The notes beneath the pieces are model-generated. The model searched no databases. It was not told the DNA's origin and worked only from the letters and a program-made list of their open reading frames with translations. 64,000 bases of DNA from Bacteroidota bacterium. GTDB lineage: Bacteria > Bacteroidota > Ignavibacteria > Kapaibacteriales > UBA2268. The stretch covers positions 88,192-152,191 of the forward strand of contig JARKQC010000227.1 in assembly GCA_029974985.1 (NCBI GenBank), in the 5' to 3' direction. A program made the translations under genes and the position numbers. Numbering within the stretch: the stretch's first letter is position 1; every line of letters begins with the position of its first letter. Below are positions 1 through 64,000 of the stretch, piece by piece.

Positions 1-626
1 AATTCTTTTGCAAATCGAGTAGTAACGAATGCTTTTTCAGCAAAATTTAAAATACTTTTTTCGAGTTTAATATTATAATTTTTATGCCATATCGTTGGGA
101 AAAAGTGAAATGGATTATCAACCCAATTATCACGATAATCCACTACAAAAGGTATATCAAATTTTTGTGATAATTCTTTTGCGATTAAAAAATCAGTGAA
201 AGGTGGAGCTGTTGCAAAAATAATTTTAATATCATTTTCACGGATAATTTCTTCTGCTTTATGTAAAGCAAATTTCTTCCAATGAATTTTTGTATCTGGC
301 TGTTTAAAAATTTGAAGAAAAAAACGTCCAATTTTCTGAGTTAAATAATTAGGAAATTTTTTTGATTTTTTTCTAATTTTTGAAATATTTTTTTTCTCAG
401 CTGCACGGTAGATTTTTACATTTAAAGGTATATCTTTTAGTAATGATTCATCATAAGCATAATAAGAGTTGTTACTATCACAAGTAAGAACTACCGGATT
501 CCAAGCGAAATCCGGTAGATATTTTACAAATTTGAGTGTACGCTGTACACCGCTTAATCCCATAGGCGGAAAATAATATGCAATAATAAGAACATTGAAT
601 TTATTTTCGTCAGCAATATTTTCCAA
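1..626 (-). CDS. Glycosyltransferase family 4 (GT-B), runs off the left window edge
   Basis: Not in ORF track. Manual translation from TTG at 626: MENIADENKFNVLIIAYYFPPMGLSGVQRTLKFVKYLPDFAWNPVVLT...IFATAPPFT...VVDYRDNW, typical GT4 N-terminal motifs; open to position 1. Confidence 0.85.
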   Translation of the reverse strand, partial: MENIADENKFNVLIIAYYFPPMGLSGVQRTLKFVKYLPDFAWNPVVLTCDSNNSYYAYDESLLKDIPLNVKIYRAAEKKNISKIRKKSKKFPNYLTQKIGRFFLQIFKQPDTKIHWKKFALHKAEEIIRENDIKIIFATAPPFTDFLIAKELSQKFDIPFVVDYRDNWVDNPFHFFPTIWHKNYNIKLEKSILNFAEKAFVTTRFAKE

Positions 627-649
627 TTTACTAAAATCCCAGCAGATAT

Positions 650-1777
650 TTATATTATTGCAATCTGTTCAGGAGCGGGAAGTAGCATTTCGCCACCATT
701 TTTTCCGATAAGAAATACATCTTCGGCTCTCATACCAAATTTATTTGAAATATAAATTCCCGGTTCGACGCCTACAACACATTCTTCTGGAATAATTTGG
801 TCTGTAATTTCGTAAGAAATAATTGGTTGCTCGACTGCTCTTAAGCCTATACCATGCCCGAAACCGTGTTTAAAGAAAGCACCAAAACCGTCATTTTTAA
901 TAGAGTTACGGCAAATTGTATCAAGGTGTTTGCCAAACATACCTGGTCGAACTTCATTACGAGCTAATGAGCGAGCTTTTAAAAGTGATTCATACATTGT
1001 TTTTTGCTCTTTTGTAACGCGTCCCATAGCAATTGTACGAGAGATTGCAGTTCCGTAACCATTAACTTTGCAACCAAAATCAATAATTACTAATTCTTGC
1101 TTTTTGATTTTTTTATGCGAGGGATTACCATTTACTTGAGAACATCTTGGTCCAGAGACAACGATTATATCTTGTGGGTCGCCTTCTGAGCCAGCTAAAC
1201 GACATTGATGAGCAATTTCATTTGCAATTTCGATTTCAGTCATACCCACTTTAATGATATTCAGCATTTTATTATATACTTTATCAGCAAGCTCGAGAGA
1301 TGTTTTAATATGTATTAATTCATCGGGATCTTTGGGTTGAGTAAATCTTGAAACAAGGTTATCCGCGGGTTTAAACTTAATAGGTCGAATTTTATTTCTA
1401 ATTTCGACTGCTTCGGAATAAGCCATAAAATCAGCTTCGAAACTTATGCCTTGAACTCCTTTAAAAACATTATTTTCTACTAAATATATCCAAGGGTCGC
1501 GAGTAATATGTGTATATAAATTCGGTAAAGGATATAATTCATCTTGAATTTGCTCTTCATAAGTATCATCTGTTACAAAATGAAGTTCATCTTCCATAAT
1601 AAAAAATAGAGCATTAGAACCAGAAAAATTTGTCAAATATCGGATATTTGGCATAAAACTGACAGCTATAGCCTCTGCTTTTTGCTCTTCAAAAGAAAAT
1701 CTAAGCTGTTCGAGTCTTCTATCAACAATCTTCGGATATTTATTTACATTTTCTCGAGTAATTATTTTTTTTGCCAT
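650..1777 (-). CDS. M24B Xaa-Pro aminopeptidase-like protein (Creatinase_N + M24) with substituted active-site residues
   Basis: NIRYLTNFSGS, IDFG, HGFGHGIG, VEPGIY, RAED motifs; but SDITRT appears as TAISRT and VHE as AVE. Confidence 0.85.
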   Translation of the reverse strand: MAKKIITRENVNKYPKIVDRRLEQLRFSFEEQKAEAIAVSFMPNIRYLTNFSGSNALFFIMEDELHFVTDDTYEEQIQDELYPLPNLYTHITRDPWIYLVENNVFKGVQGISFEADFMAYSEAVEIRNKIRPIKFKPADNLVSRFTQPKDPDELIHIKTSLELADKVYNKMLNIIKVGMTEIEIANEIAHQCRLAGSEGDPQDIIVVSGPRCSQVNGNPSHKKIKKQELVIIDFGCKVNGYGTAISRTIAMGRVTKEQKTMYESLLKARSLARNEVRPGMFGKHLDTICRNSIKNDGFGAFFKHGFGHGIGLRAVEQPIISYEITDQIIPEECVVGVEPGIYISNKFGMRAEDVFLIGKNGGEMLLPAPEQIAII

Positions 1778-1798
1778 AGTGTTTATGCCATAAATTTA

Positions 1799-3265
1799 TT
1801 ATACAAAATAGTTTGGAGATTCTTTGGTAATAGAAACATTATGTGGATGCGATTCACGCAATCCCGCATTTGATATTCTATTAAATTTCGCATTTTCTTT
1901 CATCTCATCAATATTTTTGCAACCGCAATAGCCCATTGCAGAACGCAAACCGCCAATAAGCTGATATATAGTATCACTTACAGAGCCTTTAAATGGTACA
2001 CGTCCTTCGATGCCTTCGGGTACAAATTTATTAAGTTCATCTTCTACATCTTGGAAATATCTATCGGCAGAGCCTTGGCTCATTGCTCCGAGTGAACCCA
2101 TACCACGATATATTTTATATGCACGACGTTCATAAATAATTTTTTCACCGGGGCTTTCTTCGTGTCCAGCAAGCATATTTCCAAACATAGCAGAATCAGC
2201 ACCTGCGGCAATAGCTTTAGCAAGGTCGCCTGTTTGTTTTATTCCACCATCAGCAATTATTGGAATTTCATATTCTTTTGCAATTTCAGCAACATTCATA
2301 ATAGCTGTTAATTGTGGAACTCCCACTCCAGCAACTATTCTTGTTGTACAAATTGAACCCGGTCCAATGCCAATTTTCAACCCATCAGCTCCGTTATCAA
2401 TTAAAGCTTTTGCCGCATTTGTTGTTGCAATATTACCACCAATTACTTGTAATGAAGTGTATTTTTCTTTAATTTTTGAAACCATTTTTAAAACACCAGA
2501 AGAATGACCATGTGCAGTATCTACAAAAATAGCGTCAACTCCTTTTTCAATCAGTGCGGCAACCCGCTCTAATGTATCAGATGAAACTCCGACGGCGGCG
2601 GCAACTCGTAAGCGTCCCGTTTCGTCTTTACAAGCATTTGGAAATTGTTTTTTCTTTTGAATATCTTTAAAAGTTATCAAACCGTGAAGAGTATTAAATT
2701 CATCAACAACAGGTAATTTTTCGATTCTTTCTTTTTGAAGCACTAATTCGGCATCTTCTAAAGTTGTACCAACTGGTAAAGTAATTAAATTTTCTGTTGT
2801 CATTATTTCGATTAATTTCTGGCTTAAATCTGGTTTAAATCTCAAATCTCTATTTGTTACAATTCCAATTAACTTTCTATTTTCATCTATAATTGGAATT
2901 CCAGATATATGATATTTAGCCATAAGATTCAGGGCGTCAGCAACATTTTTATCACTTGTCAAAGTTATAGGATTACGTATCATACCGCTTTCTGAGCGTT
3001 TTACTCTATCAATATGCTCGGCTTGTTTTTCTATTGTAAGATTTTTATGGATAACCCCAATGCCCCCAGCTCTTGCAATTGCAATTGCCATATTTGCTTC
3101 GGTTACTGTATCCATTGCCGCACTTAAAATGGGGATATTTAACTGAATATTTTTAGTTAAACGTGTTGTAATATTAGTTTCTCTTGGTAATACTTCTGAA
3201 AATGCTGGAATTAATAATACATCATCATAAGTTATTCCTTCATAGAGAATTTTATTATTTTTCAT
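1799..3265 (-). CDS. guaB: IMP dehydrogenase with CBS pair
   Basis: GIGPGSICTTR catalytic Cys loop, IADGG, YRGMGS, PEGIEG. Confidence 0.98.
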   Translation of the reverse strand: MKNNKILYEGITYDDVLLIPAFSEVLPRETNITTRLTKNIQLNIPILSAAMDTVTEANMAIAIARAGGIGVIHKNLTIEKQAEHIDRVKRSESGMIRNPITLTSDKNVADALNLMAKYHISGIPIIDENRKLIGIVTNRDLRFKPDLSQKLIEIMTTENLITLPVGTTLEDAELVLQKERIEKLPVVDEFNTLHGLITFKDIQKKKQFPNACKDETGRLRVAAAVGVSSDTLERVAALIEKGVDAIFVDTAHGHSSGVLKMVSKIKEKYTSLQVIGGNIATTNAAKALIDNGADGLKIGIGPGSICTTRIVAGVGVPQLTAIMNVAEIAKEYEIPIIADGGIKQTGDLAKAIAAGADSAMFGNMLAGHEESPGEKIIYERRAYKIYRGMGSLGAMSQGSADRYFQDVEDELNKFVPEGIEGRVPFKGSVSDTIYQLIGGLRSAMGYCGCKNIDEMKENAKFNRISNAGLRESHPHNVSITKESPNYFV

Positions 3266-3458
3266 AATCCCGTTTCGTTATAACTTTATAAAAAAAATCA
3301 CAATTATTTATGTTTTCACAATTATAGTAATATTTGAAGAATAAAATATAATTATTGGTAATTGTTGCTTAAAAAAATAAAAAGCTAACAAAAAGTTTTC
3401 TAAAAAAACATTAATAGCAGTAAAGAAAAAAATACTTTCTAAAAATTTCACTTAATTA

Positions 3459-3878
3459 TTAGTTTTTGCTCATCAAATTTGATACTTTCAATTTAGCTTG
3501 TTCATATCCAAGTTTATCAATCAAAATTTGTTTTTCAGAATCAGATTTTGTCAAATTGATTTCATTTTTTAAATTATCAATTGTAGCAATTACTTGATTT
3601 GCTTTTATACTTTGCGAATCAACAGCTTGCTCAACGAGGATAGATACTACATTTTGTTTTACTTCGATAAAGCCGCTATTTGTAGCATAGAATAATTCTT
3701 TATTATTTGTTAATTTAATTTTTATAATTCCATATTCTAATGATGATACAATTGGAGCGTGATTATACAAAACCTCGAAAGGAGACAAAGATCCCGGTAC
3801 ATTTACAGATATAGCGTCGCCAGAAAAGACGACGCTTTGTGGAGTAATTATTTCAATTTTTAAATTTTTTTCTGCCAT
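3459..3878 (-). CDS. atpC: F1 ATP synthase epsilon subunit (likely start MAEKN at 3878)
   Basis: LKIEIITPQ..VPG..FEVLYNHAPIVSSL..GFIEV; directly downstream of atpD. Confidence 0.93.
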   Translation of the reverse strand: MAEKNLKIEIITPQSVVFSGDAISVNVPGSLSPFEVLYNHAPIVSSLEYGIIKIKLTNNKELFYATNSGFIEVKQNVVSILVEQAVDSQSIKANQVIATIDNLKNEINLTKSDSEKQILIDKLGYEQAKLKVSNLMSKN

Positions 3879-3889
3879 TTTATCTATCT

Positions 3890-5338
<1,449 letters not shown>

Positions 5339-5366
5339 TCAAAAAAGTATGTTTTTTTTAAGATTA

Positions 5367-5398
5367 CAAAAATAAAGAATTTTTATTGAACATTCAAA
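5367..5398 (-). promoter_or_regulatory. Bacteroidota-type housekeeping promoter for atpDC
   Basis: Minus strand TTTG-N20-TATTTTTG matches the -33/-7 consensus TTTG-N19-21-TAnnTTTG. Confidence 0.65.
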
Positions 5399-5745
5399 CT
5401 TATGTATCAATAAAACAATAATTACTTTGAATTTATCAAAATAATTAATCATAAAAATTTTCTATAAATTATTATTGATTAAATACCCTTTGTAAAATAT
5501 CTAATCTTGTAAATTATTAACTATTTTGGTGTGGTTATTTAAGGTGATGTGTTTTTCTATACATAGTGAAATATTTATGTGTTTATTATTTTTTGATTCT
5601 TCGCTAAATCTAATAATGATTTTAAAGAATGTTAAGTTATAAATTTTCATACGACAAACTATCAATTAGCAACTATTTGGATTCTTCATAAAAGCTCAGA
5701 ATAAAATAGTTTTTTACATTTGTGACAAAATTTTAAATAATAAAT

Positions 5746-6507
5746 TTATCGAATTACTATTCTTTTTCGGATATATTTTTCTTTACCTATTCGAACTTCT
5801 GCTATATAATCGCCTGCTGGCATTAAGCGACCGTTTGAATCACGCCCATTCCAAGTTAAAGAATAATTTCCGGGACTTTGTCTGCCGTTAAAAAGTGTAG
5901 CAACGACAACAGAGCTAACCGAATAAACCACAATTTCAACATCAGCATTATAATCAAGTGAATATGAAATTTTAGGTGATAAATCCTCGCTTAAACCAAA
6001 AAAATTTGCAATAGCTTCTGTTGTAATTTTTAATCCAAATTGTTGTAATGTCATCACAAATGGCACTTCGAAAGCATTTTGTATCATTGTTTGGCGGTGC
6101 GCTATTTCAACGGGTGAAGGATTGTAAAAACTCGATGGTATATTTCTAATATTTTGAATTGCAATTTGCCAAGGTGTGCCTTCTTGTATGCGTTTTTCAA
6201 AATTCCATACTTCATCAGAATAAATTAAATTATTTTGCAATATGACATTTACGGGTAAATTTAGACGGATAATTTGATAAAATGCACTATCTTGATATGG
6301 TAAATAATTAAACTCACTTTTAGGTAATTCGGTTTCTTGATATTGATTATTATTAGATGACTCTTTCATTAATTGAATAGGAGTTTTAGTTGGGGTTTTC
6401 TTTAATATAGTTCGAACGCCTCCAGTATCAAGATTTGTGTAAGCACTCAAATTTATAAAATTAAAGAATAAAAAGAATAATATTATTTTAAAAGTAATGT
6501 TTATCAT
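5746..6507 (-). CDS. Secreted protein with C-terminal FlgD-Ig/T9SS-like sorting domain
   Basis: Signal peptide; C-terminus VATLFNGRQSPGNYSLTWNGRDSNGRLMPAGDYIAEV. Confidence 0.75.
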   Translation of the reverse strand: MINITFKIILFFLFFNFINLSAYTNLDTGGVRTILKKTPTKTPIQLMKESSNNNQYQETELPKSEFNYLPYQDSAFYQIIRLNLPVNVILQNNLIYSDEVWNFEKRIQEGTPWQIAIQNIRNIPSSFYNPSPVEIAHRQTMIQNAFEVPFVMTLQQFGLKITTEAIANFFGLSEDLSPKISYSLDYNADVEIVVYSVSSVVVATLFNGRQSPGNYSLTWNGRDSNGRLMPAGDYIAEVRIGKEKYIRKRIVIR

Positions 6508-6630
6508 CTAATTTTGTAGCTTTATTTTTTTTTAAATAATTATACTAAAATAATTAATTTTATCTAAACTTTAAATAAAATTGTAATATATTAAATTTTA
6601 CAAATATATTTATTAATAATAAAAACAAAT

Positions 6631-6667
6631 AAAAAAAACCGATATTGAATTATTACAATATCGGTTT
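6631..6667 (-). terminator. Rho-independent terminator after the S1-domain gene
   Basis: AAACCGATATTG-8nt-CAATATCGGTTT stem followed by a T-tract on the minus strand. Confidence 0.8.
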
Positions 6668-6690
6668 AAAATCAAAATAATTTTAAAAAA

Positions 6691-8169
6691 TTAATTTTTA
6701 AGTAAATTCTCTTTCATTGCATCAGATAATAAATCTTGTAAAGTAAATGTTACTGAATCGCTTGATGTTGATGGTATATTAGCATTATCTTTATGATAGT
6801 GCTGTCCAGCATTTTCTGTTTTTTGTTTTTCCTTAGGTTTAAATTGTGGTTTTTCCTCATTAGCTGGAACAACAATAAGTGATTCTTTTTCAATATCAAT
6901 ATTATCTATTATAACTTCTATATTATCACCCGGATTATTCAATCCTTTTGGTAAAAATCTCATTTTACTGCGTGGCATAAAGCCATCTACTTCACCATTT
7001 ATATTAATGACTGCGCCTTGGTCCATTAAATATTTAATAGTCCCATTAACTACAGTTTTAGGCAGATATTTTTCTGCTAACGCTGTCCAAGGATTTTCAC
7101 TAAGTCTTTTTAAACTCAAAGCAATAGTTTTTTTATTTTCATTAGAAGCAATTACAGCAAATTCCATTTCTTGGTCTGGTGAAAATACTTCTTTTGGATT
7201 TTTTACTCTCATTGTCCATGATATTTCGCTTGTTCTGCATAGCCCATCAACCCCCGGCTTGATTTCAACATAAGCACCAAAATCAGTGATACGTCTAACG
7301 ATACCTTTTACTACCGAGCCGCTTTGAAATTCAGAGGCAATACCTTTCCAAGGTGATTCTTCGAGTTCTTTTGTGCTTAAGCCAATGCGTTTATTCTCTT
7401 TATTTACTTCAACTATTACAGCTTTTACAATTTGTCCTTTTTTAAAAGTTTGCTGTAAATCTTCAACTCTTTTATTTGATAATCTCGAAACGTGAACTAA
7501 TCCTTCTACTCCATAAACATCAATAAATATACCGAAAGAGGCTATTGATGTTATTGGTCCTTCGATAGTTTCACCTACTTTTAAGGACTCCCAATATTTA
7601 TCTTCTAAAATTTGTTTACGGCTTACAATAACAGTTTTTCGTTTAGTAACATCTTCTTGTAATTCGTGAATATGTACTTCGATTTTTTTACCAATTGATT
7701 CTTGCATAGATTGTTCAGTTGGATTACGTTTTAAAGCAAAATGAGAAGCAGGTAAAAAGAGTGGCATTTCTTCATAGAAACATCTAAGCCCACCTTTTAT
7801 TCTTTCTTTTACAGAAACCTCGATAATTTCATTATTTTCTTTAACAGCTTTTAATTTTTCAAAAATTGCATCAAATTTCGGATTAATAAATTCTTTTGGT
7901 TTGCTTGAGCTTTCTTTTGCTTTTTTATTCTCGTCATTTGTAACTTCTTCTACTTTTATAGCTTCACTCGTAGTATTTTCCATTTGCTCGGGTGCTGAGA
8001 TATTTTCTGTCGGAAGAGTTTCTATTTTGCTTTCGCTACTCTCCTCGACTTTTATCTCTACTTGCTCAGTAACTACTTCTTCTTGCTTTGTAGTAGTTTC
8101 TTCGTTATTAATGATTTCATTAGATTCCTGTGAAGGATTTAATTCATTTTCTGCTAAATTATCAGCCAT
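6691..8169 (-). CDS. Ribosomal protein S1-like protein: acidic N-terminal extension plus ~4 S1 domains (likely start MADN at 8169)
   Basis: S1 motifs FLPASH, FGIFIDV..VEGLVHVS, FGAYVEIKPGVDGL, VDGFMPRS; ~95-aa E/T/N-rich N-terminus. Confidence 0.85.
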   Translation of the reverse strand: MADNLAENELNPSQESNEIINNEETTTKQEEVVTEQVEIKVEESSESKIETLPTENISAPEQMENTTSEAIKVEEVTNDENKKAKESSSKPKEFINPKFDAIFEKLKAVKENNEIIEVSVKERIKGGLRCFYEEMPLFLPASHFALKRNPTEQSMQESIGKKIEVHIHELQEDVTKRKTVIVSRKQILEDKYWESLKVGETIEGPITSIASFGIFIDVYGVEGLVHVSRLSNKRVEDLQQTFKKGQIVKAVIVEVNKENKRIGLSTKELEESPWKGIASEFQSGSVVKGIVRRITDFGAYVEIKPGVDGLCRTSEISWTMRVKNPKEVFSPDQEMEFAVIASNENKKTIALSLKRLSENPWTALAEKYLPKTVVNGTIKYLMDQGAVININGEVDGFMPRSKMRFLPKGLNNPGDNIEVIIDNIDIEKESLIVVPANEEKPQFKPKEKQKTENAGQHYHKDNANIPSTSSDSVTFTLQDLLSDAMKENLLKN

Positions 8170-8364
8170 TATTTGCACCCATATAAAAAAATACTAAACA
8201 ATTTTTGAATAAATTTTTATTCAAAAATAACTATAAAAAAATTAGATAAAATATAGATTACAAAGATAACTATTTATTAGCAAATATTATTAAAAAATAA
8301 ATTATTTTTTTGAAAAAAATTATATTTTCTTAAAAATTAATCAATATTTTATATGTCAAAATAT

Positions 8365-8402
8365 AAAAAAAATCCCTGCTTGTTACATTAAGTAGGGATT
8401 TG
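8365..8402 (-). terminator. Rho-independent terminator after glyA
   Basis: AATCCCTGCTT..AAGTAGGGATT hairpin next to an A-tract (T-tract on minus). Confidence 0.75.
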
Positions 8403-8423
8403 TTATAAATAATCTATTTTTTT

Positions 8424-9719
8424 TTACATTTTTTGATGTAATGGGAATTTTGATGTATAACGTTTTACTTCTTCGGTAATTTCAGTATGCAATGCTTTAT
8501 TATCAATGTTGCTAATTACTCTATCTATTAATTCAGCTACATAACGGAAATCATCTTCGCGGAAACCACGTGTAGTCATTGCTGGTGTTCCAAGTCGAAT
8601 TCCAGAAGTTACTAATGGCGGCTGATTATCATTTGGTACAGCATTTTTATTACAAGTAATGCCCGACTCATCGAGTGCATTTTCTGCTTGTTTGCCCGTT
8701 ACTCCTTTGTTACGTAAATCTACAAGCATTAAATGATTGTCTGTTCCACCGCTTACTAAATTATAACCTTTGTCTATCAAAGCTTGTGCAAAAGCTTTTG
8801 CATTTTTAATTACTTGACTTGTATATCTATCGAATTCATCTGATAAACATTCATTAAATGCAACTGCTTTTGCGGCAATAACGTGCATTAACGGTCCGCC
8901 TTGAACGCCCGGCATAACTGTCGAATCAATAACTTCACTAATTTTCTTTACTCTTCCAGATTTTGGTGCTACAATTCCAAATGGATTATCATAATCTTTA
9001 TGAGTCATTATAATACCACCACGAGGACCGCGTAAAGTTTTATGTGTCGTAGAGGCAACTACATCACAATATGGCAATGGGTTAGTTAATTTACCTTTTG
9101 CTATCAATCCCGCTGGATGAGCAATATCAGCAAATAAAAATGCACCTATTGAATCAGCAATTTGACGGAATTTTGCAAAATCTATATCACGTGGATATGC
9201 CGAAGCACCAACAGTAATTAATTTTGGTTTATGCTTTTTTGCAAGTTCAGCGGCTTTATCATAATCTATTCGTCCAGTTTCTGGGTCGAGTTCATAAGGT
9301 ATAAAATTATAAAGTTTACCCGAGAAGTTTACTGGTGAGCCGTGAGTTAAGTGCCCACCGTGTGCTAAACTCAAGCCCATAACAGTGTCGCCCGGACTAA
9401 TAAATGTAAAATATACTCCAAGATTAGCATTACTACCGCTATGTGGCTGAACGTTTACATATTCAGCTCCAAATAATTTTTTCAATCTATCACGAGCTAT
9501 ATCCTCAGCGACGTCCACCCATTCGCAACCGCCATAATAACGTTTGCCTGGATAGCCTTCTGCATATTTATTTGTTAATACAGAGCCTTGTGCTTGCATA
9601 ACTACATCGGAAGTGAAATTTTCGCTTGCGATAAGTTCAATTTTTTCGTGTTGACGGGAATTTTCTTTTACTAATGCATCAAATAATTCGGGATCATTAG
9701 TTTTTACTAAATCATACAT
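8424..9719 (-). CDS. glyA: Serine hydroxymethyltransferase
   Basis: [33 protein letters not shown]; TATTTTTG -7 box at 9779-9786. Confidence 0.99.
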
Positions 9720-9839
9720 AATTATTACCTATTATTAAAGTCGAAAAATCTAAATTAATTTAGTTTAATCAAATTTAACAAAAATAAGATTATTTATTGA
9801 TAGAAAAAAATCTATTAGTAAATATCAATAGAAAATTGT

Positions 9840-10889
9840 TTATAATTCTAATTGTAATGAAATATGGTGTGTAATTTTATTATTATAAAGATAATCACTC
9901 GAAACAGAATAATCAATATTCAAATTAAATTCAGTTTCTAAATCTGGTCTGAATGAAATCCCCGCACCCCAATTATTCATTGGTAATATTTCGGCTTTAC
10001 CTTCATTATCTCCATACAAAGAAATTCCACCTCTAAAAGCAATTAGCTCAATAGGGATAATTTCTGTTGCAAAAATTATTGATGGAGTATTGTCGTATTG
10101 ATTCATAACTGCATCTAATCCGATCATTATATATCTTGATGAGGGAATTATAATTGTATCTATTTTTCCAGTGATGTCGGGTCTTTCGAATCTTGTTTCT
10201 TCGTTTAATCCAAATTCAGTTGCGATACCCGTTCTAATAGTATAGGGTATTTTTTCGTGAATTTTTGATGGAGTATTCCATTTTATATCGCCACCAATAT
10301 TATTTATTGCTAAACCAAAAGTAAACATATCAAGTACATTTAATTTTGTACCAAGATCGAATGTTATTCCATTAGCCGAAATATTAGCTCCATTGAGAGC
10401 GTTATTAATATATTTAACTCCAACTCCCATACTTAAAAATTCTAAACGATAGGATAATGCTAAAACTCCAAGTAATTGATTGTTATTTACATCATTAATT
10501 GGGTCGCCAAATTTATTTCTGCTTGTAAACTCGCCAGAATAGAAATTATTGATTCCAATACCTAAGCCAATAGAATGTAAAATTTGTTGTGAATAAGCGA
10601 GTACAGCTTGCGTTCTACCAAGCCCCAAACTACTTACTGTTGAATTAAACGTAGGAAATTCGCCCATAAAAGAGGCGCCAGAAGGGTTATAAAAAACTCC
10701 CGCAGGGTCGTTAGACAATGCAGAATAAGCTCCAGCGAAAGAAACTGGTCTTGCTCCAACATTTCTCGATAGCCAAGCTTCGGCATATCCACCGTCAGAA
10801 AATTGTGCCATAATATACTGTTGCGGAATAATAACCACAATACTTGCTAATATTATTCTTAGCATAAAATATGAGTAAGACTTATTCAA
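9840..10889 (-). CDS. PorV/PorQ-family (FadL-like) outer-membrane beta-barrel
   Basis: GARPVSFAGAYSALSNDPAGVFYNPSG signature, alternating beta-strand pattern, signal peptide. Confidence 0.8.
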   Translation of the reverse strand: MNKSYSYFMLRIILASIVVIIPQQYIMAQFSDGGYAEAWLSRNVGARPVSFAGAYSALSNDPAGVFYNPSGASFMGEFPTFNSTVSSLGLGRTQAVLAYSQQILHSIGLGIGINNFYSGEFTSRNKFGDPINDVNNNQLLGVLALSYRLEFLSMGVGVKYINNALNGANISANGITFDLGTKLNVLDMFTFGLAINNIGGDIKWNTPSKIHEKIPYTIRTGIATEFGLNEETRFERPDITGKIDTIIIPSSRYIMIGLDAVMNQYDNTPSIIFATEIIPIELIAFRGGISLYGDNEGKAEILPMNNWGAGISFRPDLETEFNLNIDYSVSSDYLYNNKITHHISLQLEL

Positions 10890-10891
10890 AG

Positions 10892-11350
10892 CTACCTCGA
10901 AATAATAAACTTCTCCGAACTTTTAAAGTTTTTTCCCTGCATTATGCAAATATATATTCCATTAGGCAAATTGAAAGTTTTGGAATAAGTCTCTTCCACG
11001 TTTGATGAAGATGTCCCTTTAAAGACTTCTAAAACTTCTTTACCTAACATATTATACACACTAATTGCAATCTCCTGCTGTTTAAAAACTTGATAAATCT
11101 GAATATTTAGTTCTGAATTAGTGTACCAGATTTTTATAATTTTATTCGTGGTAATACTATCAAGCTCTATGCTATTCAATTTCAAATTAGGTTTTGCAAT
11201 TTTTGTGCCATTTAAAGAAGTTTTCTTATTATTAAAATTTGGCTCGTTTAAATTAGGAATAGTAGTAATAGAAAAAAGGGTATTTAGATTTATAATTATA
11301 AAAATAATTATAAATAAAAAAAATATAATATTTTGTGAAATTGATTTCAT
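10892..11350 (-). CDS. Small protein consisting mostly of a T9SS type-A sorting domain
   Basis: Signal peptide; ISVYNMLGKEV..LPNGIYIC..KFIISR. Confidence 0.75.
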   Translation of the reverse strand: MKSISQNIIFFLFIIIFIIINLNTLFSITTIPNLNEPNFNNKKTSLNGTKIAKPNLKLNSIELDSITTNKIIKIWYTNSELNIQIYQVFKQQEIAISVYNMLGKEVLEVFKGTSSSNVEETYSKTFNLPNGIYICIMQGKNFKSSEKFIISR

Positions 11351-11397
11351 ATATCAAAAATACGAAATTATCAAATATTATACAATATTAAAAATAA

Positions 11398-12876
11398 TTA
11401 TTGACCAAATTTATCGCTTAGTTTTTTAAGATTATCTTTATCTTTAAGAATTTTTTCAAGTGCTACTTTTGTTTCGAGACCGCCTTTTTCGATACCAAGT
11501 TTTTTTGAAACTTCTGATAATTTTCTTTTATCTGTTGGGATAGATGATTCTTTTAAATTTTCGAGATTTTGGTTTTTAATTTTTCTTTGCTCTTCTGCTA
11601 AGTGCATAGCAAGTTGCAATTTAGCATTAATATTTGCGGCTGGATTTTGAGTAGTTTCGTTATCAATATTCTTTTTAGTAATAGTATCTAATAATTCAGC
11701 TAATGTTTGATTTTTAGGGCTTTCACTTGATTGAGTTTTCTCGGCTGTTTTTTTGTTTATTAAATTTTCATCAGGTTTTGCAATATCTTTTGGTTTATCT
11801 TCGATTTCTATTTTTTGATAAATATTTGTTGCCTGCTTAGGATTAACATAAGATTTTGCTTTATCTAATTCGGCATTGAACAAATTTTTAGTATTTTCAT
11901 TTTGCTTTGATTTTATAAGTAAAAGTGTTTTTTGTCTCCATTTTAAATATAAATATAATACACTTAGCCCAATAGCTCCAATAATAAATAATAATAACTC
12001 ATAATTATCTACAATAAATTTTATAAAAAAATTAGGAGTGTTAGTTTCTACTTTTGCAATATTTGTGCTGTCCTTACTAATATTATTAGTATCTAATGAT
12101 GAATTTTGCTCGAATAAATGTAAATTATCTATGTTAATAAATCTTAAATCGAGAAAATCGCTATCAAGCACATAATTAATTAATTCAAAATTTAATCTTA
12201 ATGGGCAATTACATTTTTTTCTAAAATTATTAATTAAAATTTTGGAATAATTTGTATCACCAAGATTAAAAGTAGAAATTGCTAAACCTGCTAATGCATC
12301 AATATTATTTGTATCAATTTGATAAGAATATTTGAAAGAGATTTCCGCCTCTTTAAAATATCCATATCTTAAATATGATAAAGCTAAAAATTGAACAGCT
12401 TGTTTATTGCCTTTTTTTGCAGCGTTATAATAATTTATAAATGCTTCTTCGTAAATTTTATCTTCTTCGGCAAGTAAGCCAGTGCGAAAAATATCCTCGT
12501 CGGTATCTAATTTGTCCCAAGCGAAAACATCAACTTCGATATGAGAACTAAATGGAAATCGAGATATAGTATAACCTCGTTTTTCTTTTGTTCGAATATT
12601 TATAGTAGTATTAGAATCTGTATTAATAATATAAATATCAGATATAATACCTAAACCACTTATTTGCTTGTGATTTTCATTAAATTTACATTTTTCAATA
12701 GATAAAGTTATTTTAGTTTTATCATCTGATAGTTTAGAGTTAATTTCTGGTATTGAATCAAAATATATTATTGCTTTATTTAAAGGATTTATAGCAATAG
12801 ATTTAATTTCATAAGAATATAATCTACAACTTATGATAATCAGGAAAAAAAATGATATTTTGAATTTTGTTAGCAT
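11398..12876 (-). CDS. Bitopic membrane protein: AMIN-like N-terminus, TPR/Sel1 repeats, TM helix, cytoplasmic tail
   Basis: Signal peptide, YYNAAKKGNKQAVQFLALSY repeat, TM LLLFIIGAIGLSVLYLYLKW, C-terminal VSKKLGIEKGGLE. Confidence 0.6.
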   Translation of the reverse strand: MLTKFKISFFFLIIISCRLYSYEIKSIAINPLNKAIIYFDSIPEINSKLSDDKTKITLSIEKCKFNENHKQISGLGIISDIYIINTDSNTTINIRTKEKRGYTISRFPFSSHIEVDVFAWDKLDTDEDIFRTGLLAEEDKIYEEAFINYYNAAKKGNKQAVQFLALSYLRYGYFKEAEISFKYSYQIDTNNIDALAGLAISTFNLGDTNYSKILINNFRKKCNCPLRLNFELINYVLDSDFLDLRFINIDNLHLFEQNSSLDTNNISKDSTNIAKVETNTPNFFIKFIVDNYELLLFIIGAIGLSVLYLYLKWRQKTLLLIKSKQNENTKNLFNAELDKAKSYVNPKQATNIYQKIEIEDKPKDIAKPDENLINKKTAEKTQSSESPKNQTLAELLDTITKKNIDNETTQNPAANINAKLQLAMHLAEEQRKIKNQNLENLKESSIPTDKRKLSEVSKKLGIEKGGLETKVALEKILKDKDNLKKLSDKFGQ

Positions 12877-14145
12877 TTATTTTTCTTTATCAATATCTTG
12901 ATTAATTAATTGAATTTTAAAAGTTGTGCCGTCAAAAGGCTTAGAAATACTTTCAATTCTGCCTTTATATAATTTTAGAATATTTTTTATTGTTTGAAAA
13001 TTATAATAAAAATTAGCTAATGATGTATTAGATTTAAGACTTTCGATTAATTCTTCATAAGTATTAAAATCATATCCTTTGCTTTCATCACGAATAGTAA
13101 TTTGGATAATTCGATTATTTAATTCTGTTACATTTATAAAAATTTTATTTCTCTCATTAGGGTTTATAGCAAAGAAATTAATAATTTGAATTAATACAAA
13201 TTCTAATTGTGGTTTTATAGCCTTAGTAAAAAGAGTAATATTATTATGAGTAAAATCAATAGAAATACCTTTAGATTTAATTTGAGTAGAAATTATATTT
13301 ACAGTTTCAGAAATCATTTCTACAATATTTATTATTTCAGGTTCGGTATTTTTTGCATCAATAGAAATATCAGATAACAAACTAATAGTCTCTTTTATTG
13401 AATTTAACTGTATTTTGATAATTTCCATTCGTCTAAGCGAATTTCCAAGTCCGCTTTCTATTAAATTTATATTCGATTCGATAATTTGTAATGGAAGAGA
13501 AATTTCTTTCAAAACTGCAAAAGAAATATCACCAAAGGTTGTTAGTGGGAGCGTTTTAACAAATCTATCGTTTAGCTCGAGTAATTTTTCTTTATAAGAA
13601 TTTGAAATATTATAATTGAAAAATATATTAATCCGATTTGCGGCAAAATTTGCTAATAATTTTATAAATTCAATTTTTGAAACATTAAGTTTGTCTTGTT
13701 TTTGTTCTGTAAACGCTATATAAACTCCAAGAGTTTTATTTTCACAAATAAATGGAATAATAAGAATACTTATATTATTATTATTTCCCGAAAGTTGTGA
13801 TTGTAAATCCATTATTAATTGAGGCTCTGAACTCGATACTGCCCAATCAATAATTCCTTCTTCAATCAAATATTCAATTCTTTGCCTTAGTTGAGAATTT
13901 TCAGTATTTTCATAATAATAAAAATCATATTCTTTATTATTATTAATTACTAAAATTTCGGATTCAATAGTTGTACAAATATTATTTAAATGCGTGGTAA
14001 AAAGAACATTTACATCATAAATACTATTTAATTTATTAAACTCATCAAAATATCTAATAATATCATTTGTAGAAAAATAAATATCAAGTGAATTATCTTC
14101 ATTATTACTCATCTTATCAATATTTTTATTATCTTCATTCTTCAT
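12877..14145 (-). CDS. GAF + histidine-kinase-like protein with degenerate H/N/G boxes (pseudokinase); likely start MKNED at 14145
   Basis: GAF IIPFICENKTLGVY; H-box position reads VLKEISLPL; ends GRIESISKPFDGTTFKIQL. Confidence 0.75.
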   Translation of the reverse strand: MKNEDNKNIDKMSNNEDNSLDIYFSTNDIIRYFDEFNKLNSIYDVNVLFTTHLNNICTTIESEILVINNNKEYDFYYYENTENSQLRQRIEYLIEEGIIDWAVSSSEPQLIMDLQSQLSGNNNNISILIIPFICENKTLGVYIAFTEQKQDKLNVSKIEFIKLLANFAANRINIFFNYNISNSYKEKLLELNDRFVKTLPLTTFGDISFAVLKEISLPLQIIESNINLIESGLGNSLRRMEIIKIQLNSIKETISLLSDISIDAKNTEPEIINIVEMISETVNIISTQIKSKGISIDFTHNNITLFTKAIKPQLEFVLIQIINFFAINPNERNKIFINVTELNNRIIQITIRDESKGYDFNTYEELIESLKSNTSLANFYYNFQTIKNILKLYKGRIESISKPFDGTTFKIQLINQDIDKEK

Positions 14146-14146
14146 A

Positions 14147-15088
14147 TCAATCAACTTGTAACTCATTAAATATATTTGCATTTGCATACTCTTCGAGTAG
14201 TTCTGTTTTAAGCACATATATTGCACTTTCGGTATCCATCATATCATTTTGGGTAAAATCACCAAATACTTCACTTGATAAATAAAATTCTGGATATGGC
14301 GCGTCGTTAAGCCAAGAAGTAAATCCAAGTAAATGGGCAAACCACTCTGATAACGAAACTATTGCAGTAAGCGGTTGATCAATTTCATTCATTAAATTAT
14401 CATCGTCGGCAATATATGAATCATCATTTTTAAAATATTTTAAAAAATAGGAATAATTAATATGGTGATTTCTTATCGAGGCTACTAATTTTTCGGGTAA
14501 ATTCCATTTTTCTGCAAGCCAAGCACCAATTTCGGAATGGGTACATTCCATTATTGCTTGTTCGGCATCAATTAAATTAACATTATGAGTTTTGATATAT
14601 TTTTTAATTTCGACATATTTGGGTGTAAAATATTCAGCAATAATAAGAATACCAATGTCGTGCATTAATCCAGCAACGAAAGCCTCACCCGCAAGTTTGT
14701 AACCAAGTTTTCTTGATAAATATCTCGATGATGAACCGCAAAAAAGTCCATATTGCCAGAACTCTTTGATATTAAAGACTTTTGTATTGACTTTTGAGAA
14801 AAATCTCTGAACAACTAAACTTAATACTATTTCTTTAAGTGTGTTAAAACCAAGAATTACAATAGCAAGGTCAATAGTTGAAATTTTCCGGGAATATCCA
14901 TAAAATGGTGAGTTTGCAATTCGTAGCACTCTTATAGTAAGAGCTTGGTCTTTTTCAATAATTTTTGCAAGGCTCGCCGCACTCGATTTTGGATTATCTA
15001 TTGCTGATAATAGCTCGGATACGACAATCGGAATTGTCGGCAAATTACGAATAGATTCGAGTTTATTTTGTACCTTTTTATTAAACAT
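14147..15088 (-). CDS. HDOD domain protein
   Basis: LPTIP, DQALTIRVLRIANSPFYG, AGLMHDIG, HSEIGAWLAEKWNLP. Confidence 0.92.
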   Translation of the reverse strand: MFNKKVQNKLESIRNLPTIPIVVSELLSAIDNPKSSAASLAKIIEKDQALTIRVLRIANSPFYGYSRKISTIDLAIVILGFNTLKEIVLSLVVQRFFSKVNTKVFNIKEFWQYGLFCGSSSRYLSRKLGYKLAGEAFVAGLMHDIGILIIAEYFTPKYVEIKKYIKTHNVNLIDAEQAIMECTHSEIGAWLAEKWNLPEKLVASIRNHHINYSYFLKYFKNDDSYIADDDNLMNEIDQPLTAIVSLSEWFAHLLGFTSWLNDAPYPEFYLSSEVFGDFTQNDMMDTESAIYVLKTELLEEYANANIFNELQVD

Positions 15089-15860
15089 TGTCGTAATTAT
15101 TCATTTTTGTTCTAAGTTCTCTAATCGTTTCAGAATGAATTTGCGAAACTCTACTTTCGGACACACCAAGCACTTGTCCAATTTCTTTAAAGTTCAAATT
15201 TTCAAAATAATATAAAGTAATTACATTCCTTTTATTTTCTTTTAAATTAGCTATTGACCTACTTAAAATCATTTCTTTTTCATTATCAAGAATATCACTA
15301 AGGAAATCTTGTGAATCATCTGGAATTTCTTCTAAAAAATTCACTTCTTCATCTTCGTTTATAATCGCTTTTAAAGAGCTATCAGTAATTGGAATTGTTG
15401 CTTTGGCATCGCTTGCGGCAACTAAATAATTTCTATATTGTTCGGGACTAATATTTAGTTCTTTTATAATATCAGATTCACTTACACCCTTATCTTGATT
15501 TATTTGTATAGTATCAACTATATTTTTATATTCATTTGCTTTTTTTCTTGCCGAGCGTGATAACCAATCTAATTTCCGCATTTCATCTTGGATTCTACCT
15601 TTAATGCGTCTAATAGCATAAGATTCGAATTTAACTCCTCTATCAAGTTCAAATCTATCAATAGCTTCGCTTAATCCCAACACTCCATAATTAATAAAAT
15701 CTTCTTCTTCTAAAATAGTATTAACGGGTAAAACCATGCGACTAATTGTATATTTAATTAATTTAATATAATTCAAAATAAGAGTTTGTTTAGCAGACTG
15801 AACAGACTCATTTTTGTATAAGTTCCATATATAATCAATATCAATAGATTTATTAGACAT
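15081..15860 (-). CDS. fliA: RNA polymerase sigma-28 factor FliA/WhiG
   Basis: GVLGLSEAIDRF..GVKFESYA..DEMRKLDW; LNFKEIGQVLGVSESRVSQIH; flhFG context. Confidence 0.93.
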   Translation of the reverse strand: MSNKSIDIDYIWNLYKNESVQSAKQTLILNYIKLIKYTISRMVLPVNTILEEEDFINYGVLGLSEAIDRFELDRGVKFESYAIRRIKGRIQDEMRKLDWLSRSARKKANEYKNIVDTIQINQDKGVSESDIIKELNISPEQYRNYLVAASDAKATIPITDSSLKAIINEDEEVNFLEEIPDDSQDFLSDILDNEKEMILSRSIANLKENKRNVITLYYFENLNFKEIGQVLGVSESRVSQIHSETIRELRTKMNNYDNV

Positions 15861-15882
15861 TTTTCCCTAAAATATTATCGAA

Positions 15883-16398
15883 CTATGGTTTAAATTCACT
15901 ATTTAAGACTTCTTCAAGATAAGCTTCTTCGTCAGATAATTTTTTCTTTTTCGAAGTGCTATCCTCGCTTTTATTAGTTGTTTTTGCTTTATTTTTAGTT
16001 AATTCTTTTTCAATATTCTCAATTTCTGTTAATTCTGATTTATATTTTGCCATTTCCAAATTTTCTTTTTGTACTTGCTCTCTAATTAATTTTTCCTCAT
16101 ATTCTTGTTTAATTTTTTCACTTTTAAAATGAAAATATAATATCATACCTATACCAAAACCAAAAAATATAGTAGCAAATCCAAAAAATGAGGTTATTAG
16201 AGCAGATATTAATCCTTCTGAAATGCTGAAATAAGAATAAATAAAAGTAATTAAGCTAACAATAAGAGAGATATAAAAAAGTGCATTCATTGGTGAGCTA
16301 ACTATTTTTTGTAGTTTTTTTCTCTCTTGAGCAACTTTTTTCTGATATTTTTTCTCTCTATCGCTCGGTTTTTTATTATTTGTTTCTTTTTTTGCCAT
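15883..16398 (-). CDS. Hypothetical 2-TM protein with C-terminal coiled coil
   Basis: Two hydrophobic segments and a charged tail; inside the flhF-fliA operon. Confidence 0.7.
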   Translation of the reverse strand: MAKKETNNKKPSDREKKYQKKVAQERKKLQKIVSSPMNALFYISLIVSLITFIYSYFSISEGLISALITSFFGFATIFFGFGIGMILYFHFKSEKIKQEYEEKLIREQVQKENLEMAKYKSELTEIENIEKELTKNKAKTTNKSEDSTSKKKKLSDEEAYLEEVLNSEFKP

Positions 16399-16406
16399 AA
16401 TACCAT

Positions 16407-17219
16407 CTACGAATTAATATTAACATCAATATAGCTATGATTTGCTATTTCATTAAAAAATCTACTTTTAATTATTGAAGCAATATCATTTAATGATTTA
16501 GCAGATTCATCGAATTCATAATTATTTACTAATATTTCTTGTCTTTGTATAGACAGACGAAAATTTCGACTATAAGGAACGAATCCGAGAAGACTAAATT
16601 TAATATTCAAAAATTTATTTGTTGCAAGATTTAATTTTTGTGAAATTTCTATTGCATCATCAGAATCAATTACATTATTTACTAATATTGCTATTTTATT
16701 TGGATTAACATAGTTAATTAGAATTTTTACTAATCCATAGGCATCTAATAATGATGTTGGCTCGTCGGTAATCATTATAATTACTAAATCAGATTGGCCG
16801 CAAATTTCTAAAAGTTGTTCTGAAATTCCAGATTGAGTATCAATTAATAAATAATCAAAACTATTCAAATCTTTGATATTTTGAATAACTTGGCTTAGCG
16901 ATGCGGCGGTATCATATTGCTCATTATATTCAACGGGTGAATCAACAAGTAAATGAATATTTGGCAATACTTCATAAAGTGCGTTTTCTGTATCAACTTT
17001 TCCATTTAATACATTTGTAAGACGTATGGGAGGCTCGACACCAAAAATTATTTGTTGATTTGGTAAATTTAATACACTATCCAAAACAATTACTTCATCA
17101 TTATTCTTAGCAAGGCACGCAGAAAGGTTTGCAGTTATAACGCTTTTGCCCACACCACCTTTACCACTACAAATTGTAATAGTTTTTGTTCTTAAATATT
17201 TATCAGTGTCCTTTTTCAT
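16407..17219 (-). CDS. flhG: FlhG/FleN MinD-like ATPase
   Basis: SGKGGVGKS, EPTSLLDAYGLVK; between flhF and fliA. Confidence 0.88.
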   Translation of the reverse strand: MKKDTDKYLRTKTITICSGKGGVGKSVITANLSACLAKNNDEVIVLDSVLNLPNQQIIFGVEPPIRLTNVLNGKVDTENALYEVLPNIHLLVDSPVEYNEQYDTAASLSQVIQNIKDLNSFDYLLIDTQSGISEQLLEICGQSDLVIIMITDEPTSLLDAYGLVKILINYVNPNKIAILVNNVIDSDDAIEISQKLNLATNKFLNIKFSLLGFVPYSRNFRLSIQRQEILVNNYEFDESAKSLNDIASIIKSRFFNEIANHSYIDVNINS

Positions 17220-17223
17220 AATA

Positions 17224-18342
17224 TTAATCCTTGATAGCTAATTTCCCAAGAATTACTTTTTCTGCGGGCTCTATATCATCTGGAATTTTCACACCAGAAG
17301 TCAAATATGATATTGGTAATTTATAATTTTTTATGGCTGTCAAAAGGCTTGCTATTGTCTCAGATTCATCTGTTTTTGTAATAATAATTCCATCAATAGT
17401 AATTGATTTTAAGTTTGATAATACAGATTTTGCATTTAATTCTGAAATAGTTGCTGGAATTGTTAGATAAATAATATCGGGTGCAATCATTTTAGATAAA
17501 TCAGTTATTTGTGAAAGTTGTTCTTTATCTTTTTGTGTAAAACCTGTAGAATCTACAAAAATAAAATCTTTGGTCTTGTTGTCCGAAATAATTTTTAATA
17601 ATTCATCATTGGAATAACTTGTTCGATAAGAAATACCAGCTATCGAAGAATAAGTTTCTAACTGCTCTGCGGCACCTACTTTATAAGAATCTGCAGAAAC
17701 GATTAAACTATTAGCATTTTGTATGAGTTTACTAATAATTGCAAGTTTAACAAGCGTCAATGTTTTCCCACTACCGTTTGTTCCAACAAAAAGTATAACT
17801 CTGCATTTATTGCTTTTTTGTATTGTTTTGCCAAGCTCGATACCTTCTAATAAAATTTTCCTTGCCTCATATACAGCTTCGTCAATTTCTTTTATATTTC
17901 CTATATTTGATAAGCGATTAACTATTCGTAGCGATTCTTCTTCATTAATATCAAGTTTTCTTAATTTTTTATATACAAGTGAATATAAATTCCCCAAAGT
18001 AGCTAAATTTTTAAATTTAATATTATCAGAAATTTCAGAAATCATAGTCTTGATAATATCGAGTTCGCCCATTATAATTTCATTATTATTTGCAACATTT
18101 TGTTTAGATAATCTACTCATCATAACATTTGTGCTTTCCACATTTTCTTTAACAACTTTTTTAGCTCTGGCGGCTTCTTTATTAATTGATTCATCAATAG
18201 CGGCTACAATTTCTACAGCGACATTGCCATTACTATCTTTAAAAGTACGATTAGATAATATTACGGCATCATCGCCAAGCTCCTCAAAAACAAGGCGTTT
18301 ACCTTCTTTAATATCTTTTGCCGTAAATTTCTTTATTTTCAT
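17224..18342 (-). CDS. flhF: FlhF SRP-family GTPase
   Basis: MKIKKFTA..ELGDDAVILS..VEIVAA B-domain; GSGKT, AAEQL, TKTDE, GVKIPDDI. Confidence 0.9.
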   Translation of the reverse strand: MKIKKFTAKDIKEGKRLVFEELGDDAVILSNRTFKDSNGNVAVEIVAAIDESINKEAARAKKVVKENVESTNVMMSRLSKQNVANNNEIIMGELDIIKTMISEISDNIKFKNLATLGNLYSLVYKKLRKLDINEEESLRIVNRLSNIGNIKEIDEAVYEARKILLEGIELGKTIQKSNKCRVILFVGTNGSGKTLTLVKLAIISKLIQNANSLIVSADSYKVGAAEQLETYSSIAGISYRTSYSNDELLKIISDNKTKDFIFVDSTGFTQKDKEQLSQITDLSKMIAPDIIYLTIPATISELNAKSVLSNLKSITIDGIIITKTDESETIASLLTAIKNYKLPISYLTSGVKIPDDIEPAEKVILGKLAIKD

Positions 18343-18380
18343 ACTAAATTTAAAAAAATATTATAAATAAAATTAATTAA

Positions 18381-18396
18381 GAAAAAATTATGCCAA
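18381..18396 (-). promoter_or_regulatory. Possible sigma-54 -24/-12 promoter for the flhF operon
   Basis: Minus strand TTGGCATAATTTTTTC = GG-N10-TC, mismatched at the -12 GC; ~40 nt upstream of flhF. Confidence 0.35.
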
Positions 18397-18598
18397 TTAT
18401 ATAAATTTTCAACTATTTATATAATATATTTTTGATTTGATACTTTAATTTTGTTATCATAAATTTTAATTTTTTAATAAGTCAAAAAATATTAATTTTT
18501 ATTGTAATTTAGCATAGCTTGTCTATACTTGCTATTTTATTAATATAATATTTGTTATTTTTGAACAATTTTAATCTTATAAATAAATTTTTTAAAAA

Positions 18599-19699
18599 AT
18601 GACTAAAAAAAAATTACCTGAATGGGCGCCAGAAAATGCGGGAAAAGAATTTGCAAGCTCGGTTATGCCCGGTGTAAAAATTGAAAATAAATTAAAGAAA
18701 AAAGTCGTTAAAAGACCACAATTATCCATTGATGATTATTATTATGGTATTTTAAACCAAAATAGAGTAATATTATCAAAAGCTATTACTTTAATAGAAA
18801 GCAATAATACTAATCATATACAAAAAAGTCAAGAATTAATTAAAAAAATAATTCCTTATTCTGGAAAGTCTGTTAGAATTGGTATTACTGGTCCACCAGG
18901 TGCGGGAAAAAGTACTTTTATCGAATCATTAGGACTTTTTTTATCCAAAAATTCTTTGAAAGTAGCAGTCCTTGCAATTGACCCAAGTTCTACTGTTACA
19001 AAGGGTTCTATACTTGGTGATAAAACCCGTATGGAACTATTATCAAGAGAAGATAATGCTTATATTCGTCCATCTCCATCGAGCGGAACTCTTGGAGGAG
19101 TTGCACAAAAAACCCGCGAAACTATTTTATTATGTGAAGCAGCGGGCTTCGATGTTATTCTAATCGAAACAATTGGGGTAGGTCAAAATGAAATAACTGT
19201 TCGTTCTATGGTGGATTTCTTTTTATTAATATTATTGCCCGGCTCCGGAGATGAATTACAAGGAATAAAAAAAGGTGTTGTCGAACTTGCCGATTTAATC
19301 GTTATCAATAAAGCAGATGGCGATTATAAAGAGCGTGCTTCTATAACTCAAGCCGCATACACAAGTGCATTAAGATTGCTTGAATCTCCAACCGAAGGAA
19401 TTAAGCCAAAAGTAATGACAAGCTCGGCAATAAATCATATTGGAATTGAAAATGTTTGGTCTTATATTAATGAATTTATGATTCATATTAAAAATACTAA
19501 AATTTTTGAAAAAAGAAGAAATGAACAAATGCTGTATTGGGTAAATTCTATGCTCGAAGAAGCGATTTTGATCAATTTCTTTAATAATCCTAAAATTAAA
19601 GAATTAAAAAAAGAATTAGATACTAAGGTTTTAAATGCTCAAATTACTCCAAGTAATGCAGTGTTCGCTTTATTAGAAGAATATTTTGGAAATAAATAA
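18599..19699 (+). CDS. meaB: Methylmalonyl-CoA mutase-associated GTPase MeaB/ArgK
   Basis: GPPGAGKST, AIDPSS, ILGDKTRM, ETIGVGQ, GDELQGIKKG, INKAD. Confidence 0.96.
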   Translation: MTKKKLPEWAPENAGKEFASSVMPGVKIENKLKKKVVKRPQLSIDDYYYGILNQNRVILSKAITLIESNNTNHIQKSQELIKKIIPYSGKSVRIGITGPPGAGKSTFIESLGLFLSKNSLKVAVLAIDPSSTVTKGSILGDKTRMELLSREDNAYIRPSPSSGTLGGVAQKTRETILLCEAAGFDVILIETIGVGQNEITVRSMVDFFLLILLPGSGDELQGIKKGVVELADLIVINKADGDYKERASITQAAYTSALRLLESPTEGIKPKVMTSSAINHIGIENVWSYINEFMIHIKNTKIFEKRRNEQMLYWVNSMLEEAILINFFNNPKIKELKKELDTKVLNAQITPSNAVFALLEEYFGNK

Positions 19700-20302
19700 A
19701 TGAAAGTTTTACTTGCAAGTAATAATCGCCATAAAGCAGATGAATTTATACAAATTTTTAAAAATGAGAATGTTAATATTTCATTGGGACTTGCCGAAGA
19801 TTTCTTTTTATCGGGGTTAGAAGTCGAAGAAAATGCTAATACTTTTAATGAAAATGCTTTAATTAAAGCAATGGCTTTCTCGAAAGCGGCAGGGATGCCC
19901 GCAATTGCTGATGATAGCGGACTCGAAATTGATGCTCTTGATTTAAGACCGGGCGTATTTTCAGCAAGATATTCGGGCGACAATGCAAATGATAAATCTA
20001 ATAGAATGAAAGTATTAGACGAAATGAAAAATATACCCGAAAATGAAAGATTAGCAAGATTTATTTGCGTAATTTGCTATTATGATAATCATAATATAAT
20101 TTACGGCGAAGGAAAAGTAGAAGGAAAAATAATTTTTGAAGAAAAAGGTAATGGGGGTTTCGGTTATGATACTATATTTGTTCCTATAAATCATAATCTT
20201 ACTTTTGCTGAAATGAATCAAGATGAAAAAAATGCTATAAGCCACCGCAGAAATGCAATTTTAGACTTAATTAATAATTTAAAAAGTAAAAATATTATTT
20301 AA
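19700..20302 (+). CDS. rdgB: Non-canonical purine NTP pyrophosphatase (Ham1)
   Basis: LASNNRHK, ENALIKA, ADDSGL, GFGYD, SHRR. Confidence 0.96.
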   Translation: MKVLLASNNRHKADEFIQIFKNENVNISLGLAEDFFLSGLEVEENANTFNENALIKAMAFSKAAGMPAIADDSGLEIDALDLRPGVFSARYSGDNANDKSNRMKVLDEMKNIPENERLARFICVICYYDNHNIIYGEGKVEGKIIFEEKGNGGFGYDTIFVPINHNLTFAEMNQDEKNAISHRRNAILDLINNLKSKNII

Positions 20303-20420
20303 TTGATTGATACTAGTAAATAATAATTATTCTCAACGATAGCAAAGTATCAATATTTGTTGATAGTTGATAGTGGATTGTTAGTAGGTTGTGCATTCCA
20401 GATTGACGAGTTTAAAAAAA

Positions 20421-20458
20421 CCGCCCAACACAAAAACATATTGGGCGACTTGAAAAAT
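20421..20458 (-). terminator. Terminator hairpin, copy 1 of an exact 38-bp direct repeat
   Basis: ccgcccaacacaaaaacatattgggcgacttgaaaaat; CGCCCAA/TTGGGCG stem with T-tract on minus; identical to 22407-22444. Confidence 0.85.
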
Positions 20459-20476
20459 TTTAAAAGAAGATTGGTA

Positions 20477-21319
20477 TTAATCCACTAAAAATATGGTAGT
20501 ATTATATTCACTTACGCCAAGTAAAATTATCTTCTTACCGTTTGATAGTGTCTGAATAACTGGCTCATAAGATGTTACTGTTATATCGTAGTAAATGTTT
20601 ACTAATGATAAAAGACTTAGTCTCAGCGAATCTATCGTATAAGCACCTGTATTAGTAGTCATCACATAAGAACCAACAGTTTGACCTATCGCCCCTTCTT
20701 CAGGATTGGTATGACGAATTTCAACTTTCACATATCCATTAGAATAACCACCAATCCACTCTACAGGAATACCATTCTGACGTGATAAAGTGTCATCTCT
20801 ATGAATATTTGTAATTTCTATTCTATTAGAGAATGATACTTGACCAAAAGTACTATCTGGTAATAAACTATTATTAAGACATTCGATGTAGTACTTATTA
20901 TTACCAACACCAAAATATAGTTCGAGTTTATCAGGTCCTACTTTTGAATATGCACCTTTACTATACTCTTTAAGTAAGGAAGCATTAACTAATAAATTTT
21001 CTACTGTTATCGGCTTATTCGTTGCATCTCTAAATGTTGCTTCTGCGTAATTATCAATACCATCGTAAGGTTTATATTCAGTTATACTTCCAAAATTCTT
21101 CCAATTTATAGTGTAATCGTTTCTCTTCTCAGATCTGCACTCAATAACACCTACTAAATCGGGAGTGTTCAGATATGATTGTATTAAATCACTCTCATTT
21201 TCGATTGTACCGGTTGTAGAATTTTGATTTTTACCTGTATTCACAATATTATCCCTATCGCAAGATGATAATAATATCATCGCAACGGCAAATAAAAGAA
21301 TTATTTTTATTTTATACAT
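20477..21319 (-). CDS. Hypothetical lipoprotein
   Basis: Lipobox LLSSC, AGGAG upstream, 280-aa beta-rich ORF. Confidence 0.75.
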   Translation of the reverse strand: MYKIKIILLFAVAMILLSSCDRDNIVNTGKNQNSTTGTIENESDLIQSYLNTPDLVGVIECRSEKRNDYTINWKNFGSITEYKPYDGIDNYAEATFRDATNKPITVENLLVNASLLKEYSKGAYSKVGPDKLELYFGVGNNKYYIECLNNSLLPDSTFGQVSFSNRIEITNIHRDDTLSRQNGIPVEWIGGYSNGYVKVEIRHTNPEEGAIGQTVGSYVMTTNTGAYTIDSLRLSLLSLVNIYYDITVTSYEPVIQTLSNGKKIILLGVSEYNTTIFLVD

Positions 21320-21352
21320 TTTAATGTACTCCTAATTGGTTATTAATTAATT

Positions 21353-22138
21353 TTAATTACAAATTGAACATTCTGCGGATATAGACATCTTGATATGATG
21401 TGGCGAGTCGCTTGCATCATAATTATATTTATTTATATTCTTGGGCTTTAATTTGCACTCAGTACCATCTAAAAATTGAATAGAGCCTTCTTACAAAAAT
21501 TGTCCAGTATATTCAATACTTCTATGTGTTGAACCTTGATTCAAATCAAAGCAAAATTGTTTAATTGGTGGATTAATAACTTTAACATCTCTTGGCGGAT
21601 CATCTGCAAATGGCCAAGATCTGTGAACATAATGTCTTTCATTAAACCACTGTATTGCTTGTTGCTCTGTCATTGCAAATAATTCCGTTTCAGTTGGTTT
21701 ACGACCATACTTCCATTCAAAAATCTCTTCAAAACTATAACGTCTAAATGAGTCTTTTGACCAAAAACCAAAATTTATTTCATAACCTTGTACATACCTA
21801 TTTTTCATAGAAACTGCTTCCTTCGGGCTTGCAGATGCTAATATATTGCTTGTAACATCTTCATTATTACGTATTCTATGAAAAACATATTCGTCTGGTG
21901 GTATACCATCACCATAAAGCCCCATATTTTGATCATAAAGTATATCAAAATATGCTGTTTTTGTTAAATTTATTACTGCATTTTCAAAATTTGCACCAGG
22001 ACAAAGTTCTTGATCAACTTCAATACATACTTCATTCACTTCTTGTTCTAAACAAGAAGTTTGTAAAGATAAAAATATCACTAATAGCGTAATCTTAATA
22101 TACTTTGATTTATTTAAATATAATTTATAAAAATACAT
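21353..22138 (-). CDS. Hypothetical lipoprotein; stops at 21491-21493 but frame stays open to 21353 (possible nonsense allele)
   Basis: Lipobox LQTSC; 45 sense codons follow the TAA in frame (EGSIQFLDGTECKLK...ECSICN*). Confidence 0.6.
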
Positions 22139-22215
22139 TTTTTCTCCATAATTAATAAATAAAAATTGTCAAACTAATTTTATATTTAATTACTATGGAT
22201 ATCTAATTTGATATA

Positions 22216-22317
22216 TTAACCATATTCTCTGAAAAAGATAGGTATTAGCAACGCGAACATTAAATAGAAGAGATTGTATCTTCGTAGAAGAGATTGTATA
22301 TAATTACTTTTACTCAA
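22216..22317 (-). CDS. Putative 33-aa leader ORF with a 20-nt-period repeat
   Basis: AGGAG-5nt-TTG; MSKSNYIQSLLRRYNLFYLMFALLIPIFFREYG*; tagaagagattgtat at 22265 and 22285. Confidence 0.35.
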   Translation of the reverse strand: MSKSNYIQSLLRRYNLFYLMFALLIPIFFREYG

Positions 22318-22406
22318 AAAAACTCCTATTTAACTTATTCAAAATTAATACATTTTTTGATTATAACAAAATATTATTTTAATTTTTAGCTATTTTACAA
22401 AAAAAT

Positions 22407-22444
22407 CCGCCCAACACAAAAACATATTGGGCGACTTGAAAAAT
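22407..22444 (-). terminator. Terminator hairpin after the channel gene, copy 2 of the 38-bp direct repeat
   Basis: Identical to 20421-20458. Confidence 0.85.
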
Positions 22445-22514
22445 ATATTTAATTCTTTGTTACTATTCAACTCAGTAAACAATAATGAAAATAGAGGAAT
22501 TTATTTTTAAATTA

Positions 22515-24791
22515 TTAATTATTATTAGTAATAAGAATTAACTTCGTATCTTGTTTAATAGTAATTTGTTCGGTTTTGGGTGGATTGATTTTAATTTTGC
22601 CATCATCATTAATATATCCGATAGCAATTTCATTGTTTTGTAATGCTAATTCTGTTAAATATGAAAAAGTTACAATTTCATTATTTGATTTTAAATCTTT
22701 TACAATAATTGAACTAGCATAGCTTGAGAATAATTCCATATAAACATCATAAATATTTTTATTTTCAGACACCATCGAAATAAATGAGCTAATCAAATCT
22801 GGTCCGAGCACAAAATCAGCAATATTTTGAATTTTTACTAAATTTTGATTGCCTTTTGTTAATAATTCAGCGGAAATATGAAAATTACAATTCTCCTCTT
22901 TTTGAATTGCTCTAAGATTTACGAGCGTCATCATTGTATTAGCATCGCATTCCAGAAAATCACTTTTTCCATCGTTATTGCTAAGTACTACAATACTATC
23001 ATATTCCTTGATGTTGTAATTAGATAAATCACGATATGTAATTATCGGAGCAGAAATAAATGATAATTCAATTTTACTATCAATATATTTATTTTTTAAT
23101 TCATTTATTTCTTTTTCCATTTCCGGATTTTGAGAAATCACTTGGATTTTAGATTTATCATCAAGATATGAATAAAGTTCCTCGATTATAATTTTAGATT
23201 TAATATTCCAACCTAAAATCAATATTTTTAAGTTATTTGTAGTGTTTTCATTTACTATTTCTATATTATTTGAATTTTGAGGATTTAATCTCTTGTGATT
23301 ATTTTTTTTACTAATTACGGCAGTTGAGTCATCTTCACTAAGAATTATAATTGAATCATCATTTTTGAAAATATAATCTTTATTTGGATTAATAATAAAG
23401 GAGTTGTCATATTTATAGACACCGAGCAATACACTTTGATTATATAAAAACATTGCTTCTTCAAAAGTTTTTTCAATCAAATCTTCTGCAGGAAGAATAT
23501 ATATTTCACTACCGTCGAATCCAACAATTTCCTCATAAATCTCTGCTAAATATTTATTTATGCTAATTTCTGCTAAAATTTTTCCAATAATTTCTTCGGT
23601 AGAAATAATGCATCCGTAATCTTCAATTAATTTTTTAGCAAGTTTAAAATTATCTTCATTATCAAGATCTGCAATTATATTATATTTAGAGTTATCATTA
23701 TTTAGCTGCATAAGAACAAGAATTTGCATAATAGTTTTAATATCATCGTGCTGTCCATAAACATCTTGTGATAAAATTATAATTGATTTTGCGTCTTCGG
23801 GGCGAACTAATCGCAAATATTCAATATTAGTTGGCAGACCCTCTCTAAAAATTATTTTCGTATATTTATAGTCTTCAATATGAAGAGATAGCTCGTCAGA
23901 CATAAGTTTAGTATTTTTATCAGCAAGTATCACAATATATGACTTATTCTCACTTTCATTTGCAATTACTAAATTTGAAACAATTGCATAAATTTGTTCT
24001 GACCATCCTAAAATCAATGTGTGATTTGTTTGCTGAATACGTTTATTAGAATTTTTTTCATCTAATTTTGTTTCGCTAATTTCATTTGTTAAAATTCCAA
24101 CAAATAAATTAAGAAAAACAACAGCCGCAATCATAATGAAACTAACAAAATAAATCACTAAGATATAGTCAGATAATCCATTGTTGAGTGCTTTTTCTAT
24201 TCCTGGCAAATCATAAACCCAAGACCAACCTTCGAAAGCAACAAAAAACAAAGATCTCATAGTTAGAAATAAAGTTCCAAAAGAGTCGGGTTCGTATTTT
24301 CCTAATAAATCAGTTCCAACAACAGAAAAAATATAGAATTGTATAAAAAGTAAGATAACAACATAAGTCATCGAGGGCAAAGAACGCAATAGCGATTGTA
24401 TAAGGATATTAAGATTATGAACTCGTTCGAATAAGCGAACCATTCGTAATATTCTTGCCATTCTTAAAACTACAAAATATGCAGTATTAAAATCATCAGA
24501 AAAATATGGGATAAAACAGACAGCCACTATAATAAAATCAAATATATACCAACCGTTTGTTAACAATCTAATAGGTTTATTAATCTCTGCTATTGTTCTT
24601 ATAATAATTTCAATAACAAAAATTGCAAGAATAATCTCCTCAATAATCCTAAATTGCAATTCGAAACTATTTTTAATTTCTGAATAAGTTTCTAAGCCAA
24701 TAATTAAACTTGCAAATATGATTACAAAAAAAATTGTATTATCGAACCATTTAGAATCTCGTATATTTTTACAATATTCTATTAATTTCAT
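22515..24791 (-). CDS. 6-TM voltage-gated cation channel (BacNav-like) fused to CASTOR/POLLUX-type tandem RCK domains
   Basis: WYIFDFIIV (S3), LRMARILRMVRL (S4), FGTL..SLFFVAFEGW (pore), LNLFVGIL (S6), then NHTLILGWSE..LVIANES and a second ILILGWN. Confidence 0.88.
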   Translation of the reverse strand: MKLIEYCKNIRDSKWFDNTIFFVIIFASLIIGLETYSEIKNSFELQFRIIEEIILAIFVIEIIIRTIAEINKPIRLLTNGWYIFDFIIVAVCFIPYFSDDFNTAYFVVLRMARILRMVRLFERVHNLNILIQSLLRSLPSMTYVVILLFIQFYIFSVVGTDLLGKYEPDSFGTLFLTMRSLFFVAFEGWSWVYDLPGIEKALNNGLSDYILVIYFVSFIMIAAVVFLNLFVGILTNEISETKLDEKNSNKRIQQTNHTLILGWSEQIYAIVSNLVIANESENKSYIVILADKNTKLMSDELSLHIEDYKYTKIIFREGLPTNIEYLRLVRPEDAKSIIILSQDVYGQHDDIKTIMQILVLMQLNNDNSKYNIIADLDNEDNFKLAKKLIEDYGCIISTEEIIGKILAEISINKYLAEIYEEIVGFDGSEIYILPAEDLIEKTFEEAMFLYNQSVLLGVYKYDNSFIINPNKDYIFKNDDSIIILSEDDSTAVISKKNNHKRLNPQNSNNIEIVNENTTNNLKILILGWNIKSKIIIEELYSYLDDKSKIQVISQNPEMEKEINELKNKYIDSKIELSFISAPIITYRDLSNYNIKEYDSIVVLSNNDGKSDFLECDANTMMTLVNLRAIQKEENCNFHISAELLTKGNQNLVKIQNIADFVLGPDLISSFISMVSENKNIYDVYMELFSSYASSIIVKDLKSNNEIVTFSYLTELALQNNEIAIGYINDDGKIKINPPKTEQITIKQDTKLILITNNN

Positions 24792-24808
24792 AATTTAAAA
24801 ATATTTTA

Positions 24809-25510
24809 TTAAATTTTTGTTATTTGTAAATATATTGGACCTCTGTATTTTTTCCCTTTAGCTTGTTTACCAACTGGTGGTGGCATTTCAGTATCTAAAT
24901 TAGAAGAGCCTTCGATATTTAATTGCTCTGGTCTGACACCTTTGCTGATAAAATATTCCTTTAATTCTTCAGCCCGTTCAGTAGTTAGTTTTGAGTTAAA
25001 TTCGCTATCATTTGAGTTATCTGGATAAGCTTTAATTAAAAATTCTGTTCTACGGTTTAATTTTAAAATACTAACTATTTCGTTTAAAATTATATCAGAA
25101 CCCGCTCTTAAGTTAGATTTGCCAACATCGAAAGGAGAAACTTTTAACGGGAATTTCATACCTTCTTTTTTGGGTGTTACTGTAAAATCTTTGGAATATT
25201 CTTGATATTTATTTGTTTTAGGAACAGTAAATTCATACGAATTTGCAAAATACGAAAAATCATTAAACCTAATATAATATGTTGTATCTGGCTTTAATCC
25301 AGTCATAAAATAATAGCCATCTTTCGAATTACTTTTAACAACAAAAATTTGTTTTCCCTCTCCATTAAAAACTCTTACATCAATTCCAACGGGTTCTTTC
25401 GTAAGTTCATTTTTTATAGAGCCTGTTAAGGAAACCACAGTATTTAATTGGCTATATGTTAATGAAAAAGAAGCAATGATTATGAAACAAATTGTTATAA
25501 ATTTTTTCAT
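24809..25510 (-). CDS. OmpA C-terminal-like domain protein with carboxypeptidase-regulatory-like N-terminus (likely start MKKFI at 25510)
   Basis: FDVGKSNL..YPDNS..NSKLTTERAEELKEYFISKGV. Confidence 0.8.
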   Translation of the reverse strand: MKKFITICFIIIASFSLTYSQLNTVVSLTGSIKNELTKEPVGIDVRVFNGEGKQIFVVKSNSKDGYYFMTGLKPDTTYYIRFNDFSYFANSYEFTVPKTNKYQEYSKDFTVTPKKEGMKFPLKVSPFDVGKSNLRAGSDIILNEIVSILKLNRRTEFLIKAYPDNSNDSEFNSKLTTERAEELKEYFISKGVRPEQLNIEGSSNLDTEMPPPVGKQAKGKKYRGPIYLQITKI

Positions 25511-25605
25511 TATTGTACTCCATAAATTTGATTTTTTCTCTAACAAAAATAATATAAAGAATATAGATTACAAAGAAAATTTTAGCTATTAATAAAAAAA
25601 TATTA

Positions 25606-26172
25606 TTATTTTCCGCTAATAATTTTTGATACTATGCCTTTTTTCTCACTATATTCAGCTAAAATCAATCCACCAAAATGCAATATTACAAATATTGGGA
25701 ACCAAATTATTGCAGATTTATGTATCATTTCGATACTCTCTTGCCAATCTGATAATAAATCTTGTTTTATACAAATCCCAGTAAATGCACTAATAAATAC
25801 AAAAATATAAAAAATAATATAAATATATCCTTGCATTTTTTCCTTAATACTTATATTGTTTTTAAATGGGTTAGGAAATTTTATCCCTTTAGTAAACATA
25901 TAAACAATTCTAATAACAAATGAAATTATAACAACGTAAGCAAAAATTTCGTGCCATTGCCACATAGGTTTACGTATTGTTTTTGCAATATCAACTTTAA
26001 TTTCTTTTGCTAATTCAATATTCTGCGTTTTACTTTCGATAATTGAAACGATTTGATTTTTATTCATCCAAGTCATTCTTAAAAAACCAGTAATGAATAA
26101 AACAGCCATCGCAATAGCAATTATCCAATGTAATAAACGATGCAACAAAGTATAATTATTCGACTTTTCCAT
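25606..26172 (-). CDS. Cytochrome b561/b6-domain membrane protein
   Basis: RLLHWIIA, WQWHE, MIHK, ILHFGG heme-ligand histidines in 4 TMs. Confidence 0.88.
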   Translation of the reverse strand: MEKSNNYTLLHRLLHWIIAIAMAVLFITGFLRMTWMNKNQIVSIIESKTQNIELAKEIKVDIAKTIRKPMWQWHEIFAYVVIISFVIRIVYMFTKGIKFPNPFKNNISIKEKMQGYIYIIFYIFVFISAFTGICIKQDLLSDWQESIEMIHKSAIIWFPIFVILHFGGLILAEYSEKKGIVSKIISGK

Positions 26173-26200
26173 AAAATTCCTTATATAACATTAAAAAAAA

Positions 26201-27397
26201 TTATTCTGCAAGTGGTAAATCAAAATAAAATTCAGTACCAACATTTAGTTCTGATTTTACGTTTAATTTACTATTATTTAATTGTACAAATTCGGAACAT
26301 ATTACTAAACCCAAGCCTGTACCTTTTTCTTTATTTGTGCCAAGTTTACTTTTTGTTCCGCCAGCTATGAATAATTTACTAATATCTTCTTCGCTCATAC
26401 CGACTCCACTATCTTTAATTTTAATTCTAACTTTATTATCAATTTTTTCAGCAAGAATATCAATTTTTCCTTCGTAATGAGTAAATTTAATCGCATTTGT
26501 AACAAGATTACGGATTACAGTACTAATCATATTTTCATCAGCAAAAACTTCGAGCGAATTATCAAAATTATAATTAATCGAAATCCTTTTGTCTATTGCA
26601 GAATTATTTACAATATCAAATATATCTGCGACGACATCAAAAATATTAAATTTTTCAATTTTGGCATTTAAAATGCCAGTTTGTGTTCTTGCCCAAACTA
26701 ATAAATTCTCAAGTAATGAATATAAATTCGATGATGAATCATTTAAAAGTGATAGATACTGCTCTAACTCTTCTTCGTCCATTTCTTTATAATCACTCGA
26801 TAACACTTCGGCAAGATTTTTAAACGCACTTAATGGATTTTTTAAATCGTGTGCAATTATTGAGAAAAATTTATCTTTTGTATTATTTGCTTCTGCAAGC
26901 TCTTTTGTAGCTTTTACGAGTGCTTTTTCAATTTTTATTCTTTTTTCAATTTCTTGATTTAATTCAGTGATTTTATCTTGAAGTTTTACATTAATATTTT
27001 TTTCCCAATTTATAAAACGTAAATACAAATTGATTAATCTCGCAAGTTCCGTTTCTATCAAAGATTTATTAATATAATCTATTCCGCCAACTTCTAATGC
27101 TTTTTCTTTAAATTCTTGTTCGGGGTCGGAGCCAGTGATAAAAATTATAGGAATTTTACTTGTTTTAGGGTTATTTCTTATAATTTTTGCCATTTCTAAT
27201 CCATCATAAATTGGCATAAAAACATCTAAAAGAATTAAATCAATTTGATTATTACCAAGGATTCTAATAGCCTCCATACCAGAATTTGCTATTCTAATAT
27301 TTGTATTATTTGTATTGTTTAGTATTAAATCACCAATTATTCTTGTGAAAGTAGGGCTATCATCAACTACAAGAATATGATATTCATTTTTTTTCAT
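26201..27397 (-). CDS. Hybrid receiver + histidine kinase
   Basis: ILVVDD, LLDVFMP; FSIIAHDLKNP, NLVTNAIKF, DSGVG, GTGLGL. Confidence 0.95.
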   Translation of the reverse strand: MKKNEYHILVVDDSPTFTRIIGDLILNNTNNTNIRIANSGMEAIRILGNNQIDLILLDVFMPIYDGLEMAKIIRNNPKTSKIPIIFITGSDPEQEFKEKALEVGGIDYINKSLIETELARLINLYLRFINWEKNINVKLQDKITELNQEIEKRIKIEKALVKATKELAEANNTKDKFFSIIAHDLKNPLSAFKNLAEVLSSDYKEMDEEELEQYLSLLNDSSSNLYSLLENLLVWARTQTGILNAKIEKFNIFDVVADIFDIVNNSAIDKRISINYNFDNSLEVFADENMISTVIRNLVTNAIKFTHYEGKIDILAEKIDNKVRIKIKDSGVGMSEEDISKLFIAGGTKSKLGTNKEKGTGLGLVICSEFVQLNNSKLNVKSELNVGTEFYFDLPLAE

Positions 27398-27467
27398 AGT
27401 TTTTAATAATAATTCATTGTAATAAACTTAAATATAATAAATTAAAATTAAAAAATAATGTTTTTTT

Positions 27468-28502
27468 TTATTCTTCGAGTGTATCGAAAATATTCAAATA
27501 ACTTTGATATCTTTCTATATCAATTTGTCCATCTTCAACTGCTTGAATAACGGCACAATCCGGTTCGTGAATATGGGTACAAGCGTAGTATTTACAATTT
27601 TGGCGGTATTTGTCAAAATCATGAAAATGAAGTGCTAAATTTTGCTTATCAATATCCCATAGTGCAAATTCTCTAACACCGGGCGAATCAATAATTTTTG
27701 CACCAAAATTAGTTTTTAACATTTTGACAAAACTTGTTGTGTGCTGTCCTTTGTTTGTTCTTTCACTAATTTCTCTAATTTCTTGTGTATATTCTCCTAA
27801 TAAAAGATTTATTAATGTAGATTTACCAACTCCCGAAGGTCCAAAGAATAATGAAATTTTATTTTTTGTAAATTCTTTAATTTCATCAATACCATTTCCA
27901 GCTAATGATGAAATATAAAAAATTGGTATCTCTAATTCCTTATAAATTTTTAAATCATCAAAGAAAAAAGCTAAATCTTCGGTTAAATCAATTTTATTTA
28001 TTACGATAATTGGTTTAATACCACCAATTTCAGAGGCAATTACTAATCTATCAATAAAACGTTTATTATAGTTAGGTTGAAAAGTCGAAACAACAATCAT
28101 TAAATAATCAAAATTAGAAGCAATTACGTGTTCAAAATTCTTTTTTCCAACTGCATAGCGGCTTAATTTTGTGTTCCTTTCTTCAACAGCAACAACACGC
28201 CCAATAAATTTTTCATTATTAGAATTTTGAGATAATACAATTTTTATCGAATCGCCTACTGCAATTAAAGTAGAATTTTTATTTGGAGAGCTAATTTTTC
28301 CTGAAACTGAACAATTAACTAAAACATTTTTATTATTTAGTTCAATTTCGGCAAGAATACTATTACCAATTACTGATAGAGCTATTCCGCTAATAGCTTT
28401 TTCGGAAATTGTAGCTTTTGTATTTACAAGTTTTCCTCTAAAAGCATTAGTCTGACGAATGTTTTCTCTCTTGTTTAAGTATTTTTCTTTATCAAATTTC
28501 AT
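27468..28502 (-). CDS. rsgA: Ribosome small-subunit-dependent GTPase A
   Basis: NKIDL, GPSGVGKST, GQHTT, DSPG, CKYYACTHIHEPDC zinc finger. Confidence 0.97.
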   Translation of the reverse strand: MKFDKEKYLNKRENIRQTNAFRGKLVNTKATISEKAISGIALSVIGNSILAEIELNNKNVLVNCSVSGKISSPNKNSTLIAVGDSIKIVLSQNSNNEKFIGRVVAVEERNTKLSRYAVGKKNFEHVIASNFDYLMIVVSTFQPNYNKRFIDRLVIASEIGGIKPIIVINKIDLTEDLAFFFDDLKIYKELEIPIFYISSLAGNGIDEIKEFTKNKISLFFGPSGVGKSTLINLLLGEYTQEIREISERTNKGQHTTSFVKMLKTNFGAKIIDSPGVREFALWDIDKQNLALHFHDFDKYRQNCKYYACTHIHEPDCAVIQAVEDGQIDIERYQSYLNIFDTLEE

Positions 28503-28549
28503 TTTTTGTCAAAAAAAATTACAGTGTCAATAAATTTACACACTTTTTA

Positions 28550-28581
28550 TTTGAATATACGAATTTTTTTTCATAATTTTG
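28550..28581 (+). promoter_or_regulatory. Bacteroidota-type housekeeping promoter for recJ
   Basis: TTTG-N20-TAATTTTG, 27 nt before the recJ ATG. Confidence 0.65.
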
Positions 28582-28608
28582 TAACAATTAGATTATTAAT
28601 TTGAGTAA

Positions 28609-30318
28609 ATGTTGAACTATCGTTGGACTTTCAGACAATATAATGATGACGAAACTGTACATAATTTAGCTAAAAGCCTTAATATACCAAAAAGTCTTGC
28701 TTATGTTCTTGCTACTAGAGGACTCGAAAGCAAAATTGAGGCCGAAAAATTTTTGAAACCATCGCTTGATGATTTACATGACCCATTTATTATGGAGGAT
28801 ATGGAAAAAGCAGTTTCGAGAATTTTAGTTGCAATACAAAAACAAGAATTAATTTGGATACACGGCGATTACGACGTTGATGGTACAGCAAGTACTTCTA
28901 TGATATACCAATTTCTCAACTCTATTGGTGGGCGTGTGGATTACTATATCCCAGATAGATTTGAAGATGGTTACGGGCTATCAAATAAATCAATAGACCT
29001 TGCTTTAGCAAAAAAAGCAAAAATACTATTAACTGTTGACGTCGGTATCACTTCTTATGAACAATTAGATTATGCTGTCTTAAAAGGTTTAGACACAATA
29101 ATTTGCGACCACCACGAGCCGGGTGAGCAAATCCCCAATGCCTATGCTATTTTAGACCCTTTAAAACCCGGTTGCCCATATCCTTTTAAATCTCTTGCCG
29201 CTTGTGGAGTTGCATTTAAACTAATTCAAGGGATTTCTAAAACTCTCGGTATTGAAGAGAAATCTTATGAATATCTTGATTATGTCGCTATATCTTCTGC
29301 CGCTGATATGGTACCTCTTCGTGGCGAAAATCGTATAATGGTTTATTACGGACTTAAACAGCTCAATAGTAGTCCACGCCCCGGTTTACACGGCTTGATT
29401 CATTGCACGGGCTTAAGACTCGGAAAAATCACTGCTTCTAACATAGTATATGCCGTGGCACCACTTATTAATGCGGCTGGAAGGCTCGGCGACGCTAAAC
29501 GTTCCGTAGAGATGATGCTTCAACAAGACGAAAACGCGGCTTTTAGAATAGCCCAAATCTTGGAAGATGAAAACCGCAAGAGAAGACTTTTAGACCAAAA
29601 AGCTTTCGAAGAAGCTATTCCACAAGCTCAAAAATTTATTTCTGAAAACTCACCTCATTCGCTTGTAATTTATGGAAAAAACTGGCATGCTGGCGTTATC
29701 GGAATAGTTGCATCGAGATTGGTTGATAAATTCAATTTACCTTCGGTACTTCTTACTAATATTGACGGTATTGCAAAAGGTTCTGCTCGCTCTGTAAATG
29801 ATTTTGATGTTCATACTGCAATGAAAAAATGCGAAGATTTATTACTTGAATTTGGTGGACATAAGCATGCGGCGGGGCTATCTTTAAAAGTTGAAAATAT
29901 TGAGGAATTTAGAAGAAGATTTGATGAGTTAGCACGCGAAGCAATTAGTGTTGATATGCTTGCTCCCGAAATTGTTATTGATTCGGAGTTACAATTTAAT
30001 GAGTTATCTCCTAATTTTTTCCATTCATTGAGTAAATTCGCTCCCTATGGTTTTGCTAATAATAAACCAATATTTTTAACTAATGGCGTAAAATCTGTAA
30101 ATGGATTAAAAGTAGTTGGAAACAATAATATAAAATTTAGAGCTATTCAAAATAATTTTGTTATCGATGCCATTGGGCAAAATCTTGCCTCAAAAATTAA
30201 TCTTTGCACTAATGGTAAAAAATTCTCTATGGTTTATAATTTAGAACTAACAAGCTTGCACGGTGCCAAAACTCCTCAAATTATTATAAAGGATATTAAG
30301 CCAGATAATTCCAAATGA
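28609..30318 (+). CDS. recJ: ssDNA exonuclease RecJ
   Basis: GDYDVDG, TVDVG, DHH, INAAGRL, GGHKHAAG. Confidence 0.97.
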   Translation: MLNYRWTFRQYNDDETVHNLAKSLNIPKSLAYVLATRGLESKIEAEKFLKPSLDDLHDPFIMEDMEKAVSRILVAIQKQELIWIHGDYDVDGTASTSMIYQFLNSIGGRVDYYIPDRFEDGYGLSNKSIDLALAKKAKILLTVDVGITSYEQLDYAVLKGLDTIICDHHEPGEQIPNAYAILDPLKPGCPYPFKSLAACGVAFKLIQGISKTLGIEEKSYEYLDYVAISSAADMVPLRGENRIMVYYGLKQLNSSPRPGLHGLIHCTGLRLGKITASNIVYAVAPLINAAGRLGDAKRSVEMMLQQDENAAFRIAQILEDENRKRRLLDQKAFEEAIPQAQKFISENSPHSLVIYGKNWHAGVIGIVASRLVDKFNLPSVLLTNIDGIAKGSARSVNDFDVHTAMKKCEDLLLEFGGHKHAAGLSLKVENIEEFRRRFDELAREAISVDMLAPEIVIDSELQFNELSPNFFHSLSKFAPYGFANNKPIFLTNGVKSVNGLKVVGNNNIKFRAIQNNFVIDAIGQNLASKINLCTNGKKFSMVYNLELTSLHGAKTPQIIIKDIKPDNSK

Positions 30319-33300
30319 TTGATTTTATCGAAATAAATAGCATTATAAATTCGATTTTCGAGATTTATAACTCTGATAATTTATTGAATAATCAAAAATT
30401 TCTTGATATTTATAAAAGTCTTAGTCAATTTTATAAAAAATTGCAACATGAAGAAACAAGATTTTTTTCATCTTTTCTTACATCAATTTTATTTTTAAAC
30501 GATAAATATAATATTCCTAATTCTCTTAGACAAAATCTTAATGAAATAATTAAATTTAATAAACAGCTCAAAAAAAATCAAAATATTGTTGTTACTAATG
30601 ATGATTTAAGATTTCTTATAAAAAACTCGTATCAAATAATTTACACGATTTGTCAATATGATGAAAATAAGGAAATTAAGCAATTCATTAACAATATTCC
30701 AAATCTTGTTTTACAATCAAAAATTGATATTAAAAAAGATATTATTGATATCTATAATTGTATTGTCGTAGATAATCCATTTTATAAAAAAAATATTGAC
30801 GCTAAATATATTGAGCTTAATTGCTATAACGAAGAAATTGGTGATTTTTTCTTAAAAATTGGATTTCCATATCTAAATAAAGCTAATATGATTTATAAAG
30901 GTATGAATTTCAATTTAATTTCAGCAGAAATAATTAGAAAAGAGCCTTTTATAGTTTCTATTCGTAGTAATGGTTTGATTGTATTCGAGCCAGATATATT
31001 AATTGATGTAACAGATTTAGCAGAAAATTTTGGTAACATCGAGGCTTACCGCATATATTTTGTAAAAAAATATTTTTCTACAAATACAAGTATTCCAATT
31101 TTAAAAGGAAAAATAATTAATACTTTCTTTGATGAAATAATCTTAAATCCAAGAATTAGTTTTGAAAAAGCAAAAGAAATTGCTTATAATGAAAATTCAT
31201 TAGCGATTTTTTCTATGTCTAAAAAAGATAGAAATGATTTAATAAAATTAAGGGATGAATTAGTTGTTGATTTTCAGAATCTGCAATATATTATTGATAA
31301 TAAAATTTTAGAGGAATATTTAGATGCCGAATTTACTGTAGAACCAAGTTTTATTTCCCCAAAATATGGTATTCAAGGACGTATTGACTTATTAGCAGAA
31401 TATCCTAATAATGAAAATAAAAAAGATATTATAGAGCTGAAATCGGGCAAAGCACCAAAAATTGAAACTACTTTAAAAATTTCTGATAAAATTACTGTAA
31501 AAATTGGCGTATGGATCAATCATTTAATACAGGTTTTGTGTTATAATTTATTATTAGACTCGACTTATGAAAATAGAATTGGTAACTCGTCAATACTTTA
31601 TATTCAATCACCGGATAATCCAATACGCAATATTGCAACTTTTCACAGCTTAAATCAGCAAATAATTTTACTAAGAAATAATATAATTTTACTTGAAAAT
31701 GCGATAATGAATCGCTCATTTAAATTTTTCGAATATTTGAATACATTAAATGAAATTGAGTTACCTTATTTTGTAAGTGATAAAATTTCTCATTTTATTA
31801 AAATTTATAATAAATCTAATAATCTTGAACAAGCATACTTGACCGAATTTACTTCTTTTGCTCTTCGCGAGCGTTATGCTTCAAAAAATGGATTTAATTT
31901 GAATAATTTTCAAAATGGATTTTCTGCACTTTGGCAAAGTTCTATTGAGGAAAAAATTACAGATAATTCAATATTATTTAATTTAAAATTGAATTGGAAT
32001 AATAGCGATTTAAGCCAACTATATTTATCTTTTGATTTCAAAAATGAGAATATTTATACTTCTTTTCGAAAAGGTGATATTGTTATTTTATATTCATATA
32101 AAAAATTAGAGGAAATTAATGTTAGTAAAAATCAAATTTTAAGAGGGGTAATCAAAGAAATATCAACAAAGAAAATAAAAATTAGCTTAAGAAATAAACT
32201 AATTTCTAAAAAAATTTTTGATGAAAAACTTGTTTGGGCTATCGAGCAAGATAAAATTGATTCAACCGAAAGAAATATATTTTCATCGTTACTAAATTTT
32301 ATTTCTGCTCCAAAATTATTAAAAGAATTAATTTTTGGTATTGCCAAGCCGCATATTACAGAAAATTATATTTTTGATATTAAGAATTTTAATGATAACC
32401 AAAGAGAAGTAGTGCAAAATGCAGTAAACTCAGATAATTATTATTTAATAGATGGACCGCCCGGAACGGGAAAAACGCATAAAATTCTTAAACATATTAT
32501 TGAAATTTTGCAACAAAATTATGATTTTAATATTCTTGTTGCCGCATATACAAATAGAGCCGTTGATGAAATCGCAGAAGCAATACAATCTATTGATTCA
32601 AATACTAATTTCATTAGAATAGGCTCGAAAGAGGCAAGCGATGATTTTGAGCATCATTTGCCTAAAATTATTGAAAAATACGGAAATAACGAAGCATACA
32701 AAAGATTAAAGCAAACAAAAGTAATAATTTCAACAGTTTCTTCGCTTCATACAAATTCAGAAATTTTTGATTTAAAAGATTTTGATACTTTGATTATTGA
32801 TGAGGCAAGCCAAATTCTCGAAACTTATCTTATTGGTTTAATTATAAAAGTAAGAAAATTTATTTTAATTGGTGATGATAAGCAACTCCCCCCTATCTCA
32901 ATTCAAAATCCAAATTCGCTAATTTGTGATAATCCAGAGCTAATATCCATTGGTATTAATAATTTTTCAAATTCACTATTTTCGAGATTAAAACAAATTT
33001 GTGAAAATAATAATTGGAATAATGCTATTGGAAAACTTTCGTATCAGGCAAGAATGCATAATGAAATACAAGAGTTTCCGAATTTACATTTCTATGAGAA
33101 TCGTTTGATACCAAAAAAAGAAAATCAATTTTCTAAAATTGAGCGTTTTGATACTCAAGCCGAAAATAAGATAGAGAAAATTCTTGCAAAAAATAGGGTA
33201 ATTTTTATCGAATGCCCGCTTGATATTGGTAAAACCAATAAATATGAGAGTGAAATTTGCAAATTAATAGTCGAAACAATAGAGCAAAAATATGAATTAA

Positions 33301-33662
33301 ATTTTGAACTTCTTGGAATAATATCACCATTTAGAATGCAGTGTTTCGAATTGTTAAAAAATTTGAATGAGAAGCAGAAAGAATATATAAATATTGATAC
33401 TGTCGAGCGTTATCAAGGTAGTCAAAGGGAATTTATAATAATGTCTTGCTCTGCGAATAGCGAATTTTTATTAGAAAGAATTAAATCAGAAGATTTGTTA
33501 GGCAAAGTAGATAGAAAATTAAATGTTGCAATCACAAGAGCAAAATCGCATTTTATAATGTTAGGAAATTCCTATTATTTAAGCAAATCCACTCATTACA
33601 ACAATTTTATAAATTATGTGAAATCAAAAAATTCATTTTACTACTATCGGGAAATCATTTAA
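30315..33662 (+). CDS. Dna2-like PD-(D/E)XK nuclease + SF1B helicase
   Basis: EPSFISPKYGIQGRIDL..IELKSG..Q..Y nuclease; GPPGTGKT, IDEASQ, GDDKQL, DTVERYQG, LNVAITRAK; ATGA overlap with recJ. Confidence 0.9.
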   Translation: MIDFIEINSIINSIFEIYNSDNLLNNQKFLDIYKSLSQFYKKLQHEETRFFSSFLTSILFLNDKYNIPNSLRQNLNEIIKFNKQLKKNQNIVVTNDDLRFLIKNSYQIIYTICQYDENKEIKQFINNIPNLVLQSKIDIKKDIIDIYNCIVVDNPFYKKNIDAKYIELNCYNEEIGDFFLKIGFPYLNKANMIYKGMNFNLISAEIIRKEPFIVSIRSNGLIVFEPDILIDVTDLAENFGNIEAYRIYFVKKYFSTNTSIPILKGKIINTFFDEIILNPRISFEKAKEIAYNENSLAIFSMSKKDRNDLIKLRDELVVDFQNLQYIIDNKILEEYLDAEFTVEPSFISPKYGIQGRIDLLAEYPNNENKKDIIELKSGKAPKIETTLKISDKITVKIGVWINHLIQVLCYNLLLDSTYENRIGNSSILYIQSPDNPIRNIATFHSLNQQIILLRNNIILLENAIMNRSFKFFEYLNTLNEIELPYFVSDKISHFIKIYNKSNNLEQAYLTEFTSFALRERYASKNGFNLNNFQNGFSALWQSSIEEKITDNSILFNLKLNWNNSDLSQLYLSFDFKNENIYTSFRKGDIVILYSYKKLEEINVSKNQILRGVIKEISTKKIKISLRNKLISKKIFDEKLVWAIEQDKIDSTERNIFSSLLNFISAPKLLKELIFGIAKPHITENYIFDIKNFNDNQREVVQNAVNSDNYYLIDGPPGTGKTHKILKHIIEILQQNYDFNILVAAYTNRAVDEIAEAIQSIDSNTNFIRIGSKEASDDFEHHLPKIIEKYGNNEAYKRLKQTKVIISTVSSLHTNSEIFDLKDFDTLIIDEASQILETYLIGLIIKVRKFILIGDDKQLPPISIQNPNSLICDNPELISIGINNFSNSLFSRLKQICENNNWNNAIGKLSYQARMHNEIQEFPNLHFYENRLIPKKENQFSKIERFDTQAENKIEKILAKNRVIFIECPLDIGKTNKYESEICKLIVETIEQKYELNFELLGIISPFRMQCFELLKNLNEKQKEYINIDTVERYQGSQREFIIMSCSANSEFLLERIKSEDLLGKVDRKLNVAITRAKSHFIMLGNSYYLSKSTHYNNFINYVKSKNSFYYYREII

Positions 33663-33668
33663 AAATTA

Positions 33669-35999
33669 TTAATATATATTTACTTTTATTTTAATTTCAG
33701 AAGTCCCCCCTTTGTTATCAGTACAAGTAACTCGATAATGTCCACTTTCATTTGGCAACCAATTAATAATATTATAGCTATTAATTTTCTCAAAAAATTT
33801 ATCATTTATAAACCAATAGATTTTATTGGCATCAGATTGAATTTTTGCCGATAATACTATTCCGTTAGTATCACCTTTTTCGATAAAATATTCAGATTTA
33901 TCTTTAGGACTAATGATGATTGGTGATTTTCCGTAGTTATAACTCAAACATTTTGGATTGTGTGGAGGCACTTGAATAAAATTTATATTTTTTGATTTAT
34001 AATACATCTGTAGCTCTAAATCTATAATTTCATATGGTTTAGTTTTATACCCTTTTTCGGGCAAACAATCAGAACAATATGATATTTTTTCATCTTCGGA
34101 CACCCAAAAATTTCTAATATTGTCAGTTACTCTGCTAATTGAACGGTTTGGAATGTAGTAATCGCTTATAGTATGTTTTGAAAATTCTGATGGCAATAGC
34201 CCTGTTTCAGAGTCCACTAATCGAGTGCTTAAGCTCTCGGGTTTAACAAGCCAATTACTTTTTTCACCGCTCGAAATAGTATTAAAAAAATCAAATAATA
34301 AAGGAACAGCAGTATTAGCGCCTGAAATAGCAGAATTTGGTTTCCCCGAGAAATTTCCAATCCATACACCAATTGTATATGAACTATTATAAGCTACTGC
34401 CCAAGCGTCACGTTTGCCTTGTGAAGTACCGGTTTTCCACGAAATAATTGGGATATTTTTTGCGTCGTTATAAAATTTAGGGAAATCGGGGCGTTTCAAT
34501 TTTCTCAAGATATCCGAAGTCATATAAGAAGCGGCATCGCTTATAATTTGAATAGATTTATTATTATTATTATTTAAATATGATGCTTTTTTATAAATGC
34601 CATTATTAGCAAATAATGAATACAAATTTGCTAATTCTTCGAGTGTAACACCGCAACCACCAAGTATTAACGATAGTCCAAGTTTTTTTCTATCCTTTCG
34701 AATAGTACTAAAATTCATTTCTGCGAGCTTATCAATAAAATTATTATATCCATATTTATTTAATAAATTTACTGCGGGGACATTTAAAGACTGCGATAGA
34801 GCATATTCACAAGTAACTTTTCCATTAAATTGTCCATCAAAATTTTCGGGTGTATAATCCATTCCAATTATTGGAATATCGAGAATACTAAGTTTTGGTG
34901 TGATTGAGCCATCATCAAACATTAGCGCATAAAGAAGTGGTTTAAGAGTGCTTCCAGGAGAACGAATCGCAAGTACACCATCAACTTCCCCCGAATTTTT
35001 TTTATCATCAAAATCATTAGAGCCGATATAAGCTACAATTTCATTTTTTCTGTTATCAATTATCATTGCCGCGGCATTATTAATACCATAATTTTTTAAT
35101 TCAGAAACGTAGTTTTTTATTATATCTTCAGCTCTTTTTTGAATTGTATAATTTATAGTTGTATTTATAACACTTTTCGAGGGATTTTCCTTAATTGCTC
35201 TGAAAGAAAATTGTGGAGCTGTTTTTGGAGCATCTAAACGCTCAATCGAGACGGGTTCTTGAATTGCATCTTCGTAAATATCTTTGTTGATATTATTTGA
35301 ATTATAATATTTTTTTAGTAACTCATTTTTTTTTATTTCAATTTTTTGACTTTTTTTATTAATATTTAATATATTAGGACTATTGGGGATTATTGATAAA
35401 ATTGCGGATTCCGATAAACTCAATTTATTTGGATTTTTTCCAAAATATAATACCGCGGCAGAACCTATGCCTTCGATATTTCCGCCAAAAGGAATTTTAT
35501 TTAGATACAACTCCAAAATTTCATCTTTTGAATAATGAAATTCTAATTGCAAAGCACGGAAAATTTCAATAATTTTATTAAAATATGTTCTTTGTTTAGG
35601 CTCAAGTAATCTTGCTGTTTGCATAGTGATAGTCGAGGCGCCTAAAATAGTTTTTTGCGATGTAATATTATTATAAAAAGCTCTTAAAATTGAATAAGGA
35701 TTAAATCCAAAATGTAAATAAAAAAATCTATCTTCTTTAAAAACAATAAGTTTTTTAAAATACTCTGAACTCTCATTAATATTAGTATAAAAACGCCATT
35801 TTTCATCTTTACTCAAAAAAGAGCTTAATATAATATTATCACGTGATTTAACTACTTTGGAGTAATCAATATTTATATTTATTGGAAAAAAATAATCAAG
35901 TGTAAAAAAAGATAATACGAAAAGCAAAAAAATTATGCTAATTATATTATAAATTTTCGATCTAATAATATTTTCAATTTTAATAATCATTAATATCAA
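33669..35999 (-). CDS. pbpC: Penicillin-binding protein 1C
   Basis: EDRFFY, GASTITMQ, SPGSTLKP, SLN, KTGTS, BiPBP-type C-terminus. Confidence 0.92.
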   Translation of the reverse strand: MILMIIKIENIIRSKIYNIISIIFLLFVLSFFTLDYFFPININIDYSKVVKSRDNIILSSFLSKDEKWRFYTNINESSEYFKKLIVFKEDRFFYLHFGFNPYSILRAFYNNITSQKTILGASTITMQTARLLEPKQRTYFNKIIEIFRALQLEFHYSKDEILELYLNKIPFGGNIEGIGSAAVLYFGKNPNKLSLSESAILSIIPNSPNILNINKKSQKIEIKKNELLKKYYNSNNINKDIYEDAIQEPVSIERLDAPKTAPQFSFRAIKENPSKSVINTTINYTIQKRAEDIIKNYVSELKNYGINNAAAMIIDNRKNEIVAYIGSNDFDDKKNSGEVDGVLAIRSPGSTLKPLLYALMFDDGSITPKLSILDIPIIGMDYTPENFDGQFNGKVTCEYALSQSLNVPAVNLLNKYGYNNFIDKLAEMNFSTIRKDRKKLGLSLILGGCGVTLEELANLYSLFANNGIYKKASYLNNNNNKSIQIISDAASYMTSDILRKLKRPDFPKFYNDAKNIPIISWKTGTSQGKRDAWAVAYNSSYTIGVWIGNFSGKPNSAISGANTAVPLLFDFFNTISSGEKSNWLVKPESLSTRLVDSETGLLPSEFSKHTISDYYIPNRSISRVTDNIRNFWVSEDEKISYCSDCLPEKGYKTKPYEIIDLELQMYYKSKNINFIQVPPHNPKCLSYNYGKSPIIISPKDKSEYFIEKGDTNGIVLSAKIQSDANKIYWFINDKFFEKINSYNIINWLPNESGHYRVTCTDNKGGTSEIKIKVNIY

Positions 36000-36096
36000 A
36001 AATATGATTTTTTCATAGAATAATCAAAAAATGATAATATCCTCAAAATTTGAATTAAATACTATTATTTTTATAAATGATTTACTCAATAAAATT

Positions 36097-37350
36097 TTAA
36101 TCAATTTCTTTTAATTCATTCGTTTTTGAGATATATTTATATTTAATAAACCATTCTTTATTCGAACTATTTGTTCTTAATTGCCAAAAATTATAATCGC
36201 CCATTTTTCTATCACCGTATTCATCTAATTCGAGTGGTCCAGTAATTCCAGATTGAGAATTACAATATTGTACGACAGCGTCATTTGCTTTAAGAGATTG
36301 ATTTTGACTAATTTTAATAGCAGAATTATAAGCAACATTTATCGCGTCATAAGCAGTATAAGCATAAGTTTCGGGTTCTCTATTTATTGTAGATTTTATC
36401 TTATTTCTAATAGGCTCGTAATTACTATTTTCAATTGGAGTATATACGGGGCAAGTGAAATTTGTCTTTACAGCAAAGTCGTAAGCCGAAGAATTAGCTA
36501 AAATTGTAGAATTTAAAGCAAAAGCAGATGTACCAATCCAATTTACTTTTTGAGCAGAAAGCTTATTTGAAACGCTATATAATATATCTGTACCTTCATT
36601 AAAGCTGGCTAAATATACTGCAATTTGTTTATAATTCGTATTAGTTGAAAATATTATGTTAATATTTTTCTCAATATTATTTGCTATTGTCGAAAAATCT
36701 TGTGTATTTACCTCATATTTTAATTGATTATCAATTTTAAAATTGAAATTACTACTTTTATTATTTAATTCCTCATAAAGTGAATTTCCCCAAATATCAT
36801 TTCTATTTATTGCACTAACTTTTTGAATTTCAAGCTTTTCTAAATATTTTGATACTGCATTTACTTGCTGATAATCATTTGTAGCTAATCTAAAAATATT
36901 ATCATTTTTTATGGCAAGCGAAATGGATACGCTTGATGGACTAATTAAAATCATATTATTTTCATTAGCATAACTTGAAATATAGTCAAGCTCCGCACTC
37001 GAATATGGACCAACTACAAAAGTAACACCAAGCGATTTGAGAATCTTTATTTTGTCGAGAGCTGTTTGTGGATTAGTTTCAGTATCGTAAGTAATTAATT
37101 CAATCTTTGTCTTTTCATTCAACTCTTCGTTTTTCTCTTTAACAGCAAGTTCTATAGCGGTAAGCATACTTTCACCCGCGGAACTACCCGTACCCGTTAA
37201 AGGTAATAAAGCGCCAATTTTAATTTTTTCACTACTATTATTTGTGCTATTATCATCATTGCAAGAAATTAGCACTAATACTAATATCGCGAAAATTGTA
37301 TATATATTAAAATAGAAATTTCTATTTTTAATAATGTTAATTATATTCAT
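36097..37350 (-). CDS. Lipoprotein with type-1 periplasmic binding fold (LivJ/LppC-like)
   Basis: LVLISC lipobox; KIGALLPLTG, VVGPYSS, YAYTAYDA, GITGPLELDEYGDR. Confidence 0.85.
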   Translation of the reverse strand: MNIINIIKNRNFYFNIYTIFAILVLVLISCNDDNSTNNSSEKIKIGALLPLTGTGSSAGESMLTAIELAVKEKNEELNEKTKIELITYDTETNPQTALDKIKILKSLGVTFVVGPYSSAELDYISSYANENNMILISPSSVSISLAIKNDNIFRLATNDYQQVNAVSKYLEKLEIQKVSAINRNDIWGNSLYEELNNKSSNFNFKIDNQLKYEVNTQDFSTIANNIEKNINIIFSTNTNYKQIAVYLASFNEGTDILYSVSNKLSAQKVNWIGTSAFALNSTILANSSAYDFAVKTNFTCPVYTPIENSNYEPIRNKIKSTINREPETYAYTAYDAINVAYNSAIKISQNQSLKANDAVVQYCNSQSGITGPLELDEYGDRKMGDYNFWQLRTNSSNKEWFIKYKYISKTNELKEID

Positions 37351-37649
37351 AACAACATCCTAAATTAATTAATTAAAATATATTCTTTACAAAATTCATA
37401 ACTTATAATAATTTAAAATATTTTAATTAATATAAATTAATAATAATAATATAAATGATTAATAATAGAGGAAAATAATTTTAATTTTTTGACAATAATA
37501 AGAAATAAATTGCTTAATATATCTGTTTTAGACTAAATCAACTTATTGATACATATCTATTGTGTCTGCATAAAACGTCAAGTCATTATATACCAACAAT
37601 TTAACTTTTTAAACTATTAAAGTAAAGGGAGTAGAACTTGCTTTACCCA

Positions 37650-37742
37650 ATTTATTGTGCAATTGGACGAATTTTTGGCGTTCACCGTCTCACAGTAAGT
37701 AAATTTGTAAAAGAGCGATTGAATGAAGTAGAAAGCAAATAG
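37650..37742 (+). pseudogene. 3' remnant (HTH) of a serine resolvase/invertase
   Basis: Translates IYCAIGRIFGVHRLTVSKFVKERLNEVESK*, resembling the C-terminus of Bacteroidota Mpi-like invertases as recalled. Confidence 0.55.
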
Positions 37743-37745
37743 AAT

Positions 37746-38090
37746 ATGAAAGATTTGACAAATTCAAATATTGACAGGCAATCACCCGAACTTTTTTCAG
37801 AAATTAGGGAGCTTATTGTAGAATCACGCAATAGTGTAGCACAAGCAGTAAATTCTGCACTAACATTGTTATATTGGAAAATTGACGAAAGAATTAATAA
37901 AGAGATACTTCGAGGCGAGAAAGCAGACTACGGCAAACAAATTGTAGTATCACTGTCGCAACAATTGACTATGGAATATGGTCGTGGTTGGAGTCAGAGA
38001 CAATTATGGCATTGTTTACGCTTTGCAGAGAGTTTTCCTGATATTCAAATTGTGCACACATTGAGTTCACAATTGAGTTGGTCGCATTAA
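37746..38090 (+). pseudogene. YhcG/DUF1016 N-terminal fragment, truncated at LSWSH*
   Basis: AVNSALTLLYWKI..YGKQIV..EYGRGWS..LSWSH; nuclease domain absent. Confidence 0.85.
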
Positions 38091-38129
38091 AAGAAGTTCG
38101 TCAAATAGATTATTCTAATATTCGTATTT

Positions 38130-38174
38130 CACCGTCTTATTGTTAGCAAACTCGTAAAAAATGAGAATGAATGA
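38130..38174 (+). pseudogene. Second, more degraded invertase 3' remnant
   Basis: HRLIVSKLVK; nucleotide similarity to 37683-37730. Confidence 0.45.
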
Positions 38175-38213
38175 GTAAAAAGGAAAAAATAAAGAAATAA
38201 AAGAAGTAAAAAT

Positions 38214-39299
38214 ATGTTAGATTTAAAAAAACCATATAATGATTTACCGTTTCTACCTCCAAAAGTAGAATTAGAAAGTCAGACAATCTTAAAACAGCTT
38301 GTACAGTCCCACAAAGCACTTGCTGAATTAAAAGGTTATTCTGAATTACTTCCAGATAAAACTTTATTATTAAATACTATAACTTTGCAAGAAGCTAAGG
38401 AAAGTTCAGCTATTGAGAATATAATTACAACACACGATGAACTATATAAATCCCTTATTTTACCAAAAGATAAGATTGATAAGACTACTAAAGAAGTCCT
38501 AAATTATAGAAAATCACTATGGCTTGGTTATGAAGCCGTTATGAAACATAAATTAATTACAACTAATATAATTATTGAAATTCAAAAAGCACTCGAACAG
38601 AATGATGCAGGCATAAGAAAATTGCCCGGAACGAAATTGATGAATGACAAAACTCATGAAATTATTTATACTCCACCCGAAGGTGAAAATATCATATTGA
38701 ATTTGCTTACCAACCTCGAGTATTATATTAATAACAATGATGATTTTACAGATCCATTAATAAAATTAGCTGTAATGCATTATCAATTCGAATCAATACA
38801 TCCGTTCTATGACGGCAACGGAAGAACGGGTCGAATTCTAAATGTGCTATATTTAGTTTTAAACGAGCTATTAGATAGTCCAATCCTTTATTTAAGTAAA
38901 TACATAATTCAAACAAAAAATGATTATTATAGACTTTTGCAGGAAATTAGAACTCGAAACAGTTGGCACGAATGGATATTATATATTTTAGAGGGAATTG
39001 AACAAACAAGTAAAAGTACTTTGTCATTAATAAAACGTATAAATAATTTGAAAGATAGTTCAATAGAATTAGTTAAATCTAAATTGCCAAATGTCTATTC
39101 CAAAGAATTGATAGAATTACTATTTACCAATGTTTATACCAAAATTGGAATACTTGTAGAAAAAGAAATCGCTTCAAGAAATATAGCAAGTAAATATCTG
39201 AATTCACTTGTTGAAATAGGTTTCTTAAGCAAGATAAAAATAGGTAAAGAAACATTATTTATAAATCAACCACTATTTGATTTACTAAAAGTCGAGTGA
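38214..39299 (+). CDS. Fic-family AMPylase (class II, SoFic-like, with C-terminal HTH)
   Basis: HPFYDGNGRTGR Fic motif; inhibitory SSAIEN; C-terminal ASRNIASKYLNSL. Confidence 0.95.
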   Translation: MLDLKKPYNDLPFLPPKVELESQTILKQLVQSHKALAELKGYSELLPDKTLLLNTITLQEAKESSAIENIITTHDELYKSLILPKDKIDKTTKEVLNYRKSLWLGYEAVMKHKLITTNIIIEIQKALEQNDAGIRKLPGTKLMNDKTHEIIYTPPEGENIILNLLTNLEYYINNNDDFTDPLIKLAVMHYQFESIHPFYDGNGRTGRILNVLYLVLNELLDSPILYLSKYIIQTKNDYYRLLQEIRTRNSWHEWILYILEGIEQTSKSTLSLIKRINNLKDSSIELVKSKLPNVYSKELIELLFTNVYTKIGILVEKEIASRNIASKYLNSLVEIGFLSKIKIGKETLFINQPLFDLLKVE

Positions 39300-39363
39300 T
39301 ATGCACTAAATTAGTGCATAAATTTTCTATATGCACTAAATTCAATAAAAATAGTGCATATAG
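39300..39363. repeat. Two adjacent TATGCACTA/TAGTGCATA inverted repeats after fic
   Basis: TATGCACTAA-A-TTAGTGCATA (39300-39320) and CTATATGCACTA-13nt-TAGTGCATATAG (39327-39363). Confidence 0.85.
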
Positions 39364-39423
39364 ACTTTGAATGGTTTAATTTCAGAACATAATAAATTGA
39401 TATTTGTTAATGAATATTTATAT

Positions 39424-39486
39424 TTAGCAAATTAATGAAAGAGAGATTGAATCCTTTAAAAAACTTTTTTTGAAAATTATTTTCAT
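39424..39486 (-). pseudogene. N-terminal stub of a RelE/ParE-like toxin
   Basis: MKIIFKKSFLKD then unrelated SISLSLIC*; starts 3 nt after the antitoxin-like gene's stop. Confidence 0.5.
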
Positions 39487-39489
39487 TTC

Positions 39490-39681
39490 TCATTTACTAA
39501 TTAGCAATTTAGTGTCTTCGAGAGAAATATCAACATCATTTTCTGTTTCAGCGATGATTTTTCCTAATAAAAAGTCCTCAATTACACTTTCTATCTGCTG
39601 ATAAAAGACATAATCAAGCACTACGGACTTAATATTTCCTTTTTCGTCTGTAATATATTCTTTTACCATCTCTAACCTCAC
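39490..39681 (-). CDS. Small RelB-like antitoxin
   Basis: EYITDEKGNIKSVVLD..IEDFLL..ISLED pattern of short acidic antitoxins; precedes the toxin stub. Confidence 0.6.
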   Translation of the reverse strand: MRLEMVKEYITDEKGNIKSVVLDYVFYQQIESVIEDFLLGKIIAETENDVDISLEDTKLLISK

Positions 39682-39800
39682 TATTTTATTTTAAATACGA
39701 TTAATTATAATAATTAACGTAAATAAATAATAACCATTCTCACAAAAATTTTTCAATTTCTTTTTGATTAATAATATTTTGAGAAGATTTTTAATCCAAA

Positions 39801-39845
39801 AAAAAATCCAGTAAATATTTTATTTTTATATACTTACAGGATTTT
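39801..39845 (-). terminator. Probable terminator after tRNA-Val
   Basis: AAATCCAGTAA..TTACAGGATTT imperfect stem with A-tract. Confidence 0.55.
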
Positions 39846-39862
39846 AAAATTTCTTCTTTCTG

Positions 39863-39936
39863 TGGGCTCTACGGGATTCGAACCAGCGACCTCCACGATG
39901 TCAACGTGGCGCTCTAACCAACTGAGCTAAAAGCCC
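39863..39936 (-). tRNA. tRNA-Val(GAC), CCA not encoded
   Basis: GGGCTTT/AGAGCCC acceptor, TAGCTCAGTTGGTTAGAGC D-arm, CCACG-TTGACAT-CGTGG anticodon arm, GTTCGAATC T-loop; TATTTTTG box at 39962-39969. Confidence 0.97.
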
Positions 39937-40090
39937 TTTATTTGCTCTAAAAATTGAAGTACAAAAATAATAAATTTAATCTATTTAGAAAAATTACCAA
40001 CAAATATATATATATTTCGTAATATTTTAATTAGTATTTTCATTATTTTTGATTTATTAATATTTACAAAAAGAAAGGTATATTTGTCTA

Positions 40091-41782
40091 ATGAATTATT
40101 TTGTCTCTTTTTTAGTATTTTTAAGCTCGTTTTCTTATCTTTTTAGTAGTAATTATTGCAACATAGAAATTCAAGATACTTTAAATTTCGAAACAATTGA
40201 TTTACGCTCTCAAACAACAAAAAATATTAGTATAAAAAATCTTGGTGATAAAGTTATCACAATTAATCAAATAAAAATAAATTCTTTTTATGATGATTAT
40301 ATATATTTTGATAATCAAAATTTACCTCTGAATATTAATCCGAATGAAGATTATAATTTTAATATAACTTTTATTGCAAAACAAAATATAAATTATCGTG
40401 CAATGATTTTTTTCCAAATAGAGTGTGATGAAAACAAGTTTTCTATCCCAATTTATATAAAAGCTGATATAAGCGTCGAAAATTTGAATCAAGATGCAAA
40501 AATTACAGATAATAAATGGGGTGCTGATTTAGTTAATGCTATTTCGAGTTATTTACAGAATCATAATGCATATTCATACAAAGATGCTCGCAAACTATTT
40601 TGGGCAAGTTTTGACCGCCGTGATAATTTAGTCGAGTGTATTTATACTGGAAAAACTATTGATCCCGGTGATGATCCAGATTTTTCTGATTTAGATAAAA
40701 AAGGTTTTAATACCGAGCATACTTGGCCAAAATCACTTGGTGCAGAGGGTCTGCCGATGGAAAGTGATATTAATCATTTATTTGTAACTGATAAAACTAC
40801 TAACGATAAAAGGGCGAATTATCCTTTTGGAACGGTGGTTTCTAATGTTAGTTATGAAAATGGCGGCTCTAAATTAGGTAAAAATGAAGAGGGCAAAATT
40901 GTTTTCGAGCCGCGTGATATTTCCAAAGGTAACATTGCAAGAGCAATATTTTATTTTGCTGTTAGATATAATAATCCTAATAATTTTCTTGATACGCAAG
41001 AAAATGCTTTACGGCAGTGGCTTATTTCTGACCCCGTAGATGAATTAGAATTAGCAAGAAATGATTCTGTAATAAAATATCAGAAAAAAAGTAATTTATT
41101 TATCGAATTTCCCGAATTATTTGTTAGAGTGCCAAGTATTTCGCAAAAATCATATCCCGAATATAAAGTAAATTATTTCGCGTCTGATTCAATCATTATC
41201 ATAAATTCTACTAATGATTATAATGCAAAATTTTGGATAAGTAATTTTAGCAATTTGTCAAATGGCACAGAAAAAGAATTAGAAATTGAAAAAATGGAAT
41301 TAGCAAAAAATCAATTTTTTACGGTGAATTATGATAAAAATAATATGCAAATCCCATTTAATAGTACAAAAGAATTTGACATTATTTTAAATGAAAAAAA
41401 TATAAATATTGATGATAATTTAAAGATAATTTATAAAGATGGAACTGAGCAAAATATTATTATTAAAGCTGTAAATCCAGCTCTCAGCGTAAATAATTAC
41501 ATCGAAAATAATCTTTTAATTACGAATTATCCAAATCCCGCAACAAATAAAACAACAATAGATATCAAAGGACTAAAATCAGTGCAGAATATTAAGACAA
41601 TAAAAGTTTATGATATGCACTATGGCTTTGTGTCTGATTTAACTAATTCGGTGATAAATCAAGGTGATAACATTCAAGTTGATTTAATTTCAAATAATAA
41701 TATCTCAAAAAATTTAATTTATTTTGTAAGAATTGAATTAACAAATCAAAATATTATTCACCCAATAATTTTTCTAAATTAA
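40091..41782 (+). CDS. Secreted endonuclease I-family nuclease with Ig-like domains and T9SS sorting domain
   Basis: NTEHTWPKS, DINHL..NDKRANYPFG, KGNIARAIFYF; C-terminal YPNPA. Confidence 0.9.
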   Translation: MNYFVSFLVFLSSFSYLFSSNYCNIEIQDTLNFETIDLRSQTTKNISIKNLGDKVITINQIKINSFYDDYIYFDNQNLPLNINPNEDYNFNITFIAKQNINYRAMIFFQIECDENKFSIPIYIKADISVENLNQDAKITDNKWGADLVNAISSYLQNHNAYSYKDARKLFWASFDRRDNLVECIYTGKTIDPGDDPDFSDLDKKGFNTEHTWPKSLGAEGLPMESDINHLFVTDKTTNDKRANYPFGTVVSNVSYENGGSKLGKNEEGKIVFEPRDISKGNIARAIFYFAVRYNNPNNFLDTQENALRQWLISDPVDELELARNDSVIKYQKKSNLFIEFPELFVRVPSISQKSYPEYKVNYFASDSIIIINSTNDYNAKFWISNFSNLSNGTEKELEIEKMELAKNQFFTVNYDKNNMQIPFNSTKEFDIILNEKNINIDDNLKIIYKDGTEQNIIIKAVNPALSVNNYIENNLLITNYPNPATNKTTIDIKGLKSVQNIKTIKVYDMHYGFVSDLTNSVINQGDNIQVDLISNNNISKNLIYFVRIELTNQNIIHPIIFLN

Positions 41783-41783
41783 A

Positions 41784-42386
41784 ATGAATAATATACAAAA
41801 TTTATTAAAAATTGATATTCCAATTATTCTTGCATCTAAATCTCCAAGAAGGAAAAATTTACTTCAGATGTTGGGTTTAGATTTTAAAATTATTGTTGCA
41901 GATGTTGATGAAAGTATTGATACAAGTTTGTTACCTGAAAAATATTGCACTTTATTATCGGAAAATAAAGCAAAAAAAGTGGCAGAATTAATTGATTACG
42001 AAGCTCTGATAATTTCTGCTGATACGATAGTTGTTCTCGATGGGAAAATTATTAATAAACCTGAATCAAAAAGTGAAGCTTTTGAAATGTTAAATAGTTT
42101 AAGCGACAATACTCATCAAGTTTTTACGGGGATTACTCTTTTAAACTCAAAATCAAGGAAAGAATTAACGGATTATAAACTTTCGTATGTAAGTTTTCGT
42201 AAATTAGATAGTGATGAAATCAATGCTTATATTGATTCTGGTTCACCTTTTGATAAAGCAGGTGGCTACGGTATCCAAGATGATTTCGGCGCTGTATTTG
42301 TTAAGGAAATTAAAGGCTGTTTTTATAATGTAGTTGGCTTGCCACTCGAATTATTATACTCATCAATTAAAAAATTTCAATCATAA
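41784..42386 (+). CDS. maf: Maf nucleoside triphosphate pyrophosphatase
   Basis: ILASKSPRR, SADTIV, DKAGGYGIQ, NVVGLP. Confidence 0.96.
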   Translation: MNNIQNLLKIDIPIILASKSPRRKNLLQMLGLDFKIIVADVDESIDTSLLPEKYCTLLSENKAKKVAELIDYEALIISADTIVVLDGKIINKPESKSEAFEMLNSLSDNTHQVFTGITLLNSKSRKELTDYKLSYVSFRKLDSDEINAYIDSGSPFDKAGGYGIQDDFGAVFVKEIKGCFYNVVGLPLELLYSSIKKFQS

Positions 42387-42392
42387 AATTAT

Positions 42393-43271
42393 ATGCAGAA
42401 AAAGTTAAAAGAAAATATTAATAATTGGATAATGTTAATGCCATGGATTTTAACATTTGCAATTTTTTGGCTTTATCCATTGATTTATGCCGCATATTTA
42501 AGTATGACTGATTATTTTACTTTAAGTGGTGAATCTGTTTTTATTGGTTTTGATAATTATATTGCAATTTTTAAAGATGAAATTTTTTGGAAAGCGTTAT
42601 CAAATACTTTTATTTTTACAGTTGGTACAGTTCCCGTTACTACTTCTTTAGCTTTATTACTCGCTTCTTTTTTAAATAGTAAAATCGTTAAGTTTAAAGA
42701 ATTTTTTAGAGCTTCGTATTTTATGCCAACAGTAAGTTCATTAGTTGTAATTTCCTTGATTTTCACAAATTTATATTCGAAAGATGGTTATATAAATTCA
42801 ATACTTGCAATGTTAAATTTACCCTATCCCAAGCTCGGCTGGCTATTAGAACCAAGCACTTCGCTACTTTCGATTATGATTATGGACGTTTGGACTGCTA
42901 CGGGATATTATATGGTTTTAATACTTGCGGGAATGCAAGTTATTCCAAATGATTTATACGAATCTGCTCGGCTTTCGGGTGCTAATAGTAGGCAAATATT
43001 TTTTAAAATTACTCTGCCTTTATTAAAGCCAACATTACTATTTATACTTGTAATAAATACTATAAAATCATTTCAAGTATTTATCGAAATATTCATAATG
43101 ACAAAAGGTGGACCGCTAAATTCCACTACAACACTTGTATATATGATATTTGTAAATGCTTTTGAAAAATCTGATAAAATGGGTTATGCATCAGCACTTG
43201 CATTTATATTATTTTTTATTTTGATTATTTTTAGTCTGCTACAAATGAAATTACTTAAAGAAAAAGATTGA
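42393..43271 (+). CDS. Carbohydrate ABC transporter permease (no partner subunits adjacent)
   Basis: EAA loop LYESARLSGA, ITLPLLKPT, TKGGP. Confidence 0.93.
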   Translation: MQKKLKENINNWIMLMPWILTFAIFWLYPLIYAAYLSMTDYFTLSGESVFIGFDNYIAIFKDEIFWKALSNTFIFTVGTVPVTTSLALLLASFLNSKIVKFKEFFRASYFMPTVSSLVVISLIFTNLYSKDGYINSILAMLNLPYPKLGWLLEPSTSLLSIMIMDVWTATGYYMVLILAGMQVIPNDLYESARLSGANSRQIFFKITLPLLKPTLLFILVINTIKSFQVFIEIFIMTKGGPLNSTTTLVYMIFVNAFEKSDKMGYASALAFILFFILIIFSLLQMKLLKEKD

Positions 43272-43894
43272 TTATGCTAATATTATTAATACTTGTTATA
43301 TCATATTTAATTGGAACGATACCGAGTTCGTTTATAATTGTAAAAATTTTTGATAAAAAGAATATTTTTGAAAGTGGAACGGGCAATCCCGGTGCAATGA
43401 ATAGCTATGAAGTTACGGGTCGAAAATCAATAGGATTCCTTGTTCTAATTGCTGATTTATTAAAAGGAATTTTAGCGGCATATATATCTTTTTTATTAGC
43501 AAAAAATGATATAAAATTACTTATGGTTGGCTTGATTTGGGTTGTCATTGGGCATAATTATAATATATTTTTTTCTGGTAAAGGTGGACGTGGGCTTGCT
43601 ACAGCGGCAGGTACATTCGGGATATTAAATCCAATGTTTGTTGTATCATGGCTTATTTCTTGGCTTTTAGGATATTTTGTAATACAAAAAAATGTGCATA
43701 TAGCTAATGCTATTGCTCTACTTGGAGGACCTATTTTAGTTTTTTCTACTCCATCGGAATTATTTCAAATTACTGAAATTTTGCACGTTTCTCAAATTTT
43801 TACATTGAAAATTGCATATACTATTGTATGTTTTATTATACTTTTACGTCATATAAAACCTCTGAAAGAATTAGCTGGAATTAAGGAGAAATAA
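43268..43894 (+). CDS. plsY: Glycerol-3-phosphate acyltransferase
   Basis: YLIGTIP, GTGNPGAMN, DLLKG, GHNY, KGGRGLATA, LRH. Confidence 0.9.
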   Translation: MIMLILLILVISYLIGTIPSSFIIVKIFDKKNIFESGTGNPGAMNSYEVTGRKSIGFLVLIADLLKGILAAYISFLLAKNDIKLLMVGLIWVVIGHNYNIFFSGKGGRGLATAAGTFGILNPMFVVSWLISWLLGYFVIQKNVHIANAIALLGGPILVFSTPSELFQITEILHVSQIFTLKIAYTIVCFIILLRHIKPLKELAGIKEK

Positions 43895-43896
43895 TT

Positions 43897-44643
43897 TTGG
43901 CATTTTTTGAATACGAAGGTAATCAAGTATTTTATGAGGAACTTGGCTCGGGCAAACCGCTTTTGCTTCTACACGGAAATGCTGTTTCATCAAAATTGTT
44001 TAATGATTATAGAGAATTTCTTGCGGAAAAATTTAGAGTAATAATGCTTGATTTCCCCGGTCTTGGACGTTCATCGAGATTGATAACTTTTCGTGATGAT
44101 TTTTGGCTATATAATGCAAAAGTTAGCTTTCAACTTATGGATATGCTCGGTTATGATAAATTTGATATAATTGGCACAAGTGGAGGAGCTATTACGGGAT
44201 TAAATATGTGTGTTTTACAGCCCGAAAGAATTGGAAAAATTATTGCAGATAGTTTTTTTGGCGATTCATTATCTTTTGAAGATGCTGAATATTTAGTAAA
44301 TAAAAGACAAAAATCGAAAAATAATTTTATGACTGTCCAATATTGGAAATTCCATAATGGTGACGATTGGGAAGGCGTAATTGATAATGATTGCGATTTA
44401 ATGTTAAATTTTACATCAAAAAATTTACCAGCAATATATGGTGATTTAAGCAAAATTAGTGCAGAAACTCTTTTTGTAGCAACTTCAACAGATGAATTAT
44501 TACCAAATATTTTGTCCAGACTCGATGAATTAGCAGAAAAAATTCCTAATGTTAAGAAAAAATATTATGATTATGGACGTCATACATTTATGATAACCGA
44601 AAAAGAAGAATTTCGCAAAATAATTCATGAATTTTTATTATAA
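43897..44643 (+). CDS. Alpha/beta hydrolase
   Basis: LLLHG, DFPGLGRS, GTSGG nucleophile elbow, C-terminal His. Confidence 0.9.
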   Translation: MAFFEYEGNQVFYEELGSGKPLLLLHGNAVSSKLFNDYREFLAEKFRVIMLDFPGLGRSSRLITFRDDFWLYNAKVSFQLMDMLGYDKFDIIGTSGGAITGLNMCVLQPERIGKIIADSFFGDSLSFEDAEYLVNKRQKSKNNFMTVQYWKFHNGDDWEGVIDNDCDLMLNFTSKNLPAIYGDLSKISAETLFVATSTDELLPNILSRLDELAEKIPNVKKKYYDYGRHTFMITEKEEFRKIIHEFLL

Positions 44644-44655
44644 TGATTTGAAAAG

Positions 44656-45369
44656 ATGAAAAAGAGTACAAAAAAATATATTAATTTCCTAATTTTTATT
44701 GTTTTGGGATATTTTTTACAAAATAATAATTTAAATAGCAATACAATTTCACCCATTGATATTGATAGCATAAAAGCACAAATAATTGATGAAAAATCTG
44801 ACTTTTTTTATCCAAAACTATATACAAAATACTCCCAAAATGATACAAATATATCTAATAATGAATATCGTTATTTATATTACGGACATTCTTTACAACC
44901 ATATTTTGATCCAAGAATTATTAAAACAAATGATTCTGTAATCGCTTTAAGAAAGTATTTGTATTCTAAACAAATTGATTATAGAAGAGTTATCGAATTA
45001 TCAAATTTTGTATTACGACTCGACCCATTTTATCTCGATGGAATTTATTTACTTAGCTCATCTTATGAAAAAACGGGTGATAGCATAAAAGCAAATTTAT
45101 TCCGCAATAAATATTATAATCTTATAAATACTATTTGGACATCTGGCGACGGTAAAACGCCCGAAACTGCATTTTATGTAATTTCATTATCCGATGAATA
45201 TGCACTAATCGAGGCATTAGGATTAAAAATTAATGAGCATAATTCAAAGAAAATTAATGAAAAAATGTATGATGTCGTAACTATTGGACCTAATGAAATG
45301 GGTTACGAACAAATATATTTTAATATCGAACTATTTTATGATAAATTAATAAATAGAGGGAAAAAATGA
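44656..45369 (+). CDS. DUF4919-like secreted protein
   Basis: YRYLYYG, SGDGKTPETAFYVISLSDEY. Confidence 0.75.
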   Translation: MKKSTKKYINFLIFIVLGYFLQNNNLNSNTISPIDIDSIKAQIIDEKSDFFYPKLYTKYSQNDTNISNNEYRYLYYGHSLQPYFDPRIIKTNDSVIALRKYLYSKQIDYRRVIELSNFVLRLDPFYLDGIYLLSSSYEKTGDSIKANLFRNKYYNLINTIWTSGDGKTPETAFYVISLSDEYALIEALGLKINEHNSKKINEKMYDVVTIGPNEMGYEQIYFNIELFYDKLINRGKK

Positions 45370-46166
45370 ACTCTTACGAAAAATTATTAGAATTTCAAAA
45401 AGTAAAAAATTCACGACTTTGCGTCGGATTAGACACAGATATAAACAAATTGCCAAGTCCGTTTGCAAAAAATATTGACTCAATACTCGATTTTAATGCT
45501 GAAATTATTGATTCAACAATAGAACACGCTTCTGCTTACAAAATTAATTTTGCTTTCTATGAGCAATACGGTAGCAAAGGTTTCGAAATAATTAAAGAAA
45601 CTATAAATCTAATTAAAGATAAAGCCTTTGTTATTGCAGATGCAAAACGTGGCGATATTGGAAACACATCAGAAGCCTATGCTAAATCTGTATATGAATA
45701 TTTTGATGCTGATTCTATAACAGTTGCACCATATATGGGCGAAGATTCGATAATACCTTTTTTAAAATATGATGACAAGATGACATTTATTTTAGCACTA
45801 ACATCAAACTCTGGTTCAAATGATTTTCAGCGATTAGAAATTAATAATAAGCCGCTATTTATGCACGTAATCGAAAAATCATTAACTTGGGGAAATGAAA
45901 AAAATATTGGTTTTGTTACTGGCGCTACTCATCCCAGCGATATCGAGCTTATTCGTGAATTTATTCCAAATTATGTACTTTTGTTGCCAGGCGTTGGAGC
46001 GCAAGGTGCTAATATTGAGCGTTTGATGATTGCAAATAATAATGGACCTTGCATTATCAATGCTTCACGTGGAGTGATTTATGCTGGCACTGGCGAAAAT
46101 TATAAACATTTTGTCAATTTAAAAGCAAATTACTACAAAAGCGAATTTAATAAATATATAATTTAA
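45366..46166 (+). CDS. pyrF: Orotidine-5'-phosphate decarboxylase
   Basis: LCVGLD, DAKRGDIGNT, PGVGAQG, NASR. Confidence 0.96.
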   Translation: MNSYEKLLEFQKVKNSRLCVGLDTDINKLPSPFAKNIDSILDFNAEIIDSTIEHASAYKINFAFYEQYGSKGFEIIKETINLIKDKAFVIADAKRGDIGNTSEAYAKSVYEYFDADSITVAPYMGEDSIIPFLKYDDKMTFILALTSNSGSNDFQRLEINNKPLFMHVIEKSLTWGNEKNIGFVTGATHPSDIELIREFIPNYVLLLPGVGAQGANIERLMIANNNGPCIINASRGVIYAGTGENYKHFVNLKANYYKSEFNKYII

Positions 46167-46210
46167 AATTTTTGGTTTTTTTTGAGAGAATTTTTATATA
46201 TAAGTTCACA

Positions 46211-46405
46211 TTAAATTTTATCTAAACTTATATCAATATCGCCATTAAATTCATTATGCGGAATTTTTAGTTTTTGTAAGATTTTTCCAAATCTTTTGTA
46301 GCGATTTTTATTTCTTCATTCAACCCATTTTACTTTTAGTAATTGAGCTTGTTGTTTATTAAGAACAGATAATTTGTCTGCAACGAATACATCGCTTTGG
46401 CGAGC
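46211..46405 (-). pseudogene. C-terminal remnant of a putative CfrBI-like type II restriction endonuclease with internal TGA
   Basis: ARQSDVFVADKLSVLNKQQAQLLKVKWVE*RNKNRYKRFGKILQKLKIPHNEFNGDIDISLDKI*; family recognised from memory only. Confidence 0.45.
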
Positions 46406-46589
46406 AAAAATTGGAGAAATAGCGGCAATTCATATTAATAATAAATATTATATAAAAAGAATTGATGGAAAAGTGGGGAATATAGTTTTGCGATCAGAAA
46501 ATCCCGAATATTTGCCATATATAGTTACTGCTGAAGATAAATTCAAAATTATTGGATTAGTAACCAATATTATAAAAAAGGTTTTATAA
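46400..46589 (+). pseudogene. C-terminal remnant of an S24 (LexA/UmuD/CI-type) peptidase domain
   Basis: AKIGEIAAIHINNKYYIKR..LRSENPEY..FKIIGLV; catalytic Ser segment and DNA-binding domain missing. Confidence 0.75.
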
Positions 46590-46870
46590 TGGATATTAAT
46601 TTTCGTTTTGACGATGTATTTTTTGAAGATTTGCCCGCTGAAGATAAATCTATAAACGAACTTATTATTCTTGTTATGAAATATGCGCGTGGTGATAAAA
46701 TTAAAAATAATAAATATTCTCGCTATGAAATTGAAAAAATGGCTCGAAAACTTGTAATCGAAGGCTTTATTCGTGGTACTCCACTCGATAATGATAAATG
46801 TGTGTGGTCAACTTTAACGCGTCGAGGTGAGTTATGGTTAGAAATCACAGAAAGGCAAAACAAATATTAG
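46589..46870 (+). CDS. Hypothetical 93-aa protein, possibly winged-helix
   Basis: TAATG coupling to the S24 remnant; LVIEGFIRG..LTRRGELWL. Confidence 0.6.
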   Translation: MDINFRFDDVFFEDLPAEDKSINELIILVMKYARGDKIKNNKYSRYEIEKMARKLVIEGFIRGTPLDNDKCVWSTLTRRGELWLEITERQNKY

Positions 46871-46887
46871 TTATTTGTAGAGAGCGG

Positions 46888-46994
46888 GTAGGATAAGCAT
46901 TCTTGCTTGTTTAGTATTAAAAGATGTCCTACACCTGCGAGGATGTAGGACATCTGAAAACTTAATTAGGCAGGCAACGGGGCATGCCCCGTTG
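46888..46994. repeat. Cluster of REP-like palindromes
   Basis: GTAGGATAAGCATTCTTGCTTGT (46888-46910); AGATGTCCTACA..TGTAGGACATCT (46922-46955); CAACGGGGCATGCCCCGTTG (46975-46994). Confidence 0.8.
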
Positions 46995-47059
46995 TTTTTT
47001 TCATAGGAGCAAAATTCTTTTTTACTCCACAACCAAAAATTTATCTGATTAGCTGTTTG

Positions 47060-48082
47060 TTATAATATATCATCTTGATTTTTGTATTTCATTTTTGCGA
47101 TTTCGATAGCTTTGTGTAGTTTGTCTTTTAATACTTTCTTAGAAGGTAATACTGTATAATATTCTGCTACCCGAATATTGTTTTGCTCTAATTGTAGTAA
47201 TTCAATATGCTCTTGATTTTTTCCCGTACATAGTATTAATCCAATAGGAGAATTTTCGCCCTCGTAATGCTCGTATTTTTCTAAATATCTTAAGTATAAT
47301 TCCATTTGACCTTTATACGCAGCCTCAAACTCGCCAATTTTCAAATCTATTGCAACCAAACATTTTAGCCTACGGTGATAAAACAATAAATCTATATGAT
47401 AATCTCGATTATCTATTGTAATTCTTTTCTGACGTTTCAAAAATGCAAAATCATTACCTAATTCACTTATAAATCGTTGAAGTTCTAATATAATAGCACT
47501 TTCCAAATCTTTTTCTGAATATGTGTCGTGCAAGCCAAGAAAATCTAATATATAAGGGTCTCGAAATAATAAATCAGCACTTGCTTTTGCTTCTTTTTTT
47601 AATAATTCTAAATCATTCCTTATAGTTAATTCTGGTTTTTTACTTATTACAGTACGTTCATAAAGCATTGACTTCATACGTTCTTGTAGTGTCCGTACAC
47701 TCCAATGCTCCAACTTACTCATTTCTATATAAAACTCGCGTTTAAGAGGGTCATCTATATAGATAATAGTTTTTAGATGTGTCCAACTCAATTGTCTCCG
47801 CACTGCGGAGACAATTTGTTCATCTGGAAAAGTCTCTGCGAAACGAAGACAATGTCTTAACTATTTTTCACTCCACCCACGTCCGTATTCTATCGTCAAT
47901 TCATTAGATAAAGTTGTAATAATTTGCCGTCCATAATATGCTCTTTTTTCTTTAAGTACTTCAGTATTTATCTTTTTACCAATTTTCCAATATAGTAGAG
48001 TGAGTTCAGAATTAATAGCTAAAGCTACATTCTGTCTGCTCTGTTCTATCAGGTCTCGGATTTCTTTTGCTAAATTGAGCAT
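47060..48082 (-). pseudogene. Full-length YhcG/DUF1016 PD-(D/E)XK nuclease split by one in-frame TAG at 47861-47863
   Basis: Both ORFs share a frame: GRGWSEK*LRHCLRFAETFPDEQIVSAVRRQLSWTH; RDPYILDFL, IDLLFYH, DLK, GQMELY. Confidence 0.9.
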
Positions 48083-48175
48083 AATGTTTAAATCAATCTT
48101 AAATGTTCTTCCAAATAAGTATAAATACTAAATATATAATTTTTTAGTGTAATATTTTATTCAAAAATTGCTTAC

Positions 48176-49402
48176 TCACTCCACCACCAAAAACTTATCT
48201 GAAAAACTCGCATTTCCATCTTGAATATTGATTAAATAAGTACCCGAACTTAAATTTAATGGTATTTCTATTCTATCGCTTGCTGAAACTGATTGTTTAT
48301 ACAGTATTTTGCCCATTATGTCGCTAATAGATAAAGTTATATCTGGTGATACGGCTTCATAATCCATTATTCTTAGTAAACCATTACTATAATTTATTTT
48401 TAGATTTATTATTGATTTACTTATCTTTTTATCTACACTTACTACATCGTTCCAATCAATTTTATAGCCTATATATGAACTCGATATATATAAGGAATCA
48501 TCAAGATATATTGGATAGTCAAATGCTGGTATCATATATTCAAATTTTTTATTATTTTCTAAATCAAAGAAAAGAATATCATTATTTTTACCATTTCCAT
48601 AAGCAAAGATTTTATCATCTTGTCTAAGCGTTATAAAACTGTTATATTGCATATCATAATCAAATATTTTCAGATTTTTTATAAGCTCTTTTTTTTCAAG
48701 ATCATAAATACATATATAAGAGTATGGTTTATCGTCTTCAGGTAGTTTTTTATATTCTGCATAAGCGATATAATTTTTAGTATTATAGAAACTGAAAGGA
48801 AACTTTCCGTTAACAGGTATCTTTTTTTCCATAATTATTTCACGCAATTCTCTGTCAAATATTAAAAAAATTGTTTCTTCGGAATTAGATGTTTTTTGAA
48901 GATGAATAACAACGAAGCGTGCATCGTTAGATGTTACAAAACTTGGATAAATTGTAGTATATGTGAAATTATTAGGTGTATTAGGAATTTTAAAACTATC
49001 TAATAATTCTGCGGTATTTCCATTTTTAATGATTATACTATGATTAGTACTCATATAAATCATTGAAGAGTCAGAATTTTCGGGTATTCCAACAACGATA
49101 TCAATACGCTCTTTTGTTTTTACATCATATTCATATAAATATTTTTTCTCATAAGCGTAAAATTTATCCCCCCAATAATTAGTGCGTACAAAAGGTAAAG
49201 CAGAAAAAATAATTTCTCCATTTGTCAAGTCAATAAGATGCTCTCTATCTTTGATAGTTGCAACTGAAAGTTTGCCGGGGACGCACAATCTTTTAAATCT
49301 AAAATTATCATCGCTTCTATCCCAAATAATATTTAAATGGGCAATACTTTGAATTGTAAAAAATATAATTACAAATATTAATAATAGAAAAAATCGTTTC
49401 AT
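48176..49402 (-). CDS. T9SS-sorted protein, probably beta-propeller-like
   Basis: Signal peptide; IYDLE/FFDLE strands; ISDIMGKIL..LSSGTYLI..KFLVVE. Confidence 0.8.
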   Translation of the reverse strand: MKRFFLLLIFVIIFFTIQSIAHLNIIWDRSDDNFRFKRLCVPGKLSVATIKDREHLIDLTNGEIIFSALPFVRTNYWGDKFYAYEKKYLYEYDVKTKERIDIVVGIPENSDSSMIYMSTNHSIIIKNGNTAELLDSFKIPNTPNNFTYTTIYPSFVTSNDARFVVIHLQKTSNSEETIFLIFDRELREIIMEKKIPVNGKFPFSFYNTKNYIAYAEYKKLPEDDKPYSYICIYDLEKKELIKNLKIFDYDMQYNSFITLRQDDKIFAYGNGKNNDILFFDLENNKKFEYMIPAFDYPIYLDDSLYISSSYIGYKIDWNDVVSVDKKISKSIINLKINYSNGLLRIMDYEAVSPDITLSISDIMGKILYKQSVSASDRIEIPLNLSSGTYLINIQDGNASFSDKFLVVE

Positions 49403-49464
49403 AATTTTGTTCCTAAATTAATTTAATCAAAATTCAATTATTGAAATTTTTTTATTTTTTCTTT

Positions 49465-49656
49465 ACCTAGTTGTCCTACACTTTTAAAGTGTAGGACAAG
49501 AGGCTGTCTCAAAAGTATTTTTAGAAAATTCTTTCAAAAAAACGACCTTAATAAATCGCCCACATTGAGTTTTTTTTAATAAAGGTCATCATTTTTGATA
49601 GATTTTTTTTTCCCTGATACGACCTAGTTGTCCTACACTTTTAAAGTGTAGGACAA
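49465..49656. repeat. Two identical 35-bp GTAG-type REP hairpins (49465-49499, 49622-49656) flanking a 122-bp spacer
   Basis: acctagttgtcctacacttttaaagtgtaggacaa twice; spacer begins GAGGCTGTCTCAAAAGT. Confidence 0.85.
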
Positions 49657-49669
49657 CAAAAAAAACTCT

Positions 49670-51868
49670 CTACATCTTCACAAACTTTTCTACCTTATCG
49701 CCTATTTTTATAAAATAAGTGCCTCGCGGCAAATTTGAAATATCTATTCTATTAATGTCGTCTGTAAGCTTTTGTTTAAAGACGACAAGCCCTAATAAAT
49801 CAACTATTTGTACTTCACGGGAGAGTAAACCTGCTTCTTTATCTATCGAAATATTGATAAAATCACCTGCGGGATTGGGATAAATATTTGTTGTTGATTT
49901 TTCATTATATATTATATTAGTAATATATGGTTTTGGTAAAACTGTGATTTGGACAGTATCAGTAATAACAGATTTGCAACCATTGAAATGGTGTACTTTT
50001 GCAAAATAATAACCCGAATGCCCATAATGTATGTCTTGTATATAATTATACCACATACCATAATCGGCTTCTGACTTGTCTATTAATCTTGGTTCTTTTG
50101 ACAAAAAAGGCATATAGTACAATTCAACTTCTATTGGTAATTGTGGCTCATTGTTAAACCAGAGTGTAAAAATTGTATCTTTTTCACCAAAATAAAATGT
50201 ATTGTTTATAGCTTGCTTTTTTATTGCGGGTCTTGGTTTTATTGTAAAATTATAACACAACATATGGCTAATGGATACTGGTATTAATTTACCTGAATCA
50301 TCATAATAACTAATTTCACCCCTTAAATTAAAAAATGTATTATCAACTCTTCTTAAATTTTTAAAATGTAATGTAGGGGTATCGTAACCATAATAAAAAT
50401 TTGTATCAGATAAATACCTGCCATTTCCAGTCCAATACAACTTCAAATTAAGATAATCTAAACTAGGACCTGGAAAAATGTATTGTGTAATAGAAGTTGT
50501 ATCACCCTCGCACAACACCCGATATTGCCACCAAGGGTCTCTATTTTTAAAATCATTCAAATTATCTTTTATACTTAAAGTATCTGAATACGCAACTCCA
50601 CATTTATTATATAATCCAACACTATATTTTGCTTTTATATCTTTGATATCAAACATGTGAATTAAAGAAAACATTCCGGGCATAGAATCATTAATAATAT
50701 TATTATAAGACGCGTATTCATCTTCAAAAAATCTATGTTCAGAATGAATTTTATTATTTTTAAAAAATTTAATAGTACCTTTGTTACAATTAAGATTGAA
50801 ATATACGGAACCACTTGTAATTGTAAAACTAAAAAAAGATAATAAGGTAGTTAAATCATCTATTCTAAAAGCAATTATCTCAGGCTTGGAACAAACAGAA
50901 ATTTTAGCTTTGTTTGAAAAAATTGAATATTTAGTCCCTTTGATTTTTGCTTCAATCTGATATGTGCCTTCATCGTTTTTATTGACTGGTGAAAAAAATA
51001 ATTCATCTGTAAATATACCTCTAATATTGTCCTTGTATCCTATAAATTTATTATTCTTATACCATTTGAATTCTAATTCATAATTATTAGGATTGTCTAT
51101 TATTGCTTTTATACTCTCATCGTTACCACTACAAAAATCTAAATCTGGTATAACAATATTAAAATATAAATTATTTTTTATTATTCTTACTATTCTCGTC
51201 TTTTCTATACCGCATTGACCTTCGATTTCTGCATAATAATAACAAGTATCTGCAATTTGTGATATATCAATACTTAATTTATTGCTATGTACACCATTAT
51301 ATATATTATCATTATTTAGGATTATATTATTATTATTTAAAAGTTGATACCACTGAATATTGACAAACTCACCCATTTGTTTGATTTCATTTATACTATA
51401 ACCGTTTATATGAGCATCGAATTCAAGAATTATACTACCTTGATCTGTTATTAATTCAATATCTTCTGGTTGTTTTGTAATATTTGTTGAACTTAATACA
51501 TACACAGCCGCACCAATACTATTTATAGATTCACCATTATTGTTTGAAATCATACAATAATACACCCCAGATTCGCTATGCTTTAATGAATTAAATTTTA
51601 ATATGGGGGTGGTTTTGCCTTGTTTAATTATATTATCTTTATACCATTGAAATTGAAGTGATTGATTTGAAACCGAATAAGCCGAAACCGATATAATAGC
51701 AGTCTCGCCTTCGCATATTCTTTTTGAATTAGGCTGTTGTGTAATAATAATATCATTTGCTATTAAAACATTACTAATACAAAATAAATTTAATAATATT
51801 AAAAATAGAGTAATATTATTTCTATTCATATTATATTTAAACCAGATATTTGAAATATTTGATTTCAT
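49670..51868 (-). CDS. T9SS-sorted multi-Ig-domain protein
   Basis: IITQQP, FQWYKD..SGVYYC Ig repeats; IYPNPA..LPRGTYFIKIGDKVEKFVKM. Confidence 0.88.
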   Translation of the reverse strand: MKSNISNIWFKYNMNRNNITLFLILLNLFCISNVLIANDIIITQQPNSKRICEGETAIISVSAYSVSNQSLQFQWYKDNIIKQGKTTPILKFNSLKHSESGVYYCMISNNNGESINSIGAAVYVLSSTNITKQPEDIELITDQGSIILEFDAHINGYSINEIKQMGEFVNIQWYQLLNNNNIILNNDNIYNGVHSNKLSIDISQIADTCYYYAEIEGQCGIEKTRIVRIIKNNLYFNIVIPDLDFCSGNDESIKAIIDNPNNYELEFKWYKNNKFIGYKDNIRGIFTDELFFSPVNKNDEGTYQIEAKIKGTKYSIFSNKAKISVCSKPEIIAFRIDDLTTLLSFFSFTITSGSVYFNLNCNKGTIKFFKNNKIHSEHRFFEDEYASYNNIINDSMPGMFSLIHMFDIKDIKAKYSVGLYNKCGVAYSDTLSIKDNLNDFKNRDPWWQYRVLCEGDTTSITQYIFPGPSLDYLNLKLYWTGNGRYLSDTNFYYGYDTPTLHFKNLRRVDNTFFNLRGEISYYDDSGKLIPVSISHMLCYNFTIKPRPAIKKQAINNTFYFGEKDTIFTLWFNNEPQLPIEVELYYMPFLSKEPRLIDKSEADYGMWYNYIQDIHYGHSGYYFAKVHHFNGCKSVITDTVQITVLPKPYITNIIYNEKSTTNIYPNPAGDFINISIDKEAGLLSREVQIVDLLGLVVFKQKLTDDINRIDISNLPRGTYFIKIGDKVEKFVKM

Positions 51869-51933
51869 TTTTATAATCCATATAAATTATTTTCTTTAAA
51901 TAACTATTTTTTTTCTAACCTAATAATTTTTAA

Positions 51934-52026
51934 AAATATTTTTCTTTTAATACGAAACAAGCAAGTTGCTTGTCCTACCACGATTTCTTCGGACGTTCTA
52001 CACTTCAAAAGTGTAGTTGAGAAGTT
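51934..52026. repeat. 93-bp direct repeat, copy 1 (upstream of the Ig-domain gene)
   Basis: Matches 53504-53596 with 3 mismatches by manual alignment; contains REP-like hairpins. Confidence 0.9.
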
Positions 52027-52066
52027 CATTTGAGAAGTTTATAGACACCCATTGTCTTAGTTTCCC

Positions 52067-52187
52067 AGTTGTCCTATACTTCCAAAGTGTAGGACAACTT
52101 TTTTATCACATCACCCAAACCCTCTCCAAAAGAGAGGACTTATTCGTTTCCTCCCCATCTCCATTGGAGAAGGGGCTGGGGGTTGAG
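52067..52187. repeat. GTAG-type REP hairpin plus CCCTCTCC..GGAGAAGGGG-type repeat
   Basis: agttgtcctatacttccaaagtgtaggacaact (52067-52099); tcacccaaaccctctccaaaagagagg..ccccatctccattggagaaggggctgggggttgag (52111-52187). Confidence 0.75.
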
Positions 52188-52194
52188 ATTATTT

Positions 52195-52288
52195 TTACAT
52201 CTTCACAAACTTCTCAACCTTATCGCCTATTTTTATAAAATAAGTACCTCGCGGCAAATTGGAAATATCAATCCTATTATTGCCGTCT
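52195..52288 (-). pseudogene. Orphan T9SS tail, paralogous to the 3' end of 49670-51868
   Basis: DGNNRIDISNLPRGTYFIKIGDKVEKFVKM*; out of frame with the upstream gene, overlapping its TAG. Confidence 0.9.
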
Positions 52289-53198
52289 ATTTTATAATTT
52301 TTACTTCTCCGTTAACAAATATTTTTTCATTATTTTTTATAAAAAATAAATACTGATTATTAAGCCAATTCTTTGATTCAAAGTTTAACAGTGCATCTGT
52401 CTCATTTTTTATAAAATCCTCAGAATATATTAATTGACCTAAAATATCATAAAATTCAATTATAAACCTACCTTTAATATTTGAACTAAATAAAATACTA
52501 AATTTTTCGGCTGATGGATTTGGATAAACAATAGCTTTATCAACTATTTCAGTATTGTTAAGTAAATTATATTCTGTATTATCTTTCCATAAATGAAGAT
52601 CCTCACAAATTGATATACATCCGATACTTTCACATTGAAACGTTATACCATATTGACTAATTAACACTGGTACAGAATATAGTCCAGAAATTTCTCTTTT
52701 AATTTTCCATATTTGCCTACAACAATGATTTTCATTACAAGGGTACAATCCTAATGAATGTGATGGATTATAAATATCCTTAGTCCAACAACCTCCATAA
52801 TTAATTGAAATAAAAGATGTCGAATCACCAGGTTGTAATCCAATTCCACACTCTGAGAACTTTGCCACTTTCTCTAAAAGCCTTATGACAGCTTCTTGTG
52901 TTACCCAAAAAAGTGGTAGTTGATTTAAGGCAGGTCCACAACCGTATCTATCTAATACTATTAATGAATCAAATTTGTAATCACACCAATTTATACTAAG
53001 CTCTGGACAATCAAGATATCGATAAGAATAATATATACCCACTTTACAATTTGGAAAAATAAAATCATAAATTTCTTCATATCCATGAAATTGCCAATCA
53101 ACATCTGGGCATAAAAATTTACAATCTTCACTTTTAGATATTACAATATTAAAAAATAAATTTAATATTATTAAAATATAAATATATTTGATTTTCAT
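52287..53198 (-). CDS. Cys-rich T9SS-sorted protein
   Basis: Signal peptide, 14 Cys in the ~180-aa mature domain, VYPNPS..FYDILGQL sorting domain. Confidence 0.82.
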   Translation of the reverse strand: MKIKYIYILIILNLFFNIVISKSEDCKFLCPDVDWQFHGYEEIYDFIFPNCKVGIYYSYRYLDCPELSINWCDYKFDSLIVLDRYGCGPALNQLPLFWVTQEAVIRLLEKVAKFSECGIGLQPGDSTSFISINYGGCWTKDIYNPSHSLGLYPCNENHCCRQIWKIKREISGLYSVPVLISQYGITFQCESIGCISICEDLHLWKDNTEYNLLNNTEIVDKAIVYPNPSAEKFSILFSSNIKGRFIIEFYDILGQLIYSEDFIKNETDALLNFESKNWLNNQYLFFIKNNEKIFVNGEVKIIK

Positions 53199-53364
53199 AA
53201 TAATTATCCTTTACAAAATTTTTAATAAAAAAAACTCTAAAATAAATACTTCAAAATATTCAAAACTTCGATGTATTTATATTATTGCTGGACCGCGAGC
53301 CCACCTTTGGTACTTATGTACTTGTTTAGATTTATTAAAATATAATAAGAATTGATGCGTCTCT

Positions 53365-53396
53365 TCGAAGTATCGAAGTATCGAAGTATCGAAGTA
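53365..53396. repeat. Tandem octamer (TCGAAGTA)x4 inside a putative minus-strand leader ORF (53282-53434)
   Basis: Directly visible; leader MNFKLANLIFKQYTSILRYFDTSKRR... Confidence 0.85.
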
Positions 53397-53503
53397 TATT
53401 GTTTAAATATCAAATTTGCTAATTTAAAATTCATTTCTTTTTTTCTCAAAAATATCTTTTGTAAAGATAACACTTTTTTAATTATTTACCAAATTTTATT
53501 TAC

Positions 53504-53622
53504 AAATATTTTTCTTTTAATACGAAACAAGCAAGTTGCTTGTTCTACCACGATTTCTTCAGACGTTCTACACCTCAAAAGTGTAGTTGAGAAGTTTTTA
53601 TACAACGGGGCATGCCCCATTG
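53504..53622. repeat. 93-bp direct repeat, copy 2 (53504-53596), followed by CAACGGGGCATGCCCCATTG palindrome
   Basis: Matches 51934-52026; palindrome matches 46975-46994 with 1 mismatch. Confidence 0.9.
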
Positions 53623-53825
53623 TCTCAGTTTTCTCAGATTTTCAAATAACTTTTTTTAAATTACACATTCTCTATAATGTAATAACACATCAAAATCAAA
53701 AATGTCTCAAATTTTTCAAAAAAAAGTGAAAAAAAACGTATTTTTTTAAAAAAATACAATAATTATATTATTATTTACTCAAAATAGCATTAATTAATGA
53801 ATTTTTAATATTATCAAGGTTTTAA

Positions 53826-56297
53826 ATGAAAAAAATTATAAAATTTTTATTTATATCTCAATTCATTATTTTTTCTCCACTACTTTTTTCACAAAGTAAA
53901 GATGAAAAAATTACAGAACGATCATATATAAGCTCAGAAGTAACGGTAATTGGCTCTAAATCAAATAGTCTAAGAACTGTAACAAGTAGCGCTGTTCCAA
54001 TAGATATTATTAATAGTGATGAAATTGCACAAAGCGGTGCAACGGAATTAACGCAATTAATAAATTATATTATCCCGTCATTTTCGAGTGAGCGACAAAC
54101 TTTTGCTGATGGAAATGATCATAGCGAGCCCGCAACACTACGAAATTTAGGTCCCGACCAAGTACTTGTATTAATAAATGGTAAAAGAAGGCATAGGACT
54201 TCGCTTGTAACAGTAACTCCCGTTGTCGGAAAAGGTAGTGTAGGAGTTGATTTTAATACAATTCCAATAAATTCTATTGATAGAATCGAGGTTTTACGCG
54301 ATGGTGCGGCTACTCAATACGGTAGCGATGCGATAGCGGGCGTAATCAATATTATTCTAAAAAATAGCACTAATAATTTAACGATGAACGCAATTTCGGG
54401 TATCACTTCGCAAGGCGACGGATTTTTCTACAATGCCGGATTTAACTATGGTTTTAATTTGCCCAAAAATGGATTTTTCAATATTAGTATTGACGCTAAG
54501 AAAAGAGAGCCGACTAATAGAAATGGAGATTATAATGGATTAGTTTTCCGTTCTCCGGATCAAGATAGTTTATCATTCGAGGAAAATTTTCAATTAGATA
54601 ATCAAATTTTAGAAATGAAAGGGTTGAAACGCTCTGATTTTAATTTAAAAATTGGAAATTCTGATATGATGAATATTGGTACAATGTTCAATTCTGAACT
54701 TCCAATAAACGATAATTTTAAATTGTATGGATTTGGAGGTTTGAATTATAGAGATAGCAAGGCGCCGGGCTATTATCGTTTGCCAAATGATATTCGGAAT
54801 AATACAGCTATTTATCCAAATGGATTTTTACCATATTTACGTTCAAAAATTTCGGATTATTCTTTTGCTATTGGTACAAAATATAATTCTGATACTTGGT
54901 TTATTGATATTAGTAATTCTTTTGGTACTAATAATTTTCATTTTTTTGTTGAAAATTCGCTTAATCGCGCTTATGGCGACTCGACTCCAACAAATTTCGA
55001 TGCGGGATTACTTGGATTTATCCAAAATTCGCTCAATATAGATTTTTCTAAAAATATGGAAAGTATCATTGGAATAAGTAAAAGCTATTTGAATTTTGGG
55101 GCTGAATTTAGATATGAATCATACAAGCAAACTAAGGGCGAGCTTGCATCTTATTACGCTCCCAATCCAAATTTTGAACCCGGTTCGCAGGTATTTCCGG
55201 GATTTGCTCCACAAAATGAAATAAATAAATCTGCTATTTCTATTGCAGGATATCTCGATTTAGAGGGAAATATAACTGAAAACTGGTTTATTAATTTAGG
55301 CACAAGATATGAAAATTATGATAGCGATAATTCTGCAATAGTTGGTAAAATCGCGTCTATTTATAAATTTTATGAGGAGTTCTTTAATTTAAGATTTTCA
55401 ATTGGAAGCGGATATCGAATGCCATCGCTTCAACAGAGATTTTATAATAAAAATAATACACAATTTGTGAATTTTGGTACTGGATTTTTCCCCGTTGAAA
55501 TTGCAACTCTAACTAATGATAATGAAGTTGTTAAAGCATTAGGTTTCCCCGAGTTAAAAGCCGAACAATCAATGAATTATTCTCTTGGATTTACTTCTCA
55601 ACTATCAAATAATACAAGTTTGACTCTTGACGCATATTTTATTGAAATTAATGATAGAATCGTTCTTTCGGGATTATTTACTAAATTCGATCCATATATC
55701 GCAGAATTAATAAAAAATATACCGGGTGCCGATGCTTTCCAATTCTTTACAAATGCTATAAATACAAGAACAAAGGGCATTGATATCGTATTAAATCAAA
55801 AATTTGATTTATCTAATTATGGAAATCTTAATATTACTATTGCGGCAAATATTTCTGAAACAAGTTTGTTTGGAAATATAAAAACATCAAACACTTTGCC
55901 AGACTCTGTTTATGCAAGTAGTATATTTAGTAGAGAAGAAATTGCACGTTTAGAAAATGGGCAGCCAAATAACAAAATATTAACTTCGCTTAATTATAAT
56001 TATGAAAAATTAAATGTTGATTTGTCATTTATTAGATATGGCGAGGTAATCCACAAGTTAGAAGACCCTAATCTCGACCAAATTTTTAGCGGAAAATGGA
56101 TAAGTAATTTATTGATAAAATATAGATTTATTGATAATTTTACATTAAAATTTAATATACAAAATTTATTTGATGTTTATCCCGATGAAAATAAAGAAAT
56201 TATGCGTGATTATGGAAGATTTCCATATAATACAGCGGTTACACAATTCGGTTTAAATGGACGGACTATTATTGCGGGAATAGAATTAAATATATAA
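53826..56297 (+). CDS. TonB-dependent receptor
   Basis: Plug LRNLGPDQVLVLINGKRRH, IDRIEVLRDGAATQYGSDAIAGVINII; NLFDVYP..GRTIIAGIELNI. Confidence 0.95.
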   Translation: MKKIIKFLFISQFIIFSPLLFSQSKDEKITERSYISSEVTVIGSKSNSLRTVTSSAVPIDIINSDEIAQSGATELTQLINYIIPSFSSERQTFADGNDHSEPATLRNLGPDQVLVLINGKRRHRTSLVTVTPVVGKGSVGVDFNTIPINSIDRIEVLRDGAATQYGSDAIAGVINIILKNSTNNLTMNAISGITSQGDGFFYNAGFNYGFNLPKNGFFNISIDAKKREPTNRNGDYNGLVFRSPDQDSLSFEENFQLDNQILEMKGLKRSDFNLKIGNSDMMNIGTMFNSELPINDNFKLYGFGGLNYRDSKAPGYYRLPNDIRNNTAIYPNGFLPYLRSKISDYSFAIGTKYNSDTWFIDISNSFGTNNFHFFVENSLNRAYGDSTPTNFDAGLLGFIQNSLNIDFSKNMESIIGISKSYLNFGAEFRYESYKQTKGELASYYAPNPNFEPGSQVFPGFAPQNEINKSAISIAGYLDLEGNITENWFINLGTRYENYDSDNSAIVGKIASIYKFYEEFFNLRFSIGSGYRMPSLQQRFYNKNNTQFVNFGTGFFPVEIATLTNDNEVVKALGFPELKAEQSMNYSLGFTSQLSNNTSLTLDAYFIEINDRIVLSGLFTKFDPYIAELIKNIPGADAFQFFTNAINTRTKGIDIVLNQKFDLSNYGNLNITIAANISETSLFGNIKTSNTLPDSVYASSIFSREEIARLENGQPNNKILTSLNYNYEKLNVDLSFIRYGEVIHKLEDPNLDQIFSGKWISNLLIKYRFIDNFTLKFNIQNLFDVYPDENKEIMRDYGRFPYNTAVTQFGLNGRTIIAGIELNI

Positions 56298-56345
56298 TAT
56301 AGATAAATCTCTTATAACAAAAGAGCCTATCAAAAATATTATTAA

Positions 56346-57542
56346 TTATTTATTTTTATTTATCACATCATTATAAACCTGTTCAGTTTTTGAAATATAT
56401 TTTTCAAAATTAAAATGCTTATCAATTAAATCTTTAGTATCGCTTTTTAAGTCAAATAAAATATTATCATTACTAATAAGATAATTAATTTCTTGAGCTA
56501 ATTCTTTGGGATTATTAAAATTACTTTTTTTACAACACTTATAACCATTATAATAATTTTGATGATAGGATTCCTCGGATATTAAAGCAGGGACACCTAA
56601 ATTGATAGCATCTAATGCTGCCATACCATGTGATTCGGAATAAGATGATAAAATGAACAAATCAGAACTTAATAATATTTCATTTTTTTCATCACCAAAA
56701 ATCCCATTCTTAAGTTTTATATAATCACCTGCATTATTATTAATAATCATATTGTTTAATTTGTCTAAATATCCTTTTTCAGAAGGTCCGTAAATTAAAT
56801 AAATAAAATTTTTATTAATTTTATATAGTTCAGTCATCACATTTATTGCTCTATCAAATCCCTTAATATGACTAAGCCTTTCAACCGAAATAAATATTTT
56901 TCTATTTTCATTGGGGAAATATTTATTCTTATATTTAGCTTTACTATTTTCATCATAAAATAAAGGGCGGATGCCATTAGGAATTTCAATAATTATTTTT
57001 GTTGGATATTTTTCTTGAATTTCCATAGTTTCATTATAGGAAGTTGATATAAATAATTCTGTATTTTCTAAAATTGGTTTATTTATATATAAAGCTAAAT
57101 TTCTCAAAAAATATAAAGGATGAAAAATATTTAAATATTTAAAAATTAATGTACCGTGTGGCTTAATTATATAAGGTATTTTATGCTTTTTAATATATTT
57201 ATAAATAGGTTTTAAAAAAAGAAAAGAATATACATCTGCAAAATGCACAATATCAAATTTAGAAATATTTTCTTTTGCCCATTTAGAAACTTTCGAACCA
57301 TTATAAAAATTAAGATGTTTTGCTAACAAATTACTATAATTTCTGAATCGAACGACTTCAACACCATTGATTGTCTCTGTTTTTATTGGATTTCTTCTTT
57401 TATTATCAAAAACATCTGTAGTAATAACAGTAACTTTATGAGCATTTTTTGCAATACCTTCAGCTAAATCACTTGTAGTTCGTGGAATACCACCATAGGA
57501 AAATGCGGGAGTGTAATATGGAGTTATATATAATATGTTCAT
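56346..57542 (-). CDS. Glycosyltransferase family 4
   Basis: YTPAFSYGGIP, PHGTL, IPNGI, RLSHIKG, SYSESHGMAALDA. Confidence 0.9.
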   Translation of the reverse strand: MNILYITPYYTPAFSYGGIPRTTSDLAEGIAKNAHKVTVITTDVFDNKRRNPIKTETINGVEVVRFRNYSNLLAKHLNFYNGSKVSKWAKENISKFDIVHFADVYSFLFLKPIYKYIKKHKIPYIIKPHGTLIFKYLNIFHPLYFLRNLALYINKPILENTELFISTSYNETMEIQEKYPTKIIIEIPNGIRPLFYDENSKAKYKNKYFPNENRKIFISVERLSHIKGFDRAINVMTELYKINKNFIYLIYGPSEKGYLDKLNNMIINNNAGDYIKLKNGIFGDEKNEILLSSDLFILSSYSESHGMAALDAINLGVPALISEESYHQNYYNGYKCCKKSNFNNPKELAQEINYLISNDNILFDLKSDTKDLIDKHFNFEKYISKTEQVYNDVINKNK

Positions 57543-57633
57543 TTTTTGAAATTTTGATAACTGAGTATAAAAAAATTTTAAGCTAAATTATTTTCAAATT
57601 AGTTCATTATTAGTATATAAAAATAAAAAATTT

Positions 57634-57718
57634 GTAGGATAAGCATTAATGCCATACTGAACGAAATGAAAAATCTATCTTTTAAATTACTTGGTTTCTT
57701 CATTTCGATTAAAACGAC
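57634..57718. repeat. Degenerate REP-like remnants
   Basis: GTAGGATAAGCATT (as at 46888) and cgaaatgaa..ttcatttcg inverted repeat. Confidence 0.45.
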
Positions 57719-57848
57719 TATCAATTTACGTGTATCAATCAATAAAATATACACTCAAATACAATATTTAGTATAAAAAAGTAGGAAAAAAGACTGAATC
57801 ATTAAAAATGAGACAGTCCCTTTTTAAAAATTATTTACTAATTTTGAA

Positions 57849-59093
57849 TTAAATCATTTTTAGTTCTTTCCCAACTTTGATAAATGCAGTAATTGCTTTA
57901 TCTAAATGTTCATCATTATGTGCCGCCGAAATCTGAACTCTAATCCTATCTTTGCCTCGCGGAACAACGGGAAAAGAAAATGCAGTAACATAAATGCCTT
58001 CTTCGAGCATACGATTTGCAAATTCAACAGCAAGAGCAGAGCAGTTTTCGTATTTACCAAACATTATTGGAGTAATAGGATGGTCGCCCGGAATAATATC
58101 AAAACCTGCATCGGTCATCTCTTTTCTAAATCTTTTTGTGTTATTTTCGAGTTTATCTCTAAGCTCGGTGCTTGCTGAAAGTATATCAAGGCATTTGATT
58201 GTAGCGCCAACTATTGCTGGAGCGAGTGAATTTGAAAATAGATATGGTCGTCCTTTATTACGCATCCAATCAATGATTTCTTTTCTTCCTGAAATACAAC
58301 CACCAGAAGCTCCGCCTAATGCTTTACCAAAAGTAGTTGTAATAATATCTATTCTACTCATAACATTATGATATTCGTGAGTTCCGCGTCCTTTTTTGCC
58401 CATAAATCCACTTGCATGGCTATCATCAACCATAACAAGAGCATCGTATTTTTCAGCTAAATCACAAATATCTTTTAAACGTGCTATATCGCCATCCATC
58501 GAAAAAACACCATCGGTAGCGATTACTTTAAACCTGCAATTTTTTTCGTTAGCTTCTTTTAAACAACGCTCTAAACCTTTTAATTCTTTGCCAGTTGCGG
58601 GGTCTAATTCCTCTATATCTCTCATATCAGAATGTTTATAAACCCAACGTTGTGCTTTTGACAAGCGAATACCATCTATTATTGATGCATGATTTAGAGC
58701 ATCCGTAATTATTGCATCTTCTGGTCCGAATAATGGCTCGAAGACAGCGGCGTTTGCGTCGAAAGCGGCACAAAATAGAATTGTGTCATCTGTACCTAAA
58801 AATTCAGAAACTTTTTTTTCGAGTGTTTTATGAATATCTTGAGTTCCACAGATAAATCTTACGGATGACATACCAAATCCACGTTCGTCAATCATTTCGT
58901 GAGCGGCTTTAATAAGCTCGGGATGAGAAGATAGCCCAAGATAATTATTAGCACAAAAATTTAGTACTTTTTTATTATTAACTATTATTTCGGCACCTTG
59001 TGGCGATTCAATAATTCTTTCGTGTTTATATAATTTTTGTTCTTCGAGTGATTTAAGTTCTGAAGCCAAAAATTCTTTCATTTTTACGTACAT
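57849..59093 (-). CDS. kbl: Glycine C-acetyltransferase (2-amino-3-ketobutyrate CoA ligase)
   Basis: NFCANNYLGL, SSVRFICGTQDIH, DGVFSMDGD, TFGKALGGA, RIRVQISAAH. Confidence 0.96.
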   Translation of the reverse strand: MYVKMKEFLASELKSLEEQKLYKHERIIESPQGAEIIVNNKKVLNFCANNYLGLSSHPELIKAAHEMIDERGFGMSSVRFICGTQDIHKTLEKKVSEFLGTDDTILFCAAFDANAAVFEPLFGPEDAIITDALNHASIIDGIRLSKAQRWVYKHSDMRDIEELDPATGKELKGLERCLKEANEKNCRFKVIATDGVFSMDGDIARLKDICDLAEKYDALVMVDDSHASGFMGKKGRGTHEYHNVMSRIDIITTTFGKALGGASGGCISGRKEIIDWMRNKGRPYLFSNSLAPAIVGATIKCLDILSASTELRDKLENNTKRFRKEMTDAGFDIIPGDHPITPIMFGKYENCSALAVEFANRMLEEGIYVTAFSFPVVPRGKDRIRVQISAAHNDEHLDKAITAFIKVGKELKMI

Positions 59094-59113
59094 TTTTTTC
59101 TCCGTACAAATTA

Positions 59114-60265
59114 TTATAAATTCTTTTCTATTATATTAATTAATTGTGTATCCATATCGTCGGAATACCCAGATAAAGATTTAATAATTTTTCCATCTTT
59201 ATCAATTACAAATAAAGTTGGAAATCCCGTTACATTATATAAATGTGTTATTTCCTCACCATATTTTAATGAATTATATGTAATATTATGTTCTTTCATA
59301 AATTGTTTTGGGTCTGCATCGTTAGGCTCTTTACAGCTTATTCCAAGAACAATAACTTTTTTACCTTTAAAATGCTCGTGAACTGATTGAATTTTTGGCA
59401 TTGCTTTAACGCACCATTTACACCAAGTACCCCAAAAATCTAAAACTACTACATTTCCTCTTAATTTTGATAAAGTAATTACATTATTTTCTAAATCTTT
59501 AAGTGAAAAATCCTCTGCCATCTCACCAACTTTATCGCCTTCGGGTTCAGACTTGGGTGTAATTATTTCGCTTGTATATCCTTGTGGAGCAGATAATGTA
59601 AATAATGATTTATCAATACCTTGATTAATTTTAAAATTGCTAATTTCAAAAGTTGTAGATATTGTTTCCTCATCGCGAGTTTGCTTTCTTGTTTCTCTAA
59701 CTGGAATATTTGTTTCATTATCGAACCAAGTAGTAATAGTTTCAATTACTTTATTCTCATTAATTGGTAAAGTAGTTTCAACAACCGTAGTTTTCAAAGT
59801 TCCAATAGTAGCATTTTTATCTAAAATTATCATTTTGTCATTTCTTTCTTTAATGTTTTCAGTATAATCTTGATCAAGCATAACTAATTGAATTGCATAA
59901 GATATCCAACTACTTAAAATGAAGTTTTCAGCTTCGATTTCCTCACCAGATGTATAAAACTTTTTATTTTTATTATCGATATAATAATATTTTTTACCAT
60001 CATATAAACCAGTTCCAGTTTGAGTATCAAATTTTACAATAAAACCTAATTTAGAATCTTTATCTCGAATAATATTAATATTTATACTTGCATTTTGAAC
60101 ATCTTCTTTTGTTCTAAAAGTATATTTTGCAGTAAAAGTTGCATCATTAATTTTTAATGAGCTTTGATTTGCTTGAATAAAAAGCTCTTTACCCGTTTCT
60201 TCTTTATCACAAGAAATCAGAAATAAAAATATAAAAAATAAGCTTAATAATTTAAAAGATTTCAT
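59114..60265 (-). CDS. Lipoprotein: LolA-like N-terminal domain + TlpA/ResA thioredoxin
   Basis: LISC lipobox; LDFWGTWCKWC, GFPTLFVIDKDG. Confidence 0.88.
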   Translation of the reverse strand: MKSFKLLSLFFIFLFLISCDKEETGKELFIQANQSSLKINDATFTAKYTFRTKEDVQNASININIIRDKDSKLGFIVKFDTQTGTGLYDGKKYYYIDNKNKKFYTSGEEIEAENFILSSWISYAIQLVMLDQDYTENIKERNDKMIILDKNATIGTLKTTVVETTLPINENKVIETITTWFDNETNIPVRETRKQTRDEETISTTFEISNFKINQGIDKSLFTLSAPQGYTSEIITPKSEPEGDKVGEMAEDFSLKDLENNVITLSKLRGNVVVLDFWGTWCKWCVKAMPKIQSVHEHFKGKKVIVLGISCKEPNDADPKQFMKEHNITYNSLKYGEEITHLYNVTGFPTLFVIDKDGKIIKSLSGYSDDMDTQLINIIEKNL

Positions 60266-60274
60266 TTTTCCCTC

Positions 60275-62506
60275 TTATACATTCATTATATTTGGTATCG
60301 TATTTTCATAAATTTCTACTATTTTTGAAACAGAAACATTTATAAAATCATTAATTATAAAATTTTCTTTTCTAACTTTGCCAATTCTTTCGAAAGGTAC
60401 CTTATAGGAATTACAAAGTTGTTCTAATTCTTTTGTTTTTTCATTATTTAATGATACAACAACTCTACTTTGTGATTCTCCATATATTCGCCCAACAGTA
60501 TTATCACTTAACTTAATTTCGCAGCCCAATCCGCTTGCAATTGATTTCTCTGCAAGACAAACTGCTAATCCACCTTCGCTAATATCGTGAGCTGAATTAA
60601 TTAATTTAGTTCTAATTGCATTTAAAATTACTTTATGTAAATTATGTTCATTATCTAAATTTAAAATAGGTGCTTTGCCAGAAATTTTTCCATTATTTAT
60701 TTTAAGATATTCCGAACCTCCAATTTCGCAATTTTCAAAGCCAATGAGATAAATTTCATCTCCGACGTTTTTAAATTCCATACTCATAATTTTATCTAAA
60801 TCATCAATAATTCCAAGCATTCCAATTGTTGGAGTTGGATATACTGCAAATTCCTTAGATTCATTATGAAAACTTACATTTCCACCAGTAACGGGCGTAT
60901 CGAATTTTCGGCACGCATCGCCCATACCTCGTATAGCTTCGCGGAATTGCCAATAAACTTCGGGATCATAAGGATTTCCAAAATTTAAACAATTTGTAAT
61001 AGCGACGGGTTCGGCACCTACGCAAACTACATTTCGAGCAGATTCAGCAACTGCCGCCATACCACCCATATATGGATCTAAATAAGTATATTTACTATTA
61101 CAATCAGTTTTAAGTGCTATTGCTTTGCCCGTAATTTCTTTAATTCTAACTATTGCGGCATCGCCAGAGATTCTAACTGTATTAGTACGAACTTGCGAAT
61201 CATACTGCTCGAAAATCCATCTTTTTGATGCAATTGTTGGTGAATTTAATAATTTTATAAATTCAACTTGATTAGCAGTATTTTGTGCAATACTTGTTGT
61301 GTCGAAATTACGAGTTTCTTTTAAATATTCGGGTTCTTTATATTCTCTATCATAAACGGGGGCGCCACCGCCGAGAACTAAATAATGAGCATCGAGTGCG
61401 GCAACCTTTTTGCCACTTCTTTCAATATGCACTATTCCATCACTTGTAACAACACCAATTTGAGAAATCGGAACGTCCCATTTATTACAAATTTCGATAG
61501 CTTTATCAACTTTATCTTTATTAATTACTGCGAGCATTCTCTCTTGAGATTCAGATAGCATAATTTCATAGGCGCTCATATTATCTTCGCGGAGAGGAAC
61601 TTTATCGAGATTTATATCCATTCCGAGACCATTTTTTGCACTCATTTCAGTAGTAGAGCAAGATATTCCTGCCGCACCCATGTCCTGAATACCAGCAATA
61701 GTGCCAGCATCAATTAATTCTAAGGTTGCTTCGAGAAGTAATTTTTCTGCAAATGGGTCGCCAACTTGTACCGTTGGACGCATATCTGCAGTCTTTTCAT
61801 CAAATTCACGTGATGCAAGTAGCGACGCTCCGTGAATACCGTCGCGTCCTGTCGAACTTCCTAAAATCATTACGGGATTGCCTACTCCCGAAGATGCCGC
61901 AGAAGCAGTTTTATCAGTTCTTACGATTCCAACAGCCATCGCATTTACAAGCGGGTTGTCGTGATAGCAGTTATCAAAATAAATTTCCCCTGCAACGGTA
62001 GGCACACCGAAGCAATTACCATAATGGCTTATTCCGCTTACTACGCCAGATAATAAGAATTTTGTTCGAGGATTATCAAGCTCACCAAAACGCAAAGAAT
62101 TAAGTGCGGCAATTGGTCTTGCACCCATTGTAAATATATCTCTTAATATGCCACCTACGCCTGTCGCCGCACCCTGAAAAGGCTCGATTGCAGAAGGGTG
62201 ATTATGGCTTTCTATCTTAAATGCAATAGCATATCCATTTCCAATATCTACTAATCCCGCGTTTTCTTCGCCTGCCTCGACAAGTAAGCGACCGCCCGAG
62301 CGCGGTAAAGTTTTTATCTGTTTAATAGAATTTTTATACGAACAATGCTCGCTCCACATAACGCTATAAATACCCAATTCGGTATAGGTAGGGGTTCTTC
62401 CAAGAATTTCGAGGATTTTTTCATATTCACCCTTAGTCAAACCAAGTTCAAGAGCGGTTTCGAGAGTTACATTAATTTCACTATATAAATTAATACTATC
62501 TTTCAT
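60275..62506 (-). CDS. purL: Phosphoribosylformylglycinamidine synthase subunit PurL
   Basis: MWSEHCSYK, ESHNHPS, DMGAAG, SESQERM, TGGNVS. Confidence 0.98.
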   Translation of the reverse strand: MKDSINLYSEINVTLETALELGLTKGEYEKILEILGRTPTYTELGIYSVMWSEHCSYKNSIKQIKTLPRSGGRLLVEAGEENAGLVDIGNGYAIAFKIESHNHPSAIEPFQGAATGVGGILRDIFTMGARPIAALNSLRFGELDNPRTKFLLSGVVSGISHYGNCFGVPTVAGEIYFDNCYHDNPLVNAMAVGIVRTDKTASAASSGVGNPVMILGSSTGRDGIHGASLLASREFDEKTADMRPTVQVGDPFAEKLLLEATLELIDAGTIAGIQDMGAAGISCSTTEMSAKNGLGMDINLDKVPLREDNMSAYEIMLSESQERMLAVINKDKVDKAIEICNKWDVPISQIGVVTSDGIVHIERSGKKVAALDAHYLVLGGGAPVYDREYKEPEYLKETRNFDTTSIAQNTANQVEFIKLLNSPTIASKRWIFEQYDSQVRTNTVRISGDAAIVRIKEITGKAIALKTDCNSKYTYLDPYMGGMAAVAESARNVVCVGAEPVAITNCLNFGNPYDPEVYWQFREAIRGMGDACRKFDTPVTGGNVSFHNESKEFAVYPTPTIGMLGIIDDLDKIMSMEFKNVGDEIYLIGFENCEIGGSEYLKINNGKISGKAPILNLDNEHNLHKVILNAIRTKLINSAHDISEGGLAVCLAEKSIASGLGCEIKLSDNTVGRIYGESQSRVVVSLNNEKTKELEQLCNSYKVPFERIGKVRKENFIINDFINVSVSKIVEIYENTIPNIMNV

Positions 62507-62668
62507 AATCTACTTTACTAATTTATTTATTTTTTACATATTATACGAATTTAAAAATAAGTATTTTTTTTCATATATCTTAATTATAAGAGAATTATAA
62601 AATAAATTAAAAAATTAGTATAAGTATCTAATTGCTTAAGATTAGTATTTTTGCTTGTTTTTCACCCA

Positions 62669-62695
62669 TTGTCCCATACTTAAAATATAGGACAA
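62669..62695. repeat. Degenerate GTAG-type REP hairpin
   Basis: ttgtcccatacttaaaatataggacaa, similar to 49471-49499. Confidence 0.6.
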
Positions 62696-62712
62696 CGGTA
62701 TAAAAGAAAATA

Positions 62713-64000
62713 TTAAGCACTTAATTCTTGAAAAGTATTATTTAATGAATTTTTTATCATTGATAAGGCACGGTCTATGGTTGTAATTTTTGTTCTAAAA
62801 GATAGAATTGCCATACGAATTACAAAATTGCCTTTTAAAGATGTTGAGCTTAAAAATACACTTCCATCTTTATGAATATATTCCATTAATTTTTTATTAA
62901 ATTCATTTTGATTTTTTTCTCGTGGATACCAAAAATAACTAACTGATAAATCGGGCTTAGGTCCGACTTTAAATCCCATTTCTACTAATTTTTCTCTAAA
63001 ATATTCAGTTAATAATAATTTTTCCTCTAAACAAGCAATAAATGATTCAATTCCGTGATATTGAAGTGGCAGCCATATACGTAAACCTCTAAAATGTTTT
63101 GTCAGTTCGGGTGATAAATTTGTAGGATTTTCGAGTATATCTTTCGGTATAGCGTCCTGCATATAACTTGCAGTATATAAATTTGAATGCAAAACAGCTT
63201 TGGCATCTTTTACCAAAACTGCACCAACACCATAAGGTATAAACATACCTTTATGGGGGTCAACAACTATCGAATCAGCTTTTTCTATTCCTTTAAACAA
63301 ATGTTTTTTCGATGTTAGAACAAAAAATCCACCATAAGCGGCATCAATATGAAACCATAAATTATTCTCTTTAGCTATTTGAGCAATAGAATCGAGTGGG
63401 TCAATAACACCGACATCTGTCGTTCCCGCAGAAGCAATAATTAAAAATGGATTTAATCCCTCATTTTTATCAATTTGAATTTGCTTTTTTAAAGCTTCAA
63501 CACTAATTTTAAAATCATCATCTAACTCAATATATCTTAGGATTACATCTTCTAAACCTATTATTCGTAATGATTTTTTAATACAATGATGCGCTTGATC
63601 ACTAAGATAAATCACGCTTTTGGGTATTTTTTCATTTTTTATTTTATGCTTATCTCTAGCGGCAGTTAAAGCTATTAAATTTGAAATCGAACCGCCAGAA
63701 GCAAGATTTCCAACCGCATCTTCTGGAAATGAAAATACTTTTTTCAACCAATTTAGAACCTCATTTTCTATTGCAACTGCACCCGGCGAAGCAAAAGAAA
63801 CCCCGGCATATTCATTTGAGACTGCCGCTAAAAAATCTGCTAATGACGAGGCATATATACCACCAGCGGGGATATAGCCCACGTGTCCACCCGAAGCGGC
63901 AACAATACCACTTTCGATAACTTCATCATTGTAAATATTGATAATTTCATCAATACTTTTTGTATTGTTATCAATACTAATTTTTTTATGATTGATTTCT
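62713..64000 (-). CDS. Group II PLP-dependent amino-acid decarboxylase, 5' end outside the window
   Basis: SGGSISN, AGTT, HIDAAYGG, DPHK PLP lysine; frame open to the right edge. Confidence 0.9.
   Translation of the reverse strand, partial: EINHKKISIDNNTKSIDEIINIYNDEVIESGIVAASGGHVGYIPAGGIYASSLADFLAAVSNEYAGVSFASPGAVAIENEVLNWLKKVFSFPEDAVGNLASGGSISNLIALTAARDKHKIKNEKIPKSVIYLSDQAHHCIKKSLRIIGLEDVILRYIELDDDFKISVEALKKQIQIDKNEGLNPFLIIASAGTTDVGVIDPLDSIAQIAKENNLWFHIDAAYGGFFVLTSKKHLFKGIEKADSIVVDPHKGMFIPYGVGAVLVKDAKAVLHSNLYTASYMQDAIPKDILENPTNLSPELTKHFRGLRIWLPLQYHGIESFIACLEEKLLLTEYFREKLVEMGFKVGPKPDLSVSYFWYPREKNQNEFNKKLMEYIHKDGSVFLSSTSLKGNFVIRMAILSFRTKITTIDRALSMIKNSLNNTFQELSA

Follow-up and report, generated by a model that had tools for sequence, protein, structure and literature searches.

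Domain architecture

What is made by a gene that places a bacterial voltage-gated channel and a CASTOR-type gating ring on one chain, and which ions and signals would such a protein serve? The question arises at 22515..24791 on the minus strand of the window, as we call the whole 64,000-nucleotide stretch of DNA analysed. There, the complete open reading frame P0001 (758 aa plus stop, ATG start) combines a six-transmembrane (6TM) voltage-gated cation channel module with a tandem-RCK ring of CASTOR type. A preliminary description had read from the letters a complete S1-S6 module with four S4 arginines, a pore without TVGYG and two RCK lobes of CASTOR/POLLUX rather than TrkA/KefC kind, in a BK-like layout, and had proposed a domain search as a check.

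That search recovered both halves above their curated Pfam cut-offs. Ion_trans (PF00520) covers aa 13-244 with 114.7 bits (cut-off 25, E 5e-33), followed by Slo-like_RCK with 41.5 bits (cut-off 24, E 1.2e-10) and Castor_Poll_mid (PF06241) with 73.3 bits (cut-off 26.7, E 1.9e-20), while TrkA_N reached only 21.5 bits in the 758-aa protein, below its cut-off of 23.8. Sequence searches of the PDB agreed. The stretch aa 251-739 matched CASTOR (6o6j) at 4.4e-47, DMI1 followed at 8.4e-44, and aa 8-250 matched NaChBac and NavMs at ~1e-27 to 1e-29. By sequence, aa 1-250 paired best with Cav3, Nav1.x and BacNav chains, not K+ channels. A profile built from the tail and its 2TM relatives matched CASTOR at 6.8e-128, and the top PDB match of the whole-family profile was Cav3.1.

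The AF2 model of the 758-aa chain (mean pLDDT 91.3, pTM 0.84) was compared with known folds using Foldseek. The CASTOR and DMI1 rings ranked first (E ~1e-36, TMt 0.84-0.89); whole Slo1 chains came next (E ~1e-22, TMq ~0.53) as the best full-length fold matches, and GsuK was also among the matches. Overall, the chain almost certainly unites a BacNav-type 6TM module with a CASTOR-type ring, and the RCK type and the BK-like order of voltage sensor, pore and tandem RCK stand as first described.

Voltage sensor

The voltage-sensor domain S1-S4 spans aa 13-123 (24423..24755, minus strand), as delimited by the Ion_trans match, invariant columns and AF2 helices. Conservation was scored here and below over 22 full-length family members. 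F58 and E61 in S2 and D85 in S3, which we take to correspond to the NavAb charge-transfer centre, are invariant in 22/22. The four S4 arginines lie where they had been reported, in RMARILRMVR at aa 110-119 (24435..24464, minus strand), and sequence and conservation both mark R110, R113, R116 and R119 as gating charges: the first three are invariant and position 119 is R or K across the family. Arginine thus recurs at every third position of S4, with acidic and aromatic counter-residues in S2 and S3.

The S4-S5 linker helix and S5 follow at aa 125-163 (24303..24419, minus strand), supported by the NaChBac and NavMs matches and by AF2. This linker is long, helical and alignable with BacNavs in both the alignment and the model, and P139 of its LPSM motif is invariant. 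The S6 inner helix (24051..24170, minus strand) is placed by conservation and AF2 and continues as a single helix to aa 247. Its L227-N228-L229-F230 stretch is invariant. In 2TM bacterial CASTOR-like channels, the inner helix and its linker align with distal S6 and the linker region of this protein.

Gating ring and Ca2+ ligand positions

RCK1 occupies aa 254-500 (23292..24032, minus strand), with Slo-like_RCK at 254-365 and Castor_Poll_mid at 399-494, and is supported by Pfam, PDB, profile and Foldseek matches. RCK2 extends over aa 520-758 (22518..23234, minus strand) on the evidence of PDB, conservation, profile and Foldseek. The motifs by which the two lobes had been recognised are present, NHTLILGWSE starting at aa 256 and LVIANES ending at aa 280.

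For the ligand comparison we used the CASTOR construct numbering of PMC6697748, which gives A342, S345, E493, E552, D553 and D554 as the cluster-II Ca2+ ligands. All six have aligned counterparts here. A277-N-E-S280 (23952..23963, minus strand) holds the equivalents of the Ca(III) ligands A342 and S345; E429 (23505..23507, minus strand) corresponds to E493 of the Ca(II) and monovalent-ion sites; and E486-D487-D488 (23328..23336, minus strand) corresponds to E552, D553 and D554, ligands of Ca(II) and Ca(III). Within the fused family E429 is invariant and A277, N278 and D487 are at least 90% conserved. The Ca(I) ligand D442, which in CASTOR sits between the two N-lobes, aligns with N378, at a position that is D, N, T or S in different members. 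In RCK2, the near-invariant family motif G-S-E-I-Y reads A692-S-S694-I-I, with loss of G692 and E694. By alignment, this protein retains the CASTOR Ca2+ sites only in part.

Such partial conservation raises the alternative that the ring does not sense Ca2+, answering instead to Mg2+, Na+ or K+, pH or a nucleotide, or acting mainly as a structural or assembly domain that replaces the BacNav coiled coil. Besides the exchanged Ca(I) ligand and the altered RCK2 motif, this idea draws on CASTOR itself, which is modulated by Mg2+ and by Na+ or K+ bound close to the Ca2+ sites (PMC6697748), and on the stand-alone relatives of the 6TM half, which end in a short tail, heptad-like by eye, where the ring stands here. 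Against it, fused proteins and 2TM bacterial relatives alike retain five of the six named cluster-II positions, with E429 and D487 invariant or nearly so, and constant across all 30 sequences of the 2TM set. Also against it, RCK1 begins with a strand reading LGWSEQ that carries no GxGxxG dinucleotide motif, and TrkA_N scores below threshold. We regard a ring insensitive to Ca2+ as unlikely, and favour Ca2+ as its ligand.

Pore and selectivity filter

The P-loop, comprising P1 helix, selectivity filter and P2 helix, lies at aa 168-203 (24183..24290, minus strand) according to conservation, alignment and AF2, and aligns with Nav and Cav filters. Its pore motif SLFFVAFEGW, noted in the preliminary description, was located at aa 180-189. 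Alignment assigns filter positions 1-7 to A185-F-E187-G188-W189-S-W191 (24219..24239, minus strand), to be compared with TLEGWVD in CavMr (PMC7041947). Conservation reaches at least 90% at F186, E187, G188, W189 and S190. Relative to the T-x-E/D-x-W form, E187 and W189 are present and Thr1 is replaced by Ala; the missing threonine, also pointed out earlier, is confirmed for this protein, and several other members have T or S there. The filter region had in addition been thought one residue shorter than in BacNavs. A 130-row alignment places this gap between the 'LF' of the P1 helix and the filter in the protein's own clade. The profile alignment shows it against Cav3.1 too, and every stand-alone relative aligned has a P1 helix longer by one residue.

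Glu and Gly at filter positions 3 and 4 make permeation by Ca2+ probable, perhaps with Na+ as well. Ca2+ selectivity in CavMr and NavPp hinges above all on Gly at position 4: its introduction into NavPp sufficed for divalent selectivity, which G4S or G4D abolished in CavMr (PMC7041947). The filter nonetheless differs from that of CavMr in Ala1, Ser6, Trp7 and the shorter P1 helix, and V6T lowered Ca2+ selectivity in CavMr (PMC7041947); CavMr selectivity is therefore not simply transferable.

These same differences feed a second alternative, a pore selective for Na+ or else passing monovalent cations without selectivity. The protein would then be a ring-tuned voltage-gated Na+ channel instead of a Ca2+ channel. 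Na+ channels are the rule among BacNavs, and NavPp, of the same ancestor-like group, is Na+-selective (PMC7041947). Position 7 holds Trp, where an acidic or polar residue is noted in CavMr and in domains I and III of Cav channels (PMC7041947), position 6 carries Ser, where the V6T effect bears on CavMr, and the shorter P1 helix may alter pore geometry. Set against this are the at least 90% conservation of Gly4 across the family and the power of that one residue in the NavPp and CavMr mutants. A purely monovalent pore seems unlikely, and a Ca2+-passing one is the preferred reading.

A K+ channel of Kch or BK kind is far less probable. JGI labels several relatives 'voltage-gated potassium channel Kch', and whole Slo1 chains give the best full-length structural matches, but a TVGYG signature is absent from the entire 758-aa sequence, as had been said of the pore, the P-loop and aa 1-250 side with Nav, Cav and BacNav chains as described above, and the protein is only 13-14% identical to Slo1 when the structures are aligned.

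Integrity of the gene

The frame 22515-24791 (minus strand) is open, with no internal stop, and the gene is single copy in its own genome. The junction between the 6TM module and the ring, at ~24027-24074, had been singled out for a check across the fusion, and three contigs from other runs bridge it: a 10,481-nt contig of run X8 spanning 22407-24900, a contig of run X9 covering 23967-24900, and a 910-nt contig of RNA library X15 covering 23676-24585 with 0 differences. An assembly chimera or decaying pseudogene is effectively refuted already: despite a fragmented window assembly (382 contigs, 6.86% contamination) and one homologue, L018, that is split into two overlapping ORFs, the identical architecture recurs in many independent assemblies at 27-57% identity, independent contigs cross the junction, the open frame retains conserved functional residues, and its GC content (0.24-0.29) equals that of the flanks.

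The gene is probably expressed, because an RNA library contains its sequence; contig cover in libraries X15 and X17 is patchy and gives neither expression level nor transcript ends, and it is no proof of transcription, because such libraries can contain DNA. P0001 is a genuine gene, encoding a cation-channel subunit that would assemble as a homotetramer.

Gene neighbourhood

The gene 17 bp upstream of the channel encodes an OmpA-like protein, and the other flanking genes encode a cytochrome b561, a hybrid response-regulator/histidine kinase and two proteins without a Pfam match. None of them recurs next to the channel in the six homologue loci examined, and tblastn of seven window neighbours against loci L002-L021 returned only generic kinase or receiver matches. 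Since the neighbours are not conserved across homologue loci, the context gives no functional clue.

Origin and distribution of the fusion

The nearest relatives of the N-terminal half are stand-alone BacNavs of ~290 aa (262-322 aa) with CavMr-like filters, TLEGWTD or TLEDWTD, 36-41% identity and only a short tail after S6. By this sequence relationship, the 6TM half is of the CavMr-like 'ancestor-like' BacNav group. Across the family, 6TM halves of four kinds are joined to a CASTOR-type ring. A single origin of the fused proteins was rejected for the N-terminal half (p-AU 4.5e-6) and was not rejected for the C-terminal half (p 0.39). The fusion seems to have formed more than once, though a single fusion with later exchange of its 6TM module would explain these results as well as several independent fusions do. 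Proteins of 619-726 aa that align from about query residue 140 or 190 were considered as pore-only intermediates and discarded, all eight inspected having the 2TM CASTOR-type loop.

Counts of the architecture rest on the best 120 and best 150 matches and on samples of 401 genomes. It was present in 1/401 genomes of the phylum sample and 5/401 of the class sample, and 13 full-length cases occurred among the best 150 matches from 1.84 billion representatives at 50% identity. Precomputed Pfam calls place Ion_trans with Castor_Poll_mid in at least 28 clusters at 90% identity, excluding the window's own; of those listed, 23 are full length and five are cut at a contig end. The family was found in Kapabacteria and Ignavibacteria of wastewater and sludge communities. 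Source databases name the homologues only 'ion transporter', 'Kch' or 'hypothetical', and a literature search for this architecture found no description. The suspected novelty of the combination has therefore held: the pairing is rare, and no characterised case of it turned up.

Proposed function

We lean towards a tetrameric cation channel, probably Ca2+-permeable, that would be gated by voltage and cytosolic Ca2+. Its first module (aa 1-250) is an S1-S6 unit of BacNav type, belonging to the CavMr-like 'ancestor-like' group, and its second (aa 254-758) a CASTOR/POLLUX-type tandem RCK1-RCK2 unit. Four such units make up the cytosolic Ca2+-binding gating ring of CASTOR. Depolarisation would move S4 and pull on the S4-S5 linker. 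[quoted passage not shown] The two inputs would meet at the S6 gate, as in BK channels, and Ca2+ entry could feed back on the channel's own gate with either sign.

More tentatively, and with somewhat less than even expectation, the protein may be a natural channel of BK-like layout whose Ca2+-permeable pore is jointly gated by voltage and cytosolic Ca2+, with entry promoting or terminating opening. By itself it would then equip these bacteria for regenerative Ca2+ or electrical spikes. The combination appears to have arisen repeatedly, from distinct BacNav lineages and CASTOR-type rings.

To our knowledge, all characterised RCK-ring channels with a voltage sensor (BK/Slo, Kch) are K+ channels, and we know of the CASTOR ring only on sensor-less pores. 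If the proposal is right, placing a Nav/Cav-type pore under the joint control of a Ca2+-binding ring and a voltage sensor would wire excitability in a new way. At ~760 aa, the family would offer a compact homotetrameric model for how a gating ring couples to a BacNav-like, presumably domain-swapped, voltage sensor, and for how an E-G-W filter selects Ca2+. It points to Ca2+ or electrical signalling in the Kapabacteria and Ignavibacteria of wastewater and sludge, and it draws attention to the 2TM bacterial CASTOR-like channels, a large family named only generically or putatively in the sources.

Comparison with known systems

CASTOR, POLLUX and DMI1 (PDB 6o6j, 6o7a, 6o7c, 7vm8) share the tandem RCK1-RCK2 ring with Castor_Poll_mid and the cluster-II positions. 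They are plant nuclear-envelope Ca2+-regulated channels. Like their ~630-aa bacterial relatives, they have a 2TM pore with a D-x-G-type loop (LDPG or LDAG in the bacterial proteins) and lack an S1-S4 voltage sensor (PMC6697748), whereas the window's protein has a Nav/Cav-type 6TM module instead, and Asn in place of the Ca(I) ligand D442.

CavMr and the other 'ancestor-like' BacNavs (Shimomura et al. 2020, PMC7041947) resemble it as single-domain 6TM voltage-gated channels with an E-G-W filter core. The CavMr filter reads TLEGWVD against AFEGWSW here, following a P1 helix one residue longer than ours, and the short C-terminal tail of BacNavs contrasts with a ring module of ~500 aa.

MthK, GsuK and E. 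coli Kch likewise gate a tetrameric P-loop channel through a cytosolic RCK ring, and E. coli Kch has six TM segments; unlike the present protein, with its non-K+ filter and sub-threshold TrkA_N match, they are K+ channels with TrkA_N-type RCK domains.

BK/Slo1 and its relatives Slo2 and Slo3 likewise carry voltage sensor, pore and tandem-RCK ring on one chain. The BK calcium bowl is a run of aspartates, and no similar run occurs in the 758-aa sequence. BK channels are K+-selective and possess an S0 segment; their S4-S5 linker is short and their voltage sensor is not swapped (review PMC13095418). The window's protein, at 13-14% identity, differs in joining the same plan to a Nav/Cav-type pore and a long BacNav-like S4-S5 linker.

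Results

The fused channel occupies a single uninterrupted frame (758 codons, ATG start; window 22515-24791, minus strand), and the motifs reported in the preliminary description lie where it had placed them: RMARILRMVR at aa 110-119, SLFFVAFEGW at 180-189, NHTLILGWSE from 256 and LVIANES up to 280. The GC content of the gene (0.24-0.29) is like that of its flanks, and the gene is single-copy in the window genome (4.3 Mb, 382 contigs), where searches with the fused channel as query found no separate BacNav or CASTOR-like gene. Pfam assigns Ion_trans to aa 13-244 (E 5e-33, 114.7 bits versus a cut-off of 25), Slo-like_RCK to aa 254-365 (41.5 bits, cut-off 24) and Castor_Poll_mid to aa 399-494 (73.3 bits, cut-off 26.7); TrkA_N falls under its cut-off (21.5 versus 23.8 bits), and no NCBIfam model matched. 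Searched against all PDB sequences, tail residues 251-739 match the CASTOR ring crystal 6o6j (E 4.4e-47) and DMI1 7vm8 (E 8.4e-44), and a profile of the tail and 30 bacterial relatives matches CASTOR at E 6.8e-128. The N-half (aa 1-250) hits individual domains of Cav3, Cav1 and Nav1.x, and also bacterial NaChBac and NavMs, at ~1e-27 to 1e-29. The Pfam calls and these Cav/Nav/BacNav matches contradict a K+ channel, which we regard as highly improbable.

An AlphaFold2 model obtained with a 110-row alignment as input (mean pLDDT 91.3, pTM 0.84) shows S1-S4, P-loop helices and two Rossmann-like lobes, with a long helix at aa 125-163 representing the S4-S5 linker and S5, and an S6 helix that runs on to aa 247. 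Foldseek ranked CASTOR and DMI1 rings first (E ~1e-36, TMt 0.84-0.89), followed by whole Slo1 chains (E ~1e-22, TMq ~0.53, 13-14% identity). The tail is thus of the CASTOR type rather than a usual TrkA/KefC RCK, and the chain as a whole has a BK-like layout, in keeping with the CASTOR/POLLUX ring and BK-like arrangement claimed earlier.

The junction between the two halves (aa 240-255, window 24027-24074) had been singled out as a place where an assembly error might lie. Six coded wastewater/sludge studies yielded near-identical DNA, in 13 runs labelled as DNA or unlabelled; every one of these runs contains at least 0.92 of the sampled words, and 7 of the 13 may be the source sample; near-identical sequence is present in RNA libraries too. 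A 10,481-nt contig from sequencing run X8, itself a possible source of the window DNA, spans 22407-24900 with 5 differences, a contig from run X9 of another study covers 23967-24900, and a 910-nt contig from metatranscriptome X15 covers 23676-24585 with zero differences. All three cross the junction, with no joints or indels reported. Because these contigs bridge the junction and many independent homologues share the architecture, an assembly chimera is excluded; the same evidence contradicts a pseudogene, so that a chimeric or decayed gene retains next to no credibility. The X15 contig, coming from an RNA library, is consistent with expression of the channel and is no proof of it.

Conservation was assessed in 22 full-length fused members. 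S4 residues R110, R113 and R116 are invariant and the fourth S4 position is R or K; also invariant are F58 and E61 in S2, D85 in S3, P139 at the S4-S5 linker/S5 kink, L227-N228-L229-F230 in S6, and H257, G262 and W263 in the first strand of RCK1. The S2 F-x-x-E and S3 Asp form what we take to be the charge-transfer-centre pattern of NavAb-type sensors. In the same set, conservation reaches at least 90% at filter residues F186, E187, G188, W189 and S190; TFEGW is the Cav domain III filter. The preliminary description had judged the filter one residue shorter than in BacNavs; our alignment bears this out: from the P1-helix 'LF' to the filter, the query's clade is one residue shorter than 90 stand-alone BacNav rows, with the same gap relative to Cav3.1. 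The gap falls at the end of P1, not within the filter. In the numbering of Shimomura et al. (PMC7041947), the query filter A1-F2-E3-G4-W5-S6-W7 compares with T-L-E-G-W-V-D in CavMr, an ancestor-like BacNav. Gly4 is described there as the key determinant of Ca2+ selectivity, which is lost in CavMr G4S and G4D, gained in NavPp D4G and reduced by V6T. With E3 and G4 at these positions, Ca2+ probably permeates the pore; a Na+ or non-selective pore is a less likely alternative.

CASTOR residues were mapped onto the query using construct numbering 312-853 and the printed PDB sequence alignment. The Ca(II) ligands named by Kim et al. (PMC6697748) include the E493 side chain and the E552 carbonyl, which align with E429 and E486; those given for Ca(III), the A342 carbonyl, S345, D553 and D554, align with A277, S280, D487 and D488. 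The Mg2+-site residue D444 corresponds to D380, but the Ca(I) aspartate D442 is replaced by Asn (N378), at a position that varies across the fused family. Cluster-II ligands are kept among the fused proteins as well as in 30 2TM bacterial relatives, CASTOR-like channels with two TM helices: across both, E429, D487 and A277 are invariant or nearly so and D488 is at least 90% conserved, and E429 is invariant in the 22 full-length fused members. This conservation points to a Ca2+-binding ring; that the ring senses another ligand or plays a structural role is less likely. RCK2 holds a second copy of the G-S-E-I-Y motif, with conservation of 90% or more among fused members and 2TM bacterial CASTOR-like proteins alike. 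The query version (aa 692-696, window 22704-22718) reads A-S-S-I-I and is followed by a three-residue deletion; the closest relatives (proteins P0003, P0004 and P0272) retain G-S/N-E. Of the five differences seen in the X8 contig, four adjoin the motif, at 22717-22757.

The fused channel is a member of a family, not an accident, and a census of Ion_trans with Castor_Poll_mid/RCK proteins found that family real yet rare. Precomputed Pfam calls for a 5.8-billion-protein collection place Ion_trans and Castor_Poll_mid together in at least 28 clusters at 90% identity besides the window's own (27-57% identical to the query; 23 full length, 5 cut at a contig end), and a profile check agrees with this count. 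The best 150 matches among 1.84 billion representatives (50% identity) include 13 full-length fused proteins of 744-846 aa and 2 more that are N-terminally truncated; nearly all the remainder are CASTOR-like proteins of ~620-660 aa matching the ring half only, and a few are long multi-domain proteins matching the N-half only. Named fused members belong to 'Candidatus Kapaibacterium', 'Ignavibacteria bacterium' and 'Bacteroidota bacterium', and their labels read 'ion transporter', 'hypothetical protein' or 'voltage-gated potassium channel Kch'. When the family alignment was searched against named species genomes, 9 of the best 80 loci were fused or partly fused (6 Kapaibacterium/Kapabacteria, 1 Ignavibacteria, 1 Chloroherpeton and 1 contig-end fragment in a Hyphomicrobiales-labelled MAG), the other 71 being stand-alone BacNav-like genes from many phyla. 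A full-length fused match occurs in 1 of 401 sampled genomes of the phylum, the window genome only, and in 5 of 401 of the class: the window genome, one of the two other genomes of its genus (G566, only 51% identity), two of the same family (39%) and one of the same order (33%). Many other sampled genomes carry a 2TM CASTOR-like or a stand-alone BacNav-like gene (36-43% identity), and some both. Distribution is patchy even inside the genus: in the 98% complete genome G694, neither half matched at E <= 1e-20.

Several observations concern the relatives and neighbours themselves. The 2TM CASTOR/POLLUX-like bacterial channels form a very large family of ~630 aa, with hundreds of clusters at 50% identity (proteins P0025-P0121 and P0128-P0264; loci L002-L012), a D-P/A/S-G pore loop, conserved cluster-II Ca2+ ligands and generic or putative names ('potassium transporter TrkA', 'Kch', 'CASTOR/POLLUX-related putative ion channel'); in the sampled class they far outnumber the fused form. 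On an uncultured Chloroherpeton sp. MAG contig (L018:1726-4069), a fused homologue is divided between two ORFs (322 and 480 aa) that overlap in different frames, with the break just past the RCK1 start; a frameshift, a sequencing error or a gene split in nature could each explain this. Two matches in the same class, one 2TM CASTOR-like with one in-frame TAG (G674:C37:7419-9326) and one stand-alone BacNav-like with one in-frame TAA (G684:C1:2558254-2558901), may be pseudogenes or sequencing errors. Fused protein P0009 (840 aa) has an extra C-terminal extension of ~76 aa (residues ~765-840) whose end resembles the last RCK2 strands ('...LIVNPSPS...'), as if partially duplicated. Directly upstream of the channel lie three genes (window 24809-27397, minus strand): an OmpA-family protein with a weak CarboxypepD_reg match, 17 bp from the channel start, a cytochrome b561 (Ni_hydr_CYTB) and a hybrid response-regulator/histidine kinase, none repeated next to the channel in the homologue loci examined. 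Two adjacent downstream ORFs of 280 and 215 aa (window 20477-22138, minus strand) have no Pfam match and, by eye, lipoprotein-like hydrophobic N-termini followed by Cys.

Nearest to the N-half among stand-alone proteins are ~290-aa channels of the 'ancestor-like BacNav' type, with TLEGWTD, TLEDWTD or TGDDWTT filters and short tails. Like the plant channels, the bacterial CASTOR-like proteins of ~630 aa combine two TM helices with an L/M-D-P/A/S-G loop. Their inner helix and linker can be aligned with the distal S6 and linker in the fused proteins, which places the exchange point within or directly after the inner helix. Separate phylogenies of the halves, a course the preliminary description had suggested, were computed with FastTree (144 and 130 rows) and with IQ-TREE quick searches (63 rows per half). 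The C-half FastTree left out 12 near-identical cluster members and every second 2TM row; the N-half IQ-TREE left out 7 locus rows (mostly duplicates or near-copies of stored proteins) and 2 contig-end fragments and kept 32 of 90 stand-alone rows; the C-half IQ-TREE left out 4 truncated rows and kept 33 of 110 2TM rows. The same four fused groups appear in both halves: a main clade with x-F-E-G-W-S filters that includes the query, a pair with T-F-D-D-W-S, a group with T-G/A-E-G-W, and one protein with T-M-E-S-W-S-M that adjoins a stand-alone Marinoscillum channel (support 99). In AU tests, whose groups were set by architecture rather than by trees, the FastTree trees having been seen beforehand, a single group was rejected for the 31 fused N-halves (lnL difference 71, p-AU 4.5e-6) but not for the 30 fused C-halves (p-AU 0.39). 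This result suggests one of two histories: several separate fusions, or one fusion with the 6TM module swapped afterwards.

Discussion

Both modules are well known, and the new element is their presence on one chain; searches of the full-text literature outside subscription journals found no paper describing a BacNav-type 6TM unit joined to a CASTOR ring. The architecture is of genuine interest for channel biophysics, although its function is so far a prediction. The evidence best supports a homotetrameric cation channel in which the S6 gate would take both a voltage and a Ca2+-ring input, the BacNav-type sensor acting through the long S4-S5 linker and the CASTOR-type ring, driven by Ca2+ binding in the RCK1 cleft, acting through the S6-RCK1 linker. 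With a Ca2+-permeable pore, Ca2+ entry could in turn feed back on gating. As reviewed in PMC13095418, BK offers a parallel, except that its own S4-S5 linker is short and its sensor non-swapped.
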